Positions 1-64,000 of a DNA stretch of 64,000 bases are shown here, one piece after another; within the stretch, counting starts at the first letter, position 1; the number at the start of each line of letters is the position of its first letter. The position numbers and the translations under genes were made by a program. A model generated the notes under the pieces. It was not told where the DNA came from. It saw nothing but the letters and a program-made list of their open reading frames with translations, and did no database searches. The DNA is from Shigella phage Sf24. The DNA lies in the sequence record MF327008; one strand, given 5' to 3'.

Positions 1-570
1 AACATCAGTAGCTACATCAATAATAGGAGCATTACTGCGTTTAACTTCAGTAAGTTCACACTGATAAAAATCTTTGTGTGTAAAGAATGGACTGATATAA
101 GCAGTATTTTCTCCTGGGTCAACAGGTCTAATTTGCTTATTATCACCTATTCCAATTATAGTACACCACGGCGGGATAGTTGAAAGCAGAATTTTAAATA
201 GCTTTCTATCATACATTGACACTTCATCGCAGATTAATACTCTGCATTTAGCTAAATCTGGTACTTCTTTTTGTTCAAAAAGAACGTTTTCTTCATATGT
301 TACCGGGTTAATTTTAAGAATGCTGTGAATAGTACTCGCTTCTTTCCCTGATAGTTTTGAAAGAATCTTTTTAGCTGCATGTGTAGGAGCTGCTAAAATA
401 ATACCAGTTTCACCCGTAGATATTAAAGCTTCAATGATGAATTTAGTAAGAGTAGTCTTACCGGTACCAGCAGGTCCATTAATAGTTACATGATGTTTCT
501 TTTCTTTAATAGCCTTCATAACAATGTTAAAGGCATTTTTCTGGCCTTCGGTCAAATCATCAAATGTCAT
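1..570 (-). CDS. dda: Dda DNA helicase, N-terminal ~190 aa (rest lies beyond window start)
   Basis: Translation from ATG 568-570 gives MTFDDLTEGQKNAF...GPAGTGKTT (Walker A), matching T4 Dda as recalled; ORF runs off the window edge. Confidence 0.9.
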   Translation of the reverse strand, partial: MTFDDLTEGQKNAFNIVMKAIKEKKHHVTINGPAGTGKTTLTKFIIEALISTGETGIILAAPTHAAKKILSKLSGKEASTIHSILKINPVTYEENVLFEQKEVPDLAKCRVLICDEVSMYDRKLFKILLSTIPPWCTIIGIGDNKQIRPVDPGENTAYISPFFTHKDFYQCELTEVKRSNAPIIDVATDV

Positions 571-878
571 CGGAAAGTCCCTGCAATTGGAATACTAACA
601 ATACGCCCAGTATCTAGAATTCGTTGATATAATCTTTGTGTATCTACATCAGGCTTAACATGTTTAACTTCTATTTTATTAAACCAAAACTTGCGTGGAG
701 TCTCAACTAGTCTTGGAATTCCCATACCTAAAGCTAGTTTATATTGGTCTTTGAGAGTAGTAAAAACTCTATCAGCAATCTCTCTTTCAAAAAACACAGC
801 AGGACGATGTTCATCAAGTGGAACTGGCGCAGTAAATCCATCTTTGTCTCGGTAAACTATCGCATATACATAAACCAT
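567..878 (-). CDS. hypothetical protein (dda.1 position), 103 aa
   Basis: Track ORF; stop overlaps dda ATG (ATGA). Confidence 0.55.
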   Translation of the reverse strand: MVYVYAIVYRDKDGFTAPVPLDEHRPAVFFEREIADRVFTTLKDQYKLALGMGIPRLVETPRKFWFNKIEVKHVKPDVDTQRLYQRILDTGRIVSIPIAGTFR

Positions 879-879
879 A

Positions 880-1626
880 TTATCCTCGGATAAGTTTAAA
901 AATTGAACAATTTAGCGGGTATCCTCTTTTCAGTTTAAGTTTATCAATAAAAGACAAGTTTTGATACCGCTCTACACCTTGAATAATTTTATCACACATA
1001 TCATATTGCATTTCTGCTTCTGACAACTTTTTCACAATTTTCCAATCCGAGCCTTTAAGAAGAACGTTCAGTTTAACAACTTCAGCGCCTTCTGCTATGC
1101 GAGAACCATCAATACGAGCTTTAAGTGCTATAATTCTTAGCTTAATGTCAGAGGTCTGTTTTGATTTAGAAAGCTGAGAAATGTGTTCAATTCGGTTTTC
1201 ACGTTTTTTCTGTATAGCTTTAATTTGATTATAAGTCTTTTTGATTTTAGCCCATTTCTTTTCATCTAAATTTAGTTTATGAACTTTTTTCGCAGATGAA
1301 CGACCAATTCGCAAAGCAAATAAATCACGCTTTTCAATCAACTCTTCTAAAGTGTAATCAGAACGAAATGTATTATACTTTTTCTTTACTGCAATAACAT
1401 TCCCTTTAATGTATCCAACGTTATTATCAAAACGTTCTAATGATAATTTCTCTCCTTCAATACGATTATCAAAAGGTTCTCCCGAGTAAGCACAAACTTT
1501 CTGATCTAAAATGTTCTTAATGTAATTGAAGTCTAAGTTAAAATCTTTAGAACGTCTTTTTGCAGATGCCTGAGTATGCTCTAAACGACGTTTAATTTTA
1601 CGAATTTGGTTATTAGACAGCTTCAT
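880..1626 (-). CDS. hypothetical 248-aa basic protein at the srd position
   Basis: Track ORF between dda.1 and modA; early promoter immediately upstream; assignment by synteny only. Confidence 0.55.
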   Translation of the reverse strand: MKLSNNQIRKIKRRLEHTQASAKRRSKDFNLDFNYIKNILDQKVCAYSGEPFDNRIEGEKLSLERFDNNVGYIKGNVIAVKKKYNTFRSDYTLEELIEKRDLFALRIGRSSAKKVHKLNLDEKKWAKIKKTYNQIKAIQKKRENRIEHISQLSKSKQTSDIKLRIIALKARIDGSRIAEGAEVVKLNVLLKGSDWKIVKKLSEAEMQYDMCDKIIQGVERYQNLSFIDKLKLKRGYPLNCSIFKLIRG

Positions 1627-1662
1627 ATTTTTCTCACATCTTACGGACGGTTAACTACTTAT

Positions 1663-1692
1663 ACTATAACATTTTTACTTTAACTTGTAAAC
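1663..1692 (-). promoter_or_regulatory. early promoter (GTTTAC -35, TATAGT -10) upstream of srd-like ORF
   Basis: Minus strand GTTTACA-N17/18-TATAGT. Confidence 0.6.
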
Positions 1693-1749
1693 AACTTTAT
1701 GTAAAAATGCTTTAAAAATTTCATGGTATAATGAATCTAAGTCCTTCCG

Positions 1750-2352
1750 TTATAGATTAAATCCTTCAAAATCAAGAGTATAGATAGTGTATGTTGAATA
1801 CTTTTTGTACTCATATCTATCTGCAATTCTAAATACACTTCCAGCCGGTATCATTACTTCTTGTTCATCTGAAACTAATTCCATATTACGATAACGATGG
1901 CTATCCGGAAACTTAAAGTTTGGATTGTATTCTTTACAGCGTAGAGCTTTTATAGCATACTCCTGGAAATTGAATACCATAGGAGCTTTGAATTCAAAAA
2001 TAACCTGTGTGTTATACTCTAAACCGGAAGCAAAATGTAGAGCTATATTTTTATCATATGAAGCTGATACGACTTTATCAAATGTAATAATATCAATTCC
2101 TTGATTTAATACTTGCTTAGTCTCAGCTGGAACACCTCTCCAAAGAGGTTTATCGTTTGGAACCAAACGAGATTTGATTATTTCATTTAACCAAGTATGG
2201 TCATCTGGCTTATTAGTAATACAATGAATTAAAAGTTCAATTTCAGATAAATTAAACCCTTCAGAAAGCAATTCTTCACGAATAGAAGCACGCACCGATG
2301 CATCCATTGATTTTATTTTAAAATCTTTTAGTTGCATTACTGAGTATTTCAT
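1750..2352 (-). CDS. modA: ADP-ribosyltransferase ModA
   Basis: 200 aa; R (LWRGV), S-x-S (SASYD) and E-x-E (EQEVMIP) ART motifs; synteny with modB. Confidence 0.85.
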   Translation of the reverse strand: MKYSVMQLKDFKIKSMDASVRASIREELLSEGFNLSEIELLIHCITNKPDDHTWLNEIIKSRLVPNDKPLWRGVPAETKQVLNQGIDIITFDKVVSASYDKNIALHFASGLEYNTQVIFEFKAPMVFNFQEYAIKALRCKEYNPNFKFPDSHRYRNMELVSDEQEVMIPAGSVFRIADRYEYKKYSTYTIYTLDFEGFNL

Positions 2353-2972
2353 TCAACTACCTCAATATCATAAACTTTAAATGTTCCAAATGAATCGTGT
2401 AATTTTTCTTTTGAAATAGAAGTTATTTTATACTTTCCAATTGGAATCATCCATTCTTGTTCATGCACAATCATCATTAAGTTATCAGTACGCTCTGAAT
2501 CTAATCCATCAGTATCTTCATATGTATACTTAAACTCAGTATTAGGAGAAGAAAGTATAATATCGCTGATATGGTCAGAATAATTAAAAGCTTTATCAGT
2601 TTTTAAACGAAGTATTGTTTCAGTGAAATATTCAGCATAAGAAAAAGAACACGCTGTATGCAAACTAGTAGTAAATGAATCTACTCTGTTCGTTGAAAAC
2701 ACTTCTCCAACTTGTAAATCTTTAATAAGTTCTTTTGTCGATTTTGATATACCACGATATAATTGATAAGGCGATTTAGTTAAATGCTTTTTAATGATTT
2801 TATTCAACTGTCTGTGAAGAGCTTCATTCTTTTTGGCTTCCATACATTGCCAAAGAACAGACTGCTCAAAGTCAGTAAATTTTTCACAGACTTTTTTATA
2901 CATATCATATTGAAAATCAACGCTTTCAGCTTTTATAGATAACTGTTCAACATCTGCAGGATTAATAATCAT
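2349..2972 (-). CDS. modB: ADP-ribosyltransferase ModB
   Basis: 207 aa; YRGIS, STNRV, EQEWMIP ART motifs; overlaps modA start by 4 nt. Confidence 0.85.
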   Translation of the reverse strand: MIINPADVEQLSIKAESVDFQYDMYKKVCEKFTDFEQSVLWQCMEAKKNEALHRQLNKIIKKHLTKSPYQLYRGISKSTKELIKDLQVGEVFSTNRVDSFTTSLHTACSFSYAEYFTETILRLKTDKAFNYSDHISDIILSSPNTEFKYTYEDTDGLDSERTDNLMMIVHEQEWMIPIGKYKITSISKEKLHDSFGTFKVYDIEVVE

Positions 2973-2998
2973 GATAGCCTCCGTATACTTCAGAAGCT

Positions 2999-3028
2999 AT
3001 CATATCATCGTTAGAAAGGAAAGTAAAC
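2999..3028 (-). promoter_or_regulatory. early promoter upstream of modB
   Basis: GTTTAC-N18-TATGAT. Confidence 0.55.
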
Positions 3029-3039
3029 AACTTTTTGAA

Positions 3040-3222
3040 TTATTTTGCCCAGGGAGCCCAAGGCGGAGGGTCAAGATGGTATGAAGCTAGTTCTTCTAGA
3101 AGAGCATCTGGGGCTTCAATTCCATAATTCTGTAATACTATACGGTACTCTTTCTTATAATCACTAGAATCATTCTGGTTATTCGTAGAATGATTATCTT
3201 CTAACATCTCAAATAAATCCAT
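3040..3222 (-). CDS. hypothetical small protein (60 aa)
   Basis: Track ORF in packed minus-strand array. Confidence 0.45.
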   Translation of the reverse strand: MDLFEMLEDNHSTNNQNDSSDYKKEYRIVLQNYGIEAPDALLEELASYHLDPPPWAPWAK

Positions 3223-3230
3223 ATTAATTC

Positions 3231-3701
3231 CTAGCGATAAAAACCAAAGTGACGATTAGCTTCAACAATCTTTCTTTCTTCTTCGGACATTCTCCAGCGT
3301 AGTCCAACATCAAAATGAGCCCAGACCATCTTAACAAATGCGTTTATATCTTTAATATCTTCAATAATGAATGTTTTACTTTTAGAAGGTTGACTCGCTA
3401 ATTTAACTTTATCGTCTTCAAACATGTCAAAAAGACCATATTCATGAGCTCTTTTATAGCCTTTAATAGTTAAAGCTTCAGAAGAAGAAAATGGTGAATC
3501 TGTATTCTGCAAAATATCTTCAGTATGCTTTATAATTAGAATAACATTTTCTGGATATTTTCTTTCTTTTATATCTTTAATTAAAATATCCGGATTTTCT
3601 GCTAAAGGAATAATTAACGAGCATTTTTTATCAAGTGTATTTACTGATTTACCTTCTTTAGACATAAATTCTATTGAATATAATTTTGCTACTTCAATCA
3701 T
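3231..3701 (-). CDS. hypothetical protein (156 aa)
   Basis: Track ORF, starts MIEVAKLY. Confidence 0.55.
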
Positions 3702-3858
3702 GTGATTTCCTTTTGCCTACTAATGGACCGTCAGGAATTTTGTTTTCCTGAATGTATTTCTCATTTTCTTCCATCATTTTACTACCGATTTTAAGAAGCA
3801 AATCTAAGGCTTCATTTGCTTTAGCTTTAGCCTCTTCTAACGTCATGTTCTTGTTCAT
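3697..3858 (-). CDS. hypothetical small protein (53 aa)
   Basis: Hand-translated: ATG 3856-3858, [21 protein letters not shown]...; fills gap between track ORFs; below track threshold. Confidence 0.3.
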
Positions 3859-4058
3859 GATTTATCCCCATAGATATCTCTCATCAATTTAAGTGCTGAG
3901 CGTTCTAATTTCTTTTCTTTCTCAGCACTAATCATTGATTTCATCCATTCTTCCGATTCGTTCTGCATTTCTTTATTTGCCTGTTCAACCCAACCATCGT
4001 CAATATACATTGAGTTTGGTCTATTGAACCATTCAAACATTTTCTTCAGAACTTTCAT
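3855..4058 (-). CDS. hypothetical small protein (67 aa)
   Basis: Track ORF. Confidence 0.45.
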
Positions 4059-4551
4059 TTATTTTACCTAAAACAACAGTAGGAGCATCATCAAATTCAT
4101 GAATTTTTAGCAAATTTGGATGTAAACTATTCCATACAGAAGAAATAAAGTATGATAAAGCATCTTCACTCACAATTATAAATTTATTTCCTTTATCTAT
4201 TTTCCAGCTATATACTGAATCATACGAATAGAAAGATAGAGGATTATCATTATATTGTTCTGCGCTAACATTAATGTATTCGGATTTAGTAAATGCTTCA
4301 ATTGCTCTAAATGGAATATTTGGTACAGTTTCAATAATTCCGATCTTTTTAAGTTTTATTTCAGCATCTTCTGGAACTGGCATTGAAACAAAATTTTCTA
4401 CGAGATACATTGGGTCACAATAACCCTTATCAATCATTACTGCTACGGTAATTGGAACGTCTTTAGCAAACGACATACTATTACTGCTAATATACATTTC
4501 AAACAAAATCGCTTCCATAATTTTCCTCAATCGCAAGATGTAGATGAACAA
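4033..4551 (-). CDS. hypothetical protein (172 aa)
   Basis: Track ORF. Confidence 0.55.
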
Positions 4552-5021
4552 CCAGAATCACAAGAACTTCCACATGAATCACCAGTCCAAGAACTAACAG
4601 CCGTGACTGTTATAATAGGAGCGGTATCGATATAGCTTTCTGAACGTCTTGAATCTAAATGTTCTTTTAACTTTTTAGAATTCAATGGAAGCGCACCTGC
4701 ACCAACATTACCAGCTTTTTCTGGTTGACGAATAATTTCTTCCATCGTATCGTCGCTCGCATAAACATTAGTATCATATGAATCAGAACTAGACTGTGTA
4801 TTAGATGATGTAGTAGGTGTTGACCAGCGCCAAGGATTTTTATAATATTCTTGGGCTTCTTCATAAGTCATAGTAACTGCTTCTACTGTTCCATCTCCCA
4901 TATAAACATACTCAACTACAGTTAAAGGAAGGTAGTCATTTGAAATAGGAACTACACCTTCCCCAGGAGTCGTAGAGAAAAAATCTGTAAAGAAACTTTT
5001 AAACCAATTAAAGATAAACAT
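4527..5021 (-). CDS. hypothetical protein (164 aa), hydrophobic N-terminus, Cys/Ser-rich C-terminus
   Basis: Track ORF; start not verified. Confidence 0.5.
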
Positions 5022-5227
5022 TACAAAAAGCCTCTCTTAAATTCGACTTGCTTCTCGCCATAATCATATCGAATCTCTGCATTAAATTCGACAGAACCAT
5101 CTGCGTACATCATAAATGAATGCACAACAACTTCTGTAGACCATGGCTGTAGTTCATATTTCTTCATTACATGCCGTGAAATGATAATATCTAAATCTTC
5201 ATTTGGTTTAATCCAGCGATTTAACAT
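5021..5227 (-). CDS. hypothetical small protein (68 aa)
   Basis: Track ORF; ATG 5225-5227 preceded by AGAGGAGAG and an early promoter. Confidence 0.55.
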   Translation of the reverse strand: MLNRWIKPNEDLDIIISRHVMKKYELQPWSTEVVVHSFMMYADGSVEFNAEIRYDYGEKQVEFKRGFL

Positions 5228-5253
5228 AGTGCTCTCCTCTATAAGATAATTCT

Positions 5254-5283
5254 ATTATACCATACTCATTTTGGAAAGTAAAC
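5254..5283 (-). promoter_or_regulatory. early promoter
   Basis: GTTTAC-N18-TATAAT, 27 nt upstream of ATG 5227. Confidence 0.65.
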
Positions 5284-5291
5284 CATTTAAA

Positions 5292-5320
5292 TGAAAAAAG
5301 GACTCCCGAAGGAGTCCTTG
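5292..5320 (-). terminator. intrinsic terminator after soc
   Basis: RNA GGACUCC-UUCG-GGAGUCC followed by U-run. Confidence 0.7.
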
Positions 5321-5323
5321 AAT

Positions 5324-5569
5324 TTATTCACCAGTTACTTTCCACAAATCTTCATTTGCAGCAATCCATTCAGTACGTTGATTTTCTTCATATACTGTAG
5401 AATATGCTGCTTTTTCTGAAGGGAATGTCTGATAATGAGCACCAGAAATTTTGTGAACGTCAGAATAAAGAGGGAAAGCTACAGAAATTTCCTTTCCTTC
5501 AATTTTCTTATTTCCATCTAATTTCTGCTCAAATGTTTTGATATTAACATAACCGCGAGTACTAGCCAT
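5324..5569 (-). CDS. soc: small outer capsid protein Soc
   Basis: MASTRGYVNIKTFEQKLDGNKK... matches T4 Soc as recalled; late TATAAATA upstream; terminator downstream. Confidence 0.9.
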   Translation of the reverse strand: MASTRGYVNIKTFEQKLDGNKKIEGKEISVAFPLYSDVHKISGAHYQTFPSEKAAYSTVYEENQRTEWIAANEDLWKVTGE

Positions 5570-5585
5570 GTAATTCTCCTTTTAT

Positions 5586-5795
5586 TTAAATTACATGATT
5601 ATTTATAATAAATTCTCGCGGAACGTTAAAATACCCAATTTTAGTTAATATAACAATATCGCCGTTAATAATTACCGGAGAATAATCTTCTGGAGCATTA
5701 AATTTCCAATGGGCTCTAATATTATATCCATCAGAACCAAATGCTCGAGTAGCCGGTCTCCCGGCTTTTTGCCACGCGTAGAAATCAAATTTCAT
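5586..5795 (-). CDS. hypothetical small protein (69 aa)
   Basis: Track ORF between soc and 56. Confidence 0.5.
   Translation of the reverse strand: MKFDFYAWQKAGRPATRAFGSDGYNIRAHWKFNAPEDYSPVIINGDIVILTKIGYFNVPREFIINNHVI
5600..5607 (-). promoter_or_regulatory. late promoter TATAAATA for soc
   Basis: Exact TATAAATA about 30 nt upstream of soc ATG. Confidence 0.7.
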
Positions 5796-5992
5796 TTTGA
5801 ATGCTCTATAATTAATTTTAAGGCTTCTTCGCTGACAAAAATTTCATCAAGACCTTCTTCTATAACCCAATCAACCATACGAAGTTGATTAGTTAAGAGC
5901 TCACATACGAGCTCCTTGTTATAATCTTTAAATAGCTGGTCAATACGTTTCTTATGGGCTTTCTTAAGCTGACGCTTATTTAAACGAGCCAT
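5792..5992 (-). CDS. hypothetical small protein (66 aa)
   Basis: Track ORF between soc and 56. Confidence 0.5.
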   Translation of the reverse strand: MARLNKRQLKKAHKKRIDQLFKDYNKELVCELLTNQLRMVDWVIEEGLDEIFVSEEALKLIIEHSK

Positions 5993-6510
5993 TAATAACC
6001 TCGGTCTTGACGAGCGAAGTTTTCAGCATTTTTCAGGTAATAAAGTTTAAAGATTTCTTCAGCTGACATTCCAAGAGCAATAAATTTATTCATGAAAAAG
6101 TGAAATTGGTCAATCAGTTCAAATTTAATTTCAAGCTGATCTTCGGGAGATAAATCTTGAATTTTCTTGGATTGCATTTCAGAATAACGTTTCTTCCAAG
6201 GTTTCCATACAGCAGAAGCTTCTTTTTCACCATTACTCATACCACCAAGAGAAGTATATAGTTCGCGAGTTTCATCTGCGATATAATCGTCTTGGTTTCG
6301 CAACCAAGCAAGAACTTCTCCTGCGGTTTCAAGTGAATCAGGATGACGATTTGTTTCTGGTTTATCATTAGCCAAACGAATCTGTAAATGCCGCTGCATG
6401 TCAAGCATAACCTGCAATGGGTCAATACTGTGCATAATATACTCAGCATATGCACGATTTGCTTTATCAACACCTTCGATCAAATGAGCACATTCATTAA
6501 AGTGAGCCAT
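5992..6510 (-). CDS. 56: dCTP pyrophosphatase (gene 56)
   Basis: MAHFNECAHLIEG...; start moved to ATG 6508-6510 (track begins at an upstream TTG) with AAAGGA SD; 171 aa. Confidence 0.88.
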   Translation of the reverse strand: MAHFNECAHLIEGVDKANRAYAEYIMHSIDPLQVMLDMQRHLQIRLANDKPETNRHPDSLETAGEVLAWLRNQDDYIADETRELYTSLGGMSNGEKEASAVWKPWKKRYSEMQSKKIQDLSPEDQLEIKFELIDQFHFFMNKFIALGMSAEEIFKLYYLKNAENFARQDRGY

Positions 6511-6544
6511 TATTTTTCCTTTCAATTCATTAATAAGTTAAATA

Positions 6545-6570
6545 ATTATATCATTTGAGTATGTAAGCAA
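6545..6570 (-). promoter_or_regulatory. candidate middle promoter upstream of gene 56
   Basis: MotA-box-like TTGCTTAC, 13 nt, TATAAT. Confidence 0.35.
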
Positions 6571-7910
<1,340 letters not shown>

Positions 7911-7935
7911 TATATCATCCTCAGCAATTTGTTTT

Positions 7936-7965
7936 ATAATACCATAACAAGCTGAGAAAGTAAAC
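7936..7965 (-). promoter_or_regulatory. early promoter upstream of the dam-coupled ORF
   Basis: GTTTAC-N18-TATTAT. Confidence 0.6.
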
Positions 7966-8003
7966 AAATTTATGATAAATATTAATTTAAAGGAGGACGA
8001 CGC

Positions 8004-8204
8004 ATGGTACAAAAATTAATGGCAATTGTTAATGCCATCAAAGGTAATAAAAAACGTATAGCTTTTACTATTTCTGCTATGGTAGGAATTTTACTCTGGA
8101 ACTTTATTTTATCACCTGTTGCAATTGCACATGGTATTAATATTCCAGTAGTTACTCTTGATACATTCGTAGATTTAGCATTTGCTTTAGTTGGGTTAAT
8201 TTAA
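8004..8204 (+). CDS. hypothetical small hydrophobic protein (66 aa) on the plus strand
   Basis: AAGGAGG 7 nt before ATG 8004; occupies an otherwise non-coding ~190-bp gap between gene 61 stop and the 7936-7965 promoter. Confidence 0.4.
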   Translation: MVQKLMAIVNAIKGNKKRIAFTISAMVGILLWNFILSPVAIAHGINIPVVTLDTFVDLAFALVGLI

Positions 8205-9229
8205 ATCTTAGCATATTTAGATAACCTCATTTTAGCCATCAACCCCTGGGCAATATTATTTTTCATATATTCCATAATTTGTTCAGGGGTTGCACCTTCC
8301 TTTCTAATCATATCATTAACATCTTTTGATTTCCAGGGAGATTTATCCCAAAACATAACTCTTTCTCCTGCATCAACTAATTTAGTCATTCGTTTGATAG
8401 TGTCAGGGTGACGAGGTTCATTATCTAAAACCCACACTCGTCTATCTTTAAATGGAACAACTTCTAGGTCTAATTGACCACCCGTAATAGCTATACCATT
8501 TTCAATAAAAAGTGAATCTATAGGTCCTTCTAGAACATATACATCACCATCTTTAACTCGTTCAACACCGTAAATTTTTGTTGCCTCAGGATAAGCTTTG
8601 ATGGTGATATACTTTTGTGGAGCATCTTTCTTTAATGCACGTCCTTGAAAAGACTCAGCTTTTCCGTTAGCATTATAAATTGGAATAACAAGACGAGGCT
8701 CAGAAATTTCCTTTTTGTATGTTCCCGGTGCTATGCTATTAACTAATTTAGGCCATTCGGTTGTAAACCAAAGATATTTCCATTTATCCTTTGGAATACA
8801 ACGAGCTTTTACATATTTTATAATTGGATGGTCTTCCGCCAGTTTATCTAATCTAACGCATGACGGAAGAGATTTAATTATTTTCTTCTCAGGCTGTTTA
8901 GGAAGTTCTTTAGGTTTTTCTACTGGACGACTTTTACCTTTTTCTTTTCTTATTTCAAAGATATACTCACGATATAAATCAGGTTCAAACTCCTTTAAAT
9001 ATATTCCGATTGGTGCATGATAGTTACAGTTATAACAATGAATATTTCCTTCATTATTATCACCATAATACCATCCACGGGCTTTATTTTGGTCGGTTTT
9101 TGAATCTCCACAAACAGGGCATCTAAACCGCAACTTAAAGGTTGAACTATTATTTACTTGTGTAAATTTAGGTAAATGAGCTAATGCACGGTATGCAAAC
9201 TCATTATCAATCCAAGGTATTGATGACAT
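8201..9229 (-). CDS. 61: DNA primase (gene 61)
   Basis: 342 aa; zinc ribbon CPVCGDS...HCYNCNYH; TOPRIM-like VLEGPIDSLF. Confidence 0.92.
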   Translation of the reverse strand: MSSIPWIDNEFAYRALAHLPKFTQVNNSSTFKLRFRCPVCGDSKTDQNKARGWYYGDNNEGNIHCYNCNYHAPIGIYLKEFEPDLYREYIFEIRKEKGKSRPVEKPKELPKQPEKKIIKSLPSCVRLDKLAEDHPIIKYVKARCIPKDKWKYLWFTTEWPKLVNSIAPGTYKKEISEPRLVIPIYNANGKAESFQGRALKKDAPQKYITIKAYPEATKIYGVERVKDGDVYVLEGPIDSLFIENGIAITGGQLDLEVVPFKDRRVWVLDNEPRHPDTIKRMTKLVDAGERVMFWDKSPWKSKDVNDMIRKEGATPEQIMEYMKNNIAQGLMAKMRLSKYAKI

Positions 9230-9231
9230 TT

Positions 9232-9396
9232 TTACTCTTCTTTTTCTTTAGATTCCTCTTTCTTCTTTTTAGGAATCTGTTCAGGACCTTTATTTACTAC
9301 AGCACCTGACGTTGTTCCAGTAGAGATATTTTCAGGATTACCACCTGAATCTCCAGCGACCATATCTTCTTTAATAAATTCTTTATATGTTTTCAT
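9232..9396 (-). CDS. small protein (54 aa, 61.1 position) with capsid-targeting-like N-terminus MKTYKEFIKE
   Basis: Hand-translated from ATG 9394-9396 (AGAGGT SD): MKTYKEFIKEDMVAGDSGGNPEN...KKKKEESKEKEE; stop 3 nt before gene 61 ATG. Confidence 0.5.
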   Translation of the reverse strand: MKTYKEFIKEDMVAGDSGGNPENISTGTTSGAVVNKGPEQIPKKKKEESKEKEE

Positions 9397-9397
9397 A

Positions 9398-10024
9398 TTA
9401 ACCTCTATTCATAAAAGCATTAAAAATTTGGTCATCAATAGAAACATTTACTTTAGACTGTTTTTCTGATGGTAATTCATATCCACATATCACAATTTTA
9501 TGATCAATATCAAAATACACAGAAGCAATATGATTAATGATATTTTCAGTGAAGTCTAAATCGACATCAATATCTTTTTGACCAAAGCCCAAAGGATAAA
9601 TAATGCGAGTAATTCGATTATCTTTAACAAAGATTCCACCGACATACTCTGTACTGCGTTTAAAGTCTACACGCCGACGAAATGAAAAATATTCAGGCTC
9701 TTTATGAGCTCGGCTCATAGGACACAACGAATAACTAGAATAAGAGATGTCAAATCCTACGCCTTCAATATGAGCCAAAGTGTCATGATTAAACCAATTA
9801 TAATCGTACGCCAAATCCATTAGATTATAATATGTAAAAGGCACCGGATTAACATCATTAGTCACAAGCATGTAATTAGCAACTGCTATAATTTCATTGT
9901 TTTTAACGAATACAAACCGTGATTGATGCGAATGACCTGGACCCGCGTTTTCACGATTAATGATATAACACTGGGCACCTTTATATTTGTATGTATCTTT
10001 GCACTTGTGCATTTGATAGAGCAT
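9398..10024 (-). CDS. hypothetical protein (208 aa, 61.2 position)
   Basis: Track ORF between 61 and 41. Confidence 0.6.
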   Translation of the reverse strand: MLYQMHKCKDTYKYKGAQCYIINRENAGPGHSHQSRFVFVKNNEIIAVANYMLVTNDVNPVPFTYYNLMDLAYDYNWFNHDTLAHIEGVGFDISYSSYSLCPMSRAHKEPEYFSFRRRVDFKRSTEYVGGIFVKDNRITRIIYPLGFGQKDIDVDLDFTENIINHIASVYFDIDHKIVICGYELPSEKQSKVNVSIDDQIFNAFMNRG

Positions 10025-10317
10025 TATTCACCTACCACTTCAGCGATGATATTTTTGTTATTAAAGTTTTTATCGCAATACAGAACATAATTATACTGCA
10101 TTACACCACCAGACTTAAGCTGTTTTTGCACTTCAGCTTTCATTTCAGGACGATCGCGCTCAACAATATTCATAATATCCGCTTCAATTTGAGTTTCAAC
10201 CTCAGTCTGATCAGCAGTCATAGACCATTCGCACAAATCTTTATCATAACCTGCCATAGCAGGCTGAGCAGCACAAGAAGCTAAAGCAAAAATTGTAGCA
10301 AAGATAAATTTTTTCAT
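10024..10317 (-). CDS. putative lipoprotein (97 aa, 61.3 position)
   Basis: Signal peptide with lipobox-like LASC; GAGGAG SD; own early promoter; locally GC-richer. Confidence 0.6.
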   Translation of the reverse strand: MKKFIFATIFALASCAAQPAMAGYDKDLCEWSMTADQTEVETQIEADIMNIVERDRPEMKAEVQKQLKSGGVMQYNYVLYCDKNFNNKNIIAEVVGE

Positions 10318-10346
10318 GATAATCTCCTCAGTAGTTTATGTTTATA

Positions 10347-10375
10347 TAGTATCTCAATTTCCAACAAAAGTAAAC
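10347..10375 (-). promoter_or_regulatory. early promoter upstream of 61.3-like lipoprotein
   Basis: GTTTAC-N18-TACTAT. Confidence 0.6.
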
Positions 10376-10377
10376 AG

Positions 10378-10635
10378 TTATTTTAAAACTTCTGTGTAAT
10401 CACATGTTACAAACTGTTTCTCTAGCTTGACGATTTTACGAAAGTATCTTTTACATTGACGAATCTGTCGCTTAGTAGGGCGCACAGCAAACTTAATAAA
10501 TTCCACTCGACCAAATGGAGGGCTTTCTTCTGATGGAATATCTAACACCAATTCCCACGTATCTGCAATAAGTGCTTTGAATTGAGTATTTTTCCTAACG
10601 TTATACGGAGTAGGTTTAAATAAAACAATATGCAT
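10378..10635 (-). CDS. hypothetical protein (85 aa, 61.4 position)
   Basis: Track ORF 10378-10677; start moved to ATG 10633-10635 with GAGGATAAT SD to avoid overlap with dmd. Confidence 0.5.
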   Translation of the reverse strand: MHIVLFKPTPYNVRKNTQFKALIADTWELVLDIPSEESPPFGRVEFIKFAVRPTKRQIRQCKRYFRKIVKLEKQFVTCDYTEVLK

Positions 10636-10636
10636 A

Positions 10637-10819
10637 TTATCCTCGGCAATCCACTTCACATACTTTCTTGTCATCAATGAAAGCTTTAACTAATGCTTTA
10701 TTAACTTCAGCATACTGAGTAGTAGCCCATTGAACGTCATCTTTCATCATTGTGGTTTCTTTAGTAAACATGCTTTCATTCTTAAACCACCCCATAAAAA
10801 CTACCTTTACCAATTCCAT
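10637..10819 (-). CDS. dmd: Dmd antitoxin (gene 61.5)
   Basis: 60 aa, MELVKVVFMGWFKNESMFTKE... matches T4 Dmd as recalled; early promoter and GAGGAG SD upstream. Confidence 0.88.
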   Translation of the reverse strand: MELVKVVFMGWFKNESMFTKETTMMKDDVQWATTQYAEVNKALVKAFIDDKKVCEVDCRG

Positions 10820-10848
10820 AACAATCTCCTCATTTAACCAACAAGATT

Positions 10849-10878
10849 ACTATACCATAGTCTTGTCAGCTTGTAAAC
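10849..10878 (-). promoter_or_regulatory. early promoter upstream of dmd
   Basis: GTTTAC-N18-TATAGT immediately after gene 41 stop. Confidence 0.65.
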
Positions 10879-12305
10879 TAAAATTTTAATTCATTTGCCA
10901 AAGCATCTAACTGAGCTCGAGTAGATTCATTTCTTTGATAGCGATTCTGCTCAGCCTGAATCTGTTGTGAACCTGCTACTTCGTTCACTTCAGTTGGAGT
11001 AGAATCTTGTTCAATTTCTACCCATTTCTGATTTCCTTTTTGAACACCCATCAAAAACTTATTCCATTTATTCTTATCGCCATATCGTGATTTGATTTGC
11101 TTAATGAGTTGTTGTTCAGCAGCTGCTAGCTCCTCGGTTTCAATGACCGCAAGCATAAAATCAGCTGTTGCTGGAAGACCAGCAGATTCTGCAATATCGC
11201 TCATGTTAACATCGGAAGAGTCCCAAGCTTGTTTACCAACCTGCGCTGCGGTCCAAAGAACAGTTTCGGTTTCAACAGCAAGAGCACGCAATTCCTCTGC
11301 AATAGCTTTAACAGTTGTGTAACTATTTTCTGAATAAACTCTAATGCGGCAAGATTTACAAATACCTAGATAGTCGACAATAATGATTGTTGGAACAAAA
11401 TTCTTCTTGAGCTTCAATTCATTCAAGAGAGACCTGAATGTATTAGCGTCTGCTCCACCAGTAGGATATTGCTTAACGATTAAACGACCGAGAGTAGATT
11501 TCTCACGCCATTTTTCCATTTTTCCTTTATATTCGGCGTAAGAAATATGTCCATCATCAATATCGTCAAGAGAAACATCGAGCATGTTAGCATCAATACG
11601 TTTAGCACAGACTTCTTCTGCCATTTCCATGGAGATATAAAGAACGTTATGACCAAGCTGCAAATAATCTGCTGCTAATGAGCAAAGTCCTAATGATTTA
11701 CCAACGTTAACGCCAGCCATTAAAACGTTCAGTGTTCCTGTTTCAGCTCCGCCTTTTGTAATTTTATTCAAAATACGAAGTTTAAATGGAACCTTACGAG
11801 CTTTATTCATATAAGATAGCCAGCGTGCTTCGTAGTCATCCATCCAATCATGACCAACGTAGCTATCAAATGAAATTGATAATGCTTGGCGCATGATGTC
11901 AGGAATAGCACCTACATCTGGCATTTTCTTATTTCGTTTTTCCGGAGGAAGCTCAGCATTAGTTTGAATTTCGATTATTTTAGACGTAGCATTAAACATC
12001 GCCCTTTGCTGAACATATTTTTCTGTTTCTTTTACTAACCAACTATGGTCTTCCGGAGAATCAGCTAGTTTTGAAATAAGTGTTTTTACACCAGAATATT
12101 CTGTTTCAGTAAATGAACTATTTTCTAATGCAACATTTAACGCATTAATAGATGGAACGCTATGATACTCATTAACATGAGATTTAATTAATTTGAATGT
12201 ATTTTTAGCTGGACCACTTTCAAAATATTCTGAATCCATATATGGCCAAACTTTTGAAAAATAAGCTTGATCAAATATGAGATGAGAAAGAATAATTTCT
12301 ACCAC
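10878..12305 (-). CDS. 41: replicative DNA helicase (gene 41)
   Basis: 475 aa; DnaB-like Walker A GVNVGKS. Confidence 0.95.
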   Translation of the reverse strand: MVEIILSHLIFDQAYFSKVWPYMDSEYFESGPAKNTFKLIKSHVNEYHSVPSINALNVALENSSFTETEYSGVKTLISKLADSPEDHSWLVKETEKYVQQRAMFNATSKIIEIQTNAELPPEKRNKKMPDVGAIPDIMRQALSISFDSYVGHDWMDDYEARWLSYMNKARKVPFKLRILNKITKGGAETGTLNVLMAGVNVGKSLGLCSLAADYLQLGHNVLYISMEMAEEVCAKRIDANMLDVSLDDIDDGHISYAEYKGKMEKWREKSTLGRLIVKQYPTGGADANTFRSLLNELKLKKNFVPTIIIVDYLGICKSCRIRVYSENSYTTVKAIAEELRALAVETETVLWTAAQVGKQAWDSSDVNMSDIAESAGLPATADFMLAVIETEELAAAEQQLIKQIKSRYGDKNKWNKFLMGVQKGNQKWVEIEQDSTPTEVNEVAGSQQIQAEQNRYQRNESTRAQLDALANELKF

Positions 12306-12314
12306 ACTTACTCC

Positions 12315-12653
12315 TTAAAAGAATTTAAATTTTTTCTTTGACCTTTTATTAAATGCATCTTGCAGTTGCATTGTAATACATTTTTCTACATGAGGAGCTA
12401 ACTCAGCTTTTCTTTCTTGGTCAAGAACAGCAAAGTCCATTACAACCTTTCCATCAACCCAATCCAGTTTAGTTACATACACTATATGTGTAGAACCATC
12501 TTCTAGTTTAATGACAATCTCCTGGATAACATTTTCCATAGCGGATTTAATTATCTTAAGAGACTCATTAAAAAGACGTTCTTTTCTTTCTTTTTCCCCC
12601 TCCGAAGAGGGGGATTCATCGATAATTTCTAAATCTAAATCATCTTTACTCAT
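12315..12653 (-). CDS. 40: gene 40 protein (head vertex assembly chaperone)
   Basis: Synteny between uvsX and 41; track ORF starts at GTG 12671, first in-frame ATG is 12651-12653; start ambiguous. Confidence 0.55.
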   Translation of the reverse strand: MSKDDLDLEIIDESPSSEGEKERKERLFNESLKIIKSAMENVIQEIVIKLEDGSTHIVYVTKLDWVDGKVVMDFAVLDQERKAELAPHVEKCITMQLQDAFNKRSKKKFKFF

Positions 12654-13827
12654 TAAATTCTTCCATATCACTTAACTGCTCGAGGTCAGTTTCTAAATCA
12701 GCTGCTGATTTACTTTTACTTTCTGGAGATTTAAATTTTTCAACCTTTGAGTTAATCAATTCATCAACTTCAGCTTCAACAATTTCATTACTATCAATAG
12801 CACCTAACTGATAAGCACGTTTAATAGCATCTCGGAATGGCTGATGCTTAAATAAAGGACCCCAGAATGTAGTGCAGTTGGTATCTTTTGCACGCCAAGA
12901 TTTTTCTTCGCGAATCATCTCACCGGTTTCTTCGTCAAGAAATTCACGAGCATACCAGCCATTTTTAGGTTTTACCACAAATCCTAATTCAAGAGCCATA
13001 TCTAACAATCCAGAATAAGGATCGATGCCACCGTCAAATTTAACATCAATAAAGAATTTACTTTTTTCTTTAACGGTACGAGATTTTTCTACATTTAGAA
13101 CAAATTGATACCCCTGAAGATCAGAACCATCTTTAATCTGGCGCTTACCGATAATGAATACAGTATCAGCCGAATACATTACGCCTGTACCACCTGTCAT
13201 CACGGTTTTACTAAACATTTCAATTGTTTCAATTGTATGGTTAACCGCAACACATGGAATATTTTTAATGCTAAAGTAAGGAGTAACAATACGGAATAAT
13301 GACTTCAGTGATTTAGCACGAGTCATATCTGCCACAGATTTTTCATTCAAGGCATCTTCAGTTTCTTTCTTAGAAGCCATATTACCGATTGAGTCGATGA
13401 ATACAATAACTTTTTCACCGCGCTCAATAGCTTCAAGCTGATTCACCATATCAATTTTTAGCTGTTCAACTGACTGAATCGGCGTATGAATTACTCGTTC
13501 TGGGTCAACCCCCATGGATCGCAAATAAGCTGGAGTAATACCAAATTCGCTATCATAGAATAGACAAACCGCGTCAGGATATTTGTTCAAATATGCCGCA
13601 ACCATAGTCAAAGACATATTTGATTTAAAGTGTTTAGAAGGCCCTGCGAAAATAGTTAAACCAGACTGCATACCGCCATCAATCGCACCAGAAATAGCAA
13701 TATTAAGCATTGGAATTTTTGTACGAATTACATCCTTTTCATTAAAGAATTTAGATGTAGTCAGTTCAGCAGTCATTTTAGAAGTGGAAGCTTTAATCAA
13801 ACGGGATTTTAAATCTGCAATAGACAT
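12646..13827 (-). CDS. uvsX: recombinase UvsX (RecA-like)
   Basis: 393 aa; matches T4 UvsX as recalled. Confidence 0.95.
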   Translation of the reverse strand: MSIADLKSRLIKASTSKMTAELTTSKFFNEKDVIRTKIPMLNIAISGAIDGGMQSGLTIFAGPSKHFKSNMSLTMVAAYLNKYPDAVCLFYDSEFGITPAYLRSMGVDPERVIHTPIQSVEQLKIDMVNQLEAIERGEKVIVFIDSIGNMASKKETEDALNEKSVADMTRAKSLKSLFRIVTPYFSIKNIPCVAVNHTIETIEMFSKTVMTGGTGVMYSADTVFIIGKRQIKDGSDLQGYQFVLNVEKSRTVKEKSKFFIDVKFDGGIDPYSGLLDMALELGFVVKPKNGWYAREFLDEETGEMIREEKSWRAKDTNCTTFWGPLFKHQPFRDAIKRAYQLGAIDSNEIVEAEVDELINSKVEKFKSPESKSKSAADLETDLEQLSDMEEFNE

Positions 13828-13904
13828 TCATTTTTTCCATAGGCATCATTATATTTTCCTCACTGGTTAAAGATAGAGTAATTATAACACAATAAATTTA
13901 GGCA

Positions 13905-14747
13905 TTAATCAACTGCTATTGGATGAATAACATTAAACTTATGAAATGCTTCTGATTTTTCTTTACGTGAAACGCACATGCGAAGAACCTTTAATGGTTC
14001 GTCTTCTTCACCCAACGATTTTCGTTTTTCAATATTAGAAGTTTTCCAACGAGCTTGCTCTGGAAACTCTCTATTGATTTGCTCAAGCGCTCTATTATGT
14101 TTAGAATTACTACGAATTGAACTGCACCCGCCAGGAGCTTGTGCTTTTCCAGATACAACCAGATATTTGAACAAGGCCAAATGCGGATAACCTTGATTAA
14201 TTAAATTGAGAAATGCATACATATCTTCGCACAAATCAATTTTTCCATACCCAATTTGTTCTGTCGTAAGTTTTCCAAGGTCATACCATGTATTCGTGAA
14301 TCCATATGAATTTTCACGATAATTACCCCAAGATGAAGTAATTTTAAAAATTGGTAGGCGAGCATGACCATGATAATACCCGCAATCCATGGCATCCTCA
14401 ACGTATTGAATCAATTCATAGAACTGTTCACGGGTTAATTGATTAATTTTATCTACGCAGCGACGATCATCTTTCTTTCGCATTGAGCTCATACGAATAG
14501 TAGTATCATCGTCAATCATCCAGATTCGTTGACCTGCATACATATCAGTAATTGCTTTACGAGTACCGGCAATTCCGTTTACATCATCAGGAATAGTTAT
14601 AATTTTAGCTCTAGACCCATAGGCATCATAATAAGCTTTTTCTTCATGTTCACGCACTACAATATGGGGTTCATAATCAGTCGGAAACATATCAAGGGCA
14701 GAAACTGCCCCGACACGCTGATAACTTGGAATTACGAATTGAATCAT
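13905..14747 (-). CDS. putative glycosyltransferase at the beta-gt locus (not T4 beta-gt)
   Basis: 280 aa from ATG 14745-14747 (ATGA overlap with gene 42 stop, AAGGTGAG SD); RIWMIDDDTTI DxD-like motif; does not match T4 beta-gt as recalled. Confidence 0.6.
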   Translation of the reverse strand: MIQFVIPSYQRVGAVSALDMFPTDYEPHIVVREHEEKAYYDAYGSRAKIITIPDDVNGIAGTRKAITDMYAGQRIWMIDDDTTIRMSSMRKKDDRRCVDKINQLTREQFYELIQYVEDAMDCGYYHGHARLPIFKITSSWGNYRENSYGFTNTWYDLGKLTTEQIGYGKIDLCEDMYAFLNLINQGYPHLALFKYLVVSGKAQAPGGCSSIRSNSKHNRALEQINREFPEQARWKTSNIEKRKSLGEEDEPLKVLRMCVSRKEKSEAFHKFNVIHPIAVD

Positions 14748-15484
14748 TTCCACTCACCTTTATAGTCTTTTTTCACAATATGAGTTTCGCCAGTATTCCA
14801 CCAATGATCAACCAAGTAAAAATGACGAGAATATACATGAAGACTTCCGACATTCCATATAATAGAACCTGCTTTATACTGACGAGTTGAATCGCCTGCA
14901 TTCAAATCAGATACTAATTTATCTAATACGTATTTTTGCCATGCATAATCATTACGGAATCCGAAGACCACGTCATTTGAGCGCATGCTTACTACTGCAT
15001 TGACTTTCTTATCACGAATCAGGTACTGTACTGTATTAGTACACATGAAATCTGACATACCATCTTTATTGTAGTCAAATTGCATGGATGGACGAGTATA
15101 AATCATGATACCACGTCGAGAATCAGGATTTTGACCAAGTTCAGCTAAACACATATCATACTGGGCATAGTTATCTTCTGACCAAATAGCCCAACCATAA
15201 TTCGAGTTAATTTCGCCTTTAGAAGATGCTACTTGTTGCCAAATCTTCGGTGTTTCACCTGGAATATCTTTAACAAACAAACTCTTAGATTTATACCATT
15301 CAAGTTCGCGCTGAATGTATTCATCATTAAGAGCGCCAAAAATAAACGGTTCATCTGCTACAAATGATGCGCCAATAATTTCAATAGTTTTAACACCGGT
15401 TTTATCAACTACGAAATCTTTTTCCTTTAATGCAAGCCCCAAATGAAGACGGATTTCTCCAACTGTCATATAATCGTTAATCAT
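14744..15484 (-). CDS. 42: dCMP hydroxymethylase (gene 42)
   Basis: 246 aa; thymidylate-synthase-like; matches T4 gp42 as recalled. Confidence 0.93.
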   Translation of the reverse strand: MINDYMTVGEIRLHLGLALKEKDFVVDKTGVKTIEIIGASFVADEPFIFGALNDEYIQRELEWYKSKSLFVKDIPGETPKIWQQVASSKGEINSNYGWAIWSEDNYAQYDMCLAELGQNPDSRRGIMIYTRPSMQFDYNKDGMSDFMCTNTVQYLIRDKKVNAVVSMRSNDVVFGFRNDYAWQKYVLDKLVSDLNAGDSTRQYKAGSIIWNVGSLHVYSRHFYLVDHWWNTGETHIVKKDYKGEWK

Positions 15485-15491
15485 TTAAACC

Positions 15492-15641
15492 TCAATTGAT
15501 GCATTCATATTTAATTTGTAACAGTAATAAACTCCAACCTATAATAAGTGGCGGAATCATAAGAGGAACTGTTACGCTATAGTATATACTTATTATAATC
15601 ATCAAGATTAAAAGCAACACTGCTATAATTTTGCTTTTCAT
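15492..15641 (-). CDS. hypothetical 49-aa membrane peptide translationally coupled to imm
   Basis: Hand-translated MKSKIIAVLLLILMIIISIYYSVTVPLMIPPLIIGWSLLLLQIKYECIN; ATG overlaps imm TGA (ATGA); GAGAAGGA SD. Confidence 0.4.
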   Translation of the reverse strand: MKSKIIAVLLLILMIIISIYYSVTVPLMIPPLIIGWSLLLLQIKYECIN

Positions 15642-15889
15642 TCCTTCTCTCTGATGATAATTACCTGATTTGGTTGTGCAGACTTTTTAGTTTCACCCGC
15701 AATTGACCAAATAAATGTAATAAACCAACCAATAATTGACCAGTTAAACAGTAAAGATGTGAAAAAGATTCCTACTGTCGATTTTGACCCACGCATCAAG
15801 GCGATAAACCATGGAAGCATGTATATAATAATAGCCAACACACCTGAAACTAAAACCATAAAAATTGAACCTGCTACTAAAGTTTCCAT
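15638..15889 (-). CDS. imm: superinfection immunity protein Imm
   Basis: 83-aa two-TM membrane protein; synteny between 42 and 43. Confidence 0.85.
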   Translation of the reverse strand: METLVAGSIFMVLVSGVLAIIIYMLPWFIALMRGSKSTVGIFFTSLLFNWSIIGWFITFIWSIAGETKKSAQPNQVIIIREKE

Positions 15890-15896
15890 GTTTTCC

Positions 15897-16277
15897 TCAC
15901 TTAGTCAAATTTTTTACACATGAATTATAAGAATTCACTACATACTCCATCGGAGCATTTTTACCGGTACGCCATTGGTAATTATTAGCCCAATTAGCCC
16001 AAATTTCGGCGCAGTAGTTTTCAATTTTTTCTTCGCGTGTAATTACATCAGAATTACGATATGCTTGAGCAGATTCATCTGGACGAATAGCTTCGTCAAA
16101 ATTCGCCTGCATTTGTTCGACTGTTTGCTTTGGAGCTTCTTTATAACACTTGACATTAGGATTATAAAATTTGCTTGAACAGTTTACAATTTTTCCTACA
16201 TCAGACTGATTTACTACCGGTCCTTGAGCTACACAACCAGTAAGACCTAATGCAATAACCAAAATAGCGATTTTCAT
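15897..16277 (-). CDS. putative lipoprotein (126 aa)
   Basis: Signal peptide with lipobox LTGC. Confidence 0.6.
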   Translation of the reverse strand: MKIAILVIALGLTGCVAQGPVVNQSDVGKIVNCSSKFYNPNVKCYKEAPKQTVEQMQANFDEAIRPDESAQAYRNSDVITREEKIENYCAEIWANWANNYQWRTGKNAPMEYVVNSYNSCVKNLTK

Positions 16278-16287
16278 AATAATTTCC

Positions 16288-16524
16288 TCAAATGCAAGTA
16301 GTAATTACTCCAGTAGTGCTTATGCAGGTATTACCCATTTGCACACCTAAAGATCCATTTGTATTCACATGAAGATTATCATCAATTTTAACTGATATTT
16401 TACCATTAGTGTGAATAACGGTGCTAGATTCAATCACAGGTTGAGTATCATTTTCAACACTAACAAATGGAACTGCTGCTAATGCAACTAAACAAACTGC
16501 TAAGCATCCCATAACAATTTTCAT
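16288..16524 (-). CDS. hypothetical secreted small protein (78 aa)
   Basis: Track ORF 16288-16536; start moved to ATG 16522-16524 with GGAGAATAAA SD; signal peptide; early promoter upstream. Confidence 0.55.
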   Translation of the reverse strand: MKIVMGCLAVCLVALAAVPFVSVENDTQPVIESSTVIHTNGKISVKIDDNLHVNTNGSLGVQMGNTCISTTGVITTCI

Positions 16525-16558
16525 TTTATTCTCCAAATCCGTATTAGTTGATAGTTGT

Positions 16559-16588
16559 ATAGTACCATGGAAGAACAGGGATGTAAAC
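16559..16588 (-). promoter_or_regulatory. early promoter with conserved leader
   Basis: GTTTACA-N18-TACTAT followed by ACAACTATCAACT...GGAGAATAAA-ATG. Confidence 0.7.
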
Positions 16589-16667
16589 AGTTTTGTGAAA
16601 AATTTTTAATGAATTTACAGGACCTAGAATCATCTGTTTTTCATAAGTATAGATTTATATTACTTGT

Positions 16668-16691
16668 ATGAAAAAGGGACCAGGAGGTCCC
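16668..16691 (-). terminator. intrinsic terminator after gene 43
   Basis: GGGACC-UCCU-GGUCCC followed by UUUUU. Confidence 0.65.
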
Positions 16692-16704
16692 TAGATTTAT
16701 TCTA

Positions 16705-19401
16705 TCAGCCAAACAGGAAGTCTAACGAAGCTTTTTCTTCATAGTCCATACCAGCCGATTCACACATGCCTGCAAGCGGTTTAACAAACGATTTTTGGAA
16801 CAAAGTTGAGTAGTCAATCCAAGACAGTACGTCAGAACGAATTTCTTTTGGAAGTTCTGTACCCGACGGCCAAGCAATGCATTTGTCACCAAATGGATTT
16901 CCTTCACGCAATGGAAGAACCATTACTTTATTTCCATCCAAAATTGGAGCTACACCTAAACCGCTAACAGCTCGACGATAAGTTAGCACACCACGAATAT
17001 GGAACGGACATTTAAATCCTGGCCAACCTTTATCATCATATTTCGCTATATCGTTCGCAGTTTTTACTTCAGCAATAACTTTATAGTCAAGTTGACGATA
17101 TTCTTTCTCGAAGTTCTTGTAATATTCTTGGACAGACTCTTCACCTTCCTGAAGAATACGACGAATACTTTCTTCGAGAGCTTCTTGGACCGCTTTAGGC
17201 GTTGAACTCTGCTGAGTTTCCATACCCATGATTTTTAGATGCGGTTCAGCAAATCGCTTATCTTCCATATCATAAACGTTCAGAGCATAACGCTTTTTCG
17301 CTTTCCAAAATCCACCAACGCCCTTTGAACCAAGTGGAGGGCAAGAAATAGCTTCACGGTCCATATGCATCAGATGCTCGCGGTTATTCATATAATCACA
17401 TAACTCACGATATGCAACATCAATCATAGGTTCCATCTTTTTCTTACCAAACTGATTCATGAATTCAACTAAATCATTTTGTTCTTTAAAGCGATCAAGA
17501 CCTACTTTTTCAATAACTTTATCTACACAAACATATACCGAATCAGTATCACCTGCTGCGATGAAATCTTCACCATTAGTTCCACATACTTTATTCAGAT
17601 ATTCATTAATTTTGCGAGCAATCCACTGAATACCGACTTGACCGAAAATTGTGATAGCAGTAGCATTTCGCAAATCATAGTAGCGGAAATGAATATTACC
17701 AAGAGCACCATAAAGACTGTTAATAAGAATTTTACGGTTCAGCTGATTTGTGTTAGCAAGTGTAGCTGCTTTTTCACATTCTTCAATCAGACTATTGAGA
17801 ACAGATTCGGTGTAATTCGATAATTCATTTAAGAAATCATCACTGAACTTAACATATCGTTCAACTTCTGGTTTAGTTGAGCAAGACCCTGCACCTTTCA
17901 TAATAATCTTTTTAATAGCTTCGGCATTCATTTCTTCCGCGAACATTTTCTTTTTCCAATCTTTACGCTGGAAAAATACTTTAGCGATTTCCTTTGGAAT
18001 GATACCTTCTTGGTGCTTATCATACATCCATCCATTCGGAGAGCAAGAATATTCATCACTTGGCTTAGGAGCTGTTCCTGTGATATATTCATGAATTGGA
18101 TGAACTTTAAACTGCCCGCGAATAGTCTCAGGACTAATGTTAACCTGACGAATAATGCTAGGATACAGAGACGTCAAGTCAAAACTCATAATGTATCGAC
18201 GAGCAATCGGTTTAGGTTCAAACACAAATGCACCTGGAAAACTCTGTTTAACATGCGAACCTTGTTGAGGAATAACCTTATGTTCACCTTTAAGTGAGTT
18301 AAAAATAATAGCGTCCCAAGTTTTAATAGGACTCATTACACCAGAAAAAGGCATTTTAGCGTAATAAGACATACTTAAAACTAGATCGATAAACCCACGA
18401 ATTTTATCAATTGCTTGAACTGATTCTACGTCAATGATGTTATAACTAATGTATCGTTGATGATTAGTCTCACGAAGTTTATTAATAGGACCATCGTACG
18501 GCAATTTACCTTTTTTGGTTTCATGTTGAGCAACTGATTCCAAAGAGAACGATGGCAAATTAGTAAATGCGAATTTCTTGTACAAATCTAAATAATCAAG
18601 AATAGACACGCCATCAATAGAATAAATTTCTTTGCTACCGTACATATTTTGAATTAGTTTAGATTTTACCCGACCGATTGGAGAGAAGCGTTTCATACTA
18701 CGTTCACCGAGAACCATTTTAACGCGATTCATGATATACGGAACGTCAAATCCCTCAATATTCCAACCAGTAAAAATAGCAGGTCGTTTCTGTTCCCAGA
18801 GATTAATATATTCCATGAGCATATCGCGCTCATTATCAAATGGCATATAAATTACTCGGTCAAGAATTTCTTGAGGAACTTCATCACCACCTTCACAGTC
18901 AAGCTTAGCAGCTAACTTTGCATCCCATTTTGATACTGAACCATACATTGAATTCAAAAGGTCGAAAACATAAAAACGATCATCAATTGAATCGTAATGA
19001 GTGATAGCATCAATTTCATATTCAGCTTTCATTGGGTCAGGAAATTTATCACCAGTAACCTCAATGTCACAGTTAGCTACACGAACAAATTTTCGGTCAT
19101 AAACAATTTCTGAACCGTATGTATCACTGATATAAGCGAGTTTAAAATCGTTCATACCGAGAGCTTCGAGACCGATGTCTTCCATTCGTTTCATCCAATC
19201 TCGAGCATCTTTCATTGATGGAAATTTTTGAGGAGCGCAGTTTTTACCATAGATGTCTTTGTATTTTGACTCTTCCTTACAATGCCTAAACATAGTCGGA
19301 AGATATTCTACTTCACGAGTACGTTCCTTTCCGTTTTCATCAATATAACGTTCAACAATGTTATTTCCAACTGTTTCGATAGAGATATAAAATTCTTTCA
19401 T
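16705..19401 (-). CDS. 43: DNA polymerase (gene 43)
   Basis: 898 aa; family B pol, exo motifs and GDTDS. Confidence 0.97.
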   Translation of the reverse strand: MKEFYISIETVGNNIVERYIDENGKERTREVEYLPTMFRHCKEESKYKDIYGKNCAPQKFPSMKDARDWMKRMEDIGLEALGMNDFKLAYISDTYGSEIVYDRKFVRVANCDIEVTGDKFPDPMKAEYEIDAITHYDSIDDRFYVFDLLNSMYGSVSKWDAKLAAKLDCEGGDEVPQEILDRVIYMPFDNERDMLMEYINLWEQKRPAIFTGWNIEGFDVPYIMNRVKMVLGERSMKRFSPIGRVKSKLIQNMYGSKEIYSIDGVSILDYLDLYKKFAFTNLPSFSLESVAQHETKKGKLPYDGPINKLRETNHQRYISYNIIDVESVQAIDKIRGFIDLVLSMSYYAKMPFSGVMSPIKTWDAIIFNSLKGEHKVIPQQGSHVKQSFPGAFVFEPKPIARRYIMSFDLTSLYPSIIRQVNISPETIRGQFKVHPIHEYITGTAPKPSDEYSCSPNGWMYDKHQEGIIPKEIAKVFFQRKDWKKKMFAEEMNAEAIKKIIMKGAGSCSTKPEVERYVKFSDDFLNELSNYTESVLNSLIEECEKAATLANTNQLNRKILINSLYGALGNIHFRYYDLRNATAITIFGQVGIQWIARKINEYLNKVCGTNGEDFIAAGDTDSVYVCVDKVIEKVGLDRFKEQNDLVEFMNQFGKKKMEPMIDVAYRELCDYMNNREHLMHMDREAISCPPLGSKGVGGFWKAKKRYALNVYDMEDKRFAEPHLKIMGMETQQSSTPKAVQEALEESIRRILQEGEESVQEYYKNFEKEYRQLDYKVIAEVKTANDIAKYDDKGWPGFKCPFHIRGVLTYRRAVSGLGVAPILDGNKVMVLPLREGNPFGDKCIAWPSGTELPKEIRSDVLSWIDYSTLFQKSFVKPLAGMCESAGMDYEEKASLDFLFG

Positions 19402-19419
19402 AGATATTCCTTAGTTTAT

Positions 19420-19438
19420 AGCCCGAGTTATTAGGCTC
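19420..19438 (-). promoter_or_regulatory. gene 43 translational operator hairpin
   Basis: RNA reads GAGCC-UAAUAACUC-GGGCU just upstream of the gene 43 SD, matching the autoregulatory operator as recalled. Confidence 0.65.
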
Positions 19439-19462
19439 TTGATATATTATACTCCAAATAAG

Positions 19463-19480
19463 GGGCCGAAGCCCCTTTGC
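19463..19480 (-). terminator. C(UUCG)G stable hairpin upstream of gene 43 (no clear U-run)
   Basis: RNA AGGGGC-UUCG-GCCCCU. Confidence 0.5.
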
Positions 19481-19481
19481 T

Positions 19482-19718
19482 TTAAATTTCTACTGTACAA
19501 CGCGATATAACGGACTTGCCATCTTTATTTGTGGTTTTGATAATCGCATGAAATGCGCGTTGGCGTGGGTAAACTAATCGTTGGAATTCTTTTTGGAATT
19601 CTATTTGTTTATCTTCCGGGAGGTCAAAAACCAGTTGGGTAGAAGACAGACCATATGTTTGTTTTAGATTTTCGAATATTAGAAAAGCTTCGGTAAACTG
19701 AATCTCTGATTGTGTCAT
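19482..19718 (-). CDS. hypothetical small protein (78 aa) between regA and 43
   Basis: Track ORF trimmed to in-frame ATG 19716-19718 downstream of regA stop. Confidence 0.4.
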   Translation of the reverse strand: MTQSEIQFTEAFLIFENLKQTYGLSSTQLVFDLPEDKQIEFQKEFQRLVYPRQRAFHAIIKTTNKDGKSVISRCTVEI

Positions 19719-19728
19719 ATAATTTACC

Positions 19729-20097
19729 TTAATTACCAATCGTATATTTAGGAACGAGTTTCCATTCATGTTTTTGTTTAAAAGAAATAACTCGGAAGTT
19801 ATTAGTTAAATCTTTCATAAAAGTTCTTTGACCAGGAACGATTTCAATCAGTCCCCAATCTTCTAACAGCCATGCAATCGAATCACGACGAACTTCATCT
19901 TCTTCTGTCATTTCAACTTGACGGCCATCCATACGAAGCATTTCTTTAAAATGAACGATATAGTATAGTCCTTTTTTCTGAAGAATATGACAGGACTGAT
20001 ACAGAACTTTATCTTTATTATTAGCAATTCCCATACGAGTCAAAGTTTCTTTTACTTTCAGAAAATCTTCAGGTTTTTTAAGAGTAATTTCAATCAT
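19729..20097 (-). CDS. regA: translational repressor RegA
   Basis: 122 aa; matches T4 RegA as recalled; last gene of 45-44-62-regA. Confidence 0.92.
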   Translation of the reverse strand: MIEITLKKPEDFLKVKETLTRMGIANNKDKVLYQSCHILQKKGLYYIVHFKEMLRMDGRQVEMTEEDEVRRDSIAWLLEDWGLIEIVPGQRTFMKDLTNNFRVISFKQKHEWKLVPKYTIGN

Positions 20098-20098
20098 T

Positions 20099-20662
20099 TT
20101 ACCATTCCAATGCTAGTTTTTTGAGTTGTTTCTGTTCTTTTACGTTCTTAGTCACTTCTTTCAAAAAATCATCCGTGACTAATCCTTTAAGTTCTTTTAA
20201 TACTAAAGGTAGTTTTCCATTTTTAGTAAGAATTGATTTATAGTTAATTGCATCATTTGTATTAACTTGATACCGCTTAGCAAGTAACTTAATAATCAAT
20301 ACTTCGGTGGAATCTTCGACCAGTTTTGCCCATTTACCATATCTTTTACCCCGAGGAACTGCAGCCATCAGATAATTAAAATGAGCTTCATCACTTAAGC
20401 CTGATCCAATTAAATTCATAGCATATACAGCTGGCATGCACTCTGGAAATTGTGATAATGCATTTTCAACCATGAATTTTGAATAATCTTTTTGAGCAAT
20501 AGAGCATTTAGTTTTATTATTAATAGCTCCAATTATTTCAAAAAATTCATTTTCAGCTTTTTCTTTAAAAGAATCAGCAGCAGATTGGACAGCTGTCCAA
20601 TCTTTTGAATACCAAGCAACTTGATGCTCGTTTAATTGAATATCATCTTCAAATAAGCTCAT
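20099..20662 (-). CDS. 62: clamp loader subunit (gene 62)
   Basis: 187 aa from ATG 20660-20662, 1 nt after gene 44 stop. Confidence 0.9.
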
Positions 20663-20663
20663 A

Positions 20664-21623
20664 TCACTTCCACTGCATTTCACATGCTAATTGAATGAAA
20701 AGATAAGCTAAATGTAATTCAGTGTTAGCTGCAATACCATGATACTGATTATTTTCACCAACAATTTCGTACATACGAATAATACTTTGCGGAGTTACAC
20801 GTGAATAGATTTCTTCGGCAAGTTTACCCACGAACCACGAATAATCAGCTGCATATTTTGGTGCTAAAGCTCTGAGTTGTTTAACATCTTTATTTTTGAG
20901 AGACTCAAGAACATCATCAATAGCACCACGATCGTTAGTAACCAGTGATAAAATACCAGCATCCAAAACACCTTTAGATGAATAACTATCGAGCTCACCA
21001 ATAGTTTTACGAAAATCAGGAAAATTCTTTTTAACCAAAGCTGCTACAACTTTCATATCAGCTATAGCAATTCCTTCATGCTTGCAGATTTCAGTCAATC
21101 GACGAATCATCTGCTTCATCATTTCAATTTTATCTTCATCGGTCGGTTGACCGAATGTAATAACTCGGCAGCGTGACTGGAGAGGTTTAATAATACCATC
21201 AATATTGTTAGCAGTAATAATAATACTACAGTTTGAACTATAAGCTTCCATAAAGGAACGAAGATGTCGCTGAGACTCTGCTAACCCTGAGCGGTCAAAT
21301 TCATCAATAACGATTACTTTTTGACGACCATCAAATGAAGCGGCGCTGGCAAAATTAGTCAAAGGACCACGAACGAAATCAATTTTACAATCTGACCCAT
21401 TCACAAACATCATATCAGCATTTACATCATGACACAATGCTTTCGCTACAGTTGTTTTACCTGTTCCTGGAGAAGGAGAATGAAGAATAATATGTGGAAT
21501 CTTACCTTTACTTGTAATAGATTTAAAGGTTTCTTTATCAAAGGCGGGAAGAATACATTCATCGATAGTAGATGGACGATATTTCTGTTCAAGAATGTGT
21601 TCTTTTTCATTTACGGTAATCAT
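20664..21623 (-). CDS. 44: clamp loader ATPase (gene 44)
   Basis: 319 aa from MITVNEKEH (ATG 21621-23, TGAGGAAA SD); Walker A GTGKTT. Confidence 0.93.
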
Positions 21624-21657
21624 AATTTCCTCATTCAAGTTTTAGTGTAAATTATAA

Positions 21658-21671
21658 AGGGCCGAAGCCCT
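21658..21671 (-). terminator. C(UUCG)G hairpin between 45 and 44
   Basis: RNA GGGC-UUCG-GCCC. Confidence 0.45.
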
Positions 21672-21674
21672 CTA

Positions 21675-22361
21675 TTAAAAATCGTGGGTAGAATCAGCTT
21701 CAAGAGCTACTACATAATTCGCATGTTCACCTTCAAATTTAGCAGCGCCTTGTTTACCTTTTGCCCAAAGCAGAAGTTTATAATTTCCTGGTTGCATTTT
21801 CATATTTGCCATATTGATAATGAAATTAAATGTATTTTCACCATCATAATCACCAAGAGTCAAAGAATATTTAACACGGGTAAGAGCAGAATCTTCTACT
21901 TTATTAAAACCGTTAATTACGATTTTACCTTCTTTTACCGTGATAGCAATTGTATCAATTTGCAGACCACGAGATACACGCAACAGCTGTTGAAGGTCTT
22001 CAGCTTTAATTTCAGTAACAACAGATGCTACCGGGAATGGAATTGGTTTATTAGGAGCAACTACTGTACTCGGATCGGCTGCTGGCCAAAAAATTGTTGA
22101 ACGAGCATCAGCAATTTTAATATTTCCATCTTCTGACTGGGAAATTTCTGCATCATCATTAACTAGAGACAGAATACCGAGAAAACCGTTCAAATCGTAA
22201 ATTGCTACATCAAAATCAATAACGTCAGAAATATTTGCTTCCGCATAAGTTGTACCATTAACTGCGCGAGTCATAATAAATTGACCGGATTTAAGCATAA
22301 TACCGGAGTTAATAGTAGCGAAATTTTTAAGCAGAGCAGTAGTATCTTTAGACAGTTTCAT
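21675..22361 (-). CDS. 45: sliding clamp (gene 45)
   Basis: 228 aa; matches T4 gp45 as recalled. Confidence 0.95.
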   Translation of the reverse strand: MKLSKDTTALLKNFATINSGIMLKSGQFIMTRAVNGTTYAEANISDVIDFDVAIYDLNGFLGILSLVNDDAEISQSEDGNIKIADARSTIFWPAADPSTVVAPNKPIPFPVASVVTEIKAEDLQQLLRVSRGLQIDTIAITVKEGKIVINGFNKVEDSALTRVKYSLTLGDYDGENTFNFIINMANMKMQPGNYKLLLWAKGKQGAAKFEGEHANYVVALEADSTHDF

Positions 22362-22390
22362 GTAATTTCCTTCAATTCAAATGAGATTTA

Positions 22391-22415
22391 ATTTTATAAC
22401 TAATTTAATAAAGCA
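22391..22415 (-). promoter_or_regulatory. candidate MotA-dependent middle promoter for gene 45
   Basis: TGCTTTA, 12 nt, TAAAAT. Confidence 0.45.
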
Positions 22416-22416
22416 A

Positions 22417-22806
22417 TTAACGATTAAAATCAGCCGCAATTGTTTCAGCAACAATTTGAGCAGCAACAATTAGGCGTTCATCTGCATTACCGCAATATTC
22501 ATCTTCTAAACGTTCACCGCATGAAGTCATAATAAATTTAGCACCGGCGTTTAGGGATTCTGCAGTATGTTTGCGCATTAGTTCAATCCATTTATTACTT
22601 ACTTCACGATCGATAGCTTCATAATACGCATGACGAGCAGGTGCAGATTTAATTTTGTTCTGAATAACTTCCATTGCGTTATCAGAAAGAGACAAAACCC
22701 ATGCGCGACGAATTTTATTTTGGTTTTGCGGATTTGAGTCAGAACGCACGTGTTTTGGCTGAATATCTTTTACATCAACAGTATAATTCACAGTAATTTT
22801 AGTCAT
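22417..22806 (-). CDS. rpbA: RNA polymerase binding protein RpbA
   Basis: 129 aa; synteny and recalled sequence. Confidence 0.85.
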
Positions 22807-22815
22807 AATACACCT

Positions 22816-23004
22816 TTAGTCATAATAATCAGTAACAGTCCAAGCTTCATTTCTATTGGACATTATTTTTGTATATTCTGCTTTAAATGCATTCCTAAGC
22901 ATAGATTCAGTAACTATATGCTCTTCATTAGAAAAATTATTTCTCAGAATATATCGTTTTATTTCAGGAAAAGTTAATAGATGCTGTCCAGTTGAATATT
23001 CCAT
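22816..23004 (-). CDS. hypothetical protein (62 aa, 45.2 position)
   Basis: Track ORF with GGAGGAAAAAC SD. Confidence 0.6.
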   Translation of the reverse strand: MEYSTGQHLLTFPEIKRYILRNNFSNEEHIVTESMLRNAFKAEYTKIMSNRNEAWTVTDYYD

Positions 23005-23019
23005 GTTTTTCCTCCATAG

Positions 23020-23045
23020 AGATTATACTCTAATAAATTAAAGCA
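23020..23045 (-). promoter_or_regulatory. candidate middle promoter upstream of 45.2/rpbA, inside an 8-bp inverted repeat
   Basis: TGCTTTA, 13 nt, TAATCT; flanked by GAGATTAT...ATAATCTC. Confidence 0.35.
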
Positions 23046-23059
23046 TAATCTCTTATAAA

Positions 23060-24742
23060 TTAAACCATTACAGTAAATCGACCAACTTTCTTCATTTGAA
23101 GATGCTGACCATATTCTTGCGGGTCATGGTCTTTATGCGAAATTATAAAAACATTAGTGTTTTTCATTGAATTTATAATATTAGCTACACCTTTAATACC
23201 TTCGGCATCAAATGACCCATCAAACACTTCATCGAGTATTAACGTACTAATACTAACACCAGATACAATAGAAGCAATATCACGCCAAGTAAATAAAAGA
23301 GCAATATCAATTCGTGCTTTTTCACCTTCACTAAATGAAGCATAACTAAAATCTTCACGACCACGGGATTTAATTGTCTCATTAAATTCTTCATCTAATG
23401 TAAACACATAATCCGCTTCCATTATTTTAAGATAATGGTTAATCTGCTTATTAAATAATGGAACGTACTTTTTAATAATAGCACCTTTAATACCAGAATC
23501 TTTGAGCATATCAGTCAAAATTCCTCGGTGGTATTTTTCCATTACTAAATTAGTTTTTGTCTTAACAATTTTATCAAGTTCTTCTTGAAGCAGTGCTATT
23601 TCATCAGCATGGTCAATAAACTCAGAAGATGCTTTTTCTATAGCTGCTTTAACTTTTTTAGCTTTATCTACCGTCGTGATTAGAGATTGCTTTTTATTGC
23701 GAATATCATTTGCCAACGACTGCTGAGTTTTAATATTATCTCGGTATTCATCAACAAGAACTTTTAAATTATCACGGTGTGTTGAAAGCTGTTCAAACGA
23801 ATGCGTACATTCAGAAACTTTATCTTTAATTTTAGAAACAACTTTATCACCGGAACTTAATTGTGACAAACAGGTTGGACATAATCCACCTTCGTGATAC
23901 ATATTAATGACTTTATTATACGAGTCAATTTTTGATTTAATTAAAACTGCTTCTTGACCGATTTTATTAAATGCATCAGTCGGGTCTTCATCCAAAACAA
24001 TATTAACTAATCTTTCGTTAGCTTCTTCTATTTCCGATTTTAGCGTTCTAGCTTCTTTTGCCAAATCATCATACATATTTTGTAGACGTGTAAGGTTGTC
24101 ACCCGTTAATTTTTTCTGGCGTTCAACGTTATCATTATATATTTTAATTTGTTGGATAATACTATCTTTTTTAACATCAAGCACTTGGTTCTGCGAATTT
24201 AATTCACGTATTAGTGCTTTATTAAGCTTATCCATTTCAGCTAATGTTCCTACCTCAAGCAGGTCTTCCACAAGCTTTCTTCGCGCAGGGGTCGACAAAC
24301 CCATGAAAGGGGTATACCCTGCTGTACCAAGGACAACAATCTGCTTGAAACTGGCATATGACATTCCGATAAGCTGTTCAAATTCTGCTTGGAAATCTTT
24401 ACTGCTGGCAGATTCATTAAGACGTGTACCGTTAACGGTGATTTCGAAAACGTTTGGTTTTTGTCCTCTTTTGATATAGTACTTTTTCTCATCATATTCC
24501 ATCCACAGTTCAACTAAAAGTTCTTTCTTATTTGTGCTGTTTATTAATTGACCTTTCTTTACATCACGAAATGGCTTGCCAAAAAGCCCAAATGTGATGG
24601 CTTCTAACATAGTAGACTTACCACCGCCATTTCGGCCAGTAATAAGAGTTTTTTGAACCTTATCTAATTGAATGTCAATAGGATTTCCACCTACTGACAT
24701 TATATTTTGATACCTAACTCGGTTTAGTTTAAAATTCTTCAC
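23060..24742 (-). CDS. 46: recombination endonuclease subunit (gene 46, Rad50/SbcC-like)
   Basis: 560 aa; Walker A GRNGGGKST; coiled-coil middle. Confidence 0.93.
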   Translation of the reverse strand: MKNFKLNRVRYQNIMSVGGNPIDIQLDKVQKTLITGRNGGGKSTMLEAITFGLFGKPFRDVKKGQLINSTNKKELLVELWMEYDEKKYYIKRGQKPNVFEITVNGTRLNESASSKDFQAEFEQLIGMSYASFKQIVVLGTAGYTPFMGLSTPARRKLVEDLLEVGTLAEMDKLNKALIRELNSQNQVLDVKKDSIIQQIKIYNDNVERQKKLTGDNLTRLQNMYDDLAKEARTLKSEIEEANERLVNIVLDEDPTDAFNKIGQEAVLIKSKIDSYNKVINMYHEGGLCPTCLSQLSSGDKVVSKIKDKVSECTHSFEQLSTHRDNLKVLVDEYRDNIKTQQSLANDIRNKKQSLITTVDKAKKVKAAIEKASSEFIDHADEIALLQEELDKIVKTKTNLVMEKYHRGILTDMLKDSGIKGAIIKKYVPLFNKQINHYLKIMEADYVFTLDEEFNETIKSRGREDFSYASFSEGEKARIDIALLFTWRDIASIVSGVSISTLILDEVFDGSFDAEGIKGVANIINSMKNTNVFIISHKDHDPQEYGQHLQMKKVGRFTVMV

Positions 24743-25002
24743 AAAAGATTCCTTTTAATGTATCTTTTAGACCATTCTATCATATCATCATAATCTAAAA
24801 AGTATTCATCAAATTCAGCCATGCAAACAACACCTTGTACTGTTTTTGATGTAATATAAATTATTCCAACATATCTGGAATCTTCTTCGGTGTAATCAAT
24901 ATTTGCTACGAATTCATCGTTAATGTCAAATGTCGAAAACTTCACAGTATGCATCCTTAATACAAGATACAGCCATATCTCGTAATGATTTAGGTGTGTC
25001 AT
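24739..25002 (-). CDS. hypothetical protein (46.1 position)
   Basis: Track ORF; overlaps next ORF, start uncertain. Confidence 0.45.
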   Translation of the reverse strand: MTHLNHYEIWLYLVLRMHTVKFSTFDINDEFVANIDYTEEDSRYVGIIYITSKTVQGVVCMAEFDEYFLDYDDMIEWSKRYIKRNLL

Positions 25003-25189
25003 TATCTAAAATGTTGAAGTTAAAAGATACAGCCCAGTCAGTGCAGACCGTAACCTTTTTAATACAATCATCTTCAACCTCTAGCGGTTCAAACCAATAT
25101 TCAATAATTTCTTTATTCCCAATATCATCTTTTACTTCGCATTCAAAATGCTGACTCATCATAACATTTTTAAATTCATCAAAAGTCAT
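24926..25189 (-). CDS. hypothetical protein (46.2 position)
   Basis: Track ORF. Confidence 0.5.
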   Translation of the reverse strand: MTFDEFKNVMMSQHFECEVKDDIGNKEIIEYWFEPLEVEDDCIKKVTVCTDWAVSFNFNILDNDTPKSLRDMAVSCIKDAYCEVFDI

Positions 25190-26205
25190 TGTGTTGCCTC
25201 TACATATAACTGATTTGCATATTGAATAAGTGCTTCGCGATCAGAATCAGTGATGTCTGGAATTGCATTAATGTATTCTTCCATCAACGTCTGAAGAGAT
25301 TGAACTTCCACTTCTTCGCTATCATCTGACTCAACAGAGTTATCAATCTTTGACACAACTCGTAATGAATGCACAACTTTTTCTAGTTCAGATTCGAACT
25401 TCGTTAAATTTTTGTCTACTTCAGTTACTATAACACGCACTGATAGATTTGTAAAATCTTTATAGTCAATTTTTCCCTTAAATGGATATTGAATTCGACG
25501 ATGCCAGGTAGTGTTGTTTGGAATAAATTCCATTCGTTCTGTTTCTGTATCAAACATCCAGAACCCGCGAGGGTCATTCTCGTCACCTGCAGTTAGTGTC
25601 CATGGTGTCCCAATATATCTGACGTTAGCAGCCTCAGAGATAGTATGGAAGTGACCAGACCACACTTCTTTATAAGTCTTAAGGAAATCAGGTTCAAGAC
25701 CATGAGATTTCATTCCTTTATAAAAATAAAATCCGTTCAGTTCCCAGTGACCAACGCAAAAAGAAGCAGATGAAGTTTTGATGTGTTCAAGAATTTCACC
25801 AGTATTTTCTTCGCACATCCAAGGAATTAAATCAATCAAACATCCGTCAAAATCTACTGTAGTAGGCTTATCATATACTTTAACATTAGAATATTTAGCC
25901 AAAAGCTCAGTAGAAGCATTTGGAGTTAAAGTATTTTTAAAGTGCATATCATGGTTTCCTACAACAGTATGTAGGGTAATACCAGCATCATCAAGCATTT
26001 GAACTATTTCACGGGCGAACTCCATAGTTTTATGTGTGATTGCTTTTCGCACATCAAAAATATCGCCGTATTGAATCCATGTAGTAATTCCATTTTTCTT
26101 AGAATATTCTATTGCTTGTTTAATTCCATCCAACTGAATGGATTGAACCCACTCATCATCGGCTTTAACACCTAAATGCCAATCACCTAAATTTAAAATT
26201 TTCAT
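25186..26205 (-). CDS. 47: recombination endonuclease subunit (gene 47, Mre11/SbcD-like)
   Basis: 339 aa; phosphoesterase motifs GDWHLG, GDIFD, GNHD. Confidence 0.93.
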   Translation of the reverse strand: MKILNLGDWHLGVKADDEWVQSIQLDGIKQAIEYSKKNGITTWIQYGDIFDVRKAITHKTMEFAREIVQMLDDAGITLHTVVGNHDMHFKNTLTPNASTELLAKYSNVKVYDKPTTVDFDGCLIDLIPWMCEENTGEILEHIKTSSASFCVGHWELNGFYFYKGMKSHGLEPDFLKTYKEVWSGHFHTISEAANVRYIGTPWTLTAGDENDPRGFWMFDTETERMEFIPNNTTWHRRIQYPFKGKIDYKDFTNLSVRVIVTEVDKNLTKFESELEKVVHSLRVVSKIDNSVESDDSEEVEVQSLQTLMEEYINAIPDITDSDREALIQYANQLYVEATQ

Positions 26206-26342
26206 ATATCAAGAACCGTCATTGAAATGCAAAATAAAATTATTGAAATAAATCCATCTGGAGTGCTAAAGAACCCAATCCAACATGCTCTAGTGAATAG
26301 ATAAAATGCGAGAAAAAGTATCACATATCCAAGAAATATCAT
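26202..26342 (-). CDS. hypothetical 46-aa hydrophobic peptide (47.1 position)
   Basis: Hand-translated MIFLGYVILFLAFYLFTRACWIGFF...; stop overlaps gene 47 ATG (ATGA). Confidence 0.35.
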   Translation of the reverse strand: MIFLGYVILFLAFYLFTRACWIGFFSTPDGFISIILFCISMTVLDI

Positions 26343-26365
26343 TATATCAAACTCCGTATAAAGCT

Positions 26366-26383
26366 AAAGGGCCGAAGCCCTTT
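26366..26383 (-). terminator. C(UUCG)G hairpin at the 3' end of alpha-gt
   Basis: RNA AAAGGGC-UUCG-GCCCUUU overlapping the a-gt stop. Confidence 0.45.
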
Positions 26384-27584
26384 ATTTTGTAATAATGTCA
26401 AACTGTTCTTTAAAGCAGAAGCTTGAATCTTGATGCTGATACAAAAATTCATAAGCTTTTTCGCGTTCACGGTCATAAAGAGTTCGGTCAGATGACAGTT
26501 CTTTAATACGCTCAAATGTTGATTCCATGTCATTTTCATCAAACCAAACGATACCGCTATCATGAGAAATTAACGGAGTATTATCAACACGGAATTTTAA
26601 ATTTTCGCCAGTAGATTTCCAAAATACCGGAATTGTTCCACATGCACCAAGCTCGAGATGAGTATATTCTAAAGAACGTTGTAGATATTTTTTGTCCAAC
26701 TTACTCAGCTGATAACCAAATCCGGATTTACTCATGCGTTCAAGCATTTCGCTATTTACATAACGGTCAAGAATTTGCGTTGGCAAATTAGGAGCAATTT
26801 TAATTTGGTCTACTTGATGAAGACGATAATACTCGTATGGAATTCCTTTTTCTTTAATAGGAATGAACGCTGGAGAACGTTCCAGACCTTCCATAATAGT
26901 ACTTAGTCCTGCAGGTTTAAGATGTTTTTCATGAAAATCAAACATCTGATAAAAACCTTTCCATGTAGTCGTACGACCAATCCAACGGTTGATATTCATG
27001 TTAATTTCAGAAACATCTTTCCAGTAGGTTGACCGAACCTTCGCAATATCCATAGGAGGCTGAAAGTTATATACTGTCGGTGCTTCTTCAATATCATCAA
27101 ACAGAGAAACTGTTTCAGGATACCATTCTTTCATCAGAACTTTATTAAAATCACCATTATCAGAATGGCTAAAAATAACATCAGCTCGACGAACAGTTTC
27201 TTCTAATCCCAAATTTCGGCGCAAAGAAAGAGAAGAATGGTCATGTTGATAAACTACAACACGAACAGAAGGTTTAATGTTATCAATAATTTTTTTATAG
27301 TTATTAATAGTGTCTTCTTCAACCGAAGTAGCAGGAACTGAATTGATAATTAGAATATCACAATCATTTACCAGCTTAAGTGTTTTATCATATTCTTTTG
27401 CCAATAAAACCGGAATTGAAAATGATTTATAATCATGCGCGCAATTACGAGTAAATGATTTATCTTTAGCATAAACCAAAGTTACTTCATGACCATTCTT
27501 AATAAACCAATCACGTTGCTCAAGAGAAAATTTAGTTACACCACAACCTTCAAGACCTCGAGCCATAAAAATACATACTTTCAT
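26382..27584 (-). CDS. a-gt: DNA alpha-glucosyltransferase
   Basis: 400 aa; matches T4 alpha-gt as recalled. Confidence 0.92.
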   Translation of the reverse strand: MKVCIFMARGLEGCGVTKFSLEQRDWFIKNGHEVTLVYAKDKSFTRNCAHDYKSFSIPVLLAKEYDKTLKLVNDCDILIINSVPATSVEEDTINNYKKIIDNIKPSVRVVVYQHDHSSLSLRRNLGLEETVRRADVIFSHSDNGDFNKVLMKEWYPETVSLFDDIEEAPTVYNFQPPMDIAKVRSTYWKDVSEINMNINRWIGRTTTWKGFYQMFDFHEKHLKPAGLSTIMEGLERSPAFIPIKEKGIPYEYYRLHQVDQIKIAPNLPTQILDRYVNSEMLERMSKSGFGYQLSKLDKKYLQRSLEYTHLELGACGTIPVFWKSTGENLKFRVDNTPLISHDSGIVWFDENDMESTFERIKELSSDRTLYDREREKAYEFLYQHQDSSFCFKEQFDIITK

Positions 27585-27634
27585 TTAATATCCTCTTTGT
27601 TTTGGTTTATTTTACCAAAAATTTATAAAGCAAT

Positions 27635-27654
27635 ATAGGAGCCGAAGCTCCTAT
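27635..27654 (-). terminator. C(UUCG)G hairpin upstream of alpha-gt
   Basis: RNA AUAGGAGC-UUCG-GCUCCUAU. Confidence 0.45.
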
Positions 27655-27824
27655 CCACATAATACGCCATACAGAGGCTCATTAGAACTTTTAAATTTTA
27701 TGCGCTTATATTTTATAGTTCCTTCTGCTTTAGCTTTATCATGAGACGCTTTAAAGAGTCTCATCATTTCCTCTTTAGAGGAACGAATTTTATTATAATC
27801 TATTTCAGAAGTCTGGGTGTTCAT
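27651..27824 (-). CDS. hypothetical small protein (57 aa)
   Basis: Hand-translated MNTQTSEIDYNKIRSSKEEMMRLF...; below track threshold. Confidence 0.3.
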   Translation of the reverse strand: MNTQTSEIDYNKIRSSKEEMMRLFKASHDKAKAEGTIKYKRIKFKSSNEPLYGVLCG

Positions 27825-27827
27825 CTT

Positions 27828-28034
27828 TCATAACTGCCACCATTTTTTGACTTGATAAGAATCAACCCACACTTTCATATTAGGGTCTGCTCTTACAATA
27901 GGAGGATTAACTTCTTTAATTGAACTATCATGGTATTCTTTTTCAGAAATTTTCACACAAAGATGACCATTCAAAGATTCAGTAAATCCTGCATTAATTT
28001 TAAGACGCTTGAATTTTACGTGTGTAAGCATCAA
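27828..28034 (-). CDS. hypothetical small protein (68 aa)
   Basis: Track ORF. Confidence 0.45.
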   Translation of the reverse strand: MMLTHVKFKRLKINAGFTESLNGHLCVKISEKEYHDSSIKEVNPPIVRADPNMKVWVDSYQVKKWWQL

Positions 28035-28317
28035 TCATATCCTCAATTTGCGATCTAGTAGTCTTCCAAAGAATACTGATGAGTTCATCGTTATATGGCT
28101 GTTTTAGAATATCCCGACTTTTCTTGATAGCATATTCGTATTGAGCAAAATTATTATTTTCAGCTGCGATCTGAGCGTGCTTATAAAGACGATTCAGTTC
28201 GCGTTTGTTTTTAGACAATAACTTATTTGCTTTTCTTTCTGCTTCAAGACGGTTCTTTTCTTCAATAGAAGAAATAAGCTTTTCCACTTCATCATTAATT
28301 TCGGGTTTATCAGTCAT
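28000..28317 (-). CDS. hypothetical protein (105 aa)
   Basis: Track ORF. Confidence 0.5.
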   Translation of the reverse strand: MTDKPEINDEVEKLISSIEEKNRLEAERKANKLLSKNKRELNRLYKHAQIAAENNNFAQYEYAIKKSRDILKQPYNDELISILWKTTRSQIEDMIDAYTRKIQAS

Positions 28318-28318
28318 A

Positions 28319-28537
28319 TTATTTCTCTAATATAAAATAAAAATCATCATCTGTTAAATGATACCGATAGTTTAATTCTACACCATTAGATTTAAAAGCG
28401 GTATCATACGGATTTTCTGGATCAATATCAATGTCAAGAGCTAAAACTTCCCTGAGATACATTTTAAGTAAATAGGGAATAGCTTCAACTTCAGGTATTT
28501 CTTCCAAGAATCCGGAGAGGTTAATCGTTAGCCTCAT
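28319..28537 (-). CDS. hypothetical protein (72 aa)
   Basis: Track ORF. Confidence 0.5.
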
Positions 28538-29078
28538 ATAAAAAATCCAAACTAGGAGAATCGTCTACAACACTTTTCTTTTCAGCCCCCGGTGTTCTAT
28601 AGGTTGATTCTTCGTAATGCGTCATTTTATCATAGATGTCTTGAATAAAAGTTTCATCTACTAACGCAACCATATCGTCGTCACGACTGTCATAGACATT
28701 GTGAACGAAGTAACTATATTTCTTTGCAACTTCCTTACGTTCTTTTTTAATACGCTGGACGAATGCATTAAAACAAGCTTGAGTTATATACGCATGTGGG
28801 TTTTTATATTTCGTTTCATCAAAATTATGAAGCCCCTTAATAGAAGCTTCTATACCATCTGCAATCATTTCTTGTTTCCAAGACTGGGTGTATCCTGAAA
28901 AGTTGAAACGTTTAGATAAGCCTTCTGCAATAAGCATAATGGCTAATCCAATAGTATCATTTTGACGAACTACTTTATTTGGGTCTTTATTATTTGCTAA
29001 TTCTGTTTTCCAATCAATAATAGCTTGTAAAAGCTCTTTATTGTTTACGTAATTATATTTAGGCTTAGTTTCTGACAT
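28521..29078 (-). CDS. 55: late sigma factor gp55
   Basis: 185 aa from [10 protein letters not shown] (ATG 29076-78, AAGAGGTGAAA SD); matches T4 gp55 as recalled. Confidence 0.92.
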
Positions 29079-29156
29079 TTTCACCTCTTAGCTCAATTCA
29101 TAGATCTATTATATCATAATATTTGAAGATCTATCTTAAAGCATAGAGGATATCAG

Positions 29157-29426
29157 TTATCTAAGTAAACAGTATGCTTGGAATACTTTTTCCATCATCC
29201 TTTTAAATTCATGAATATCTATATAATGACTAGTTAAATCAGCATGATATAAAAAGTCTAAAAACTTTTCATGTGTACTAACATATTCGCTTTCATTTAA
29301 TTCAGAAACATGGCTTTCCCAATATCCAACACCAGTCTTATTTGGGAAAAATGAAATTTTCATGTATTGGTCAACATAGAAAATGCCATAATTTTCAATA
29401 GTAATAGAAATATTAATAAATTTCAT
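29157..29426 (-). CDS. hypothetical protein (89 aa)
   Basis: Track ORF. Confidence 0.5.
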   Translation of the reverse strand: MKFINISITIENYGIFYVDQYMKISFFPNKTGVGYWESHVSELNESEYVSTHEKFLDFLYHADLTSHYIDIHEFKRMMEKVFQAYCLLR

Positions 29427-29638
29427 ACATTCATCAACTTAGCCGCTTCAAGAGCTGCATCTAGTGAATCAAATTGGTCAACATATTCAATCAATTCGCC
29501 ATAATTGGCATATAACCACCATTGGCTAAATTCATACTCAAGGATGAATCCATTTCCTTCAATTTGAGTTAAACCATTGCCGTTTGTATTTACTTCATAT
29601 CCGGCAAGACGCAAATCGTTAATAAGAGCTTCGTTCAT
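29423..29638 (-). CDS. hypothetical protein (71 aa)
   Basis: Track ORF. Confidence 0.5.
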   Translation of the reverse strand: MNEALINDLRLAGYEVNTNGNGLTQIEGNGFILEYEFSQWWLYANYGELIEYVDQFDSLDAALEAAKLMNV

Positions 29639-29640
29639 AA

Positions 29641-29967
29641 TTATACCTTAGTAATTTTCAGGTCTGCAAATTTTTTCTTGCGTTGATTTTTCATGCGACG
29701 AATAGTTTTATCGGAAATTTCATGCTTTTGATAAGCTTTAGATTCTACACCAAAAGCTTTAACATCAAATTCTGACAAGATATATTGAACCAACAATTCA
29801 CGGACAGTATTGCGTCCAATCTTCTGATTATTCTGTTTCATCGTTTGATGAAGCTCTTTTTCCCATTTATCCAAACTTTGAGGAGTTACAATATCGCCTT
29901 TTTCTAGCAAAGAAACTACTTTATCATATGCGTAAGAATTGATGGCGTTTTTAATTTGAATAGTCAT
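29641..29967 (-). CDS. hypothetical protein (108 aa)
   Basis: Track ORF. Confidence 0.55.
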   Translation of the reverse strand: MTIQIKNAINSYAYDKVVSLLEKGDIVTPQSLDKWEKELHQTMKQNNQKIGRNTVRELLVQYILSEFDVKAFGVESKAYQKHEISDKTIRRMKNQRKKKFADLKITKV

Positions 29968-29999
29968 ACATTATCCTCAATTGCGTTAAAATTTTATTA

Positions 30000-30021
30000 T
30001 CCAAAAAGGGCCGAAGCCCTT
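30000..30021 (-). terminator. C(UUCG)G hairpin plus short U-run
   Basis: RNA AAGGGC-UUCG-GCCCUU then UUUGG. Confidence 0.5.
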
Positions 30022-30220
30022 AGCTAAACTTTTTGGCACCCTTCCAGCCTTCATACATCATTGCGGCTGATATTAATATTGCTCCTGAGCATTTTGAATA
30101 TTTGGTATTCCAAAACCAGTTTAGAAAAACTTCGTCATCAATACCTTGGGCTATCATGTTTTCAAAGAACTGACGACGAGCTTCAGCAATTCGTTGTGAT
30201 AATTTAGATTCAGGATTCAT
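30020..30220 (-). CDS. hypothetical protein (66 aa)
   Basis: Track ORF followed by hairpin terminator. Confidence 0.5.
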   Translation of the reverse strand: MNPESKLSQRIAEARRQFFENMIAQGIDDEVFLNWFWNTKYSKCSGAILISAAMMYEGWKGAKKFS

Positions 30221-30352
30221 TTAAATTTTCCAGTTACCGTTTTCATCAATAAATTCAATCCAGTCATTTACTGACCACTTAGTTGTATCGCCTTTGGGGG
30301 CAGAATTTAAAGTGTATAACCCCTGCTTAAAAAGCATTCGTTTGATATTCAT
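30221..30352 (-). CDS. hypothetical small protein (43 aa)
   Basis: Track ORF 30221-30445 trimmed to ATG 30350-52 with GAGGAAAAT SD. Confidence 0.35.
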   Translation of the reverse strand: MNIKRMLFKQGLYTLNSAPKGDTTKWSVNDWIEFIDENGNWKI

Positions 30353-30359
30353 ATTTTCC

Positions 30360-30653
30360 TCAACTGTAACGATAACATTTGTTTGATTTACGTTTTGCAA
30401 CACGATGAGAAGTATTGTAATCCAAATCATCCTCAACGTATACATCTTTTTTCAACTGACGAACTTCTTTACGCAGTTGACGATTCATCTCATTCTTGAC
30501 TTCTGAATCAACGCCATAAAAACGTTTCCATTTGTCCGAACGGAAGATATTTTTATTCAAAGTTTCTTCTGATACACCGTCAGGTGCTTTACGTCTAGCC
30601 ATGCAATTAAAATCTTTAGAAGACAATTCTTTACGACGATACGTTTTACCCAT
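30360..30653 (-). CDS. hypothetical basic protein (97 aa)
   Basis: Track ORF 30360-30692 trimmed to ATG 30651-53. Confidence 0.45.
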   Translation of the reverse strand: MGKTYRRKELSSKDFNCMARRKAPDGVSEETLNKNIFRSDKWKRFYGVDSEVKNEMNRQLRKEVRQLKKDVYVEDDLDYNTSHRVAKRKSNKCYRYS

Positions 30654-30828
30654 GGAGTTTAATTTCCTTAGCAACTGAACTAAATGCAGCACGATCGCAA
30701 ATCATGCGTTTATGTAACTTGAGTATAATATAGCAAACTTCAAAACTATTTACATGAGTAACACGAACAGCATTACCATTAATGAGATAATACTGTCCCT
30801 TTTTAATTTCTTTATCAACCACAACCAT
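30646..30828 (-). CDS. hypothetical small protein (60 aa)
   Basis: Track ORF; TGAGGAATTGAT SD; early promoter upstream. Confidence 0.5.
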   Translation of the reverse strand: MVVVDKEIKKGQYYLINGNAVRVTHVNSFEVCYIILKLHKRMICDRAAFSSVAKEIKLHG

Positions 30829-30858
30829 ATCAATTCCTCAAAGGTAATTCATATGTTA

Positions 30859-30888
30859 ATAATACCACGGTTTGAACTTGTTGTAAAC
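30859..30888 (-). promoter_or_regulatory. early promoter
   Basis: GTTTACA-N18-TATTAT with A/T-rich UP region. Confidence 0.65.
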
Positions 30889-30960
30889 AACTTTGTGAAA
30901 ATATTTTAGGGAATGACAAGAAGGGAACGATAGCTTAGAATGGTAATATACAGAATGCGA

Positions 30961-30981
30961 GAAAGAAAGGCCCAGAGGGCC
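30961..30981 (-). terminator. intrinsic terminator after nrdH
   Basis: GGCCC-UCU-GGGCC followed by UUUCUUUC. Confidence 0.55.
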
Positions 30982-30985
30982 CGTC

Positions 30986-31294
30986 TTAATCTTCTATGAT
31001 ATCTCTATCATATCCAAGTGAAATGAGAGTTTCTTTGAAGTGTTTAATGTTCTTTTGCCTAGAATCATTAATGAAAATGACCGGATACCGAATATTAAGA
31101 GATGTGAATCCGGCGCGTTTGGCAAGAGATACAATCAGTGGACGATCATACTCAATCTTACCATTATTAGTAAGAACTTTATAGAAAGTAAAAGGAGCAT
31201 TGAGCTCCTTTAGAAGTTTTGTAACTGATTGACATCCAGGACAACGACCTACTTCATCTGGAATTCCATAGACTTCAATCTTATTTTGTTTCAC
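30986..31294 (-). CDS. nrdH: glutaredoxin-like protein NrdH
   Basis: 102 aa; CPGC redox motif; upstream of nrdG/nrdD. Confidence 0.75.
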   Translation of the reverse strand: MKQNKIEVYGIPDEVGRCPGCQSVTKLLKELNAPFTFYKVLTNNGKIEYDRPLIVSLAKRAGFTSLNIRYPVIFINDSRQKNIKHFKETLISLGYDRDIIED

Positions 31295-31296
31295 AA

Positions 31297-31509
31297 CTAT
31301 TCCTTACTAAGAGCAGCATTCAGCTTGTTAGTAATTTTATCCAGACGCTCATTGAACTCACTAGAAGATAAGCCCTTTTCTGGAGAAATCAAACTAATCA
31401 CGAAAAATATAGCAATAAAAGGAATAAGGAAAATAGCTCCAACTGCCATAAACAGAAAGAATGTTACAGTTGTAAGAAAATCAGCTAAACCTTTACGAAA
31501 TTTATACAT
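31297..31509 (-). CDS. hypothetical membrane protein (70 aa)
   Basis: Track ORF with one strongly hydrophobic segment. Confidence 0.5.
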   Translation of the reverse strand: MYKFRKGLADFLTTVTFFLFMAVGAIFLIPFIAIFFVISLISPEKGLSSSEFNERLDKITNKLNAALSKE

Positions 31510-31624
31510 ATTTTACCCTTAATTAATTAACCAAGCATTGATAAGCACTAAACTATATTGGGAATAAAATTCTGGACCAAAATGAAAAATCATATCATTT
31601 ATAGTATCCATAATGTAATTCAAT

Positions 31625-32095
31625 TTAATCATGTTTCCACACCCCATCGGTATTTGACCAAAGTCGCTGATTATCTGATCCTCGCCACAGCTTTTTGGTC
31701 GGAAGATTTTTCTCATACTTCCCATCAATAATAACATCAACATATTTAAGCATTTCTAGTTGTTTAATATCTTCAAATTTATATCCTGTCCACAACCAAA
31801 TGCTTTTATTGGGATAAAGATTTTTTACTGTTTGAACAATGCAATGAACAACATCTCGGTTATCAGGATAGAGAGGGTCTCCTCCAGTTATAGTTAATCC
31901 TTCTATATAATCATTATTCAAACATTCAATTAATTGCTCTAGTGTTTCACCAGTGAATGGAACACCGTTTCTAGCGTTCCATGTTGATTTATTATAACAC
32001 CCTTCGCATTTATGCAAACAACCTGTAACGAAAAGAACGACCCTGCAACCAGGGCCATTCACAAAATCACAAGGATAAAATCTATCATAATTCAT
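31625..32095 (-). CDS. nrdG: anaerobic ribonucleotide reductase activase NrdG
   Basis: 156 aa; radical-SAM cysteine cluster CLHKCEGC. Confidence 0.9.
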   Translation of the reverse strand: MNYDRFYPCDFVNGPGCRVVLFVTGCLHKCEGCYNKSTWNARNGVPFTGETLEQLIECLNNDYIEGLTITGGDPLYPDNRDVVHCIVQTVKNLYPNKSIWLWTGYKFEDIKQLEMLKYVDVIIDGKYEKNLPTKKLWRGSDNQRLWSNTDGVWKHD

Positions 32096-33909
32096 TGATG
32101 CTTAACCCTATGCATGATTTCTTTATTTTTACCGAGATTAAATCCGCGCTCGTTAGGATTTCCCAAATAACCGCATGTTCTTCTTATAGTATTCATCTTT
32201 TTGGGATCAGTTTCTCCACAAATAGAACAAACAAATCCGTTTTCAGTAGGAGTCATTTCATGAGTGCTTCCACACGTAAAACATTTATCTACTGGCATGT
32301 TAACACCAAAATAATCTAAATGTTGTGCAGCATAATCCCATACAGCCTCAAGACCTTTTAGGTTATTTTTCATATCAGGAAGTTCAACATAAGAAATGTG
32401 ACCACCTGTCGCAATGAAATGATATGGTGCTTCACGAGAAATCTTTTCAAACGGAGTGATATTTTCTTCTACTGAAACATGGAAACTATTAGTGTACCAA
32501 CCTTTATCAGTAACATCTTTTACGCTTCCATATTTTTCAGTATCAAGTTTACAGAAGCGATAGCAAAGGTTTTCAGCAGGAGTAGAATACAAGCTAAAAG
32601 CAAAACCGGTTCTTTCGGTCCACTGCTTAAGACGAGCATTCATTTTAGTTAAAATTTCCTGTCCAATATCACGACCGACAAGAATATTCAATTCGTGAAT
32701 ACCAATGTATCCTAAGGACACTGAACTTCTACCGTTTTTAAATAACTCAATTATATCGTCATCAGGTTTAAGACGAACCCCGAATGCACCTTCTTGGTAA
32801 AGAATAGGAGCAACAGTAGCTTTAACTCCTTTTAAGGAACTAATTCTACACATCAATGCTTCAAAACATAAATCCATTCTCTCATTGAACAATTCGGCAA
32901 ATTTCTGTTCATTGAACTGTGTTCCAATATAAGAATCTAGCGCAATGCGAGGAAGATTCAGTGTTACAACACCAAGATTATTACGTCCATCAAGAATTTC
33001 ATTACCAGTCGAATCTTTCCATACGCTCAAGAAACTACGGCATCCCATCGGAGAAACAGGAACAGATGAACCAGTGATAGCTTTATTGTTCTTAGCTGAA
33101 ATAATATCAGGATACATCCTTTTGCTTGCACACTCTAGAGCAAGCTTCTTAATATCATAGTTCGGATCATCTTTATAAAGATTAACACCTTCTTCGACGA
33201 ACATAACAAGCTTAGGGAAAATAGGAGTTATCCCATCACGACCAAGACCTTTAATACGATTTTTCAGAATTGCTTTCTGAATCATTCGTTCAGTCCAGTC
33301 AGTTCCCGTACCAAATGTAATTGTTACAAAAGGCGTTTGTCCGTTTGAACTAAAGAGAGTATTTACTTCATATTCATAAGCTTGGAATGCATCGTATACG
33401 TCTTTTTCTGTTTTAGATTGAGCATAATTTAACGCATCAGCGATTTGCCATTTTTCTGCATCCTCAATATGTTTTGCATAGGTGCGTTTAACATAAGGAG
33501 AAAGTACTTTATCTACATTCGCAAAAGTCGTTCCGCCATATTGATGGGAAGCAACTTGCGCAGTAATTTGTGCCATAATTGCAGTAGCAACACCGATTGA
33601 TTTAGGAGTTTCAATCTGCGCATTACCAAGCTTAAATCCGTTCTCAAGCATTCCTTTTAAATCTACTAAACAACAATTAGTAAATGGAAGAGCAGGGGAA
33701 TAATCAATATCATGGAAATGAATAATTCCGCTTTCATGCGCTTTCATAATAAAAGACGGGACCATATTTTTGGCAATGTGTTTAGACACAATACCAGCCA
33801 TAAGGTCCCGTTGAGTTGGAAAAACACGAGAATCTTTATTAGCATTCTCGTTTAAAAGGTCTTTATTAGTTTTATGAATCAATCCTTCAATTTCTTTTTC
33901 AATTGTCAT
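32092..33909 (-). CDS. nrdD: anaerobic ribonucleotide reductase NrdD, uninterrupted
   Basis: 605 aa continuous ORF; C-terminal glycyl-radical motif RTCGYLG. Confidence 0.95.
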   Translation of the reverse strand: MTIEKEIEGLIHKTNKDLLNENANKDSRVFPTQRDLMAGIVSKHIAKNMVPSFIMKAHESGIIHFHDIDYSPALPFTNCCLVDLKGMLENGFKLGNAQIETPKSIGVATAIMAQITAQVASHQYGGTTFANVDKVLSPYVKRTYAKHIEDAEKWQIADALNYAQSKTEKDVYDAFQAYEYEVNTLFSSNGQTPFVTITFGTGTDWTERMIQKAILKNRIKGLGRDGITPIFPKLVMFVEEGVNLYKDDPNYDIKKLALECASKRMYPDIISAKNNKAITGSSVPVSPMGCRSFLSVWKDSTGNEILDGRNNLGVVTLNLPRIALDSYIGTQFNEQKFAELFNERMDLCFEALMCRISSLKGVKATVAPILYQEGAFGVRLKPDDDIIELFKNGRSSVSLGYIGIHELNILVGRDIGQEILTKMNARLKQWTERTGFAFSLYSTPAENLCYRFCKLDTEKYGSVKDVTDKGWYTNSFHVSVEENITPFEKISREAPYHFIATGGHISYVELPDMKNNLKGLEAVWDYAAQHLDYFGVNMPVDKCFTCGSTHEMTPTENGFVCSICGETDPKKMNTIRRTCGYLGNPNERGFNLGKNKEIMHRVKHQ

Positions 33910-34379
33910 TTTAAACTCTTTCTAAGCTGCTTCTTAAATGAAGCTATTAACTGTGTTTTAGTGTCAGATTCATTATATTCAAATCCTCTTTGAAGCATCT
34001 CGGCCATCATTTCCTCTTTTCCTAAACGAGAAAATTCCTTTGATTTATCTCCAACAAAGTTAGGGTGAATATTATTTTGGGTGTAATCGGATTTTAAATA
34101 AGTAAGTAAATTTTCTAACCATTCAAGATAATCAACGCCTTGTCCCTTTAAGCCAGAACGATTAAATTTGTGCTTCATTTGACCTTCTGTGGCATTGCAG
34201 AGATTACAAAGCAATCCACGTACTTTTCCTGCTTTTGGTCCATTTAATTCATGGTCATGGTCGAGGTGATTAGCTTGAACGTCAGGATTTAGTTCTCGTT
34301 GGCAAATTAAGCATTTACCGTTTTGTGCATCATAAAATTTCTGTTTTTCTTCTTTATATAATTTGCCAGTCAATAACAT
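33906..34379 (-). CDS. 49: endonuclease VII (gene 49)
   Basis: 157 aa; Zn-binding CLIC...CNLC and H-N-H region. Confidence 0.9.
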   Translation of the reverse strand: MLLTGKLYKEEKQKFYDAQNGKCLICQRELNPDVQANHLDHDHELNGPKAGKVRGLLCNLCNATEGQMKHKFNRSGLKGQGVDYLEWLENLLTYLKSDYTQNNIHPNFVGDKSKEFSRLGKEEMMAEMLQRGFEYNESDTKTQLIASFKKQLRKSLK

Positions 34380-34421
34380 AATAAAACCCTTACCTTAAAT
34401 AGATAAGGGTATTTATTATTT

Positions 34422-34907
34422 TCAAGTATTGTAAAACATTTGATTCAATCGCTTATATTGCCGAATCTTTTGGTCAGAAAAAGAAATTTGAGTTTCAAGC
34501 CATTCAATATATTCTGCCGCAGCTTGCATCAAATTTCCTTCATAGCCATCGTTATTTTCTTGTGCAGCTAATTTAGCTAATGCATATGAAATACGTTCAC
34601 CTTGAAAATCGGCTTTAGGCTTCTGAACAACTTGATTAGTTCGCTCTACAACTTCTTCAATTTCGCCATTTTCGACTGATTCAGTATTCCACAAGCACCA
34701 ATACGTAATTGGCTTATCGTAGATGTTAATAATCTTTCCATCAGAAAGTTCAATTTCAATAATTCCAGTGTCAGGCTCTATATCATCTTCACATTCTTTT
34801 GCAAGTTCACGAACTTTAAAGACAGTACCTGCACTAAGTTCCGGCCAGTAATTACACAGCCCTTTATCAGCACGATTAATTCTAAACCACTTATTTACTG
34901 CAATCAT
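34422..34907 (-). CDS. hypothetical protein (161 aa) at the pin position
   Basis: Track ORF trimmed to ATG 34905-07 giving 161 aa; assignment by synteny and size only. Confidence 0.55.
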   Translation of the reverse strand: MIAVNKWFRINRADKGLCNYWPELSAGTVFKVRELAKECEDDIEPDTGIIEIELSDGKIINIYDKPITYWCLWNTESVENGEIEEVVERTNQVVQKPKADFQGERISYALAKLAAQENNDGYEGNLMQAAAEYIEWLETQISFSDQKIRQYKRLNQMFYNT

Positions 34908-35030
34908 GTCCCATCTCCATATCAATTAAGTCATTTATTGTTGGTTCATTATATACTGTTTCTTCATCAGTGTAAACCGGTTCTTCCGGCTCTGGCTCTA
35001 CAGTTTCCCATCTAGCCGCCCACCAAGGTT

Positions 35031-35351
35031 TTATAGCGTAATCCATTCTCGTACTGTCTGAGTTACTACACGTTCACGGGGCTCGACTAGTTCAACAGTC
35101 GGAACTGCATAATACCAGTCAGAATGATAAGAACCTGAGCGAGTTTCATTTACGGAAACATGTACATTGTGTTTTGGACTAAAATAAACACACTGACGAT
35201 ATTGGCATTTACCATCTTGCACCCAGTCTTCTATTTCGATAGGTTTAAGATAATCCGAAAAATCGAAATCATAATTTTCTGAAAATGCATCATGGTCTTC
35301 GATGATTTCACTCAGAACTGCATCAACATCTAATTTATTTTCAATATTCAT
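35031..35351 (-). CDS. hypothetical protein (106 aa)
   Basis: Track ORF. Confidence 0.5.
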   Translation of the reverse strand: MNIENKLDVDAVLSEIIEDHDAFSENYDFDFSDYLKPIEIEDWVQDGKCQYRQCVYFSPKHNVHVSVNETRSGSYHSDWYYAVPTVELVEPRERVVTQTVREWITL

Positions 35352-35361
35352 TTTTCACCAA

Positions 35362-35571
35362 TTAATTTCGCAATTTATTAAGTTCTTCATAATCAATCCA
35401 TGATTCTAGTCCTGATGGCAAATCAGATTCAATTTCCCAAAGAAGTTCTTCAATTTTCTGAAGACGATCTAGTTCTTCAGCAGGAATAGTAACCATTGAC
35501 GGAGTTCTTGATACGCTAATATCGTAAATCATATTTACCCCAGTTTGACCATACAATCGCCGTATTTCCAT
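35362..35571 (-). CDS. hypothetical protein (69 aa)
   Basis: Track ORF. Confidence 0.45.
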   Translation of the reverse strand: MEIRRLYGQTGVNMIYDISVSRTPSMVTIPAEELDRLQKIEELLWEIESDLPSGLESWIDYEELNKLRN

Positions 35572-35750
35572 TTAGAAATAGACTTTTCACCATTAGAATA
35601 ATAAACTTCGAGTTTAGCACGGTTATTTTTAATTTGAATAACTTTGGCTGTCATCAAAGTTCCATAACCATAGTAAACTGCGACTTCATCACCTACATAT
35701 ACCGCGCTTCCGCGGTAGTCATGGATATAATCAGTTCCTTCGAGCATCAT
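35535..35750 (-). CDS. hypothetical protein (71 aa)
   Basis: Track ORF. Confidence 0.45.
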   Translation of the reverse strand: MMLEGTDYIHDYRGSAVYVGDEVAVYYGYGTLMTAKVIQIKNNRAKLEVYYSNGEKSISKWKYGDCMVKLG

Positions 35751-36010
35751 TTAAAGTATTCCCGCAATTGGTCAAATCCACCAATATGACTTCCATCAGG
35801 AGCAAATACTTGTGGCATCGTCAAACCAATTTGAGTATCACGACCTAGTTTCGTCAGAAGCTCAGCAATTTTCTCATCATCAAAAACACCTTTTTCCGGC
35901 ATAATGTTGATAAATTCAAACGGCTGTTTCTTTACAGTCAAAAGACGTTTTGCATTATCGCAATACACACATTTATGGATGTTGCTATTATAACCATATA
36001 CTTTAAACAT
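35747..36010 (-). CDS. nrdC: thioredoxin/glutaredoxin NrdC
   Basis: 87 aa; CVYC active site; matches T4 NrdC as recalled. Confidence 0.9.
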   Translation of the reverse strand: MFKVYGYNSNIHKCVYCDNAKRLLTVKKQPFEFINIMPEKGVFDDEKIAELLTKLGRDTQIGLTMPQVFAPDGSHIGGFDQLREYFK

Positions 36011-36011
36011 A

Positions 36012-36254
36012 TTATTCCTTAATTCCTAGTACTTGTTTAAAAGTCTCGTCGTAATCAAGACTTTGACCCGTTTGTTCTTTATGTTTGTATATAATATCAC
36101 TTACTTCTGATAGCATATTTTTATATGAACGAGTTAAAGCAGATTTAAGCACGCTGTATCTATCAGGAAATTTACCATGTTCATTATAATAAGCTATTGC
36201 TAATTCACGGACTGCCTTTTCAGCAGCCTCCATATATTCTTTACGCTTGGTCAT
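36012..36254 (-). CDS. hypothetical protein (80 aa)
   Basis: Track ORF. Confidence 0.5.
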
Positions 36255-36256
36255 TT

Positions 36257-36646
36257 TTAATCCAAAATATTATTAGGCATTGGTTGAACACTCACAAGTT
36301 CTTTAAAGAACTCAGTAGAGTCAGGCAATTTAACCATTTCCGGAGCATGCTTACTGAATTTATGTTTACATTGACGGCATTTATATTCAAGCTCTGGTTT
36401 ACGCCAGTTAATCAATTGAACTTGTTCAGTACCGCATTCAGGGCAATTAGGAACGTTTTTAGAAGCTCTTTCACGTCGTTCAACCATAGCCATAATAGCA
36501 TCCCATGCTGGAGGTTTAAAATCTAAATCGTCGCAGCCGTGAATCTTTCCACGCATTTCCATATCATCTTCCTCACCAGCCATAATAATTTTAATTAGAC
36601 TGGAATTACTTGAAGCTGCAATGTCTTCTAATAGACGCTTTTTCAT
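36257..36646 (-). CDS. hypothetical Zn-ribbon protein (129 aa)
   Basis: CPECGTEQ...CRQCKHKF. Confidence 0.55.
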
Positions 36647-37572
36647 TTCAATACCTCAATAGCATTGCGTAAACCATTTGCTTTTGCATTAAGAGCTTTT
36701 AACAATTTGGTGTGTTCTGCAATTTGGGCTTCAACTTCAATCAAACGGGCATTGAGATATTCACGTTCTTCACTCAGATTATCAACCTTTTCTACTTTAG
36801 GCTCTTTTACAACTGTCTTATATGTATTAGGGTTCTTCAGTTTAATTAGAATGCGTGAACTGTATAACATTGAACCATTATCTTCGGTTTCGTCATACAT
36901 TTCCACTACGTCCATAATTTTTAACATCATGCGGAGTTTATAAGACAACGAACGAATAGTTTTGTTGTGCTTATTAATTTCTTTAGCTGTCATGGTGCCA
37001 AGATTACGTGAGTAATAATAAGGAACCTGGATATTAATTAATACTGATGAACCACCTGGCTTGTGTGTTACTTCATCAGCAATAACCCAGTCCTTAACAT
37101 GAACTGTATTTGTACGGTCATCGCCCGCGGTAAATAGTTTGCGAGCATGCTTAAAAAGCATATTCACTTGGTCATTGAATTGACAAGCAAATTTATCAGC
37201 AAATTTAGTTTCAGGAATGGTAGATAACCAATCAGCCAAATGGGTCTTTTTAACATCGTTAACAATAGTAAATTCAACCAAATCAGTTATAGATGTCGCA
37301 GATTTAATGAAGCTCGGCTTCATAAAGTTTTTAATGTTATCACGAGCTACAGTAGAAGATAACATACGAGAACGTTTAAACCATTCAAGCAAATTGCCTA
37401 ACGAATGAGAATAAGCGTTTTGAGTATCTTTACAGATATGATTTTCCTGACCAACATATTGAAGGAAATCACGAAGAATATTATTGATTACTGCTCTGTG
37501 TCCTATCTGATAATTACGATGTTTAGTAATAAGACTGTCAAAATAATCAATATAATGTTTACGAGTTTTCAT
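36643..37572 (-). CDS. hypothetical protein (309 aa) with C-terminal coiled coil
   Basis: Track ORF; one of four tandem similarly built ORFs. Confidence 0.6.
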   Translation of the reverse strand: MKTRKHYIDYFDSLITKHRNYQIGHRAVINNILRDFLQYVGQENHICKDTQNAYSHSLGNLLEWFKRSRMLSSTVARDNIKNFMKPSFIKSATSITDLVEFTIVNDVKKTHLADWLSTIPETKFADKFACQFNDQVNMLFKHARKLFTAGDDRTNTVHVKDWVIADEVTHKPGGSSVLINIQVPYYYSRNLGTMTAKEINKHNKTIRSLSYKLRMMLKIMDVVEMYDETEDNGSMLYSSRILIKLKNPNTYKTVVKEPKVEKVDNLSEEREYLNARLIEVEAQIAEHTKLLKALNAKANGLRNAIEVLK

Positions 37573-37624
37573 GTTCTTCTCACTTGGTTAATGATTTATG
37601 CTCCGAGCCATCCTTGGCTTTAAA

Positions 37625-38626
37625 TTACTTAATTAACTGTAAAGCTTGTTCAAGACGATCCAAGCGATTGACAGATTCTTCCCAAATCTTTTTAGCCTGC
37701 TCATATTCTTTCTGCGCTTTATTAGAAATTTCTAGAACTTCTTTATAAGCTTTTTCTAATGCAATAACTTCTGGACGAATTTCTATCGGTTCAGGTGAAT
37801 CATCAAGACATTCCATTAGTTCCTCAAGAGTAGTTTCTTCTTTAGGAGTATTCACAATTTCCTCACATTTTTGTTGATAAATTTCTTTATCAGTAGGTGA
37901 ATAAGCACATTTCACTTCACGAAGACTAATTACAATTTTATATCCTTCCCATCCGCATATATTCTTAAAAGGATATGTATGAATATTTTCTACTGTTTCC
38001 ATACAAAGTAATGCAGTCTCTAACTGACGAGTTATAGTGCTAGCAATTGAGAAAAATTTATTAATATTCTTTTGGTTAGCGTTTGGTGTAAAAAATCCAT
38101 AATTCACAAAAATAGCTACTTTATTTTCATCAAGCTCATATTCTTTTACGATAATCATATCAGAAGCCAAAGGATGAATTTGACGATAATCGCCATAACA
38201 TAATTTAGAAGCTGATTTTAGAATTTGTCCTTTGAAAAGTCTGAAATTACTAATCCAACGACGAGTAAAAATATTCTCAGGGTCTTCTTTATTATTAAGA
38301 TGATAAGAATTAACATCACCGAACCAATTATATCCTACTACATCTTTGGTTCGTTTAATTTCTTTCCCAAAATTACCAAGAATATCCCGATTAACCAAAT
38401 ATGAAAGAAGACGAGACTCTTTAAAGGTTTTCTTGATATTATCTTTATCTACACGGCTAGAAATTTTACGAATTTCATGAATAAATTTAGTAGAAGAAAC
38501 AATACTTGCATCAACACTATTGAGCCATTGATTGATAATAGAAATCACACTATTCTGACTAGACATAGGTTTAACTTTATCATCAATAACGCTATTGAAT
38601 GATTTGATATATTCGTTACGAGTCAT
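37625..38626 (-). CDS. hypothetical protein (333 aa) with C-terminal coiled coil
   Basis: Track ORF 37625-38677 trimmed to ATG 38624-26 (GAGGAGA SD) downstream of early promoter. Confidence 0.6.
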   Translation of the reverse strand: MTRNEYIKSFNSVIDDKVKPMSSQNSVISIINQWLNSVDASIVSSTKFIHEIRKISSRVDKDNIKKTFKESRLLSYLVNRDILGNFGKEIKRTKDVVGYNWFGDVNSYHLNNKEDPENIFTRRWISNFRLFKGQILKSASKLCYGDYRQIHPLASDMIIVKEYELDENKVAIFVNYGFFTPNANQKNINKFFSIASTITRQLETALLCMETVENIHTYPFKNICGWEGYKIVISLREVKCAYSPTDKEIYQQKCEEIVNTPKEETTLEELMECLDDSPEPIEIRPEVIALEKAYKEVLEISNKAQKEYEQAKKIWEESVNRLDRLEQALQLIK

Positions 38627-38654
38627 ATTAATCTCCTCAGTAGAAAGTAAGAAC

Positions 38655-38684
38655 ATTATACCACATCCTTGTGGCAAAGTAAAC
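38655..38684 (-). promoter_or_regulatory. early promoter
   Basis: GTTTAC-N18-TATAAT. Confidence 0.7.
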
Positions 38685-39709
38685 TAGTTTAGTGCATTTA
38701 GTGCATTGTTCAGTTTAGAACGTTGCTTCGTAAGATTTTTGACTTTTTCTTGAGCTTTTTCTAGCATCTTTTCAGCTTCTAACACTTCATTGGTCGCTTT
38801 AACGAGTTCATCATCTACTGCCTTGATAGACTTCTCAATCGCATCGGCATGCCATTTTTCAACAGGTTTAAGACTCGGATTTTCAACAGGAAGAAAATTC
38901 ACTTTATTGAATTTCCATGCATCTTTATTACCTGAACTATACATCCAAAATTTAGGATCGTTTGATGAGTAATTGGATAAATTTAAATTTAAGTTATCTT
39001 GCACTTCTTGCTTTTTCTCTTGCGTGACTTCGTCCTTTCTCAAAAAATCGTATTTAAATGAAACGATCATATCAAGTTCATATGTTGTTGTGTCTAATTT
39101 AAATCGTTCGAAATGCTGTGAAATCTTAGACTGAACAGCAGCAACAACATCCATATACTTAAATGCTTCTGTCAACTGCGATTTAAGACATTCGCAAATT
39201 GAAAGAGAATTTTTTGTATTAGGTTTAAAGCTAATTCGTGCAGTTCTATTATTTTCTTTTAATGGTCTTACTTCCATCTGAAGAGTATAACCATCAAATT
39301 TCAGGTTCTTTAAGTTAATATCAGAACCTTTTAATCGACTCGCAGTTGATAAAATTTGCTTTAATTGTCTACGGAATAGAGCAATAAATCTCCATTCAAT
39401 ACGATAATGATTTGGATTGAAAAATCCAGATGATAAATCGACCTTACTTTGACCAACGCCTTGAACAAATAGAGGATTTTTATAATCAATAGTTTTACAG
39501 AAATCGGTGAGCTGCTCACGAGCAGTCATTTGTGTAATATACCCCGCTTTACTAAAATGACGTAACCATTCACTGCTATTCATATATTTAAAGTGAATAT
39601 CACGATTAACTTTATCAGGGTCTAAATTATTTTGGCACAAAAATGTCATAACATCACGAGTATAGCTGGCATTACGAACCATATCTTCAATTTGAGAACG
39701 AGTTTTCAT
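38684..39709 (-). CDS. hypothetical protein (341 aa) with C-terminal coiled coil
   Basis: Track ORF. Confidence 0.6.
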   Translation of the reverse strand: MKTRSQIEDMVRNASYTRDVMTFLCQNNLDPDKVNRDIHFKYMNSSEWLRHFSKAGYITQMTAREQLTDFCKTIDYKNPLFVQGVGQSKVDLSSGFFNPNHYRIEWRFIALFRRQLKQILSTASRLKGSDINLKNLKFDGYTLQMEVRPLKENNRTARISFKPNTKNSLSICECLKSQLTEAFKYMDVVAAVQSKISQHFERFKLDTTTYELDMIVSFKYDFLRKDEVTQEKKQEVQDNLNLNLSNYSSNDPKFWMYSSGNKDAWKFNKVNFLPVENPSLKPVEKWHADAIEKSIKAVDDELVKATNEVLEAEKMLEKAQEKVKNLTKQRSKLNNALNALN

Positions 39710-39717
39710 GGTGTTCC

Positions 39718-40626
39718 TTAAGATTTAAGTAAATCAACAATTTTAATTAACTTTTCACGCTCGGATTTAGCTTTACTACTCAGTCCAGATAGTCTGAAAA
39801 TTTCATCATCATATTGTTGAATAGAAATATTCAGCTCTTCAATCTGTTTATTAAAATAATCAATTTGTTCAGAATGTTTTTCGTTACTACGAACTGGTAC
39901 AGGTTTTGTAGGCAATTTAGTTGAACTGGATTCATCCGGGCGATAAATTAAAATACAACTTGAACCAATAGGGCATTTTGCACCAGATGAATATTCTAAT
40001 GTTCCAGCTTCTTTTAAAACTTCAAAAGCTAAACAGAGATGATGCCCCATATTAACATAATCTGTAGAGTGAGCTCTGACGTAATAATCATCGCCGCGAA
40101 TACTAAATTTAAAGCATTTAAGGTCTTCTGTATTATTGGTCTTAAAAATCATTTGTTTATCTAGACCTTTAGCTAATCGAGCGCCTAATGCTAATAATCG
40201 TCGTTGATTTTCCCACAAATCTGCGATCATTTGGTCAAATGATAATTTCGGCATTAGTCGACCGTAAAGATCATAGCCTTTATTATAATTGCGAAGAATT
40301 TCACTTGCATTAATACGAGACAATGCTCCAATTTTATTAAGGGCTTTCATAATGCGATTAGATAAACCCATTCCAGACCCGTTTGTTCGCTGTAAATGTT
40401 TTTCTAATCCAAATCCAATATCAACTTTAAACTTATCTAAAATTTCTGCATGAACATCTCTGTCAATAACATTCAAATCCAAAGTTGGGTTAAATCTATG
40501 AAAAAATTTATCTGGCTCTCCACGACGAAGTACAGTCCATTCATTCAATTTTTTATTAACTAAAGATTTAATTACTGCATTGACATTATTAATTACTACT
40601 GACATATTTTCCTCACTCAATTTCAA
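39718..40626 (-). CDS. hypothetical protein (302 aa) with C-terminal coiled coil
   Basis: Track ORF. Confidence 0.6.
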   Translation of the reverse strand: MKLSEENMSVVINNVNAVIKSLVNKKLNEWTVLRRGEPDKFFHRFNPTLDLNVIDRDVHAEILDKFKVDIGFGLEKHLQRTNGSGMGLSNRIMKALNKIGALSRINASEILRNYNKGYDLYGRLMPKLSFDQMIADLWENQRRLLALGARLAKGLDKQMIFKTNNTEDLKCFKFSIRGDDYYVRAHSTDYVNMGHHLCLAFEVLKEAGTLEYSSGAKCPIGSSCILIYRPDESSSTKLPTKPVPVRSNEKHSEQIDYFNKQIEELNISIQQYDDEIFRLSGLSSKAKSEREKLIKIVDLLKS

Positions 40627-41020
40627 TTTTACTAAATACGCAGAATATGATGGAAAAGACTATATAAGCACCGCATACAGATTGAACTAATACCATTCCA
40701 AAGAACCAAACAATATTATCAAACAATGTCTGTTTTACGTCGAAAGGACGTAAACTTACAGTAATATTATCGCCTTTTTCTATTGATGAATACATCTCTG
40801 GGGAAATATATTCGCTAAATCTATAACCGTCTTTGAGTTCATATACGGCAATAAACGATAAACTAGACCCCTTTCCTTGAGTTCCTGCAAGGGTATTAAC
40901 TACAGTAACATCATAATCTTTATAATGCATATAATCATTAATTGCGTAATAACCATATGCAATTACTATACATAAACAACATATCAATAAATTCAATCTT
41001 TTAATTATCAACTGTTTCAT
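40613..41020 (-). CDS. hypothetical membrane protein (135 aa)
   Basis: Track ORF; N- and C-terminal hydrophobic segments. Confidence 0.55.
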   Translation of the reverse strand: MKQLIIKRLNLLICCLCIVIAYGYYAINDYMHYKDYDVTVVNTLAGTQGKGSSLSFIAVYELKDGYRFSEYISPEMYSSIEKGDNITVSLRPFDVKQTLFDNIVWFFGMVLVQSVCGAYIVFSIIFCVFSKIEIE

Positions 41021-41075
41021 AATAATCTCAATTAAAAGGGCTTAGAACCATTATACCATCCTTGGTATAAAGCGG

Positions 41076-41603
41076 TTATGCGAGTACCGTCTTTAACCGT
41101 TCTTCAAACTTCCGAAGAGTATTCTGGCGTTCAGCTCTTTGCTTTTTATAAGTTTCAATACGCTCTGAAATGAGAGTGTATCGTTCATTTACTGATTCTT
41201 TCATAAAATCAGGAATTTCACGAGAAGCTTTAATCTCGTCAAATTTATCAATAACAGCTTGCTCTTCAACAATTAAGTTATCATACATCAAAATATCTTT
41301 CTTGATGAACTCAATATCTTCTTGAGTTACACGAGATAATTTAGATGCTTTATCCTTTTTGTACTGTTCATTAGTATCACGAGACCAGTGTAATGTACGA
41401 TTTTTATTCGTATTTTTGTAAATTTCTACAATACCAATCTCATCGATAATAACGATCCAATTCCAACGAGATTTGTAAATTTGTCCTCCGTCAACCGTGA
41501 TTTCACCTCCGATTGAGATGTCATTAAAGAACTTGCTTTGTGCTTCAGATTTAAATTTACCATCATTGTAGTTTACCAAGTTGAAAATATCTTTAGCATT
41601 CAT
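41076..41603 (-). CDS. hypothetical protein (175 aa)
   Basis: Track ORF trimmed to ATG 41601-03 (GGAGGAACAGAAA SD); track N-terminal extension is translated promoter. Confidence 0.55.
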   Translation of the reverse strand: MNAKDIFNLVNYNDGKFKSEAQSKFFNDISIGGEITVDGGQIYKSRWNWIVIIDEIGIVEIYKNTNKNRTLHWSRDTNEQYKKDKASKLSRVTQEDIEFIKKDILMYDNLIVEEQAVIDKFDEIKASREIPDFMKESVNERYTLISERIETYKKQRAERQNTLRKFEERLKTVLA

Positions 41604-41631
41604 TTTCTGTTCCTCCGTAGTTGATAGTTGT

Positions 41632-41661
41632 ATAGTACCACAGAGGAACGGTCTTGTAAAC
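41632..41661 (-). promoter_or_regulatory. early promoter with conserved leader
   Basis: GTTTACA-N18-TACTAT then ACAACTATCAACT. Confidence 0.7.
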
Positions 41662-41663
41662 AA

Positions 41664-41978
41664 CTAAAAGAAACTTCTTTCACAATTTTTTCCACTGAAC
41701 CAAGCGCTCACTGCTTTCTTAGTCTCAGGAGCAGTGTTATCCATAAACCATTCAAAAGCAGCCTTTTTATGATTCTGGAGGGCTTCTCGGGCTTTAATCT
41801 GCTCACGGTCTATTAACACTAACATATGAGCCTTTCTTGTCACCAAGGGCTTCTTATGATTTTTTGAATACTCCCAATCATTTGTCCATCGCATCGTTGT
41901 TGCGAACTGAAATACTGCTTCTTTAATTTTAGTTTCGTAAATTTCACGAGCCTTTGAGTATAACATCATTACCTCCAT
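41664..41978 (-). CDS. hypothetical protein (104 aa)
   Basis: Track ORF. Confidence 0.5.
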   Translation of the reverse strand: MEVMMLYSKAREIYETKIKEAVFQFATTMRWTNDWEYSKNHKKPLVTRKAHMLVLIDREQIKAREALQNHKKAAFEWFMDNTAPETKKAVSAWFSGKNCERSFF

Positions 41979-42067
41979 TTACCAGTTTAATTCTAGTCAT
42001 CTTTTTGATGGCAGTCCATATAATCTATTTCTGAACTGCCTTTTTATCTTAGAAGGCCTCTTATGAA

Positions 42068-43036
42068 TTATTTCAGAAGAGTAACCTCAGCGATTTCTTC
42101 CCAACCGTTTTTGTCGGTCATAATAAAGTCAGCAAGATAAAGAGCAGTACGCAGTGAAACATTGCGTAAACGATTAACATTGACTTTCATCCATGATAAT
42201 GCTTTATAAGTTTCTTCATCAGAAAGACCGCGCTTTTGCATCATGTCAGTTGAAAGAATAACATCTTCAACCCTGACCATAATTTCTTCATTAGTGTGAA
42301 CACCCAAATCCAAATAAACTGAGCGGGACACTAATGCTTGTAAGTGTGGGGCAAGTTTAGTACCACGGTCTAATTCGCGGTCAATGTCAACGTTTGTGAT
42401 AAAAACAATCGTTCCTTTAAATTCAAACTCACGCTCAATGCCTTTTTCTTCTAAGTAAGAAGATGCAGTGCTCCAGCAGACTTTACGGGTCTCTCCAGTG
42501 TCCAGAGCAGCTTTTAGAAGATTAAGAATGTCCATATCAGAGAAAACATCCACATCATCAATCAAAAGGACAGAATTCTCTTCACGATTATTCCAAAGCT
42601 GTTCATAAAGACCAATACCAGAGATTTTACCATTAATGCTTTTATACTCAATGTATCCAATATCATTTGCTTTATTTAAAGCTTTATCTAAAGAATACGT
42701 TTTACCAATACCTGCTGCTCCCGAGATAATTAATGAACGAATGTTTCCGTTAATAATACCATTCGTCATCATTCCCATAACATTAAATCTTTTATTAATG
42801 CGGGTTTTCATATCTTCATACGATTCTTTAACTTCTTCAACTTTTACACCATCATATGAAATGTCTGATTTGTAAACCCAAACACCGCGACGTTTACCGT
42901 CAATTTCAACAAAAACTTTACCATCTCCTTGTGCATCTACCGGAGCATTATCCGGGAACCATTCGCCTAAGAGCTCAAAAGTTCCAGAGATTTCTTTACC
43001 GAAGTAGATACCCTTATTGATAGTTACAGTTTTCAT
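42068..43036 (-). CDS. P-loop ATPase (322 aa)
   Basis: Walker A GAAGIGKT, Walker B LLIDDVD; start at ATG 43034-36 with GGAGAATAAA SD. Confidence 0.65.
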   Translation of the reverse strand: MKTVTINKGIYFGKEISGTFELLGEWFPDNAPVDAQGDGKVFVEIDGKRRGVWVYKSDISYDGVKVEEVKESYEDMKTRINKRFNVMGMMTNGIINGNIRSLIISGAAGIGKTYSLDKALNKANDIGYIEYKSINGKISGIGLYEQLWNNREENSVLLIDDVDVFSDMDILNLLKAALDTGETRKVCWSTASSYLEEKGIEREFEFKGTIVFITNVDIDRELDRGTKLAPHLQALVSRSVYLDLGVHTNEEIMVRVEDVILSTDMMQKRGLSDEETYKALSWMKVNVNRLRNVSLRTALYLADFIMTDKNGWEEIAEVTLLK

Positions 43037-43070
43037 TTTATTCTCCAAATCCGTATCAGTTGATAGTTGT

Positions 43071-43100
43071 ATAGTACCACAAAGCTTTATGCTTGTAAAC
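43071..43100 (-). promoter_or_regulatory. early promoter with conserved leader (near-duplicate of 16524-16590)
   Basis: GTTTACA-N18-TACTAT then ACAACTATCAACTGATACGGATTTGGAGAATAAA-ATG. Confidence 0.7.
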
Positions 43101-43123
43101 AGTTTTGTGAAAAATTTTTGAAA

Positions 43124-43150
43124 TAAAAAAAAGGGAGCCCGAAGGCTCCC
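43124..43150 (-). terminator. intrinsic terminator after the NTase-fold gene
   Basis: GGGAGCC-UUCG-GGCUCCC followed by U8. Confidence 0.75.
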
Positions 43151-43152
43151 TA

Positions 43153-44166
43153 TCATTTATAATAACTTCGGTGGTTTTCAAGATAGACCTTCTCAAGGAA
43201 GTCATCCCAAAAACTCATGTCTACTTTTTGCTGCATACCGTTCTTAGAAGCTTCAGTAGATGCTGCTTCTACTTGATCGACCACATCTTCCAAAAACTCT
43301 TGAACCGTTTTAAATGGATGCTTACCCAACTTCACGTCGAGAATAAAGGGAGCATCTTTGAGTGGATAAATCAAGTCGCCAGTTTTGTAAATTTCCAATA
43401 GTTGAAGTCCACCACGACAAGCATGACTCAGAGCTTTCCAATCAATACCTTCATTAGCTTCGGCTTTACGAGCACGTTCACCATATTCAGCATCTAATTT
43501 GTTCAGTGACTGCTTAAGCTCAATAAGAGAAAGCGTTGTCTGATATTTACGACCCAATACAGTGTAGAACGTTTGTGGGCCTGTTTTCTTATGATTATGG
43601 AACACCCATTCACAGAATTCGTTTTCTGGAAGACGATGCTTAATATCTTCAACTTTAGTGCGACGCTGCTTAATAGAACCATCTTCTTGGTAATCAACCC
43701 ATTGCTCAGGGATTTGATTAACTACTTTCAATACATCGCGTAATGCAGCCAAACGAGAACCCTTGACACCATATTTAGAAGCTTGCTTGCGAACATATCC
43801 TAAATAGGATTTCATGTTAGTCGTATAAAAACGAGAACGGTTGTCTTGAATAAACTTCCACACATCAGGCAAATCAGATTTAACCACTAGTTCAGGTGGA
43901 GTGTGAAGCATATCCAATGCTACAGTTTCACCATCTGCTGCTAATTTAAAGAAATATTTAAGACTGTATAGTTCATGGTCAATATCATCTTTAGTGTTTT
44001 TAGATGATGTGTTATTAGTGTTTTTACTCATGTGCTCTTTGACATTTCCGATAAGAATATCACGAGCAGGAGGAACAAAAATTTCTTTAAAATCTACATC
44101 AGATTCTGGGGTAGAAGTTCCATAAAGATGACTACCAAAATAGCTTTTCATTACTGTTTTCATCAT
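43153..44166 (-). CDS. nucleotidyltransferase-fold protein (337 aa)
   Basis: FGSHLYGTSTPESDVDF fits the G[GS]x9-13DxD NTase motif; followed by hairpin terminator. Confidence 0.6.
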   Translation of the reverse strand: MMKTVMKSYFGSHLYGTSTPESDVDFKEIFVPPARDILIGNVKEHMSKNTNNTSSKNTKDDIDHELYSLKYFFKLAADGETVALDMLHTPPELVVKSDLPDVWKFIQDNRSRFYTTNMKSYLGYVRKQASKYGVKGSRLAALRDVLKVVNQIPEQWVDYQEDGSIKQRRTKVEDIKHRLPENEFCEWVFHNHKKTGPQTFYTVLGRKYQTTLSLIELKQSLNKLDAEYGERARKAEANEGIDWKALSHACRGGLQLLEIYKTGDLIYPLKDAPFILDVKLGKHPFKTVQEFLEDVVDQVEAASTEASKNGMQQKVDMSFWDDFLEKVYLENHRSYYK

Positions 44167-44624
44167 TCAGCCTTATATTCAATAACAGGACATACTTTAG
44201 CTTTACGAGCTTTTAAAAATTCAACGATAATCGATTTCTTGGGTTGAATAGGAGGTAAACCTTTATACGCCCTATCAATATTTTCTATGTGTAAAGCATA
44301 ATCCTTTTTCCATTTATAATCTTTATATTTTTCATGCAAATGTGCAGGAATAACAAATGAACCGATAATAAGTAAAACAACCAAAAGCGCAAGTATAAAT
44401 GCTGATGGAATAAGAGTCCATAAACTACCAAAAATAAGCCATTTCTGCATGATTTCTGCGCAGATAATAGTTAGACCTGCGAGTATAGTACATCCGAAAA
44501 AAGAAACGAAAAATGTAGGAATAACAACAGACCAAAAATATGCACACAGTGTCTTAGGTCGTTTCCATTCATCATTAAACATTTTGAATAATTTATAGTG
44601 CCAAGAGTTTTCATTAATAATCAT
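44163..44624 (-). CDS. hypothetical membrane protein (153 aa)
   Basis: Track ORF, multiple TM segments; stop overlaps the NTase ATG. Confidence 0.55.
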   Translation of the reverse strand: MIINENSWHYKLFKMFNDEWKRPKTLCAYFWSVVIPTFFVSFFGCTILAGLTIICAEIMQKWLIFGSLWTLIPSAFILALLVVLLIIGSFVIPAHLHEKYKDYKWKKDYALHIENIDRAYKGLPPIQPKKSIIVEFLKARKAKVCPVIEYKAE

Positions 44625-44626
44625 AA

Positions 44627-45148
44627 TTATCCTTTCATTGAAGGTGTAACAGTTGTTAAATACTTAATCATAGCTTCAGCTTCTGATTTTGATAATGAAA
44701 TTTCTCCATTGTTTTGACGAATAGAAATAAAATCCGGATGACGGTCACCACCAGCTTTTAAAATACACATATAAGTATCAGTTTCATCTTCAATATCTGA
44801 AATGATTGAAGCAGTTCCGCATGAATGTGGTTTTTGATAAATCAATGCAGCTTTTCTTCCGCCATTTGACTGTTCATAAACTTTTAATACATCAAACAAA
44901 TCACTTCTTTTATCAATAGCTAAAATGTTATTTTCATCTTCAATGTTAAATCCTTCGGATACTTCATAAAGTGTCACCCATAAATCGCCAATATCAATAA
45001 CAGCGTTCACTTTTCCATGACTTTCAAGAGCATGACAAATTTTCTTGATTTCGTCATAACTCATTTTAATAATATCATCTCCTTGACTAAGGAAGATGTC
45101 ATTTTTAAATTCAACACGAATTAAACCGCTTCCACTTGAAATAAACAT
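44627..45148 (-). CDS. hypothetical protein (173 aa), paralog-like with next ORF
   Basis: Track ORF; FNIEDEN and C-terminal YLTTVTPSM resemble the neighbour. Confidence 0.55.
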   Translation of the reverse strand: MFISSGSGLIRVEFKNDIFLSQGDDIIKMSYDEIKKICHALESHGKVNAVIDIGDLWVTLYEVSEGFNIEDENNILAIDKRSDLFDVLKVYEQSNGGRKAALIYQKPHSCGTASIISDIEDETDTYMCILKAGGDRHPDFISIRQNNGEISLSKSEAEAMIKYLTTVTPSMKG

Positions 45149-45154
45149 ATTTCC

Positions 45155-45700
45155 TCACTTTGAAATCATAGTTGGAATAACAGAATCAAGATAAATCTTT
45201 AGCGCAATAGCTTCGTCTTTGTTTAATGTAATGATATGTGATCGAAAATCGTCAATTTGACGAATAGATACTACATCTCCCTCTTCATAGCATTTTGAAA
45301 CATTTAAAATAGTTTCATCATTCTGATTACAGGAGTTAGTAATAATAGCATTACATTTTTTAAACCATTTTAAACTATGTTTTCTTTCATTAGAATAATA
45401 AAAATATTTAATCTTATCTATAAAACTATCCCAATGGATAACTGATAAGCATATTGACTCGCTTTCAATATTAAATCCTGGGCATGAAGAATAAAAATGA
45501 ATTTTATGCTCATCATTAATGCTTACAATTTTATCAGTATAAGGATTTTCAATTTTGGTTAAATGAATGATTTCACTAGGCGTAAAATACAGCATATCGT
45601 CTTCTTGTGTCAAACGATACATATTATTTACTTTTTCTATAGCCAATTCACCAAAAAGTGAACTAACTTCTAATACTAATCGTTTCGCCGCTACCGTCAT
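45155..45700 (-). CDS. hypothetical protein (181 aa), paralog-like with previous ORF
   Basis: Track ORF; FNIESES and YLDSVIPTM. Confidence 0.55.
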   Translation of the reverse strand: MTVAAKRLVLEVSSLFGELAIEKVNNMYRLTQEDDMLYFTPSEIIHLTKIENPYTDKIVSINDEHKIHFYSSCPGFNIESESICLSVIHWDSFIDKIKYFYYSNERKHSLKWFKKCNAIITNSCNQNDETILNVSKCYEEGDVVSIRQIDDFRSHIITLNKDEAIALKIYLDSVIPTMISK

Positions 45701-45804
45701 TACATACTCCTCTGAATCATATCAATAATGGTGTTCACCAGATTATAAGTAAACATTGGGTAATTATATTGAATCACCACATACACAACAAACAAAACTT
45801 TCAT
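45700..45804 (-). CDS. hypothetical 34-aa hydrophobic peptide
   Basis: Hand-translated MKVLFVVYVVIQYNYPMFTYNLVN...; AAGGAGAAGAGA SD; early promoter upstream. Confidence 0.25.
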   Translation of the reverse strand: MKVLFVVYVVIQYNYPMFTYNLVNTIIDMIQRSM

Positions 45805-45832
45805 TCTCTTCTCCTTGGCAGTTGACAAGATT

Positions 45833-45862
45833 ACTATACCATAACCTTGCCAACTTGTAAAC
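45833..45862 (-). promoter_or_regulatory. early promoter
   Basis: GTTTACA-N18-TATAGT. Confidence 0.65.
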
Positions 45863-45864
45863 CA

Positions 45865-46038
45865 TTAAATGACGTTTTCAATAAAATTCTGAAGCTTTGT
45901 GTGAGCATCAACCATGATTTTCATTTCTTCTTTTGCGAAAGCTGTACCTCTTTCCCGAGCAGAATACTCATAGTCAGAAACTGCATTAGCATATTCTTCA
46001 ATTAGCTTCATTAAAAACATCTGCTTTTCAGTTTTCAT
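45865..46038 (-). CDS. hypothetical small protein (57 aa)
   Basis: Hand-translated MKTEKQMFLMKLIEEYANAVSDYEYS...; below track threshold. Confidence 0.3.
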   Translation of the reverse strand: MKTEKQMFLMKLIEEYANAVSDYEYSARERGTAFAKEEMKIMVDAHTKLQNFIENVI

Positions 46039-46222
46039 TATTCCACCTAATCATTTCAAGATATTGAACTAACTTAGCTTTGGATTTATCCAAATCTCTT
46101 TTAGCTGCTTCTATACCGTCGTATGAATATCCTTCACAATGCTCAACTGCTAATTGATATGAATCTATTTCAATATCACGTGCTAATTTAATGATTTTTT
46201 CAAACTGTTCACGTGTTAGCAT
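46028..46222 (-). CDS. hypothetical protein (64 aa)
   Basis: Track ORF. Confidence 0.45.
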   Translation of the reverse strand: MLTREQFEKIIKLARDIEIDSYQLAVEHCEGYSYDGIEAAKRDLDKSKAKLVQYLEMIRWNNEN

Positions 46223-46224
46223 AA

Positions 46225-46464
46225 TTAAACTCTCGTATTATGATCGATAATTTCATCAAGAAACATATCTAACGCTTCTAAAGCATTATCAACTTTAGCT
46301 TCAAGTTCTTCAATACTTTTATTTGCAATGCCTGACGAAAACCAAGCAAAGTCACTAAGTTCCTCATCTGCTTTACGAATTAAAGCTACCAATTCCTTAA
46401 TTTTATCCGCTTGTTCGATACTAATCATTATTCCACCACATATGAAAGAGAGAATATTGCACAC
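46225..46464 (-). CDS. hypothetical protein (79 aa)
   Basis: Track ORF. Confidence 0.45.
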
Positions 46465-46616
46465 GCCATGTGAGTTGCAACTTCATCACACATATTATAA
46501 CGTTTCTTAAGAAATTCTACAAGTTCTTCACTAGTAACTTCATCCATGTCGACGAAAAAATCACCATTAATGATGACGTAGATATTTCCTTCTTGATTGA
46601 GTGCTTCAATTTTCAT
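46428..46616 (-). CDS. hypothetical protein (62 aa)
   Basis: Track ORF trimmed to ATG 46614-16 (AAGAGGAGAA SD) below early promoter. Confidence 0.45.
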
Positions 46617-46644
46617 GATGTTCTCCTCTTTATCCGATAGTTGT

Positions 46645-46674
46645 ATAGTACCACAGCTCAAACGGAAAGTAAAC
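46645..46674 (-). promoter_or_regulatory. early promoter
   Basis: GTTTAC-N18-TACTAT then ACAACTATC. Confidence 0.6.
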
Positions 46675-46683
46675 CGGTAAAAT

Positions 46684-46706
46684 GAAAAAAGTCTCCCGAA
46701 GGAGAC
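46684..46706 (-). terminator. intrinsic terminator
   Basis: GUCUCC-UUCG-GGAGAC followed by U6-7. Confidence 0.7.
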
Positions 46707-46711
46707 TAATG

Positions 46712-47098
46712 TTATTCGAGGGAAAGAAGATATTTACTCTGGTAAAACATTCCAGTAATATCATCTATCGTGCTTTGAATGGCTGGAGGCATTTCTTTAT
46801 AAATGCTGTTAGATTGGTCTAGTATACGATCAATCATTTTAATTGTGTCGGTAGGAAGTTTACTAGCATCTGGAGTTGAAGGTGTGTATTTTCTACCAGA
46901 ATACCCCAAATATTGCTCACCAAATTTATCAATCAAATCTGGCAACTCGGAGAAAATAAAATCGTATGCTTTGTGTCTAGCATAACTTTTAGTTTCAAAA
47001 TGTGCAGAATGAAAATAAGCTTGTGCAGCCATTAATAAACCTAAGTATTCATCTGCCTTTGAAGGTTTTCCACTTTGTGAAAAGTCGCTGAATTTCAT
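46712..47098 (-). CDS. hypothetical protein (128 aa)
   Basis: Track ORF followed by hairpin terminator. Confidence 0.55.
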
Positions 47099-47388
47099 TC
47101 AGTCTCCAATTTAATGTTCATAATTCTAGCGTATGATTGTGCCATCTCCGCGCCTCGTTCTATACATTCAAAATCAGAAGAGCACGGGTCATTTTTATAG
47201 GTCGTTCTCATAAAACTATAGAATTGTTCAGACGATTCTACGCTTTTATTTTCAAAAAGCATATAAACGTGCCTAATACCAGATTCCATAAATTTATCAA
47301 AATGAGGATCGACATTCGCTTCAATCGATGGAGATAAAACAAATGACAATCCTAGCATGGCAAAAAGTGCCGTTGCTTTTAAGGCCAT
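47095..47388 (-). CDS. rI: lysis inhibition regulator RI
   Basis: 97 aa; N-terminal signal-anchor; position upstream-adjacent to tk region. Confidence 0.7.
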   Translation of the reverse strand: MALKATALFAMLGLSFVLSPSIEANVDPHFDKFMESGIRHVYMLFENKSVESSEQFYSFMRTTYKNDPCSSDFECIERGAEMAQSYARIMNIKLETE

Positions 47389-47400
47389 AAAGGCCTCCTA

Positions 47401-47613
47401 TCATTTTTGTCCTGTATTTACTTTATGCCGATGCACGGCCTTAACTTTATCAAGGTATTTTTCAAAATTTCGCAATCTAGTATAGTCTGCCGGAGATTGG
47501 TTGAGTGATACTTCTCGACGCAAAGCTGAAATGATATTTCCAACTTCCCTACGAATTTCATCTAATTGAAGAACAGTAAGATTGCGAAGTTGCTTTTCAG
47601 TTAATTGTAGCAT
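47401..47613 (-). CDS. hypothetical protein (70 aa)
   Basis: Track ORF; late TATAAATA 26 nt upstream; AAAGGGG SD. Confidence 0.5.
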
Positions 47614-47638
47614 ATATACCCCTTTAGTTAGATAAACC

Positions 47639-47646
47639 TATTTATA
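47639..47646 (-). promoter_or_regulatory. late promoter TATAAATA
   Basis: Exact TATAAATA 26 nt upstream of ATG 47613. Confidence 0.55.
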
Positions 47647-47655
47647 ACTTTTGCA

Positions 47656-48237
47656 CTAACCGAGCTTTTTAGTTAATTCATTCCAATGTTTTCTACACAA
47701 AGAAACATAAATTTCATCACCAATACAGATTTGATTACCTTCTTTAACTGGTGTTCCATCTTCCATTAATCGAGCTGTCATAATCGCTTTTTTACCACAA
47801 TGACAAACTGCCTTTAGTTCAATAAGTTTATCTGCAATCGCTAAAAGTTCTTTAGAACCTTCAAACAATTTTCCAGCGAAATCAGTCCTTAATCCATAAG
47901 CCATAACAGGAACATTATATGTATCAACAATTCGGCTCAATTGATGTACTTGTTCAGTTTTTAAAAATTGGGCTTCATCTACAAATACGCAATGAATATC
48001 TTTTTGTGCTTCAGCCCATTTATAGAACTCGAAAATATCCATATCATCTGTAATAATATTCGCTTCCTGTTTAATTCCAATGCGAGAAACAACTTCACAG
48101 ACAGAATCGCGAGTATCAATAGCAGGCTTAAGAACTAATACACTCATTCCGCGTTCTTTATAATTATGTGCAGCAGTTAAAAGAGAAGCAGATTTTCCAG
48201 CATTCATTGCTGCATAAGTAAAAATTAAACTCGCCAT
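47656..48237 (-). CDS. tk: thymidine kinase
   Basis: 193 aa; P-loop AAMNAGKS; Zn-ribbon-like CHCGKK. Confidence 0.92.
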   Translation of the reverse strand: MASLIFTYAAMNAGKSASLLTAAHNYKERGMSVLVLKPAIDTRDSVCEVVSRIGIKQEANIITDDMDIFEFYKWAEAQKDIHCVFVDEAQFLKTEQVHQLSRIVDTYNVPVMAYGLRTDFAGKLFEGSKELLAIADKLIELKAVCHCGKKAIMTARLMEDGTPVKEGNQICIGDEIYVSLCRKHWNELTKKLG

Positions 48238-48238
48238 T

Positions 48239-48427
48239 TTAGTCCTTAGTTAAATTTTCTAAATATGTTTCTAAATCATTTTCAGCTTTATCGATAGATT
48301 TTACTAATTCGTAATATGTTTCGGCATCTCCATAATCAGAAGATAATTCAAAAGACAAATCCTTTTCTAAACTAATAATTTCACCAACTAAAAATAATAT
48401 TTCGTTCTTTTGTTCACGAGTAATCAT
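48239..48427 (-). CDS. hypothetical protein (62 aa)
   Basis: Track ORF. Confidence 0.5.
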   Translation of the reverse strand: MITREQKNEILFLVGEIISLEKDLSFELSSDYGDAETYYELVKSIDKAENDLETYLENLTKD

Positions 48428-48609
48428 AAAGAATTTATATAATCAATGAGTTCTTGTTCTTTATTATCGAATTCTTTAGAAAGTTCTTCGTATTCATTTG
48501 CATTAAAAGGACCGCATTCATCACAAACTTTTTCCAATTCACTGTTTTTATCCATAACTTCGTGGATAAGAGAAAAGAGTTTGTCTTTTTGTTCTTTGCT
48601 TAAACTCAT
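48424..48609 (-). CDS. hypothetical protein (61 aa)
   Basis: Track ORF; similar to previous ORF (both begin M..REQK.., acidic coiled-coil-like). Confidence 0.5.
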   Translation of the reverse strand: MSLSKEQKDKLFSLIHEVMDKNSELEKVCDECGPFNANEYEELSKEFDNKEQELIDYINSL

Positions 48610-48775
48610 ATATTAATTTCCAAAAGTTTTAAAATAATTCGCTTTTGCTTAAATATTTCCACAGTTAAATGATCAGTATCTTTTTGACCAATTCCAATGG
48701 CAAAACCTTTATTAACAGCGAGTTCAATTAAATTATCAAGTTCACGTAACACTTCATATTGTAACTCAGAACTAT

Positions 48776-49003
48776 TCATTTCGGTTTACCTTCTTTAACG
48801 AAATCTGGATAAGGATAAAATCCCGAATAAAATCCTTCACCTTTATGATTGATGCATCCTTTATTAGAACAATAGCACCAATAATCGAAATCACAAGCCA
48901 TTTCATCGTTGCATAAAGCAAAAACAACCGGCCATTTACACTTTTCACAGTGGGCATTTTTAAGAATACTAGTTTGGCTCATAACCATGTAACCTTTAAG
49001 CAA
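48776..49003 (-). CDS. hypothetical Cys-rich protein (75 aa)
   Basis: Track ORF; CEKCKW...CYCSNKGCINH; preferred over overlapping 48772-48957 frame. Confidence 0.45.
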   Translation of the reverse strand: MLKGYMVMSQTSILKNAHCEKCKWPVVFALCNDEMACDFDYWCYCSNKGCINHKGEGFYSGFYPYPDFVKEGKPK

Positions 49004-49191
49004 TATTCTTCTACATGTTGTTTACGACCTTTCTTATCAATAAAGGTATATTCAACGAATGTCCCAATGTAGTCTTTATCTACATCATGTGGACTATTAA
49101 TTGGACATTTAGTACGGCAAATGCGTTCCCATTGACGAATAATTACTGCTTTGTTTTTAGGATCAAACGGATGTGGGTAATGCACTTTCAT
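48979..49191 (-). CDS. hypothetical protein (70 aa)
   Basis: Track ORF. Confidence 0.45.
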   Translation of the reverse strand: MKVHYPHPFDPKNKAVIIRQWERICRTKCPINSPHDVDKDYIGTFVEYTFIDKKGRKQHVEEYCLKVTWL

Positions 49192-49642
49192 AATCCACCA
49201 CTATTAAATCAATATCAGGAGTAAACATGTCGATTAATTTAGAAACCTTATCCCAATCGCCGCCAGCAATACCACAACCTATGCGTGGAATGTAAATTAC
49301 CGGTTTAAACAAAAGGGTTTCTGCCTGTAGATTTAATTCTATCATGCAGTTTACTAAAGCACCATAATCAAGATTAGGACCTGGTTCGTATTGCGTATAC
49401 AGGTTATAGCATATACCAAATCCCGTAGGACTATGTTTAAAAACAATAGACATATCGCCTAATTTATCGCGAGAACCGTACTCAGTAGTGGTTTTATCTA
49501 TTTCTAAAATTTTGGGATAGGCTCTGGCTAATTGACCCGCTACACCTGAACCCATAGTATGAAAACAATTGCACCCGTGCGCAATAATATTACCTTGAAG
49601 AAATAGGGCGACAATATCGCCCTTGATATATTTTACAATCAT
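49163..49642 (-). CDS. macrodomain-like protein (159 aa)
   Basis: GDIV...AHGCNC...MGSGVAGQL and IPRIGCGIAGGDW resemble macrodomain glycine-rich signatures. Confidence 0.55.
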   Translation of the reverse strand: MIVKYIKGDIVALFLQGNIIAHGCNCFHTMGSGVAGQLARAYPKILEIDKTTTEYGSRDKLGDMSIVFKHSPTGFGICYNLYTQYEPGPNLDYGALVNCMIELNLQAETLLFKPVIYIPRIGCGIAGGDWDKVSKLIDMFTPDIDLIVVDYESALPTSV

Positions 49643-49980
49643 CTAGTACTCAATCCTCGATTATAAGAATCTACCAAACGGTCAACCATTGAATGACAAG
49701 CGGCTTTATCTTTCTCCTCCGCAACTGAACATTCTAAGGTATTCCACTTTTTAGCATATCGTTTTAACAATGTATCATTTTTGTATCTGCTTGATTTATC
49801 TCTTTCTCCGTCTTTATATGCATATATTAATTTCTGCGCAAATTCAGCTTGGCATGCTTTATTTTTCCCGCAATAATCCGCTGCAGTACGGTTTACATAC
49901 TCTCTAATTTCAGTATATGATGTATCTGCTAACGCAGAAAATGAAATTAATCCTATACATAAAACCAAAATTTTAGTCAT
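49639..49980 (-). CDS. hypothetical secreted protein (113 aa)
   Basis: Track ORF with signal peptide. Confidence 0.5.
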   Translation of the reverse strand: MTKILVLCIGLISFSALADTSYTEIREYVNRTAADYCGKNKACQAEFAQKLIYAYKDGERDKSSRYKNDTLLKRYAKKWNTLECSVAEEKDKAACHSMVDRLVDSYNRGLSTR

Positions 49981-50518
49981 TTACTATTTCCAAAAGTTTA
50001 TTATTTTTAAGGTAATTAGCCTTTTCTAGGACTTCAGAAGCATATTTAGAACCTGCTTTAACATTCCATCCCGAATTATAAGAGGATATTGCTTTTCTTA
50101 TATCGCCCTTATGTATATTTAACCAATAAGAAAGTTCAATGTACGCCCAGGAAGCTGAATTGGACCGTTTATTCAACATTCTTTTTATTTCAGCATCGGT
50201 CATATTATAACCAAGTTCCTTAACTCTTGCTCGCATAGTAGGCAAATAATTTTGGAACATTCCGTAGGCGTGATGCTTTGGTTTAGATTTTAAATTAACT
50301 CCGCCAGAGCTTTCTTGCCATAAAATAGCAGCCATTATATGACCTAATCCGCTCTTGTGGATATTTTTGTGTGTTTTATATTTTCCATCCTTAGAAAATT
50401 GTTCCCCGAATTGATACGCGTAACGCATGTTATCGAGTTGGACATTACTGAAAGTATGCTCGGAGCTATGTGCCATCATTGAAATGGCCAATAGACCAGC
50501 GAGTAGTGCTTTTCTCAT
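49973..50518 (-). CDS. lytic transglycosylase-like protein (181 aa) with signal peptide
   Basis: Signal peptide; AAILWQESSGG and YNSG motifs. Confidence 0.6.
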   Translation of the reverse strand: MRKALLAGLLAISMMAHSSEHTFSNVQLDNMRYAYQFGEQFSKDGKYKTHKNIHKSGLGHIMAAILWQESSGGVNLKSKPKHHAYGMFQNYLPTMRARVKELGYNMTDAEIKRMLNKRSNSASWAYIELSYWLNIHKGDIRKAISSYNSGWNVKAGSKYASEVLEKANYLKNNKLLEIVND

Positions 50519-50525
50519 GCTTACC

Positions 50526-50987
50526 TCATTGAGTTTTAATTACTGCTTTAGAAGCCTTTCCTGGTAAACGACGACTGTTGATAATTGCCATCCTGCATTG
50601 AAGTGACGGGTTTTTGAACTTCTCATTAGGCTTACAAACCGTAAATCCAAGCCAAAGATTTCCATCTGTGATTTCTAAACGTCCAGGACGATATTCAACC
50701 CCATCAATAAAATCCTCGTCAATGTCAGGACGCGGAGGCATACTCAGGAATTCATTAACTTCTAAAACATGGTCTTTTATTTTATGGAATAATTCAAAAA
50801 CATATGTCTCATCAATCTCCCGTTGAATTGCACGATCAAGAAGATGTTGAGAATATTTTAGATGAAACGATGAGACTCCTGCTGCCTTTGATGCCTCACG
50901 AATCTCATTGTTAATTTGACGAAACTCCGACTCAAAGTGACGACGAAGCTTATTTCGACGGATAAAAACTTCTGTATTGATAGTCAT
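50526..50987 (-). CDS. regB: endoribonuclease RegB
   Basis: 153 aa; synteny; early promoter upstream. Confidence 0.8.
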   Translation of the reverse strand: MTINTEVFIRRNKLRRHFESEFRQINNEIREASKAAGVSSFHLKYSQHLLDRAIQREIDETYVFELFHKIKDHVLEVNEFLSMPPRPDIDEDFIDGVEYRPGRLEITDGNLWLGFTVCKPNEKFKNPSLQCRMAIINSRRLPGKASKAVIKTQ

Positions 50988-51014
50988 GTTATTCTCCTCT
51001 TAACTGATAGAAAA

Positions 51015-51044
51015 ATTATACCACAGTCAAGAGGAAAAGTAAAC
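51015..51044 (-). promoter_or_regulatory. early promoter upstream of regB
   Basis: GTTTAC-N18-TATAAT. Confidence 0.7.
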
Positions 51045-51046
51045 AA

Positions 51047-51367
51047 TTATTCTTTAAATCTAATCAATTTATTCATAGACTTTGAAACTTCTGCACGAAC
51101 CTCATGCAAGTTTTTAAGCTGTTCAAGACGCTGTTCATAGTAAGCAATTTCATCTTCTTCGAGACAGTCCTGTGAATCTTCTTTAAGATAACGTGCATAG
51201 TCCTGGAAAGCTTTACGGACTACTTCCTGGAAGTCATCAAGACTTTGAATTTTCTTAGGAGCAACAGATACACGACGAGGGGCAGTATAATACTCATAAC
51301 CAAACCCTGCACTTAATTGAGCCATTAGTATTTTTCCTCTGGTTGGAACACTGCACGACAAGCCCAC
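51047..51367 (-). CDS. hypothetical protein (106 aa)
   Basis: Track ORF. Confidence 0.5.
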
Positions 51368-51627
51368 ATACTGGCTTCTTTGAGTTTCGTTTTAGCAATA
51401 GTTAACTGATCGAGGCTTTCAGCATAATTCTTCGCGAGTTCATCATCTTCACAATTATCTAGTGCTTCCCAGAATTCATCGTATAAAGCGTCAAAGATAA
51501 GTCCTAAACGAACTTCAGCGTCTTTAATAGCATTCACTTTACCGATTTTCTCTTCAGTATGCGGCTTATAACCTTTAATGTCTTCAATCATATTTGACTT
51601 CCTCACCAGTACATAAATTATATTCAA
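51325..51627 (-). CDS. hypothetical protein (about 90-100 aa, vs.4 position)
   Basis: Track ORF; start uncertain. Confidence 0.5.
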
Positions 51628-51805
51628 CTAAACGAATAGGTTCATGAATGCCATATCCTTGAACAGAAATTTCTGTTGTAGGATAAATTCCATCAATACC
51701 ACCCATATTCCATGCTTCATTAAATTGCTGTTCGCCTGAATTACTAAACCACTCGGCGAAAGCATTTAACACATCTTTAGAACCTTCAATAATTATCTTT
51801 GCCAT
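51584..51805 (-). CDS. hypothetical protein (73 aa)
   Basis: Track ORF. Confidence 0.45.
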   Translation of the reverse strand: MAKIIIEGSKDVLNAFAEWFSNSGEQQFNEAWNMGGIDGIYPTTEISVQGYGIHEPIRLVEYNLCTGEEVKYD

Positions 51806-52167
51806 TACAAACTCTCAGTAAAGGTACGAGCGATAACGTCGCGCTGCTGTTCCGGAGTCAGAGAGTTAAAGCGAACTGCATAACCGGATACACGGATGGT
51901 CAGCTGCGGATATTTTTCCGGATGCTTAACTGCATCTTCCAGAGTTTCACGACGCAGAACGTTAACATTCAGGTGTTGACCACCTTCAATTTTAACCGTA
52001 GGCTGTGGTTCAATTTCAATTTCACGGGCATGCAAACCGTAGAAAATTTCCGGGTCTACAAAAGAGTCCTCTTTAAAGGTTTTAGAGACAATAATTCGTG
52101 CTTGAATACCATCTTCAAAATAAATAGTACCTTTATGCGTGCCTTCAAGAATTTGATATGCTTTCAT
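51805..52167 (-). CDS. autonomous glycyl-radical cofactor, GrcA/YfiD-like
   Basis: C-terminal half ...[40 protein letters not shown]... carries the RVSGYAV glycyl-radical motif; that half is GC-richer than surrounding phage DNA. Confidence 0.85.
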
Positions 52168-52173
52168 ATAACC

Positions 52174-52554
52174 TCAATTAGAAAATAAATTTATCCAAGA
52201 TTGTTCTTTAATTAAAAATGGCTCAGAATCATATGCCATTAAACTTTGGGTGATTAGTCCTTTAAAAGGTCCATCAATAAATTCCATGGTAAAATATGGA
52301 ATTTTATTCATTAATCTTGCATTAGGAGCAGTGCACAAAACTCTGCATCCTTTGAATACGCCTTTTTGTAATTTGTATTGCTTAGGATAAAATTCGCTCA
52401 AGACGTTGTTATTTGCCAAAATTTCAAAATGATTCACCAATTTATTTTTAATAGTTTTTGGCGAAAAATAAAGATATTCGAAAAGTTGCGTGTCTGTCAT
52501 CATTGCATTCCGATTATGAAAAACTGTGGACGAGTAATACCACCAATGCAACAT
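52174..52554 (-). CDS. hypothetical protein (126 aa)
   Basis: Track ORF. Confidence 0.5.
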   Translation of the reverse strand: MLHWWYYSSTVFHNRNAMMTDTQLFEYLYFSPKTIKNKLVNHFEILANNNVLSEFYPKQYKLQKGVFKGCRVLCTAPNARLMNKIPYFTMEFIDGPFKGLITQSLMAYDSEPFLIKEQSWINLFSN

Positions 52555-53003
52555 TTAATATTACAGCAGCAGTGTACAGTGTCAATATGGACACTATAAA
52601 TCTTATCCATATCAGGAGATTTGACAGGCTCGTCAATTATATACAAAATTCGCGAAAGCGATAAACCTCTGAACTTACTTCCTTTATTACCGATAAAACT
52701 ACGGACAGAATCGGTAAATAAACGGAATCGAATATCATCGCTAGAATAACGAGAAAATTCTTTTTTAATGTGGCCTGCAGAAATTTTAGCGTAAGCTGAA
52801 GTATTAGAAAGAACAATAACTGTTCCACCGTCATACAACCAATTAGCGGCAAAATTAGTTACTGCAGTTGATTTACCAGATTGACGTCCACCATCTAGTC
52901 GAAGTGTGCAGTACTGTTTAAGTAATTCTTCAAATGGCGGGATATATTCGTTTTTACAAATTTCTTCTACTCTAGCGTCAGAATGGTGTGTAAAAGCATT
53001 CAT
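52500..53003 (-). CDS. hypothetical P-loop protein (167 aa)
   Basis: Walker A GGRQSGKST, Walker B-like ILYIIDEP; 3' end overlaps next ORF. Confidence 0.5.
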   Translation of the reverse strand: MNAFTHHSDARVEEICKNEYIPPFEELLKQYCTLRLDGGRQSGKSTAVTNFAANWLYDGGTVIVLSNTSAYAKISAGHIKKEFSRYSSDDIRFRLFTDSVRSFIGNKGSKFRGLSLSRILYIIDEPVKSPDMDKIYSVHIDTVHCCCNIKCCIGGITRPQFFIIGMQ

Positions 53004-53191
53004 CAGGATAGATAAGGACCAGTTAAAAATGTTCTCATTTTATTCTCTCTAAATTTGGGCCATTCCGTGGCGCATGAATTGTCCATTTCTGTATTTACCC
53101 ATTACCGCACTCAGGCTCGACCTTATTACAGGTTGGCGGGAATCCCTCATAGAATCATGAGGTCCAGGTTGTTCCCATATTTCTTATTTGC

Positions 53192-53665
53192 TTATTTGAA
53201 TGATTTGACGTACTGAATAGAGCCTTTGCTATTCACGAAAGCGATTTTACCATTTTTGTTATACATGGTAGCAGTACGCTGATAGCCATAAGTTTGCTTA
53301 CCAGATTGATAACCAACTAATGCAAAATTATCTTCACCCATTTTATTCTGTTTGGCGCGGATACGTTCATGACCGTGCGCCATAAGAACCTTAGCATCGC
53401 CAGTTGAAATTGATCTACGAGTTTTTTCATCTTCAACTGTATTAACAAAGTCGTCAAATGAATCAAATTTAGCGTGAGATTTATTATACAGTTTTCCATC
53501 TACTGCATAATTATATCCCTGTACATCCATCTCAACTTCTGTACCATCATCCAATACAGCAGTGATTTTTTGACCTTTTTTAAATTTCAAAAGATCAGTA
53601 AAAGATTCAGCAATAATTTGAGAATTAATAGCTGCTTCAGTGATAAATTCTTGATATGTTTTCAT
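53192..53665 (-). CDS. internal (injected) head protein with capsid targeting sequence
   Basis: N-terminus MKTYQEFITEA matches the CTS of T4 internal proteins as recalled. Confidence 0.75.
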   Translation of the reverse strand: MKTYQEFITEAAINSQIIAESFTDLLKFKKGQKITAVLDDGTEVEMDVQGYNYAVDGKLYNKSHAKFDSFDDFVNTVEDEKTRRSISTGDAKVLMAHGHERIRAKQNKMGEDNFALVGYQSGKQTYGYQRTATMYNKNGKIAFVNSKGSIQYVKSFK

Positions 53666-53674
53666 ATGTTTCCT

Positions 53675-54091
53675 TTAAATGTAAATATTTTTACCGTAAT
53701 ACTTATACCAGTGTGGTTTCATTAAAATTTTTTCATCAAGTCGTTGTTGACTCAATTTAATAGCTGATTTGCATGGATTATAATCATTTTTCCATTCTAC
53801 TGGAATATCGCTGATGTCAGGAACTTCAGTATCTTTTATACTGAACCCTCGTTTTAAGCATTCCGTTATAATGTCTAATTGACGCTTTCGCAAAAATTCT
53901 AACTTATCGTAAAAGAACGTAACATGACCAGAACCTAAAATAAACTCGGAAGATATTTTAAAATCTTTAACGCGCTTACCGTTTGCCACATGCTTACGAA
54001 CTATACCAAAAACACGCGGCAATTCACGGTATTCTGCGATTAAATGTTGATCAGCAAGTTCAGATACTAAAGTCAAATTAATACGAGTCAT
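53675..54091 (-). CDS. denV: endonuclease V (pyrimidine dimer glycosylase)
   Basis: 138 aa; [17 protein letters not shown]... matches T4 DenV as recalled. Confidence 0.92.
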
Positions 54092-54116
54092 TTTATCCCT
54101 CCAAGTAACTGTGAAT

Positions 54117-54146
54117 ATACTATCACAATTCTAGGAGAAAGTAAAC
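54117..54146 (-). promoter_or_regulatory. early promoter upstream of denV
   Basis: GTTTAC-N18-TAGTAT. Confidence 0.6.
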
Positions 54147-54150
54147 AACT

Positions 54151-54681
<531 letters not shown>

Positions 54682-55137
54682 TTAAAAGAGGCTGTTCATT
54701 ATTCGGTAAAGTGAAGGACCCATCACATATTGCCACTGAGTACGAGGAATAAGGGCAAAAGCATCCATCTCTGGAATCATAACACCATCTTTATTTTCAA
54801 AATAAGACTCGCAATGGCAATTTCTGAACATCTCATGCTCTACTGGAATCGTATAATAAAATAACTGTAAGTCTTTATTACTAGAATATTTAAATACACC
54901 TAGGTCTTCTAGAAGGTCTGGATTATAATTGTTAAAACCAGTCTCTTCTGAGCATTCTCTTCGTGCTGCATCTAATGCGCTTAAATCAGAATTTTCTACA
55001 CGCCCCTTTGGAATATCCCAGCGATGTGCCATCATTCCAGGCTTACGAGAACCAGTAACTCGTCCCATAAATAAATCTTTATCTTCTGTCATAAAGATAA
55101 TACCAGCTGATAATGTTTTCATTTTAATTTCCTGCAT
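54682..55137 (-). CDS. nudE: Nudix hydrolase NudE
   Basis: 151 aa; Nudix box GRVENSDLSALDAARRECSEETGF. Confidence 0.85.
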   Translation of the reverse strand: MQEIKMKTLSAGIIFMTEDKDLFMGRVTGSRKPGMMAHRWDIPKGRVENSDLSALDAARRECSEETGFNNYNPDLLEDLGVFKYSSNKDLQLFYYTIPVEHEMFRNCHCESYFENKDGVMIPEMDAFALIPRTQWQYVMGPSLYRIMNSLF

Positions 55138-55607
55138 TCAGTGATAAAATTATTTAAATTTTGAGTATATTTCTTTTCATCAAAAATCTTTTGCTGCCTA
55201 CGTAACCGCCATGGCATTTCAATGAACACGCACCATATTCCTGATAGTACTGCTGCTGTAAAAATATTAACAAGTATAATTAAAAGAATCCAATCTTCCG
55301 TTCTGCCTACTGGACTTTCTCCAAAGAAGCAAAATACAAATGATGTCACAGGAAAACTAATAATATACCACAGAATAACCTTCTTATCTGTGAACCAATC
55401 AGCGTTCGTTAACTTAGCACGACCATTTTGAATACACACGAATTTATCATCTGTTACAGTAGATGGCTTAACTGCTTGATATCCCATTCTAAACTCCCTA
55501 ATTAATCGTTTCTTTGTATCTTTAGAACAGCCACTCCAATCAACTCTATCAACTGAAATGCCATCGTCCCCATCATCTAAATCATACCAGCGAGTTTTTA
55601 AAATCAT
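55119..55607 (-). CDS. hypothetical membrane protein (162 aa)
   Basis: Track ORF with TM segments. Confidence 0.5.
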   Translation of the reverse strand: MILKTRWYDLDDGDDGISVDRVDWSGCSKDTKKRLIREFRMGYQAVKPSTVTDDKFVCIQNGRAKLTNADWFTDKKVILWYIISFPVTSFVFCFFGESPVGRTEDWILLIILVNIFTAAVLSGIWCVFIEMPWRLRRQQKIFDEKKYTQNLNNFITECRKLK

Positions 55608-55978
55608 TTAATTTTCCTACAATCACTCACAAACTCTTCCATTGATTCTTTTTCAATATAAGACATGTAGTTATTATATTCATTTAATTGTATTTTGTAA
55701 TCCTTTTTTCTTTGCCAATTTATTTTAAAATTATCATAATGAAAATATAACATGGTACCAAAGAATGAAAATAATGAAATCGCTATAGTATAACGAAGTT
55801 CACTCCAAACTTCTATTATATCTACTATACCGCTGACGTTACTGCGGATGTTTAAAATAATACAGTCAATCATTAATCCAATAAGACTACCAGCAAGAGC
55901 TGCAGCCAACGCCACAGCAAAAATTAAAAATGACTCAGAAAAAGAATATTTGACTTTATTTAGTTTTGGCTTTTGCAT
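55604..55978 (-). CDS. hypothetical membrane protein (124 aa)
   Basis: Track ORF, two TM segments. Confidence 0.5.
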   Translation of the reverse strand: MQKPKLNKVKYSFSESFLIFAVALAAALAGSLIGLMIDCIILNIRSNVSGIVDIIEVWSELRYTIAISLFSFFGTMLYFHYDNFKINWQRKKDYKIQLNEYNNYMSYIEKESMEEFVSDCRKIK

Positions 55979-56373
55979 CGTGATTCCTTAACAAATTTCA
56001 TAATTTCATTAAATTCATACATATTTAGTTTAAGCTGGTGTTCCTTTTTAATCTTTTTACACTGAGCTTTCCATTCACGTACACGTTTACGATAATGCCT
56101 TCCTTGATACCAATATCCTACCCAATTTACAGGTACCAATAAAAATGGAACTACTAATGGAAGAATTAATACTAACAAAAATATTACGCCAGATTCAATA
56201 TCAGTCATAAAGTCTATAACCATTCCAACAATCAATAGAATTACAAATGATATAGCTGTCACAGGACCTATTAATACATCAGTAGGAATTAGCTGACGCT
56301 TTAGTTCATACTTCACAGGTTCACTTGGAAGGTATAGTGATGGCTTTGACATATTCTCTACATTCCTTAACAA
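55960..56373 (-). CDS. hypothetical membrane protein (137 aa)
   Basis: Track ORF, two TM segments. Confidence 0.5.
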   Translation of the reverse strand: MLRNVENMSKPSLYLPSEPVKYELKRQLIPTDVLIGPVTAISFVILLIVGMVIDFMTDIESGVIFLLVLILPLVVPFLLVPVNWVGYWYQGRHYRKRVREWKAQCKKIKKEHQLKLNMYEFNEIMKFVKESRCKSQN

Positions 56374-56926
56374 ATTTTTCTAATAATAAATCGCTTTCAA
56401 AATTAGGATTTTCTACGAATTTATCAAAAAGATCATCAACAATAGTTAAGATATTCTTTTTACTAAGAATACGTTTATTTTCATGCTTTGTTTCAGAATC
56501 AACTATAAGAGTAAAGAAATATTTCTTTCCCTGAAATTTTACCGTAGTATCAATATAAAATAAATTTGACTTTTGTAAATTACGTTTAAACCATGCGTCG
56601 CTTAAACTATAAACGCCAAGATAATCATAATCGTCGTTTAAATAACAAACCGTCCATTCAGGAGAAATGAAATCAGTAAATTCAACATCAAAATCACATG
56701 TCAATGAATGAATTGATTCAATACTTTTAATGAGTATTCCAGGACGTATTAAAGACTTTTTACCTTTATAAAATCCAGAAAGACTTTCATCAGTTTCATA
56801 TGAAGACCCCCAATAGTAATTACGTCCTTCTGCCATACGTTTAAGAGCATTTAGTAATTGATCTGGAACATCAACCTGTCTTTGGAACTCTTCAAACATT
56901 GAATTGAAATCACTTTGCATTTTCAT
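56321..56926 (-). CDS. hypothetical protein (201 aa)
   Basis: Track ORF. Confidence 0.55.
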   Translation of the reverse strand: MKMQSDFNSMFEEFQRQVDVPDQLLNALKRMAEGRNYYWGSSYETDESLSGFYKGKKSLIRPGILIKSIESIHSLTCDFDVEFTDFISPEWTVCYLNDDYDYLGVYSLSDAWFKRNLQKSNLFYIDTTVKFQGKKYFFTLIVDSETKHENKRILSKKNILTIVDDLFDKFVENPNFESDLLLEKFVKECREYVKAITIPSK

Positions 56927-56946
56927 TCCTACTTACTCCAAGTAAT

Positions 56947-56962
56947 AGGGGCCGAAGCCCCT
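56947..56962 (-). terminator. C(UUCG)G hairpin after the PspA-like gene
   Basis: RNA AGGGGC-UUCG-GCCCCU. Confidence 0.45.
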
Positions 56963-56967
56963 TATCA

Positions 56968-57561
56968 TTATTTCAGAGAATTAATATATTCCTGAACATC
57001 GGCAGAGGTAGTTTCAACCCCAGAAATATTACCATTAAAGGTTTCAACTCGGGCGAGAGTATCTTCAATATCAACTTTAGTTAGCGCTGCAATTTCAACT
57101 ACATCATCAGCAGTACTAATTCCAAGGGCATTTGCTGCACGAGTTTCACGGATATATTCCAATTTAACTGCAAGTTCTTGGCGAGCATCATCCAATTCAA
57201 CTACTTTCTTGGCGATTTCAATTCGCATTTCAGCATAACCATCAGCTTTAGTAGTCAACTGTTCAGCTGTTCGACGATATAGCAAGCCGAGTTTAGCATG
57301 CATTGTTACATCTTGACCTTCAGAAAGAAGCTTGCGAATTTCACGCTCTTTTGATTCGGCCTGTCGATTCTTTTCGACAATAAGTTCACGAATACGTTTT
57401 TCTTCATTAATAGATTTAACAGAAGCAGTTTTTAGATCTTTAATCTTATCAAGTAGTTTTGCTGCCGCAGCAGTATACTGTTCTTCAACAGATAAATTTT
57501 TAGCCATAGCAGAACCAAGTTTAGTGCGAATAAACTCAACAATTTTCTTCAGCATGTTCAT
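56968..57561 (-). CDS. PspA/IM30-like coiled-coil protein (197 aa)
   Basis: Long heptad-rich helices; loosely resembles PspA family; own early promoter; UUCG hairpin downstream. Confidence 0.55.
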
Positions 57562-57606
57562 AGCATTTCCTTTAGTTAATTAAGGGGTTTTATAATCCGT
57601 GGGAGT

Positions 57607-57636
57607 ATTATACTCTACTCCCAAGAGTTTGTAAAC
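57607..57636 (-). promoter_or_regulatory. early promoter overlapping inverted repeat GGGAGTA/TACTCCC
   Basis: GTTTACA-N18-TATAAT. Confidence 0.65.
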
Positions 57637-57969
57637 TTATTCTTCGTCCAATTCATCAATAAATTTATCGATACTACTATTAATAGACTCATCGATGATT
57701 AACAAAGCATCATCATCCATAATATTAATATTTTCTAAAGCATCAATATAAGCTTGATTGACTATAGACCATGCCCTTTGAAAATATGGGGCTTCATCAT
57801 CAGGACTGAACCAACGTACACCTTCAAAGATACGTTTGGCATAATCTAACACCCATTGTACAGGCATGTTTTGAGAACGTTCGTTAAACTCTTTAAAGTC
57901 CTTAGATTCAAAAAGCTCTTCAGGATAATAATTTCTATTACAAAAAGCTTTACTAAAGTTACGTTTCAT
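57637..57969 (-). CDS. hypothetical acidic protein (110 aa)
   Basis: Track ORF; early promoter upstream. Confidence 0.55.
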   Translation of the reverse strand: MKRNFSKAFCNRNYYPEELFESKDFKEFNERSQNMPVQWVLDYAKRIFEGVRWFSPDDEAPYFQRAWSIVNQAYIDALENINIMDDDALLIIDESINSSIDKFIDELDEE

Positions 57970-57995
57970 AATGTTCTCCTCAAAGTTATAGGCTC

Positions 57996-58025
57996 ATAAT
58001 ATCTCAATCATGAGCCTGTGTAAAC
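57996..58025 (-). promoter_or_regulatory. early promoter overlapping inverted repeat GGCTCAT/ATGAGCC
   Basis: GTTTACA-N18-TATTAT. Confidence 0.6.
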
Positions 58026-58289
58026 TTATTTCATATTATTGAAATATTCTTCTGCGATTTCATCGTTATCATGGTAAACTTTAGAAGACAGTTTAACATA
58101 ACCTTCAGCAGTGAACATGTTAATCACAACCTTTACAGTATACCACTGACCATCTTCATTACCCATTACTGCGTAAGTTTCAAACATCGGATGATCAGGA
58201 CCGATAACTTTAATATCATTCACTGTACGACCAAAATCTTCTGAAACACATTTCATAAAGAAGTTGAACAGTTCGCCGTAATTATCCAT
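58026..58289 (-). CDS. hypothetical protein (87 aa)
   Basis: Track ORF begins at TTG 58301; first ATG 58287-89 with GGAGAATGAA SD; early promoter upstream. Confidence 0.55.
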   Translation of the reverse strand: MDNYGELFNFFMKCVSEDFGRTVNDIKVIGPDHPMFETYAVMGNEDGQWYTVKVVINMFTAEGYVKLSSKVYHDNDEIAEEYFNNMK

Positions 58290-58332
58290 TTCATTCTCCA
58301 AGTTGTTTTCTGTATCAGTAGTTGATAGTTGT

Positions 58333-58362
58333 ATAGTACCATGGAAGGGTAAGGATGTAAAC
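58333..58362 (-). promoter_or_regulatory. early promoter with conserved leader
   Basis: GTTTACA-N18-TACTAT then ACAACTATCAACT. Confidence 0.7.
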
Positions 58363-58480
58363 TGTTTTGTGAAAAAAATTTTTAAAAAGTTTTGGGGAAT
58401 TCTAGGGCAGGGAGGGGCAATTAAAAGATAGGATAATATATTATAAAGGGTAGAAACTAAATGATGTCTAGAGAGGCCCG

Positions 58481-58507
58481 GAAAGGCCTAGATACCAAAA
58501 AGCCCCA
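58481..58507 (-). terminator. hairpin plus U-run at the distal end of the tRNA / small-RNA transcription unit
   Basis: GCCCCGACC-GAAAGG-UUGGGGC followed by UUUUU. Confidence 0.55.
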
Positions 58508-58573
58508 ACCTTTCGGTCGGGGCTAAGCCTTGCGGCAACCTTGTCGGGGTTCCACCTGCTAAGGCAAGTGTTT

Positions 58574-58667
58574 GTACGAAACGCCGGGATTCGAACCCGG
58601 TTATCAAGCAGTTGACGCTACTCAATATTTTTAAAAGGCCATATCTCGACCATATCCGAACGTTCCG
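58574..58667 (-). ncRNA. tRNA-like element / candidate stable small RNA downstream of the tRNA cluster
   Basis: Minus strand carries acceptor-like CGGAACG/CGTTTCG pairing and a perfect T-arm CCGGG-TTCGAAT-CCCGG, but is about 94 nt with no clean anticodon arm; no ORF in 58380-58830. Confidence 0.3.
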
Positions 58668-58835
58668 TCAAAAACGCTACTCGGCTTACGGCAAAGATAT
58701 TTCCTCGAATCGATAATTCGGTGCGCCGTTTCTGCTGTGATATAAGGGGGCATTAACAAAACATAAAGATTTATTAATGCCAGTCCTTAAACAGGGAACA
58801 TCAGTCCGACGACTTACCGGTAGCGACCCGGTTTC

Positions 58836-59186
58836 TTAATATTCTTTTAAAGCATCAATTTGTTCACGGCGTTTACGCCATAAATCAATTGCTTCATAAG
58901 CAGATTCAGCATTTCGAATTAGCCGACATTTATGTAAAGACTTATGATTTTGATATTGTGTAGATAACGGAATTTTATCTAAAAGGTCTTTACGTTCAAA
59001 ATATTCGTAACCATCTAAACCAAATGAACGATTTTTGAGAAATTGCCAATGACCAAATTCGTTTTCGACATAAACATAATCTGCATGCTGATAAAGCAAA
59101 TTAATTACACGTTCAGAAATAACAGTATCATTATGATTAAAATAGAATGTTAAATCATGAACTACTAAGTAAACATTGCCTTTCAT
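58836..59186 (-). CDS. hypothetical protein (116 aa) immediately downstream of tRNA-Arg
   Basis: Track ORF 58836-59234 trimmed to ATG 59184-86 (GAGGAAAAT SD) because the longer form overlaps tRNA-Arg. Confidence 0.5.
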   Translation of the reverse strand: MKGNVYLVVHDLTFYFNHNDTVISERVINLLYQHADYVYVENEFGHWQFLKNRSFGLDGYEYFERKDLLDKIPLSTQYQNHKSLHKCRLIRNAESAYEAIDLWRKRREQIDALKEY

Positions 59187-59204
59187 ATTTTCCTCACTTA
59201 TAAT

Positions 59205-59281
<77 letters not shown>

Positions 59282-59285
59282 TATT

Positions 59286-59360
59286 TGGCGGACATGCATG
59301 GATTCGAACCATGGACCAATTGATTAACAGTCAACTGCTCTACCATTGAGCTACACATCC
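59286..59360 (-). tRNA. tRNA-Asn (anticodon GUU)
   Basis: Hand-folded: anticodon loop CTGTTAA, T-arm CATGG-TTCGAAT-CCATG, CCA encoded. Confidence 0.75.
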
Positions 59361-59364
59361 AAAT

Positions 59365-59451
59365 TGGTGGGGAGTGATGGAGTCGAACCACCCGAGTCGC
59401 AATGACAATGAATTTACAGTCCACACCGCTACCTCTACGGGATAACTCCCC
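59365..59451 (-). tRNA. tRNA-Tyr (anticodon GUA), long variable arm
   Basis: Hand-folded 87 nt: acceptor GGGGAGT/ACTCCCC, anticodon loop CTGTAAA, T-loop TTCGACT, CCA encoded. Confidence 0.75.
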
Positions 59452-59463
59452 TAATTCATAATT

Positions 59464-59538
59464 TGGTGGCCCTGGGTGGAATTGAACCACCATCTGGCGA
59501 TTATGAGTCGCTTGCTTGAACCTTCCAGCTACAGGGCC
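59464..59538 (-). tRNA. tRNA with CAU anticodon (Ile2-type or Met)
   Basis: Hand-folded: acceptor GGCCCTG/CAGGGCC, anticodon loop CTCATAA, T-loop TTCAATT, CCA encoded. Confidence 0.75.
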
Positions 59539-59539
59539 T

Positions 59540-59615
59540 TGGTGCTGATTGACGGAATCGAACCGCCGACCTTCTCATTACAAGTGAGTTGCTCTACCTA
59601 CTGAGCTAAATCAGC
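59540..59615 (-). tRNA. tRNA-Thr (anticodon UGU)
   Basis: Hand-folded: acceptor GCTGATT/AATCAGC, D-arm GCTC..GAGC, anticodon loop CTTGTAA, T-loop TTCGATT. Confidence 0.8.
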
Positions 59616-59620
59616 AAAAC

Positions 59621-59710
59621 TGGCGGAGGCGATAGGATTTGAACCTATGAGTCGCCGGAGCGACTGCCGGTTTTCAAGACCGGTGCATTAAACCACTCTG
59701 CCACGCCTCC
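59621..59710 (-). tRNA. tRNA-Ser (anticodon UGA), long variable arm
   Basis: Hand-folded 90 nt: acceptor GGAGGCG/CGCCTCC, anticodon stem CCGGT/ACCGG with loop CTTGAAA, T-loop TTCAAAT. Confidence 0.8.
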
Positions 59711-59712
59711 AG

Positions 59713-59786
59713 TCTCCATACAAGGATTTGAACCTTGGACCTCCTGATCCCAAATCAGGCGCTCTACCAAACTGAGCTACACGGAG
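59713..59786 (-). tRNA. tRNA-Pro (anticodon UGG)
   Basis: Hand-folded: anticodon stem CCTGA/TCAGG with loop TTTGGGA, T-arm CAAGG-TTCAAAT-CCTTG; CCA not encoded. Confidence 0.8.
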
Positions 59787-59796
59787 TAAATTAAAT

Positions 59797-59870
<74 letters not shown>

Positions 59871-59875
59871 AAATT

Positions 59876-59962
59876 TGGTGCGAGAAGTGGGACTCGAACC
59901 CACAAGGAAATCATTCCGCAGCATTTTAAGTGCTGTGCCTTTACCAATTTGACCATTCTCGC
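59876..59962 (-). tRNA. tRNA-Leu (anticodon UAA), long variable arm
   Basis: Hand-folded 87 nt: acceptor GCGAGAA/TTCTCGC, anticodon stem CAGCA/TGCTG with loop CTTAAAA, T-loop TTCGAGT. Confidence 0.8.
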
Positions 59963-59963
59963 G

Positions 59964-60036
59964 CTGGGAATAAAGGACTCGAACCTTTGCATCCTGGAAT
60001 CAAAATCCAGTGCCTTACCAACTTGGCTAATTCCCA
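59964..60036 (-). tRNA. tRNA-Gln (anticodon UUG)
   Basis: Hand-folded: acceptor TGGGAAT/ATTCCCA, anticodon stem CTGGA/TCCAG with loop TTTTGAT, T-loop TTCGAGT; CCA not encoded. Confidence 0.8.
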
Positions 60037-60122
60037 ATTATTAACAAAGGCTCTCAAGCAAGAACCCTTGATGATAGAGGGTATTAATCAGTGCGGTATG
60101 AGTTAATAATAACAAATAATTC

Positions 60123-60638
60123 TTAAAGCAAATTAAACATTTTAACGGTCGGCAAAACAATTTCTTCTTCTATATAAGAGTATTTAACACTCTCAACTAC
60201 ACGCAAGAAATCATAGTCATAATATTCAGAAGCATGACCAAGAATATCAATAAGGCCTTCAAATATCTTATTACCATTCACAAAGAATAAGTCAAATACA
60301 CGTTCTTCATCTTCTTCGGATTTATTACCAAGGTCAACTTCTATATCAAAGACCTTTTTAATGAATTCTGGATAAAGTTGTTCTGAGAACAGTCCTTCAA
60401 CCAAGTATTCATAAATAAAAAGCGATTGCTCGCTGAACAAGCCATTACCACAATAACGTTCAGCTTTAGTACTAGAATGTCTGCTTTTAAACTTCTTTAA
60501 AAGATATTGGAACTGTAAGATTTCATGCTCTTCTACGCCAAACAGTGTTTTAGTTTTATAGTTGTCACCATCATTTTCCCAGGTAGTGACATCAATTACG
60601 TAACCCTGCGGAATTGTAGTACCTAAACAAATATTCAT
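60123..60638 (-). CDS. hypothetical protein (171 aa)
   Basis: Track ORF begins at GTG 60647; first ATG 60636-38 with GGTGAAA SD. Confidence 0.55.
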   Translation of the reverse strand: MNICLGTTIPQGYVIDVTTWENDGDNYKTKTLFGVEEHEILQFQYLLKKFKSRHSSTKAERYCGNGLFSEQSLFIYEYLVEGLFSEQLYPEFIKKVFDIEVDLGNKSEEDEERVFDLFFVNGNKIFEGLIDILGHASEYYDYDFLRVVESVKYSYIEEEIVLPTVKMFNLL

Positions 60639-60640
60639 TT

Positions 60641-60931
60641 TCACCACGCTGCATTAATATAAGTATATTTAATACATTCAAGACTTAAAGGATTCTTGAA
60701 AATATCATATTCAAGAGGACCTTTTTCTGTTTCAATAAAGAAATCAAAATTTACTGTATTAAATTTACGATCTTCCTTCACTAATTTAACCTGAGAAGAT
60801 GAACGGTCAATGTAAACCTTTTCAACTTCAAAACATGTTAAAATGCCATAATCATCAATCAAGGCTTTAGCTGCTTCTTGATCATATTTATATCCATTTT
60901 CAATGGACGATACTTTAGCATAAAGAATCAT
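60641..60931 (-). CDS. hypothetical protein (96 aa)
   Basis: Track ORF. Confidence 0.5.
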   Translation of the reverse strand: MILYAKVSSIENGYKYDQEAAKALIDDYGILTCFEVEKVYIDRSSSQVKLVKEDRKFNTVNFDFFIETEKGPLEYDIFKNPLSLECIKYTYINAAW

Positions 60932-60933
60932 TA

Positions 60934-61314
60934 TTACCCTTCATCAACAATAGTATGAGTGTGGGCATTTACAATTTGCCACCAATCAAAGCGATTAGAA
61001 CCATACATCGGTTTGTTTTCATTTTCTTTGATAATATCACGAAGTTCATCTTCGGTAGCGGCTTTCGCGATTAAATCAGCATATCCACCGCGAGGATAAT
61101 AATTATCACCTGCAAAAAGTAAAAAGTTCGGTTTAATGTTATTGAACTCTTCAAGAGTAATAACCTTTCCTGACGGTTGAACAATCTCTACATATTTATA
61201 TCCCAATTTTTGAGCAGCATCTACTGCTTCAAGCAAAGTATCATGAGCCCATCCAATTTGACAACCTGGCTTTTCAGATGGATTAGCCTGATAATCCGCA
61301 TACACTTTGTACAT
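60934..61314 (-). CDS. hypothetical protein (126 aa)
   Basis: Track ORF 60934-61353 trimmed to ATG 61312-14 (AAAGGTG SD). Confidence 0.55.
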   Translation of the reverse strand: MYKVYADYQANPSEKPGCQIGWAHDTLLEAVDAAQKLGYKYVEIVQPSGKVITLEEFNNIKPNFLLFAGDNYYPRGGYADLIAKAATEDELRDIIKENENKPMYGSNRFDWWQIVNAHTHTIVDEG

Positions 61315-61315
61315 T

Positions 61316-61501
61316 CTATTCACCTTTAGAAATTTTATCCATAACGATAGCAATTAAACCAATTAAAAATGCTACTACAAGTGAAAATACATTTTCTGCT
61401 GTAGTTAATAATCCGCATATAAATCCAACAAACATTGAAAAACTAAAAGCGGAAGCAGAAATTGCAATAGCAACATTTCGAATTAATTCACAACGTTTCA
61501 T
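61316..61501 (-). CDS. hypothetical membrane peptide (61 aa)
   Basis: Track ORF, two TM segments; early promoter upstream. Confidence 0.45.
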   Translation of the reverse strand: MKRCELIRNVAIAISASAFSFSMFVGFICGLLTTAENVFSLVVAFLIGLIAIVMDKISKGE

Positions 61502-61529
61502 TTTATTCTCCTCAGTAGTTGATAGGGTA

Positions 61530-61560
61530 ATAGTATCACTACTAAAACCCCCGTGTAAAC
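61530..61560 (-). promoter_or_regulatory. early promoter (19-nt spacer)
   Basis: GTTTACA-N19-TACTAT. Confidence 0.5.
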
Positions 61561-61572
61561 AACTTTGTGAAA

Positions 61573-61830
61573 TTATTTTAAATCTTCTAATCGTTTCTTC
61601 ATCTTAGAACCATTTTTAGCGATTTCTCCTGCGTCAGAGCATAATGCTAAAAGTGCTTTAACTTTAGTTTGGTCTCCTTTAAAAGACGAAGGATCGACTG
61701 CAGCAGCAAGTTCTTTAATACGAGAGAAAAGACGCTCAGCTTCGGCTAAAGCCATTCCAAGCTTTACTTCCATACCATGAGAAGATTCAGTGATAATAGT
61801 TTCTGTAGCAAACTCTTTATAAGTTTTCAT
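61573..61830 (-). CDS. internal (injected) protein at the ipI locus with capsid targeting sequence
   Basis: 85 aa, N-terminus MKTYKEFATE (CTS-like); position between tRNA cluster and 57B; early promoter upstream. Confidence 0.7.
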   Translation of the reverse strand: MKTYKEFATETIITESSHGMEVKLGMALAEAERLFSRIKELAAAVDPSSFKGDQTKVKALLALCSDAGEIAKNGSKMKKRLEDLK

Positions 61831-61860
61831 TTTATTTTTCCTAATTAATTTTGATGAGGT

Positions 61861-61890
61861 AATAGTATCACTACCTCATCAGTGTGTAAA
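61861..61890 (-). promoter_or_regulatory. early promoter with -10 inside a 10-bp perfect inverted repeat
   Basis: GTTTACA-N18-TACTAT; TGATGAGGTA...TACCTCATCA brackets the -10. Confidence 0.65.
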
Positions 61891-61903
61891 CAACTTTGTG
61901 AAA

Positions 61904-62600
<697 letters not shown>

Positions 62601-62601
<1 letters not shown>

Positions 62602-63314
62602 TATAGTACCTTTAGTGTATTTTTAATTTTAGAAAAAAGTTCTTCAAGAGAACCATCGTTTGTAATTACTAAATCGCCATCACGAATTGGCAATCCAGCT
62701 TCTGTAATATGTGTATCATTGGATTTTTGACCAGGACGAACTACATGAATTACTGTAGCACCCATCGCCCTAGCCGCATCCATTTCATGATCTTGACGAG
62801 TATCAGGAACGATATAATAATCATAACCTGAGTTAAATTTATCAAGATAATCTAAAGCAAATAATTTTACCCAGTACATGCGGTCGAAGTTATTAACAAT
62901 CAAATCCGTACCTAGGGCTTGCATCAGACGACGGACTGACCATTGATCTTCAATATTATTTATAACGTCAGCAATCTTGTTAAATGCTACGAAATTAACT
63001 GCGTCATCAAAAACAAACACACCTTTAATTGGGCTTTTACTATTAAGATAGCAAAATGCTTGTTCCATAATCGTAATTACTTCTAATTTAGTCAGATTTA
63101 AATTAGTTTCACGATCATAGTCAATTCCTTCAAACTCTTTACGAGTTAAACAAGGATAGTCAGTGTTTGCTGCAAATACACCCCATGCATAAGCCAATGC
63201 ATCCTTAATAGGACCAGCAAGTTGATATTTAACTGCAGAATAATTATTCATAATAAAATCTGCAGTAGTATCTTTTCCACTACGCTTTACACCACTTAAA
63301 AAGATTAGTTTCAT
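62601..63314 (-). CDS. 1: deoxynucleoside monophosphate kinase (gene 1)
   Basis: 237 aa; P-loop GVKRSGKDT. Confidence 0.9.
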
Positions 63315-63363
63315 ATGTTTCTCCTCAAATTTAGTTAAGATTATAACACATGAAACTGAAGCA

Positions 63364-63894
63364 TTAAACTTCTGCTATAATTTTTCCATCTTTTTCTACT
63401 TGAAAATACGTATAAGGAATCGTTGCTGTGCATACTAAGGCTGGGTCTGAATCTTCTGTGTAGCTAAATTCTACTTCAGACAGGTCAGAAACCCAAGGCT
63501 TATAAAAATTTATTGACATCACGATTTCAGTTTTACTATTATCTAAAATGTAAAGCGTAATGTATTCAGGACCTGTTTTTTGGGCAGTATTTTCGCCTGT
63601 AAGATAGTTACTAGTTCCTAGCATCCATTCATACATTCCTATCCATGACTTAAGCTCTTCATCAACTATAAATCTCACGATGAGTGGGTCGTACTCAAAT
63701 GTAACACCTGGACGTTGTGCTCGGCCTAGTCCAAACGGCCCAGTCACGGTATCAGTAACAGGTATCCTAATTCCCGGAATAGGAACTGACTGAGCATTTA
63801 AAGTAAAAGCAGATGTAGTATTACTATGCGGTATTGATACTACAAAGTTAGTTGTATTTGCTTGGTTAAAAATTTGTTGTAGTGCTTGCGACAT
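63364..63894 (-). CDS. 3: tail sheath stabiliser / tail tube terminator (gene 3)
   Basis: Track ORF 63364-63975 trimmed to ATG 63892-94 (GAGGAA SD) giving 176 aa MSQALQQIF... Confidence 0.8.
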   Translation of the reverse strand: MSQALQQIFNQANTTNFVVSIPHSNTTSAFTLNAQSVPIPGIRIPVTDTVTGPFGLGRAQRPGVTFEYDPLIVRFIVDEELKSWIGMYEWMLGTSNYLTGENTAQKTGPEYITLYILDNSKTEIVMSINFYKPWVSDLSEVEFSYTEDSDPALVCTATIPYTYFQVEKDGKIIAEV

Positions 63895-64000
63895 ATATTC
63901 CTCATAATGCTTCATAAATGTTGGTGGTATAATGGGTCTAAGTCCCTTCCATTCAATTCCAATTAGAACAAACAATAGAAAAGAATGGAAGATAATAGAA

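Follow-up and report, generated by a model that had tools for sequence, protein, structure and literature searches.

A probable plus-strand gene, dam.1, convergent on the primase gene of Shigella phage Sf24 and other T4-like phages

Introduction

In phage T4, early and middle transcripts all run counterclockwise, and late transcripts may run in either direction (Geiduschek and Kassavetis, PMC2988020). The T4 late promoter is an 8-bp box, TATAAATA, with no -35 element; among 50 listed late promoters 32 have the perfect box, nine carry an A at -13 and most of the others show single deviations (PMC2988020). Isolated late genes of the T4 soc type follow this pattern in a compact form, as short units among early genes with an 8-bp late box, a short leader and a strong Shine–Dalgarno sequence. 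Late genes that stand alone, away from the structural clusters, often have to do with lysis or with decoration of the particle.

Small membrane and envelope proteins with accessory roles have been described in T4 and elsewhere. The T4 antiholin RI has 97 aa and a signal-anchor-release domain, and T4 Imm and Sp (spackle) are small, envelope-targeted accessory proteins of superinfection exclusion, encoded by early genes on the minus strand. BSPM4 ORF52, a protein of 64 aa with a single transmembrane domain, is encoded away from the lysis cassette and modulates the holin (PMC11657625).

Here we analyse a small plus-strand open reading frame (ORF) of Shigella phage Sf24 (record MF327008), which lies at positions 8004–8204 of a 64,000-nucleotide stretch of that genome (hereafter 'the window', position 1 being its first letter). 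An earlier note, made from the sequence letters alone, had described it as a small membrane ORF in an otherwise all-minus early region, either a real convergent gene or an antisense element. We compare the locus with its counterparts in other T4-like phages and weigh the readings that the sequence permits.

Results

The plus-strand ORF and its surroundings

The segment 7300–8300 of the window is 99.9% identical to Shigella phage Sf25 and 97–98% identical to T2 and many Tequatrovirus genomes. The local gene order on the minus strand is gene 56 (dCTPase, 5992–6525), dam (6571–7350), a 185-aa ORF (7350–7907) and gene 61 (DNA primase, 8201–9229, with its TAA at 8203–8201), after which come 61.1 and more minus-strand genes. 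The 185-aa ORF separates the plus-strand ORF from dam in T2 as it does in the window, whereas T4 lacks it. Of the 64 kb, 90% lies within minus-strand, ATG-initiated ORFs of 60 aa or more, and 7911–8200 is one of eight gaps of at least 150 nt that hold none. The ORF at 8004–8204 is the sole plus-strand ORF of at least 40 aa in the 64 kb that has a Shine–Dalgarno sequence and lies inside such a gap, and it is opposite in strand to every early and middle gene of the window.

The signals reported for this ORF were recovered as described. It starts with the ATG at 8004, ends with the TAA at 8202–8204 and encodes 66 aa (MVQKLMAIVNAIKGNKKRIAFTISAMVGILLWNFILSPVAIAHGINIPVVTLDTFVDLAFALVGLI) with a GRAVY of 1.26, in agreement with its description as hydrophobic. 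The Shine–Dalgarno sequence AAGGAGG (7990–7996, plus strand, read from the sequence) is followed by a 7-nt spacer (acgacgc) and then the ATG. At the other end, the tetranucleotide TTAA (8201–8204) holds the stop codons of both the plus-strand ORF and its convergent neighbour, gene 61. The accompanying statement that the stretch has no minus-strand ORF stands in part: there is none of at least 60 aa with an ATG in 7911–8200, but the minus-strand reading frame of gp61 continues beyond the gp61 stop for 84 codons before it meets another.

Existing annotation

This ORF is already known, as an annotated hypothetical gene in hundreds of genomes. In the T4T record HM137666 it is labelled 'dam.1, hypothetical protein' (Dam.1, ADJ39749.1), and the window protein is 97% identical to T4T Dam.1, with the same position and orientation against gene 61. 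The T2 label reads 'similar to RB69ORF029w; RB32030w', and in fPS-65, ASO78A and hundreds of other records the ORF is a 'hypothetical protein' or 'Phage protein'; further family members go under the names RB69ORF029w, RB32ORF030w and VR7ORF033w. We use dam.1 for the whole family, a name that is positional only: Mosigvirus and Gaprivervirus carry the gene without an adjoining dam. The window protein also matches phrog_2024, for which no function is given (E 8.3e-31, residues 2–66 against positions 1–65 of the 65-position profile).

In the T4 RefSeq record NC_000866.4 the ORF is intact at 17738–17938 and is left without annotation. The T4T record was described with 280 ORFs against 278 in the older one (PMC2993671). 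Our literature search found no paper naming dam.1, ORF029w, ORF030w or ORF033w, and found no transcript or protein data for the dam.1 gene.

Distribution and synteny of the dam.1 family

A tblastn search found the ORF in 691 phage records, 684 of which cover at least 80% of the protein. It is present at 80% identity or more in 501 records, as against 500 records with gp61 at 95% identity or more, from which we conclude that essentially every Tequatrovirus genome of the collection carries it. About 190 more records (Mosigvirus and Gaprivervirus) have a homolog at 43–56% identity, in the same place and orientation. Distant members were sought with a profile from the close homologs. In Klebsiella phage Roth51 this identified an opposite-strand ORF of 63 aa that abuts the primase gene (profile E 1e-8), and in Salmonella phage STML-198 (Gelderlandvirus) one of 69 aa in the same situation (profile E 2e-10). 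Homologs at about 20–55% identity, which share this slot and converge on the primase gene, were found in at least six named genera, the distant ones in Mosigvirus, Gaprivervirus, Gelderlandvirus and T4-like phages of Klebsiella and Citrobacter.

The position of the gene can be read directly from these genomes, and the synteny is the same in every locus fetched. The family member lies on the other strand from its neighbours, with genes 56/dam on one side and gene 61, on whose 3' end it converges, on the other, in the window, T2, T4T, fPS-65, ASO78A, Mosigvirus, Gaprivervirus and P8, and also in Roth51, STML-198, Potts1, Marfa, CkP1 and the loci L027 (a metagenomic lineage) and L030; its neighbours are the primase gene, dam or a REase-like ORF, and gene 56. 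In Karamvirus EnC15 and Winklervirus CHI14 the slot is taken by same-strand genes, and no homolog was found there.

A profile search of a large protein collection returned 114 clusters, all of 41–73 aa (full-length members, 62–69 aa), and nearly all of the named members among them are called 'hypothetical protein'. Their sources are T4-like phages of Escherichia, Yersinia, Klebsiella (Potts1, Marfa, PKO111 and pzk-kv8), Salmonella and Citrobacter, or bacterial assemblies. An exhaustive single-sequence HMMER search gave nine matches, with nothing credible outside T4-like phages; the long matches that we inspected were repeat proteins and were taken as spurious.

The family divides into three subfamilies, which share the invariant residues M1, W32, N33, P38 and G44 and the nearly invariant A40, P48 and G64. 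The window protein fits the family description in its length (63–69 aa in the family), its basic N-terminal region, its single long hydrophobic helix and its W-N...P...G motif. In Gaprivervirus there is a second, tandem copy, which belongs to the Klebsiella-phage subfamily and fills the 200 bp between the first copy and the primase gene; VR7-like and VR26-like genomes have this copy in full length, and in VR20 its N-terminus is interrupted. The TTAA stop overlap with gene 61 is found in Tequatrovirus, Mosigvirus, Potts1, Marfa, CkP1 and STML-198, and has been lost in Gaprivervirus (copy 1), P8, Roth51, L027 and L030.

Coding capacity of the two strands

Across 20 loci the plus frame is stop-free without exception. 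Variable columns number 45, 21 and 56 at codon positions 1, 2 and 3, respectively, so that second positions are the most conserved, and pairwise dN/dS in this frame ranges from 0.07 to 0.68. We nonetheless dropped dN/dS as proof of coding, since the minus frame in phase with gp61 gives similar ratios within Tequatrovirus; the third codon positions of the two frames coincide, which accounts for their similar pN/pS. Because this measure does not discriminate, we relied on stops in the minus frames, identity between genera, start signals and distant homologs.

These four lines of evidence bear directly on the possibility that the conserved frame is the minus-strand one, reached by read-through of the gp61 UAA into the 84-codon open continuation. 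That continuation is open not only in the window but in 13 of the 20 homologous loci, and its pN/pS within Tequatrovirus resembles that of the plus frame. Its openness, however, is explained by the plus-strand protein, which has no Tyr and nearly no His or Gln codons. The frame has no start codon or Shine–Dalgarno sequence of its own and lies behind a UAA; it is stopped in the Tequatrovirus locus L013 and in all Gaprivervirus loci, and in Roth51 and STML-198 stops close each of the three frames on the primase strand, with the ORF on the other strand intact. In Gaprivervirus, P8, Roth51, L027 and L030 the ORF is not even contiguous with gp61. Between genera, the gp61-phase frame gives identities of 0.41, 0.40 and 0.37, against 0.55, 0.49 and 0.48 for the plus frame. 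On the stops, the lower between-genus identity and the missing start signals we rejected a read-through extension of gp61, whose probability we consider negligible.

A different objection is that the stretch does not code for protein at all, but comprises the 3' UTR of gene 61, a terminator and the promoter of the next minus-strand unit, the plus-strand ORF being fortuitous. Elements of this kind are indeed present. A pattern scan of the minus strand located a terminator-like hairpin (8016–8041) with a U-run, spanning 8006–8041 in all, some 160 nt past the end of gene 61 and within codons 1–13 of the ORF; its fold energy is -14.6 kcal/mol (z -3.8), and the records of two relatives, fPS-65 and ASO78A, mark it as a terminator. 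Just upstream of the ORF, the scan found a sigma-70/T4-early-type promoter-like site on the minus strand (7936–7964, TTTACT-17-TATTAT with TG), which would serve the downstream 185-aa ORF and dam and whose equivalent is an annotated early promoter in the same two phages. The silence of the T4 RefSeq annotation at the ORF would also agree with a non-coding stretch. However, the hairpin is weaker in T4 (z -2.0) and, among the loci compared, is restricted to Tequatrovirus: it is absent in Mosigvirus and Gaprivervirus, where the ORF is conserved, and so does not explain the conservation of the ORF. Moreover, the protein is conserved down to about 20–25% identity with invariant residues, the ATG and Shine–Dalgarno sequence are always kept (GGAG or GGAGG precedes the ATG in all loci examined), and a tandem duplicate of the gene exists. 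The two roles are in any case compatible, as a terminator can sit within an ORF. A fortuitous ORF in a non-coding stretch is thus very improbable.

The region of codons 1–13 is, in the window, one stretch that serves both strands.

Our reading is that the plus-strand ORF truly encodes a protein, is orthologous to T4 dam.1 and forms a one-gene plus-strand unit between two minus-strand early units; we put the probability of this at roughly 0.8. The frame, the ATG and the Shine–Dalgarno sequence, whose conservation the earlier note had named as a check, are kept across T4-like genera. The ORF persists where the overlap with gene 61 does not, and its product is predicted to be a membrane protein. 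Of the two readings offered in that note, a real convergent gene is accordingly the one retained.

Predicted structure and topology of the protein

The protein is predicted to cross the inner membrane once, as a bitopic protein with its N-terminus inside. AlphaFold2 models from alignments of 13 and 25 rows (pLDDT 76 and 79, respectively) have the same helices, at residues 2–12 (amphipathic), 16–42 and 52–63. Five Lys/Arg residues lie ahead of the hydrophobic core and two Asp residues after it. By the positive-inside rule, this charge distribution would place the N-terminus in the cytoplasm and the C-terminal 24 residues in the periplasm or at the membrane surface. The cytoplasmic part would then consist of the N-terminal amphipathic helix and a basic patch (KGNKKR), the predicted transmembrane helix (approximately residues 16–42) would contain the invariant W32-N33 and P38, and the periplasmic side would be formed by the C-terminal segment of about 24 residues, with G44, P48 and acidic residues. 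The tail of the other two subfamilies carries a D/E-K pair, which speaks against the membrane being crossed a second time. Intramembrane contacts of the helix are suggested by its invariant Trp-Asn, which lies in the outer half, together with the Pro five residues on.

The window protein contains no Cys and no lipobox, and no Pfam, NCBIfam or PADLOC match was found for the ORF. A fold search of the PDB gave no match, and one of viral models returned only family members and weak, unnamed 63-aa matches.

One family member, the OE5505 homolog, is named 'Holin' in UniProt, and a small, hydrophobic, phage-encoded and probably late protein could in principle be a holin. The name, however, was traced to that single entry, where it looks automatic, and it does not agree with the architecture or context of the protein. 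There is no match to a Pfam or NCBIfam holin family, and outside the dam.1 family fold matches to holin-named viral proteins appear only at E 7.8. The protein ends in ...DLAFALVGLI, with no charged C-terminal tail. No endolysin gene or lysis cassette adjoins the gene, the neighbours being primase, dam and gene 56, and T4-type phages already have holin T. We therefore rejected the label on architecture and context, and regard a holin as a very doubtful identity for Dam.1.

A predicted late promoter

Because early and middle transcripts of T4 are all counterclockwise, a plus-strand gene in this region could by this rule only be late. Ahead of dam.1, on the plus strand, is the sequence GATAAATA (7974–7981), which matches the T4 late promoter box TATAAATA at seven of eight positions, sits 22 nt ahead of the ATG and predicts a transcript start near 7987–7989. 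It is back to back with the minus-strand promoter-like site at 7936–7964. The core ATAAATA occurs in five plus-strand copies in the 64 kb, and only the copy at 7974–7981 is followed by a Shine–Dalgarno sequence and an ATG; the chance of such a motif in a 12-nt slot is about 0.001.

Each of the 20 close loci carries NATAAATA at -24 to -30, and the upstream sequences around it are of four unrelated kinds. The box is the perfect TATAAATA in Klebsiella phages Potts1 and Marfa and ATTAAATA in CkP1 and STML-198, and L027 has only TACAAATA at -50. The perfect box is never found in Tequatrovirus, Mosigvirus or Gaprivervirus, where the first base is G, A or C. Departures at the first base also occur among the late promoters of T4 (PMC2988020).

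From the strand rule and this motif, dam.1 is most likely a late gene with its own predicted promoter, and its expression is probably confined to the late period by the direction of transcription described above. In T4 late units, which are expressed after replication has begun, the box lies about one helical turn ahead of the transcript start. Late in infection, RNA polymerase dependent on gp55, gp33 and gp45 would start about 6 nt past GATAAATA and produce an mRNA whose leader, about 15 nt long, has a strong Shine–Dalgarno sequence; in the predicted fold of this 5' end the Shine–Dalgarno sequence and the AUG are unpaired. Such a unit would resemble the soc-type late genes in its shortness, its late box, its leader and ribosome-binding site and its place among early genes. 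It differs from them in that its box has G as the first base and its promoter is a predicted one only, and in that the unit has the opposite direction to the early genes around it, within one of which it is predicted to end.

The 3' end and the question of antisense

Beyond the ORF, the dam.1 mRNA would pass into the 3' end of gene 61, antisense to it, and a long hairpin there (CAACCCCUGGGCAA ... UUGUUCAGGGGUUG, 8240–8292, plus strand) may stop or stabilise it. The hairpin falls within the 3' part of the gene 61 coding sequence and has a z-score of -3.7 when read on the plus strand and -1.5 on the primase-sense strand, a bias due to two G-U pairs that form only on the plus strand; as background, one of 128 genome windows reached z of -3.3 or lower. 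These values are suggestive of a terminator or a 3' stabiliser of the plus-strand transcript, for which we regard the hairpin as a candidate.

Wherever the ORF overlaps gene 61, a long hairpin lies 36–90 nt downstream, inside the gene 61 coding sequence. Similarly placed hairpins of different sequence occur in Mosigvirus (z -3.5), Potts1 (z -3.9), CkP1 (z -5.9) and STML-198 (z -3.5), and none was found in EnC15 or CHI14, the phages that lack the ORF. The downstream hairpins have no common pairing register and RNAalifold gave no consensus; 11–17 of the 19 pairs of the window register are kept in other genera, as against 10–13 of 19 in controls. We treat the 8240–8292 hairpin as a lineage-specific element that is no more than suggestive. 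Where there is no primase overlap, a canonical plus-strand intrinsic terminator follows the ORF directly (L030, L027 and L023). In L030 this is the hairpin UAGAGCUUCGGCUCUA followed by GAGUUUUUU, and in L027 it is UAGGGCUUGUCCCUA followed by GAUUUUAG; in Roth51 a compact plus-strand hairpin, GGGGCUUUGGCCCC, directly follows the ORF. A search against Rfam gave no match at gathering score, and the sole match with E < 1 in 7700–8500 was to a microRNA model, by chance.

This arrangement bears on the possibility that dam.1 codes for protein and yet is selected mostly at the RNA level, as a late antisense transcript that shuts off the primase and dam messages. With both stops in one TTAA, as in Tequatrovirus, Mosigvirus, Potts1, Marfa, CkP1 and STML-198, the two mRNAs must be complementary at their 3' ends, and the plus-strand hairpin at 36–90 nt inside gene 61 would fit a transcript that extends into that gene. 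On the other side, the lineages that have lost the overlap (Gaprivervirus copy 1, P8, Roth51, L027 and L030) separate the two genes, and in L027, L030 and Roth51 the terminator directly after the ORF would leave little or no antisense. Conservation of the amino acid sequence, furthermore, needs a function of the protein. Since several lineages separate the genes or terminate right after the ORF, antisense cannot be the conserved function. We consider a mainly RNA-level function unlikely, and prefer a protein-coding late gene selected for its product; a secondary antisense effect on gene 61 mRNA is possible where the genes overlap.

Discussion

That dam.1 is a gene is an ordinary finding, which confirms existing annotation and adds no new kind of element. 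What we add to that annotation is the argument for a late promoter, a wider family with an invariant motif, the tandem duplication in Gaprivervirus, the candidate 3' hairpin within gene 61, and the recognition that the gene is omitted from the T4 reference annotation.

As to function, comparison with described proteins offers analogies. Dam.1 is like BSPM4 ORF52 and the T4 antiholin RI in size and in having a single predicted transmembrane helix, and this is analogy only; with ORF52 it also shares a location off the lysis cassette, a likeness by description and not by sequence. T4 Imm and Sp are comparable as small envelope-targeted accessory proteins, and sp lies a few genes from dam.1 in the same region, but both differ from dam.1 in being early genes on the minus strand, and no search gave any sequence similarity between Dam.1 and either of them. 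By these analogies, and from what isolated late genes often do, one might guess, tentatively, at an accessory late role in the envelope, concerned with lysis timing, lysis inhibition or superinfection and exerted through intramembrane contacts.

In a wider and equally speculative scenario, the dam.1 family could represent a late envelope factor, acting perhaps on holin T and lysis inhibition or in the late exclusion of other phages. Its unit would be nested antisense to primase, with its 3' hairpin in gene 61, and might also silence the primase and dam messages.

T4 is among the best-studied viruses, yet a gene carried by essentially every Tequatrovirus genome, and by several sister genera too, is missing from its RefSeq annotation. 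Transcriptomic, proteomic and knock-down work built on the T4 RefSeq annotation would not report dam.1, and annotation-based genome-wide screens of T4 would, because of this omission, have missed a probable late membrane protein of T4-like phages.

A conserved small gene under inconsistent names

The small plus-strand ORF (8004-8204), the orthologue of T4T dam.1, is intact and conserved in T4 (NC_000866.4) at record positions 17738-17938 (1739-1939 of the homologous locus, L009), yet it is unannotated in that RefSeq record. It is annotated in T4T (HM137666) and in a newer T4 record (OZ209023). Across public records the product names of family members are inconsistent, and the odd ones given to the small protein or its locus are probably wrong: 'Holin' for the OE5505 family member in UniProt, 'putative head morphogenesis protein' in T2 (AP018813) and BW-1, and 'DNA packaging ATPase' in SAKp28, the last also carried by a 33-aa ORF adjoining the small ORF in Yersinia phage P8.

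On the opposite strand, the frame of the primase gp61 stays open beyond its UAA, running for 84 codons of the window without a stop (7949-8200, minus strand). The same continuation is closed in locus L013, in Gaprivervirus, in Roth51 and in STML-198, and we explain its openness as a side effect of which amino acids the plus-strand ORF encodes.

Late-promoter box matches and predicted RNA structure in the window

Perfect matches to the T4 late promoter box, TATAAATA, number seven in 64 kb, which is not above chance, and all seven lie on the minus strand (at 5600, 47639, 54659, 54672, 60885, 61193 and 62957). ATAAATA is scarce on either strand, with five occurrences on the plus and eight on the minus. 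The strongest-structured 125-nt plus-strand window of the background scan (z -4.2) was found at about 57601-57725; this stretch is situated upstream of a minus-strand cluster of nine tRNA genes (59208-60036).

A possible restriction partner for dam

Directly upstream of dam lies a minus-strand ORF of 185 aa (phrog_8706, 7350-7907), whose stop overlaps the dam start. Its matches to type II restriction endonucleases are weak (E 2.4e-4 against PADLOC REase_II and 0.0098 against Pfam DpnII). It also contains a D...EIK motif. Because DpnII and Dam both act at GATC, this ORF could be a remnant of a phage-borne restriction-methylase pair, or a partner in one. T4 lacks this ORF, which is present in approximately 29% of the matching records, 144 of 502 of them covering at least 80% of window positions 7300-8300.

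Second copies and inserted genes beside the primase gene

In the VR26-like and VR7-like Gaprivervirus loci L015, L016 and L022, a second, tandem copy (66 aa) of the small gene (beginning MGTLFYQIWKL) sits between the first copy and the primase gene; in L006 and L019 the second-copy region falls at about 1760-1900 of the locus. This second copy belongs to a subfamily otherwise seen in Klebsiella phages, and in VR20 its N-terminus is broken by a stop.

Elsewhere, extra genes have been inserted that separate the small ORF from the primase gene, namely a homing endonuclease gene in P8 (1780-2547 of locus L007) and a 124-aa ORF in locus L030 (1704-2078). The junction is thus a hot spot for insertions, and the small ORF has been retained despite the inserted genes.

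Follow-up and report, generated by a model that had tools for sequence, protein, structure and literature searches.

The window analysed here is a whole stretch of 64,000 nucleotides from Shigella phage Sf24 (sequence record MF327008) and is a segment of a Tequatrovirus genome: over positions 8000-10400 it shares 99.9% identity with Shigella phage Sf25, and several hundred T4-type phages match the same region at 95-99%. The gene of interest, on the minus strand, corresponds to an Sf25 gene labelled 'similar to phage T4 gp61.1'. It starts with ATG and encodes 54 amino acids followed by a stop codon (MKTYKEFIKEDMVAGDSGGNPENISTGTTSGAVVNKGPEQIPKKKKEESKEKEE), and the T4 61.1 protein differs from this product at two residues (Y4F and T26I). 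The gene, its parts, its neighbours and two internal-protein (IP) genes used for comparison are as follows.

8201..9229, minus strand: gene 61 (DNA primase), beginning two bases past the 61.1 stop
9232..9396, minus strand: 61.1 ortholog coding sequence (ORF list, Sf25 locus, phrog_1823, family HMM)
9235..9282, minus strand: tail, codons 39-54, EQIPKKKKEESKEKEE, a lysine run and then a K/E mix
9283..9366, minus strand: core, codons 11-38, DMVAGDSGGNPENISTGTTSGAVVNKGP, homolog of the gp23* N-fist and the start of the N-arm
Between codon 10 (9367-9369) and codon 11 (9364-9366), minus strand: predicted cut site, gp21-type motif I-K-E
9367..9396, minus strand: capsid-targeting-like propeptide leader, codons 1-10, MKTYKEFIKE (IP-leader match, gp23 register)
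9398-9400, minus strand: stop codon of 61.2, one base ahead of the 61.1 ATG
9398..10024, minus strand: gene 61.2 = tifA, inhibitor of the ToxN toxin, operon neighbour upstream of 61.1
9402..9405, minus strand: GAGG Shine-Dalgarno sequence of 61.1 (direct sequence reading)
53192..53665, minus strand: comparison internal protein, MKTYQEFITE..., adjoining denV (phrog_3155, E 1e-101; Pfam DUF7412)
61573..61830, minus strand: comparison internal protein, MKTYKEFATE..., at the ipI locus beside 57B (phrog_3499, E 4e-50)

The last tail codons of 61.1 run into the purine-rich stretch where ribosomes bind for gene 61. On the other side, 61.2, known as TifA (PMC9391042), is a member of a variable anti-toxin island lying between genes 41 and 61.1.

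Profile and position together place the ORF in the T4 gp61.1 family (phrog_1823, with its long forms in phrog_2086). The match to phrog_1823 spans residues 1-54 (E 7e-34), and that to phrog_2086 pairs residues 8-53 with profile positions 109-154 of 156 (E 2.6e-16). When the family HMM is run against the window the 61.1 frame is the sole match, and a Pfam search with 61.1 gives none. In every lineage examined, among them T4, KP27, Acj61, Vibrio XZ1, phiN3, Muldoon, CfP1 and PspYZU05, 61.1 lies upstream of primase gene 61, either immediately or separated from it by one or two small ORFs.

Leader and capsid-arm homology

A sequence-only reading of the window had noticed that the ORF opens with MKTYKEFIKE, nearly the same residues that open two internal-protein-like genes, and had taken it for a third gene with a capsid targeting sequence (CTS). 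Both comparison genes are present as it described them, and both match PHROG internal-protein families (phrog_3155 is named 'internal virion protein' and phrog_3499 'internal head protein'). The 61.1 leader is identical to each of theirs at 8 of 10 residues; when all 1,878 potential starts of window ORFs of >=25 aa are ranked, the next-best N-terminus, that of a TTG-start internal frame, reaches 6/10 and all others 5 or fewer, so that the likeness is far above chance. In T4 itself, IPII and IPIII begin MKTYQEFIAE, while IPI and 61.1 both open MKTFKEF. T4 61.1 shares its first 22 nt exactly with T4 ipI, which we take to have a probability of about 3% by chance (a rough estimate based on T4 codon usage) and to be suggestive only. 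Covariation at residue 4 (Y/F) between 61.1 and the gene at the ipI locus was considered and rejected: the pair is F/F in T4 and Y/Y in the window, and the pattern is broken elsewhere, as in contig 3300010279_000005, where 61.1 has MKTYKEF and the internal proteins MKTFKEF.

The CTS of the T4 internal proteins reportedly goes back to work by Mullaney and Black in 1996. Amber-suppressor mutagenesis of the IPIII CTS assigned targeting mainly to residues 4 and 7 and processing to residues 8 and 10 (PMC9026906), and all four determinants are present in 61.1, Y4 and F7 for targeting and I8 and E10 for processing. Cleavage by the protease gp21 falls preferentially behind the Glu of an I/L-x-E motif (PMC12991175), which fits the I8-K9-E10 with which the leader closes. 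AlphaFold2 predicts the segment around I-K-E as helical and then coil, and by motif 61.1 is thus a candidate gp21 substrate, with a predicted Φ-x-E site in an accessible segment. Over the first seven leader codons of the short forms dN/dS is 0.18, indicating purifying selection. The four CTS positions are moreover in register with F59, F62, L63 and E65 of the capsid protein gp23, and with I4, L7, L8 and E10 of gp24.

The register with gp23 continues well beyond the leader. BLASTP aligns 61.1 residues 2-38 with T4 gp23 57-93 in an ungapped match with 16/37 identities (43%, E 1e-8). A comparison by hhalign of a 65-sequence family-core alignment with 50 gp23 N-termini, drawn from IMG/VR loci (a protein search with the gp23 N-terminus gave fragments only), returns a probability of 98.5% (E 2.2e-15) and pairs 61.1 6-46 with gp23 61-101, setting the KKKK run of the 61.1 tail against gp23 V99-R101 (VRR). 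In a sequence search of the whole PDB, gp23 is the sole significant match to 61.1 (E 0.0085). During maturation gp21 strips 65 N-terminal residues from gp23 (PMC9546572), and E10 of 61.1 aligns with gp23 E65, at the cut E65|A66. Because the mature gp23* chains in the PDB (456 residues, 521 minus 65) start exactly where D11 of 61.1 aligns, the predicted FIKE|DMVAGD superimposes on the known FLTE|AEIGGD.

Judged by these alignments, 61.1 is a free-standing copy of the propeptide end, cut site, N-fist and first part of the N-arm of gp23, followed by a lysine run. The N-fist, the first 25 residues of gp23*, contacts four subunits (PMC9958956). Residues 66-105 of gp23, the region of the head-length mutations A66D, A94V and G97S, are disordered and inward-pointing in the unexpanded head, where they probably touch the scaffolding core (PMC9546572). 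The AlphaFold2 model of 61.1 has a short helix at residues 4-13 and low-confidence coil over the rest (pLDDT 60, pTM 0.18), and the models predict a module that is disordered in short and long forms alike, as the gp23 arm is before expansion. The resemblance to the mature gp23* arm thus takes in about 41 homologous residues in the same register, cut site included, disorder unless held in the expanded lattice, and a basic stretch that comes next (KKKK in 61.1, VRR in gp23). Unlike gp23, 61.1 is a replication-cluster gene with an early transcript, and a lysine-rich tail replaces the remaining N-arm.

At the nucleotide level 61.1 and gene 23 are only 52% identical, and in T4 the same codon is used for just 6 of 17 shared residues, which rules out gene 23 as the source in the candidate explanation of recent gene conversion from gene 23 or the IP genes. 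Selection on the core of the short forms is strong (dN/dS 0.087). Automated names have already caught the relationship, in that orthologs of 61.1 are recorded as 'major capsid domain-containing protein' (NCBI, UniRef) or 'major capsid protein', but the latter is a misnomer: homology is confined to gp23 segment 61-101, and at 54 aa 61.1 has no HK97-fold body and so cannot serve as a shell subunit.

The 61.1 family and the internal proteins

A tblastn search recovers the 61.1 gene from about 1,500 phage records of different genera, in phages of enterobacteria, Vibrio, Aeromonas, Acinetobacter and Sinorhizobium, with no cyanophages among the matches listed. Divergent metagenomic gp23s, 36-41% identical to T4 gp23 and probably from cyanophage- or pelagiphage-like T4 relatives, have no N-fist segment. 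What is kept of 61.1 in distant genera is residues 10-42 rather than the leader. Searching 1.84 billion representative protein sequences with a family profile returned 52 clusters at E ≤ 1e-3, and the family takes two main architectures. Short forms of 50-70 aa have CTS-like leaders (MKTFNEFLKE, MIKFKDFVE and MKTIKELIE, for example). Long forms of 120-165 aa, typically about 155, carry the module at the C-terminus and a roughly 105-aa N-terminal domain in place of the CTS. The long form is the one found in most genera, and it is the syntenic primase-side ortholog in Klebsiella phage KP27, Acinetobacter phage Acj61 and Vibrio phage XZ1 as well as in CC31-type, Serratia, Citrobacter and Pseudomonas phages. 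Some relatives of about 250 aa have a second CTS-like stretch and an extra domain after the module, and in the ortholog of Pseudomonas phage Milchi the capsid-like module is absent altogether.

The N-domain of the long forms is present in 617 phage records. It is conserved, and its AlphaFold2 model is helical and of moderate confidence, with the C-terminal module disordered. It has no Pfam match and no homolog in the window or the T4 loci examined, and a BFVD fold search with it recovered only family members and two unresolved large proteins.

The cut site together with the capsid-arm module appears, from the alignments, to be the trait common to the whole family. A Glu stands 2-4 residues ahead of the xGD motif in 155/156 family members, P3 is L/I/F/M/V in 116 of the 138 unique sequences, and all 51 aligned long forms have the pre-module Glu. 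Almost every relative has a basic tail, the median charge of which is +3 for short forms and +6 for long ones; the T4-type K/E tail stands apart, and that of the window 61.1 has a charge of 0. The sequence-only reading had expected a small acidic/lysine-rich protein; at 54 aa the product is indeed small, but its charge needs correcting, since the predicted mature peptide of the window phage has a net charge of -2 and a mixed K/E tail in a family where the tail is normally strongly basic.

The same reading had further proposed that the leader marks 61.1 as a third IP-type cargo, targeted by its CTS, relieved of its leader and injected with the DNA as anti-restriction effectors typically are; more broadly, such a cargo could be another first-response counter-defence effector. 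The leader speaks for this proposal. The pattern MKT[YF]x[ED]F[I]xE, with aromatic 4, Phe 7, Ile 8 and Glu 10, is common to 61.1 and T4 IPI/IPII/IPIII (PMC9026906), so that 61.1 has in common with the internal proteins a leader of about ten residues with Y4/F7 and a gp21-type site at 8/10. The leader nevertheless behaves differently from theirs when 61.1 loci are paired with the 57B-side and e-side loci of the same IMG/VR genomes. Each paired genome has several genes with near-uniform MKTYQEFIxE leaders, including genomes with a long-form 61.1, and in the JS98 type the 61.1 leader has drifted to MKSFKEVMNE while the IP leaders of the same genome stay uniform. Since IP leaders are canonical even where 61.1 is long and has no CTS, the N-terminal CTS is a trait of the T-even-type short form and not of the family.

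Genomic context can be argued both ways. The neighbours of 61.1 are counter-defence or exclusion genes (dmd, tifA/61.2, sp), as might suit a cargo gene, but the T4 internal proteins are encoded at the e/denV and 57B loci, whereas 61.1 sits between 61.2 and 61, fixed beside the primase gene, and is not one of the CTS-bearing genes found around e and 57B in 28 related genomes. Early-class RNA and dispensability in a laboratory host are common to 61.1 and the T4 internal proteins, and the ~250-aa relatives resemble a cargo polyprotein. The mature parts differ: those of internal proteins are folded effectors, hypervariable and lineage-specific, whereas that of 61.1 is a predicted-disordered, 44-residue gp23 homolog conserved across genera, with no folded inhibitor. 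The idea of a typical anti-restriction effector is weakened by the conservation of the gene, by its position away from the IP loci, by the absence of a folded domain from the mature part and by the existence of long forms without the CTS. Of the CTS interpretation we keep the leader, which is a genuine look-alike, and find little support for the third IP-type cargo, which seems quite unlikely for a body homologous to the gp23 junction, N-fist and N-arm.

Parallel change with gp23 and alternative roles

A deep comparison comes from Sinorhizobium phage phiN3 (Emdodecavirus), whose 141-aa ortholog lies one ORF from the primase gene and whose N-domain matches the long form of CC31 (E 1e-16). Its C-terminal module departs from the T4 type; it reads ...EAYIVE|VEGSAVPSTNTGNIPDTVAKKSPVLKRKEKSLLK (the end of the ortholog is also given as ...IVE|VEGSAVPSTNTGNIPDTVAKKSPVLKRKEK), and gp23 of the same phage likewise has no T4-type N-fist, reading ...MSGLLQE|AAPTTNTGNIATYDPVLISLVRR. 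When the phiN3 module is compared with phiN3 gp23, the best match is exactly the N-arm junction segment, with 12/21 identities. In shuffle tests each module matches the gp23 of its own phage (phiN3, p 1.5e-4; T4, p at most 5e-5) and the phiN3/T4 cross pairs do not match (p 0.73 and 0.91). Third codon positions differ at nearly every shared phiN3 residue, which, with the T4 codon count given above, means that neither is a recent copy and that the likeness has been kept at the protein level. In this one deep contrast, between phiN3 and T4, 61.1 and gp23 have changed in parallel.

Covariation on a finer scale was sought and rejected: across 15 lineages with the T4-type arm the association between 61.1 and gp23 is not significant (permutation p 0.28), and the own pair ranks top only for the Aeromonas, KP27-type and CGG4-1 lineages. 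Among these lineages gp23 is too invariant to give power. For a second lineage that combines a non-T4 gp23 arm with 61.1, tblastn with the phiN3 protein against the phage collection gave only the Emdodecavirus group outside the T4-type lineages.

A module that resembles the gp23 arm of its own phage could also act as a cytoplasmic decoy, made before gp23 and never packaged, that occupies a factor recognising the gp23 junction and N-arm, such as stray gp21 or a host capsid sensor. Early transcription suits such a role. In T4, 61.1 RNA is of the early class, as is the RNA of the IP genes, whose proteins accumulate late, and the 61.1 protein was not detected in the whole-cell time-course proteome (PMC9697503 supplement). 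Both IP genes have a TATAAATA late promoter within about 1.1 kb upstream, and none is present between 61.1 and position 47639; this, like the non-detection of the protein, counts against a role in the head. Because the RNA of the IP genes is early too, early transcription is itself no argument against a head role. Stray gp21 is one possible target; cytoplasmic gp21 activity sets off a CBASS system through an L-P-E loop (PMC12991175); holding the stray protease would limit premature or off-target cleavage, including that of protease-tripwire sensors such as CBASS CD-NTases. The adjoining anti-toxin island fits as well, and so does the finding that CRISPRi-ART knock-down of T4 61.1 leaves fitness unaffected in the laboratory host (PMC11879866 supplement), a host poor in defences; the same finding means that any role in assembly is dispensable there. 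Set against this, no host sensor of gp23 residues 57-101 is known, and retention of the family across very different hosts favours a partner internal to the phage. A mere competitor substrate, moreover, needs neither a conserved 28-residue arm nor a basic tail, and we regard the decoy as unlikely.

The constant position beside the primase gene would fit a different kind of function, as an accessory factor of the primosome or as an upstream ORF that couples translation into gene 61, with the capsid-like segment a relic. The stop codon two bases before the gene 61 ATG and the purine-rich last codons are compatible with coupling, the conserved helical N-domain of the long forms with an accessory factor, and a basic tail could bind nucleic acid. 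We find this explanation very improbable. The T4-type short form has lost the N-domain, yet its capsid-like module is under the strong purifying selection noted above, and in phiN3 the module tracks the type of the gp23 arm, unlike a relic. A helicase-61.1 fusion was considered as a Rosetta-stone link and discarded, since the only case examined, in Aeromonas phage Assk, spans an N run in an UNVERIFIED record and is probably an artefact.

A possible role in the prohead

The explanation we tentatively prefer, while allowing it somewhat less than an even chance, is that 61.1 is a disordered mimic of the capsid arm that enters the prohead core and is cut there by gp21. A protease-processed head-assembly peptide is favoured over an injected effector because the body of 61.1 copies the cleavage site and the N-terminal arm of gp23, and a role in head assembly or maturation is accordingly more likely than one in counter-defence. 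Under this prohead-substrate explanation, the early 61.2-61.1-61 transcript would yield a 61.1 protein that lasts until head assembly and joins the prohead core by the contacts that the N-terminal region of gp23 and the IP leaders use. There gp21 would cut it after Glu10 and free a 44-residue peptide beginning DMVAGD (compare AEIGGD in gp23*), so that the semi-tryptic peptide starting at the cut would be DMVAGDSGGNPENIS[T/I]GTTSGAVVNK, with a non-tryptic N-terminus. Once freed, the peptide may remain beside the DNA as a minor internal component, or may exit with the scaffold fragments; scaffold peptides leave through openings 14-17 Å wide (PMC9546572). Core binding, cleavage and the fate of the peptide are inferred here, whereas the sequences themselves show the homology, the cut-site register, the retention of site and module throughout the family and the parallel change in phiN3.

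Under the prohead-substrate explanation the CTS-like leader, the universally kept Φ-x-E site, the basic tail, the predicted disorder and the way in which the phiN3 module follows its gp23 would all make sense. The basic tail can be set beside the scaffold proteins gp22 and gp67, whose sequences, as examined, are apparently rich in acidic residues. The substrates with which 61.1 is best compared are gp67, gp68 and the propeptide of gp24, which are likewise small or short and are cut after Glu at I/L-x-E within the prohead; in the leader of gp24, MAKINELLRE, positions 4, 7 and 8 are hydrophobic and position 10 is Glu, the same register as in 61.1. The comparison has limits, in that gp67 and gp68 are products of the late cluster of head genes, needed for normal head shape, whereas 61.1 has no sequence similarity to them and no known phenotype. 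The N-domain of the long forms and the fixed primase-side position are not accounted for by the prohead-substrate explanation, and the presence of both the ~105-aa domain and this position in most orthologs points to a second function unrelated to the head.

A 4.5-kDa peptide is easily missed in mass spectrometry. The T4 head-protein-processing mass-spectrometry paper makes no mention of 61.1 in its main text or in the supplements consulted, and none of the papers searched gives 61.1 a function or connects it with the CTS or with heads. Beyond the resemblance captured by automated names, we found no description in those papers of its CTS-like leader, its gp23 cut register, its two architectures or its parallel change with gp23.

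We also consider a broader proposition, possible although on balance doubtful, that 61.1 defines a class of proteins that mimic the capsid N-arm in trans. Such proteins would be released by the prohead protease, copy the arm of their own gp23 and change with it, and act on the partners of that arm (the core, the protease or neighbouring capsomers), tuning head assembly, head length or the timing of maturation, or else hiding this step from sensors of the host. In that case the IP targeting sequence would be one derivative of a general propeptide-end signature common to gp23, gp24, the internal proteins and 61.1.

Head assembly in T4 is among the best-studied assembly pathways, and gene 61.1 is still listed as hypothetical. 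The present analysis corrects its recurring misannotation as a major capsid protein, and it cautions that a CTS-like N-terminus does not always denote an injected counter-defence effector. If 61.1 is a gp21 substrate that copies the core-facing arm of gp23, it would be a conserved new player in the assembly or maturation of the prohead, and a natural probe for the partners that the N-terminal region of gp23, unresolved in structures of the unexpanded head, has before expansion. Because the same four determinant positions occur at the cleavage junction of gp23 itself, it may also hint at the origin of the CTS now used in T4 nanoparticle engineering.

Internal-protein genes and late-promoter motifs

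The internal-protein (IP) genes of the window (53192-54645 and 61573-62359) form a set unlike that of T4. Where T4 has the order e, ipIII, ipII, denV, the window has e, denV and a single gene for a 157-aa IP, which matches phrog_3155 and DUF7412. At the locus beside 57B that holds ipI in T4, the window encodes an 85-aa phrog_3499 protein and no IPI. Matches to the late-promoter motif TATAAATA precede e, denV and the IP gene on the one hand and 57A, 57B and the second IP gene on the other:

54659-54679, minus strand, late-promoter motif match
60885, minus strand, late-promoter motif match
61193, minus strand, late-promoter motif match
62957, minus strand, late-promoter motif match

The motif search found no TATAAATA match in 5600-47639, and the total of 7 in the window is not above shuffled-sequence expectation.

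The interval between dam and gene 61

Two ORFs separate dam from the primase gene 61:

7350-8012, minus strand, ORF
8004-8204, plus strand, ORF

In the Sf25 annotation the first is gp161 ('putative effector protein'), and the second, gp162, is predicted to be a membrane protein. T4 lacks both, having only a gap of ~310 bp here; the interval is a variable insertion site adjoining replication genes.

Domain arrangements of 61.1 orthologs

The long form of 61.1 carries an N-domain ahead of the capsid-like C-terminal module. In Pseudomonas phage Milchi, the ortholog adjoining the primase gene (L207:2489-2866) keeps the N-domain and has neither the capsid-like C-terminal module nor the basic tail, so the N-domain and the module of the long form need not occur together. 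In Aeromonas phage Assk (MH791404), a 680-aa CDS (L213:896-2935) annotated as 'DNA primase-helicase subunit' joins gp41 helicase to long-form 61.1; because a stretch of N (XXXXXXX when translated) fills the junction in an UNVERIFIED record, this fusion is probably an artefact. A fold search with the long-form model gave putative matches to viral proteins of 672 aa and 913 aa.

In relatives of ~250 aa (proteins P0038 and P0053, and L038:1501-1644 with its flanks), the module's basic tail leads into a second stretch resembling the capsid targeting sequence (CTS), M-N-E-V-x-x-F-K-Q-F-V-E, and then into an additional ~100-aa domain. Such an arrangement resembles that of a polyprotein with multiple protease sites.

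The CTS register in capsid proteins

Orthologs of 61.1 are named 'major capsid protein' or 'putative major capsid protein' in, for example, OP870144, NC_054937, PQ657802 and NC_070779. The name is a misnomer, owing to similarity to the N-arm of gp23. The CTS determinants of the T4 IP genes (locus L007) are positions 4, 7, 8 and 10. Immediately upstream of the cut, F59, F62, L63 and E65 of T4 gp23 (L003:4946-6511) fall in this register, as do I4, L7, L8 and E10 of T4 gp24 (L003:7324-8607). The CTS may be a general signature of propeptide ends, not one specific to internal proteins.

Follow-up and report, generated by a model that had tools for sequence, protein, structure and literature searches.

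The interval between genes 41 and 61 of phage T4 has been described as an 'anti-TA island' (Srikant, Guegler & Laub 2022, PMC9391042). Evolution of T4 on toxIN cells amplified a two-gene operon from this region, dmd-61.4 (Srikant, Guegler & Laub, eLife 2022, PMC9391042), and 61.4, renamed tifA, encodes a protein inhibitor of ToxN in the same operon as dmd (PMC9391042). TifA binds ToxN and RNA via a basic C-terminal helix and traps ToxN in a ribonucleoprotein complex; a Pro53-Thr54 cap followed by K55, R56, and R59 is needed for both RNA binding and ToxN inhibition, and the potency of the protein is tuned by residue 41, F41 being weak and F41S and F41H stronger (Guegler et al., NAR 2023, PMC10853763). 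A single-copy TifA of the T4 type, with F41, does not overcome plasmid-borne toxIN (PMC9391042, PMC10853763). Gene 61.2 is adfA, which encodes an anti-DarT factor (PMC9391042, PMC11257639). [quoted passage not shown] Spackle, the product of sp, loses a 22-residue signal peptide on export; the remaining 75 residues include a Cys29-Cys81 disulfide, and the protein acts as a 1:1 inhibitor of the gp5 lysozyme (PMC7650644, PMC7677548). The remaining genes of the region have been listed as antitoxin candidates (PMC9391042).

The locus described here lies in a 64,000-nt stretch of phage DNA, which was analyzed as a whole (hereafter the window). It is already known, because it is a gene-for-gene member of the published T4 anti-TA island. 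A preliminary description of the window had proposed a plausible reservoir of further anti-defence factors around dmd; this proposal is borne out, but it had been anticipated by the anti-TA island published in 2022 (PMC9391042). The main product of the present analysis is therefore a corrected gene-to-function map, in which TifA is the 85-aa protein (weak F41 allele), AdfA the 208-aa protein (His allele), and Spackle the 97-aa protein. From such a map, it can be predicted which toxin-antitoxin systems the phage is able to evade and which it is not.

Gene map and operon layout of the 41-61 interval

A megablast search with positions 9200-10900 matched 538 phage records, nearly all Tequatrovirus, with Shigella phage Sf25 as the best match (99.9% identity); the source phage of the window is a Tequatrovirus. 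Seven ORFs on the minus strand (8201-12305) are collinear with positions 17935-22039 of T4 (NC_000866), and the T4 reference record has the same gene sequence, namely, 41, dmd, 61.4, sp, 61.2, 61.1, and 61. Gene by gene, the nucleotide identity between the window and T4 is 95.3-98.9%, and the encoded proteins differ from those of T4 by 0 (gp41), 1 (Dmd), 3 (gp61.4), 1 (Spackle), 5 (gp61.2), 2 (gp61.1), and 2 (gp61) substitutions. This collinearity and near-identity show that the Dmd ORF with its small neighbors is real, far beyond chance. The interval 10378-10819, on which the preliminary description had centered, corresponds exactly to dmd and the 85-aa ORF 61.4, and the small ORFs at 9232-10635 that it had placed at the positions of 61.1 to 61.4 are orthologs of T4 61.1, 61.2, sp, and 61.4 by order and identity; direct alignment of the 208-aa and 85-aa ORFs to T4 61.2 and 61.4 gave 203/208 and 82/85 identical residues, respectively. 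PHROGs assignments agree with Pfam for the island genes. The interval is thus very probably a T4-type accessory island between 41 and 61, with the gene map given in Table 1 and two early operons.

Table 1 Genes and predicted promoters of the interval from gene 41 to gene 61, in window coordinates
Feature	Coordinates	Strand	Description
Gene 41, replicative helicase	10878-12305	-	475 aa, 100% identical to T4 gp41; conserved upstream flank
T4-type early promoter (predicted), dmd-tifA operon	10849-10878	-	GTTTACA...TGGTATAGT, pattern match
dmd (61.5)	10637-10819	-	60 aa, 59/60 identical to T4; PF17587
tifA (61.4)	10378-10635	-	85 aa, 82/85 identical to T4; DUF7279
Second T4-type early promoter (predicted), sp-adfA-61.1(-61)	10346-10375	-	GTTTACT-17-TACTAT, in the 60-nt tifA-sp spacer
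sp (61.3), Spackle	10024-10317	-	97 aa, 96/97 identical to T4; T4_Spackle
adfA (61.2)	9398-10024	-	208 aa, 203/208 identical to T4; Pfam AdfA
61.1	9232-9396	-	54 aa, 52/54 identical to T4 gp61.1
Gene 61, primase	8201-9229	-	342 aa, 340/342 identical to T4 gp61; conserved downstream flank

A generic sigma-70 scan was uninformative, with 20 sites found versus 20 expected, and a T4-specific early pattern (GTTTAC-N16-19-TANNNT) was scanned over the window instead. This pattern has 27 matches versus 3.3 expected, and none of 100 shuffled sequences attained 27. Within the cluster, it occurs only twice, before dmd and before sp. The strongest sigma-70-like site of positions 8000-12500 is also located upstream of dmd (10/12, with TG), and Srikant 2022 placed the tifA promoter upstream of dmd and mentions a promoter downstream of tifA (PMC9391042). 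No match to a MotA-box pattern was found in 8000-12500, nor was a match to the late-promoter TATAAATA, the nearest of which is at 5600.

The other gene junctions are tight. The gaps are 1 nt between dmd and tifA, 1 nt between adfA and 61.1, and 2 nt between 61.1 and 61, whereas the sp stop and the adfA start overlap (TAATG). The Shine-Dalgarno sequence of tifA, GAGGA, is inside the 3' end of dmd, which suggests that tifA is translationally coupled to dmd. Since only two patterns are present and the other junctions are too tight for a promoter, the genes form two operons and are not individually promoted; the earlier suggestion that several of the small genes have their own early promoter does not hold, as only two of the five have both the pattern and the intergenic room. 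The first predicted promoter would drive the expression of Dmd and TifA, and the second that of Spackle, AdfA, gp61.1, and probably the primase. A 99-aa TTG-initiated ORF at 10378-10677 was rejected as a gene: it is the tifA frame extended upstream into dmd, the T4 annotation uses the ATG at 10635, and deletion of the tifA start codon abolishes function (PMC9391042), which counts against the longer ORF.

Functions assigned to Dmd, TifA, AdfA, and Spackle

The biochemical activities discussed in this section are carried over by analogy from published T4 and RB69 experiments. The 60-aa ORF matched the Pfam family Dmd (PF17587; E 1.8e-45, 153.5 bits with a cut-off of 27) and PDB entry 5hy3_B, 'Antitoxin Dmd' of the Dmd-RnlA complex (E 9.6e-37), and differs from T4 Dmd only by I22T. 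It is Dmd, the antitoxin to RnlA/LsoA, as had been recognized in the preliminary description. Like its T4 counterpart, it would bind and block the RNase toxins RnlA and LsoA, which would be freed once their labile antitoxins decay following host shut-off.

The 85-aa ORF matched the Pfam family DUF7279 (PF23945) with 72.6 bits (cut-off 24.5; E 2.4e-20), and neither this protein nor the 208-aa protein had a match in a PDB search. TifA of the window differs from T4 TifA by A35S, A81T, and I83V. The first of these lies in a variable loop near the interface residue 41, and P53, T54, K55, R56, and R59 are invariant in the window phage, T4, and RB69. At residue 41, the window protein shares the Phe of wild-type T4 rather than the Ser or His of the strong alleles; weak, T4-like behavior of this TifA is therefore expected. 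A complex of TifA, ToxN, and RNA would spare phage mRNAs from being cut at GAAAU. T4 has two such ToxN-motif sites in dmd and tifA, both of which are missing in the window via the changes underlying Dmd I22T and TifA I83V. This loss is statistically unremarkable, with about one site expected in 441 nt by a rough estimate from base composition.

The 208-aa ORF matched the Pfam family AdfA, 'Anti-DarT factor A' (PF23813), over residues 1-208 with 454.5 bits (E 5e-137). The preliminary description had named 61.2 as a candidate ToxIN inhibitor; however, this ORF matches AdfA only and the published inhibitor of ToxN is 61.4/TifA, so that the functions of 61.2 and 61.4 had been swapped. The protein is 100% identical to the Sf25 version and differs from T4 gp61.2 by L62P, D66Y, N82T, V84A, and P190S; at P62, Y66, T82, and A84, it agrees with RB69 and with the family consensus. 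His165 of the window AdfA aligns with R164 of RB69. By analogy with the published alleles, this AdfA, with its binding-permissive His, is predicted to bind the DNA ADP-ribosyltransferase toxin DarT1.

The 97-aa ORF matched the Pfam family T4_Spackle (PF25676; 151.1 bits, E 1.3e-44) and the PDB structures 6x6o_A (E 8e-62) and 7cn6 (mature residues 23-97). Its only change relative to T4 Spackle is K53E, and residues 1-22, C29, and C81 are identical. The same ORF had been taken for a GC-richer lipoprotein, and a lipobox-like LASC is indeed present at residues 12-15. However, N-terminal sequencing of T4 Spackle, whose leader is identical, placed the cleavage after residue 22 and the mature start at Gly23; the mature protein is released into the periplasm in soluble form (PMC7650644). 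The GC content of sp is 0.361 compared with a window mean of 0.344 (sd 0.037), which is a difference of less than 0.5 sd and not significant, as 33% of windows of the same size have an equal or higher value. Exported and freed of its signal peptide, Spackle would inhibit the gp5 tail lysozyme of superinfecting phages, as its T4 counterpart does.

Two considerations bear on how these assignments translate into phage behavior. The proteins of the window are not identical to the T4 versions that were tested, and their specificity could differ. In addition, the T4 adfA deletion is silent and F41 TifA is weak, so that the presence of an inhibitor does not mean that the phage is resistant.

Gene 61.1 and its likeness to internal proteins and gp23

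Within the locus, the features of gene 61.1 are the only item that is possibly new. A literature search found no paper that ties 61.1 to heads, to the targeting sequence, or to gp23, although an earlier mention in reviews is possible. The protein has three parts: residues 1-10 are of the targeting type, with a gp21-type IxE site at the end; residues 11-38 are gp23*-like; and the tail is rich in Lys and Glu. Neither 61.1 nor its homologs matched a Pfam or NCBIfam family, even at E values up to 10.

The N-terminus, MKTYKEFIKE, is identical at 8 of 10 positions to the capsid targeting sequence of IPII and IPIII, which open with MKTYQEFIAE↓A; IPI opens with MKTFKEF...ITE↓A. Y4, F7, I8, and E10 are common to 61.1 and the IPII/IPIII sequence, and mutagenesis of the targeting sequence has shown that residues 4 and 7 are critical for targeting and residues 8 and 10 for processing (PMC9026906). 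As a background, we took every Met-initiated 10-mer at the start of an ORF of 40 aa or more in any of the six frames of the window, 625 in total. None shares more than 4 of 10 residues with the targeting sequence, save for three that score 7, 8, and 9, the one with 8/10 being 61.1; the other two open ORFs at 61573-61830 and 53192-53665, which are assigned by PHROGs to internal head or virion proteins. At the nucleotide level, the first 30 nt of 61.1 are identical to those of ipII/ipIII at 26 positions. Both internal-protein genes of the window also have early-type promoters.

The second part of the protein resembles the major head protein gp23. BLASTP aligned 61.1 residues 2-38 with gp23 residues 57-93 (16/37 identical, E 3e-8), and tblastn with 61.1 also retrieved gene 23 of Acinetobacter phage 133. 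A family HMM built from 26 members matched gp23 among 1500 six-frame ORFs with an E value of 4.9e-10, the next match having an E value of 1.5, and the family profile matched gp23 chains only among 177,635 distinct PDB sequences. Automatic annotation labels some 61.1 homologs 'major capsid domain-containing protein'. In the alignment, I8-K9-E10↓D11 of 61.1 falls on L63-T64-E65↓A66 of gp23, where E65↓A66 is what we take to be the gp21 maturation cleavage site of gp23. The invariant core of 61.1 accordingly aligns with the first ~28 residues of mature gp23* (61.1 11-38 with gp23 66-93). The first 25 residues of gp23* form an 'N-fist' in contact with four subunits; it is disordered inside the prohead, relocates at expansion, and is attributed in a review to gp23 only and not to gp24 (PMC9958956).

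The 61.1 family was found in 1395 phage records, including phages of Klebsiella, Acinetobacter, Aeromonas, Cronobacter, and Pectobacterium. It comprises short forms (phrog_1823) and long forms of 150-170 aa (phrog_2086), in which a helical N-domain of ~110 residues precedes the conserved LxE↓(D/E)MVAGD core; in RB69, the long form is split into ORF032c and 61.1. An AlphaFold2 model of a long-form homolog has the helical N-domain at moderate confidence and the gp23-like module disordered. A Foldseek search against the PDB with this model found nothing (best E 7), and a search against BFVD found only uncharacterized phage proteins.

On these grounds, we tentatively favor the reading that gp61.1 is directed to the prohead core and that its cleavage by gp21 releases a free N-fist-like peptide with a charged tail, while regarding it as possible and not as established. 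The protein would enter the scaffolding core by its internal-protein-type targeting sequence, or in the long forms by the ~110-residue propeptide, and gp21 would then cut after the invariant Glu that is homologous to gp23 Glu65, producing a free copy of the gp23 N-fist. The released peptide could fill N-fist sites lacking at the gp24 vertices or at the portal vertex; alternatively, it could share the fate of internal proteins and be injected. If true, T4 head assembly, one of the best-studied pathways, would have an unexpected extra component that is conserved, protease-processed, and N-fist-like. Two features of the sequence would weigh against this prohead reading. Gene 61.1 belongs to an early operon and has no late promoter close to it, and the predicted mature 44-mer has a net charge of -2 despite a KKKK run. 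The tails of many homologs are strongly basic.

An unlikely alternative is that gp61.1 is tied to a helicase or primase role, or merely provides translational coupling into gene 61, with the likeness to gp23 and to the targeting sequence being a relic of old recombination. The fixed place of the gene is consistent with such a role: in each of the 11 genomes examined, 61.1 either immediately precedes the primase gene or is separated from it by one ORF, and in the window the gap to the start of gene 61 is 2 nt. The lack of a nearby late promoter also fits. However, conservation within the family coincides exactly with the gp23-like core, in which 11 residues are invariant and 6 nearly invariant across subfamilies, and this confinement of conservation argues for selection on the peptide rather than on coupling. 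Apart from the Lys-rich tail, the sequence offers no support for binding of DNA or primase.

Less probable still is the possibility that gp61.1 is a fifth anti-defence factor, that is, an early mimic of the gp23 N-terminus acting as a decoy or blocker of gp23 sensors such as Lit/Gol and CmdTAC. The homology of residues 11-38 to gp23 residues 66-93 would suit such a mimic, gp23 is a known trigger of Lit and CmdTAC, and 61.1 lies within the island, in an early operon, among genes that Srikant 2022 named as antitoxin candidates (PMC9391042). A mimic of the trigger would nevertheless be expected to activate the sensor and not to silence it. The gene is also far commoner than anti-toxin genes (1395 records compared with 485 for AdfA), and it adjoins the primase gene even in Aeromonas phage 31.2, where the island is empty; 61.1 is thus part of the conserved flank and not variable cargo.

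Comparison with related islands and other counter-defence loci

The composite picture derived from the preliminary description, namely, that 61.2 is the ToxIN inhibitor, that the genes are individually promoted, and that sp encodes a lipoprotein that is GC-richer and acquired, is refuted by the family assignments and the literature and retains almost no credibility, even though the LASC motif exists, the GC content of sp is the highest among the five small genes, and two early promoter patterns are present. The content between 41 and 61 varies among relatives, which supports an accessory-gene hot spot. Phages of the Bas41 type have an additional ORF of 118 aa, whose Pfam match covers positions 113-211, the C-terminal half of AdfA (E 8.8e-8), and which has the same terminal SIDDQIFNAFMNRG; Klebsiella Phi_KR1, Pectobacterium PM2, and Acinetobacter Lazarus have other ORF sets; and Aeromonas phage 31.2 has only 41, 61.1, and 61.

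With respect to gene 61.1, the closest comparison is to the T4 internal proteins IPI, IPII, and IPIII. In contrast to these, 61.1 is located away from the IP loci and is much smaller, its mature part resembles gp23 and no internal protein, and this predicted mature part is not basic overall.

The T4 anti-TA island has the same genes, order, strand, operon layout, and promoter positions as the window, and the proteins are 96-100% identical. The differences are a handful of substitutions, and the AdfA of the window is nearer to the family consensus than that of T4. In RB69, a Mosigvirus, dmd-tifA, sp, adfA, and 61.1 are likewise ordered between 41 and 61, but the island has extra genes, namely, imm, imm.1, and four ORFs. 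RB69 TifA is missing 15 residues at its C-terminus and carries the stronger allele, His41; RB69 AdfA carries the non-neutralizing allele, Arg164; and the 92-aa 61.1 of RB69 follows ORF032c, the counterpart of the N-terminal part of the long form. Anti-CRISPR and anti-restriction islands are similar in that small early counter-defence genes are clustered at a hot spot whose position between conserved genes is fixed. By contrast, the island described here is directed at toxin-antitoxin systems (RnlAB/LsoAB, ToxIN, and DarTG) and includes a superinfection-exclusion gene.

Gene 61.1 and its long-form relatives

Gene 61.1 is conserved in 1395 phage records, in which it adjoins the primase gene. [quoted passage not shown] A literature search on these three features of 61.1 found nothing. 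The long-form family has an extra N-terminal domain. In RB69, the product of ORF032c, directly upstream of 61.1, matched the N-terminal part of this family (Foldseek E 0.019; 60 aligned columns, 40% identical), and RB69 61.1 is the C-terminal part; the long-form gene therefore appears to be split or frameshifted in this phage.

Coordinates of the features in Sf24 (window) and in the island loci of RB69 (L004) and Escherichia phage FriedrichZschokke/Bas41 (L002)
Feature	Location	Strand	Remarks
dam (phage Dam methylase)	6571-7350	-	start overlapped by stop of 186-aa ORF
186-aa ORF	7350-7910	-	phrog_8706 (unknown function); stop overlaps dam start
66-aa ORF	8004-8204	+	hydrophobic; between 186-aa ORF and gene 61, opposite strand to both
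61.1	9232-9396	-	predicted targeting sequence, IxE site and gp23-like core
157-aa ORF	53192-53665	-	MKTYQEFITE/AA; DUF7412; PHROG 'internal virion protein'
85-aa ORF	61573-61830	-	MKTYKEFATE/T; PHROG 'internal head protein'
RB69 61.1	L004 818-1096		C-terminal part of long form
RB69 ORF032c	L004 1093-1284		N-terminal part of long form
118-aa ORF	L002 699-1055		phrog_4122; between 61.1 and 61.2

A possible AdfA module and ToxN motifs

Many relatives possess an extra 118-aa ORF, which the window lacks. As a free-standing ORF, it is paralogous to the C-terminal half of AdfA, the anti-DarT factor (Pfam AdfA positions 113-211, E 8.8e-8), and the C-terminal SIDDQIFNAFMNRG is identical in both, suggesting a modular AdfA whose His165-containing half can exist alone. 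In dmd-tifA (10378-10819, minus strand), the ToxN cleavage motif GAAAU was absent at both sites where it occurs inside T4 dmd and tifA, each loss reflecting a non-synonymous change (Dmd I22T and TifA I83V); the GAAAU count is statistically not unusual for 441 nt.

Other ORFs of the window

T4 has a gap of ~310 bp between gene 61 and dam, whereas in the window this space is occupied by the 186-aa ORF, which has an early-type promoter pattern of its own at 7936-7965. Weak Pfam matches (E about 0.01, below threshold) to the nucleases DpnII, BanI and HSDR_N, together with a D..(12)..EIK motif, suggest that its product is a PD-(D/E)XK nuclease, coupled to the Dam methylase of the phage. The neighboring 66-aa ORF is annotated in Sf25 as a predicted membrane protein and gave no family match.

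Two further ORFs with a capsid targeting sequence occupy the ipII/ipIII (157 aa) and ipI (85 aa) loci. Both differ from T4 IPI-III, so the predicted set of injected internal proteins in Sf24 is not the same as that of T4.

Follow-up and report, generated by a model that had tools for sequence, protein, structure and literature searches.

In phages T2 and T6, gentiobiosyl-hydroxymethylcytosine (gentiobiosyl-hmC, a β-1,6-glucosyl-α-glucosyl derivative of hmC) is the product of a β-glucosyl-HMC-α-glucosyltransferase encoded by ba-gt (also called ggt or TAGT), and it amounts to 5% in T2 and 72% in T6 (PMC6024577). The enzymes were described by Winkler and Ruger (1993, NAR 21:1500, as cited in PMC11946311) and have the UniProt entries Q06717 and Q06718 (PMC6024577). 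In a T6 Δba-gt mutant the DNA carries α-glucosyl-hmC only, and its sensitivity to the Brig1 glycosylase is increased (PMC11078745), and T6 Δg-gt DNA is a substrate on which BapA acts (bioRxiv 10.64898/2026.02.25.707755). HPLC/MS of Tequatroviruses encoding both α-GT and TAGT revealed hmdC, α-glucosyl-hmdC and α-gentiobiosyl-hmdC but no β-glucosyl-hmdC; virion DNA of one phage, QOTSP, contained about one-third 5-hmdC and about two-thirds α-gentiobiosyl-hmdC (PMC13390438). Most RB phages possess a-gt and ba-gt (PMC6024577), and the a-gt and b-gt pair of the T4 type was counted in 6 of 753 glycosyltransferase-encoding phage genomes (PMC13216743). The authors of PMC13390438 remarked that the position of TAGT is syntenic with that of T4 β-GT.

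The DNA analysed here, hereafter the window, is a stretch of 64,000 nucleotides from Shigella phage Sf24 (record MF327008). It is a Tequatrovirus (T4-like coliphage) segment, collinear with T4 from about 10.2 to 76.1 kb, and its closest relative over 24 kb is Shigella phage Sf25 (99.2% identity). A preliminary description of this DNA had placed a 280-aa ORF between uvsX and gene 42, and its limits, 13905-14747, proved exact: on the minus strand the ORF runs for 280 codons from an ATG (14747-14745) to a TAA (13907-13905). In the ORF listing the frame begins two codons earlier, at a GTG, and has 282 aa; T2, T6 (AP018814), QOTSP and Lutter are annotated with the ATG as start. A pseudogene was ruled out, the ORF being intact and all family-invariant residues present. 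The gene order uvsX, ba-gt, 42, imm is identical in T2 and T6. T4 aligns with the window on both flanks, its homology stopping short of the last 18 nt of gene 42 and restarting inside the start of uvsX, so that 13816-14761 has no T4 counterpart; since the homology breaks so tightly around ba-gt, the locus represents a clean cassette difference. The features discussed are collected in Table 1.

Table 1. Features of the ba-gt locus, of the hmC pathway and of the head protein slots in the window.
Feature	Position	Strand	Basis or remark
gene 56, dCTPase/dUTPase, keeps dCTP out, so hmdC alone is incorporated	5992-6507	minus	phrog_173, E 1.1e-43; aligned to T4 gene 56
uvsX	12646-13827	minus	PF21134 and PF00154
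promoter-like TTGATTAATGCCTAAATTTATTGTGTTATAAT	13881-13912	minus	overlaps last codons and stop of ba-gt, reads into uvsX
ba-gt (ggt, TAGT), β-glucosyl-HMC-α-glucosyltransferase	13905-14747	minus	280 aa; ORF, homology, profiles
D79-D80-D81 codons, DxD-type motif	14505-14513	minus	just after fourth β-strand (residues 74-79)
ATGA overlap, gene 42 stop/ba-gt start	14744-14747	minus	direct sequence reading
gene 42, dCMP hydroxymethylase, hmC precursor	14744-15484	minus	PF00303; 94-95% nt identity to T4 gene 42
a-gt, DNA α-glucosyltransferase, supplies ba-gt acceptor	26382-27584	minus	PF11440, 782.6 bits; collinear with T4 a-gt
internal head protein, 157 aa	53192-53665	minus	phrog_3155/DUF7412; MKTY(K/Q)EF capsid-targeting leader
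internal head protein, 85 aa	61573-61830	minus	phrog_3499; MKTY(K/Q)EF capsid-targeting leader
gene 1, dNMP kinase, phosphorylates hmdCMP	62601-63314	minus	phrog_139, E 1.1e-65; aligned to T4 gene 1

The plus strand reads TCAT at the junction with gene 42, that is, ATGA on the coding strand, with the TGA of gene 42 at 14746-14744. The identical 4-nt overlap is annotated in T2, T6 AP018814, QOTSP and Lutter. Translational coupling between the two genes had been asserted before: the overlap stands, and the coupling itself is probable, judging from that overlap. The gene 42 transcript would express ba-gt. A scan of 13700-15700 for promoters and terminators gave no excess over shuffled sequence (11 versus 9.9 and 2 versus 0.9, respectively) and no signal between gene 42 and ba-gt. 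A terminator-like hairpin at 14711-14695 lies inside coding sequence and was not regarded as functional. At the other end of ba-gt, the promoter-like sequence TTGATTAATGCCTAAATTTATTGTGTTATAAT contains a TGT-TATAAT extended -10 element, and the annotation of phage Lutter has a 'promoter' at the homologous position; the σ70 scan missed it because its spacing is 20 nt. From its sequence, TTGATTAATGCCTAAATTTATTGTGTTATAAT might be a middle promoter of the MotA type.

A comparison with the T2 and T6 β-α-glucosyltransferases, which the preliminary description had recommended, gave 98% amino acid identity to the proteins of T2 (AP018813) and T6 (AP018814, MH550421) over all 280 residues; identity to the QOTSP protein is 99%. 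The T2/T6 gene at the matching place is annotated ggt, β-glucosyl-HMC-α-glucosyltransferase, and the window protein matches phrog_842, 'beta-glucosyl-HMC-alpha-glucosyltransferase', with an E value of 1.6e-88. The T2 and T6 genes resemble that of the window in length, in their slot between gene 42 and uvsX, in the ATGA overlap and in the a-gt partner; the proteins differ from it by a few conservative substitutions that give no functional difference to name. The ORF is therefore almost certainly a ba-gt of the T2/T6 type, an enzyme making gentiobiosyl-hmC. More distant homologues from T4-like phages of Klebsiella, Enterobacter, Citrobacter and Serratia share the family and, mostly, the position next to the gene 42 homologue, but are only 47-66% identical to the window protein.

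The window allele has neither R11H and P251S of T2 nor Y40N, D55G and R106H of T6, and carries three substitutions of its own, K92, I101 and V273, which do not occur jointly in any of the five sequences compared. These three, together with the arabinosyl and di-arabinosyl modifications known from related T4-like phages (PMC6024577, PMC13390438), are what could be cited for an allele that uses another sugar donor or linkage and makes a disaccharide other than gentiobiose. Such a change of product is exceedingly improbable: the substitutions are conservative and fall in non-invariant alignment columns, a gentiobiosyl product has been measured for enzymes that share 98-99% of their residues with this protein, and arabinosylation in the other phages depends on unrelated genes and starts from a different base precursor.

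The ORF was said earlier not to match T4 β-glucosyltransferase, and indeed BLASTP detected no similarity between the two proteins (best E 3.4). Nor did the window protein match PF09198, the family of T4 β-gt, at E ≤ 1. A β-gt located elsewhere in the 64-kb window was ruled out, tblastn with the T4 protein finding none (best E 8.8). T4 β-gt and ba-gt have in common the slot downstream of gene 42, the donor UDP-glucose and a β linkage on phage hmC DNA. They differ in fold, GT-B for T4 β-gt and GT-A for ba-gt (PMC13216743 and the model described below), and in acceptor, which is hmC for the former and α-glucosyl-hmC for the latter.

Occupancy of the β-gt slot could also mean that ba-gt glucosylates hmC directly, replacing T4 β-gt at sites that α-gt misses rather than extending α-glucose. 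TAGT homologues do occur in phages that have only β-GT or otherwise lack glycosyltransferases, so that acceptor specificity may vary across the wider family (PMC13216743). For the T2/T6-type enzyme, direct transfer is nevertheless very improbable. T2 and T6 keep about 25% of their hmC unglucosylated; Tequatroviruses with this gene pair show no β-glucosyl-hmdC by HPLC/MS (PMC13390438); and T6 Δba-gt reportedly has only α-glucosyl-hmC, presumably at about 75% of sites, which fits loss of the second sugar alone (PMC11078745). Addition of a second glucose to α-glucosyl-hmC remains the preferred reading.

The preliminary description had also pointed to a DxD-like motif of the GT-A type, RIWMIDDDTTI, and had suggested profile and structure searches against glycosyltransferase families. 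The motif occupies residues 74-84. In a family alignment of 9 sequences reaching down to 32% identity, D79, D80, D81, R11, the IPSY segment and about 35 further positions are invariant. The protein scores 38.8 bits against PF20691 (TAGT, TET-associated glycosyltransferase; gathering cut-off 27.5 bits), residues 3-207 covering positions 2-205 of the 205-position profile, and its homologues carry PF20691 too. The window protein is a distant member of this family, with which it has in common the whole profile above threshold, the invariant DDD and a GT-A-type fold. It differs in continuing for about 75 residues past the C-terminal end of the profile, and in being associated with the gp42 hydroxymethylase route to hmC instead of with a TET/JBP dioxygenase.

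The structure model comprises a single Rossmann-like α/β/α nucleotide-sugar-binding domain with the DxD motif at the end of the fourth β-strand (residues 74-79), as in GT-A enzymes, and not the two domains of the GT-B fold. Its matches were solely GT-A-type and related nucleotide-sugar transferase structures; a Foldseek search of the PDB gave no match at E ≤ 0.001. The model is moderate in quality, residues 131-149 and 202-210 falling below pLDDT 50, and the alignment behind it is shallow because the homologue search yielded 11 clusters only. Searching the PDB by sequence revealed no relative of solved structure; the top-scoring entries, RNA-binding proteins at E 0.76, were noise. With moderate confidence, the modelled fold is GT-A-like, in agreement with a published AlphaFold3 analysis that places T6 TAGT in the GT-A superfamily as sister to inverting GT2, a relationship consistent with formation of a β linkage from UDP-α-glucose (PMC13216743). 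By analogy with GT-A enzymes, the DDD would participate in metal or UDP-sugar binding; metal dependence and an inverting mechanism may be expected from the β product off UDP-α-glucose and from the relationship to GT2.

The genes that ba-gt would depend on co-occur with it in the window: a-gt, stated earlier to be present elsewhere and indeed found (PF11440, 782 bits), gene 42, gene 56 and gene 1. A pathway can be proposed from these partners. The products gp42, gp56 and gp1 would replace cytosine by 5-hydroxymethylcytosine in phage DNA, and α-gt would transfer glucose from host UDP-glucose to hmC in α linkage. As a DxD-containing inverting transferase of GT-A fold, ba-gt would then add a second glucose to the first in β-1,6 linkage, giving gentiobiosyl-hmC. 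The DNA would be expected to contain free hmC, α-glucosyl-hmC and gentiobiosyl-hmC but no β-glucosyl-hmC, β-gt being absent within the 64-kb window. Gentiobiosyl-hmC would in turn shift which host defences act, for instance glycosylases specific for α-glucosyl-hmC. What is established here is the identity of the gene, its family, motif, fold class and partner genes. The chemistry and the defence phenotype come from the literature on near-identical proteins, products having been measured for phages whose proteins are 97-99% identical to that of the window (PMC13390438), and from these I infer both the activity in the Sf24 phage, β-1,6 transfer onto α-glucosyl-hmC, and its extent. The earlier suggestions that a second sugar is added to α-glucose, as in T2/T6, and that defence sensitivity changes with it both gain support by analogy, from the DNA and from the Brig1 sensitivity of T6 Δba-gt, respectively (PMC11078745).

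How far the second glucosylation proceeds cannot be predicted from sequence, since T2 and T6 differ so widely (5% versus 72%) with enzymes that are about 98% identical to that of the window and differ from each other at few residues. One possibility is an orthologue that works as poorly as that of T2, leaving mostly α-glucosyl-hmC and free hmC with a few per cent of gentiobiosyl-hmC. T2 itself is the precedent, its gene and place being alike and its gentiobiosyl-hmC yet only about 5% (PMC6024577). Phages of the Durham study that share the gene pair fall into two differing ratios (PMC13390438), and the window has a dam and 'restriction enzyme-like' pair (see below) seen in that study only in the group lower in gentiobiosyl-hmC, where hmC, α-glucosyl-hmC and gentiobiosyl-hmC stand at 1:2:2 (PMC13390438). 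Poor activity is nonetheless unlikely for the window allele, which has R11 and P251 as do T6 and QOTSP, both high in gentiobiosyl-hmC, and lacks R11H and P251S of T2; R11 is family-invariant, the ORF is intact, the DDD is complete and the ATGA is conserved.

T2 ba-gt has His at codon 11, a position that is always Arg in family members down to 32% identity, and it has P251S as well. Arg11 lies in the IPSYQR segment after the first β-strand. R11H corresponds to one nucleotide substitution, CGT to CAT, against the background of a common haplotype (codon 11 is at 14715-14717 in the window), and RB32, which has Arg, differs from the T2 haplotype by that one nucleotide. Of 521 phage records, 8 had exactly the T2 haplotype, and each of these was T2 itself or the re-isolate SV76; IMG/VR yielded so few matches (0 for R11, 5 for H11) that its counts were uninformative. 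The T2 allele could conceivably be a hypomorph, which would explain about 5% gentiobiosyl-hmC as against about 72% in T6, but the proposal is tentative and rather doubtful. If it were true, the window allele (R11, P251) would predict a high, T6-like gentiobiosylation.

The two T6 records contain lesions of their own. MH550421 has TAG for CAG at ba-gt codon 10, its annotation beginning at Met20, and AP018814 is missing one Asp of the DDD (codon 79), which leaves 279 aa. These could be sequencing errors or mutations of laboratory stocks, and they matter if those stocks serve as the 'gentiobiosyl' reference.

In T4 (NC_000866) a 25-nt segment at 24238-24262 is identical at 24 of 25 positions to the last seven codons and stop of ba-gt (window counterpart 13903-13927). 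It sits between β-gt and segA, ending 3 nt before the segA ATG. Its alignment score is 45, compared with 20.1 ± 2.6 (maximum 31) over 300 shuffles. This relic suggests that the slot originally contained ba-gt, which β-gt, together with segA, replaced in the T4 lineage. No mention of the relic was found in PMC13216743.

Further differences from T4 were observed in the window. A 186-aa ORF at 7350-7910 (minus), with no T4 counterpart, abuts dam (6571-7350, minus); it matches phrog_8706, of unknown function, and, below threshold, the DpnII restriction endonuclease family (15.7 bits versus a cut-off of 23). A 'restriction enzyme-like gene' was reported only in phages Geo, EL and BGP (PMC13390438), and the 186-aa ORF is probably that gene. 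In this lytic phage a GATC methylase and a DpnII-like protein are neighbours. Internal head proteins other than those of T4 occupy the slots of ipI and of ipII/ipIII (the 85-aa and the 157-aa protein, respectively; Table 1); T4 IPI inhibits GmrSD (PMC13216743), so these alternative proteins may bear on which glucose-dependent restriction systems are resisted. The T4 genes segF, segA, mobB, mobC, mobD and segB and the nrdD intron with I-TevII are missing, and none of T4's homing-endonuclease genes is therefore present in the window interval. The junctions with respect to T4 are at 5608-6028, 13816-14761, 27575-27600, 32075-32095, 33371-33374, 44168-45129 and 58837-59518, some being occupied by other small ORFs (e.g. 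44163-44624, 44627-45148 and 58836-59186). An extra 78-aa ORF (16288-16524, minus) lies between imm.1 and gene 43; it has a signal-peptide-like N-terminus, matches phrog_4189 (unknown function), is found in T2 and is unannotated in T4 and T6. Finally, three intergenic regions (16514-16609, 43030-43123 and 58287-58386) contain copies of a repeat, about 90-100 nt long, that matches three T4 sites (about 27.0, 55.3 and 70.6 kb) with 76-87% identity.

The preliminary description treated the gene as unusual, and on this point it has to be corrected. Deposited phage genomes carrying ba-gt at ≥90% nucleotide identity number 473, many annotated by that name, and protein-level matches extend to 688 phage records. 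In Tequatrovirus the slot is normally filled by ba-gt, and T4 is the exception (473 records; PMC13216743, PMC13390438); the surprise arose because T4 was taken as the norm. The observation is correct but ordinary, the gene having been known since 1993 and well studied.

Many deposited genomes label the gene 'hypothetical protein', 'glucosyl transferase' or, wrongly, 'putative beta-glucosyltransferase'; its proper name is β-glucosyl-HMC-α-glucosyltransferase. By analogy with its relatives, the DNA of the window phage is predicted to contain gentiobiosyl-hmC and no β-glucosyl-hmC. Neither the annotation nor the sugar prediction is new, because both follow from what has been published on T2, T6 and related phages. 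The predicted sugar pattern would affect sensitivity to Brig1, BapA and GmrSD/BrxU (PMC11078745, PMC13390438, bioRxiv 10.64898/2026.02.25.707755), and such defence sensitivity is relevant when phages are picked for therapy or as tools.

Follow-up and report, generated by a model that had tools for sequence, protein, structure and literature searches.

A conserved 49-codon gene for a predicted membrane peptide between imm and gene 42 of Shigella phage Sf24, overlapping the middle promoter P42

The interval between imm and gene 42

The window analysed here is a stretch of 64,000 nucleotides of Shigella phage Sf24, to which all position numbers refer. It belongs to a T4-type phage of the genus Tequatrovirus, and a 701-bp query around the ORF under study retrieved 501 phage records at 90–99% identity. 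All the genes of interest are placed on the minus strand, and the genes and translation signals of the region are the following:

16705–19401, minus strand: gene 43, DNA polymerase
16288–16536, minus strand: ORF of 82 aa (PHROG 4189) with a hydrophobic N-terminus, flanked by the gene 43 terminator and imm.1
15897–16277, minus strand: imm.1 (DUF5481)
15638–15889, minus strand: imm, superinfection immunity gene of 83 aa, the upstream cistron (PF14373 Imm_superinfect, E=7.7e-16; PHROG 1039)
15642–15651, minus strand: purine-rich, Shine-Dalgarno-like stretch GAGAGAAGGA (sequence)
15638–15641, minus strand: ATGA junction of the imm stop (TGA, 15640–15638) and the peptide start (ATG, 15641–15639)
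15492–15641, minus strand: 49-codon ORF for a predicted two-helix membrane peptide of 5.6 kDa (ORF listing, PHROG 3610, PF26865)
15494–15492, minus strand: TGA stop codon of the peptide (sequence)
15490–15493, minus strand: Shine-Dalgarno sequence of gene 42, GAGG (in AATTGAGGTTTAAATG), overlapping the peptide stop codon
14744–15484, minus strand: gene 42, dCMP hydroxymethylase, the downstream cistron (ORF listing; gp42 in RB51 and T4)
13905–14753, minus strand: TAGT-family glycosyltransferase, following gene 42 and overlapping its stop codon

The 153 nt that separate imm from gene 42 are filled by the 49-codon ORF, whose product reads MKSKIIAVLLLILMIIISIYYSVTVPLMIPPLIIGWSLLLLQIKYECIN (49 aa). 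Its start codon overlaps the stop codon of imm as ATGA, an arrangement that a first-pass annotation of this DNA had described and that both the ORF listing and the sequence confirm, and the ATG of gene 42 (15484–15482) follows 7 nt beyond its stop codon. The purine-rich stretch ahead of the ORF doubles as the last codons of Imm (..R-E-K-E), and the orthologues of this upstream gene in related phages carry the imm annotation. The first-pass annotation had taken the region for what would otherwise be an intergenic gap; the ORF does occupy it, but the same bases also contain the middle promoter P42, mapped in T4 and described below.

Several neighbouring genes showed features of their own. The 82-aa ORF is annotated in RB51 and missing from T4, where the gap between gene 43 and imm.1 measures only 183 nt, and its true start is likely the ATG at 16524, placed behind GGAG. 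The N-terminus of the imm.1 product (MKIAILVIALGLTGC) has a lipobox and the protein is probably a lipoprotein; its name in RefSeq T4, 'iduronate sulfatase', looks like a mis-annotation. The TAGT-family glycosyltransferase, whose RB51 copy is noted as similar to the T2/T6 beta-glucosyl-alpha-glucosyl transferases, occupies the place of beta-gt and segA in T4.

The peptide and its family

The peptide is strongly hydrophobic, as the first-pass annotation had stated, with a GRAVY value of 1.6, 30 of its 49 residues being Ala, Val, Leu, Ile, Met, Phe or Trp and only four being charged. An AlphaFold2 model, calculated from an alignment of 18 sequences, places two helices at residues 2–24 and 26–44 that are separated by a break at an invariant proline (mean pLDDT 86), a prediction in keeping with a small helical hairpin in the membrane. 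Most likely the peptide would be seated in this form in the inner membrane, both insertion and topology being predicted. A fold search of the model against the PDB returned nothing, and the sole match in BFVD was the member of its own family from phage Bp7.

The members of the family share the motif P-x-M-I-P-T ... W ... Q-x-K-[YF]-x-C, and the residues invariant in the alignment (Met1, Tyr20, Pro26, Met28, Pro30, Trp36, Gln42 and Cys47) are all found in the Sf24 peptide. At position 31 Sf24 has a proline where nearly all its relatives have a threonine. Two copies depart from the pattern at the C-terminus: one from Tequatrovirus (locus L030, positions 2001–2150) carries a tyrosine in place of Cys47 (..KYEYIN), and a distant one (locus L022, positions 1998–2144) has an additional C-terminal cysteine (..CFNC).

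The ORF is not new, as it encodes a member of an already catalogued family. The identical protein is annotated in Sf24 as hypothetical protein gp172, and the exact T4 sequence is listed in UniRef as 'Uncharacterized 5.6 kDa protein in Gp42-imm intergenic region'. Residues 3–49 match positions 1–47 of the 47-position profile PHROG 3610 (E=1.1e-24), and the precomputed domain PF26865 (Phage_T4_Y02C) is present on the identical protein and on all 21 homolog clusters; a local Pfam scan of the peptide gave no match at E≤1, presumably for want of the PF26865 model in the local copy. With its 49 aa (45–51 in the family), two hydrophobic helices split at the conserved proline, a position between genes 43 and uvsX and a start codon that overlaps the upstream stop, the Sf24 peptide is a typical member.

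The family is narrow, its members falling into 21 clusters when grouped at 90% identity. When 1.84 billion representatives were searched exhaustively with a profile, only 5 clusters were recovered, one of which, a repetitive protein of 481 aa (P0038), was discarded as spurious. The genuine members of the 21 clusters and of this search measure 46–51 aa and include neither fusions nor informative names; where a source is named, it is in every case a T4-like Enterobacterales phage. The T4 copy, Y02C, shows no difference of substance with respect to the Sf24 peptide, apart from Pro31 in the latter: both are 49 aa long, occupy the same locus, overlap imm as ATGA and carry P42 within the frame, with 90% identity between the proteins and a mean column identity of 97% in a local DNA alignment of Sf24, T4 and RB51.

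The nomenclature of the ORF requires some care. The peptide bears the name gp42.1 in the RB32 and RB51 annotations, and that of VR26 describes it as "similar to bacteriophage T4 gp42.1", whereas in the T4 entry of 1988 (M37159; locus L031, positions 2259–2510) 'ORF 42.1' is imm and 'ORF 42.2' is imm.1. The name 42.1 is therefore ambiguous and unfit for searching the older literature. No gene is annotated at the ORF in the T4 GenBank record (AF158101), in RefSeq (NC_000866) or in the original 1988 entry, and literature searches on gp42.1, Y02C and the small proteins of T4 retrieved nothing on its function or expression, nor did they retrieve a T4 ribosome-profiling paper. The ORF is missing from the supplement of a time-course study of the T4 transcriptome and proteome (PMC9697503), since that study relied on the RefSeq gene models, which lack it. 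The value of the present analysis is mainly one of annotation: the T4 reference records (AF158101 and NC_000866) omit a conserved gene under selection, and studies based on RefSeq consequently never measure its product.

Conservation was analysed in 27 homologous loci from a phage collection and from IMG/VR, which include the named genera Tequatrovirus, Mosigvirus (HX01), Gaprivervirus (VR26), Kanagawavirus (Q7622) and Mosugukvirus (PM2) together with some IMG/VR contigs whose genus is not established. The frame is open in every one of them (27/27, 45–49 codons), so that the conservation in relatives that the first-pass annotation had proposed to look for extends over several T4-like genera; T4 itself has the same intact 49-codon frame (26227–26376) with the same overlap with imm. 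Entropy per position is 0.85, 0.45 and 1.24 at codon positions 1, 2 and 3, respectively, pS exceeds pN in 320 of 325 pairs of homologous copies, and dN/dS amounts to about 0.05–0.3 in close pairs. A run of 48 stop-free codons was kept in only 1.4% of composition-matched shuffles (28% GC), and a tblastn search yielded 493 records that cover at least 80% of the peptide. The peptide is kept although its neighbours differ, with imm or a SIS gene upstream and gene 42, a 166-aa ORF or a nucleotidyltransferase gene downstream. By these comparative measures the stretch genuinely encodes a protein, because its substitutions are of the coding type and the frame is kept across genera; together with the confident two-helix model, this pattern bears out the small membrane-peptide gene of the first-pass annotation. 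An interpretation of the region as an RNA element was rejected (fold z-score −0.47, no Rfam match).

Probable translational coupling and the embedded promoter P42

Upstream of the start codon the sequence runs ...CAGAGAGAAGGA-ATGA, and GAGAAGGA (15649–15642) directly abuts the ATG. The best duplex with the anti-Shine-Dalgarno 3' end of 16S rRNA has an energy of −5.1 kcal/mol in Sf24 and lies 0 nt from the ATG; the Shine-Dalgarno sequence of the first-pass annotation is present, but poorly spaced. Over the set of homologous loci these energies are mostly between −0.6 and −3.5 kcal/mol, with three between −5.1 and −5.9, and the start codon overlaps the upstream stop codon in all 27 (ATGA in 25, TAATG or TGATG in 2). 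The peptide is probably produced by termination-reinitiation, since its start always overlaps the stop of the preceding gene and its own Shine-Dalgarno sequence is weak or badly placed. In this arrangement the peptide would be made by ribosomes that come directly from the end of the upstream cistron. The coupling put forward in the first-pass annotation is supported to this extent, but it is not confined to imm.

T4-like genomes are generally rich in four-base overlaps, with many gene pairs showing them, and the ORF resembles other coupled cistrons of these phages in combining such an overlap with a weak independent Shine-Dalgarno sequence. It differs from them in that the overlap persists despite the exchange of the gene upstream (imm or a SIS isomerase gene), which suggests selection for the coupling itself. 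Since the peptide stop codon overlaps the Shine-Dalgarno sequence of gene 42, imm, the peptide gene and gene 42 appear to form a chain of coupled cistrons, and on early mRNA they would be translated one after the other as such.

The frame also contains the signals of a middle promoter. In T4 the MotA-dependent promoter P42 has been mapped, with its start site at 26320 (Hinton 2010, PMC2988021, Table 1), which by arithmetic corresponds to nt 57 of the ORF, in codon 19. The equivalent features in Sf24, and those that could provide earlier transcripts, are the following:

15610–15619, minus strand: P42 MotA box GTTTGCTTTT, with the core TGCTTTT at 15616–15610 (motif; codons 8–11 of the ORF)
15592–15597, minus strand: P42 −10 element TATAAT (motif; codons 15–17)
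15585, minus strand: predicted P42 transcription start, homologous to T4 26320 (nt 57 of the ORF, codon 19)
16559–16587, minus strand: site resembling T4 early promoters, GTTTACA ... TGgTACTAT (consensus scan, sequence)
16675–16692, minus strand: intrinsic terminator of gene 43, a strong hairpin (AGGGACC...GGTCCCT) with a T run, directly after gene 43

The MotA core, a 12-bp spacer and the TATAAT element (15616–15592) fit the rule for middle promoters, in which the MotA box lies about 12±1 bp upstream of a sigma-70 −10 element TAnnnT (PMC2988021), and the stretch from core to −10 element is identical in Sf24 and T4. P42 shares with the MotA/AsiA-dependent middle promoters of T4 the MotA core, the spacer length and the TATAAT element, and its predicted start matches the P42 entry; it differs from them in lying wholly within a coding frame, where the same bases serve as Leu, Ile and Met codons. 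The literature found on T4 middle promoters makes no comment on such a promoter-within-frame arrangement. Over nucleotides 24–62 of the ORF the 8 Tequatrovirus copies compared do not differ at all from one another; the other genera lack the motif and yet retain the peptide. The low synonymous variation of this segment in Tequatrovirus may partly reflect the promoter and not the protein.

As P42 starts transcription in codon 19, the full-length peptide could be made only from early transcripts begun upstream. In Tequatrovirus the promoter in codons 8–17 would fire within the frame and give middle transcripts that serve gene 42 only, and the complete peptide would come solely from early transcripts that originate upstream of imm. 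The early-type site at 16587–16559, which lies downstream of the gene 43 terminator, is probably the source of the polycistronic early mRNA that would encode the peptide. The locus offers a compact case of a promoter within a coding frame, one that should confine the peptide to early mRNAs.

Relation to Imm and possible roles of the peptide

Taken together, these observations make it very likely that the locus holds a membrane-peptide gene of the Y02C/gp42.1 family, coupled by reinitiation to the gene before it and containing P42 within its frame. As to its function our best guess, held with low confidence, is that of an early accessory inner-membrane factor acting on the host envelope, and not of an obligate subunit of Imm.

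A dedicated partnership with Imm, in which the peptide would be co-translated with it, sit beside it in the membrane and be needed for, or enhance, the block to the entry of superinfecting DNA, was weighed against these data and appears unlikely. The ATGA adjacency of imm and the peptide is seen in Tequatrovirus, in Gaprivervirus (VR26, MN01), in one metagenomic relative and in four imm-linked loci (L017–L020) taken as Dhakavirus-type, and both products are small and hydrophobic and come from a single pre-replicative unit of transcription; the supplement of PMC9697503 labels imm.1, imm and gene 42 'early' or 'middle'. Apart from size and hydrophobicity, and from Imm being the adjacent overlapping pre-replicative cistron in T4-type phages, the two proteins show no sequence relationship, as the peptide does not match PF14373 and belongs to a different PHROG. 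The gene to which ATGA joins the peptide in Mosigvirus, Mosugukvirus, Kanagawavirus and similar loci is instead one for a SIS-domain sugar isomerase, and a nucleotidyltransferase gene follows the peptide. Mosigvirus, the sole SIS-linked genus checked for imm, does have this gene, which agrees with a partnership, but about 10 kb away and adjoining spackle. Imm is also found without the peptide alongside: in S16 (Gelderlandvirus) imm overlaps gene 42 and in Jiaodavirus it ends 8 nt from gene 42, with no member of the peptide family within 1.5 kb of imm in either of them, nor in the first 50 kb of S16, the part covered by the scan. Homologs of Imm are moreover spread far more widely: they occur in at least 1000 records, 135 of them from Klebsiella phages, and the peptide in 768. 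Lu & Henning (1989) reportedly obtained exclusion from imm carried on a plasmid, which also counts against a partner being required.

The comparative evidence is therefore mixed and on balance speaks against a specific, obligate Imm partnership; the imm-specific coupling of the first-pass annotation does not hold, given the coupling to SIS genes in other phages and the imm genes of S16 and Jiaodavirus that are not followed by the ORF. The possibility that the 46-aa gp22.1 of S16 is a homolog that has moved elsewhere was dismissed, as this protein is hydrophilic and has no HMM match. As a separate observation, in Escherichia phage LF82-3 (Mosigvirus; locus L032, positions 1501–2106) imm lies directly upstream of spackle, so that in Mosigvirus, unlike in T4, the two known superinfection-exclusion genes are neighbours.

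A looser version of the partnership proposal would see in the peptide a second membrane factor, hitherto unnoticed, which acts early in superinfection exclusion by T-even phages or in remodelling of the envelope. It would work with Imm where the two are coupled, and the embedded promoter would serve as its timer. The promoter would then confine the peptide to the first minutes of infection while the expression of gene 42 continues. We regard this as rather improbable. The mechanism of the classical exclusion system is not known to be settled, and a peptide that aids exclusion would be a new component of it; the comparative evidence lends this little specific support.

A further rival reading assigns the peptide to the DNA-hypermodification and nucleotide-sugar cluster between genes 43 and uvsX, whose enzymes it might, for instance, tether or regulate at the membrane. 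The peptide is always found in this interval, immediately upstream of gene 42 in Tequatrovirus, and in PM2, HX01 and the metagenomic contig L039 it stands just before the NTP_transferase gene of a cluster for sugar activation whose last gene is gene 42. Such a role is nevertheless very unlikely, as Gaprivervirus MN01 and VR26 keep imm and the peptide but lack both gene 42 and a nucleotidyltransferase gene between 43 and uvsX, the sequence offers no hint of enzyme binding, and a location within a hyperplastic region says little. In PM2, HX01 and the metagenomic contig (L036, L037, L039) the order is SIS isomerase, peptide, NTP_transferase/kinase-like gene, Peptidase_U32-like gene and gene 42, presumably a sugar-activation cluster for DNA hypermodification in which the peptide gene is embedded.

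That the frame acts only in cis, as a bridge that carries ribosomes from imm to gene 42 or as an opener of the gene 42 ribosome-binding site, with a functionless peptide, is highly improbable. The overlap of the peptide stop with the gene 42 Shine-Dalgarno sequence, at 7 nt from its ATG, and the frequency of overlap chains in T4-type genomes would agree with it, but across genera the amino acids are subject to purifying selection and some residues are invariant, and the ORF persists in loci whose downstream gene is another one, 9 to about 40 nt away.

Finally, the reading of the region as non-coding, merely the P42 promoter and the 5' leader of gene 42 with an incidental frame, which the mapped promoter and the silence of the T4 GenBank, RefSeq and 1988 records could favour and which the first-pass annotation had named as the finding that would overturn its own proposal, is in effect already refuted by the comparative data: the substitutions are of the coding type, RNA-structure signal is lacking, a chance open frame has the low frequency given above, and the ORF is conserved in genera that have neither the promoter motif nor gene 42 downstream.
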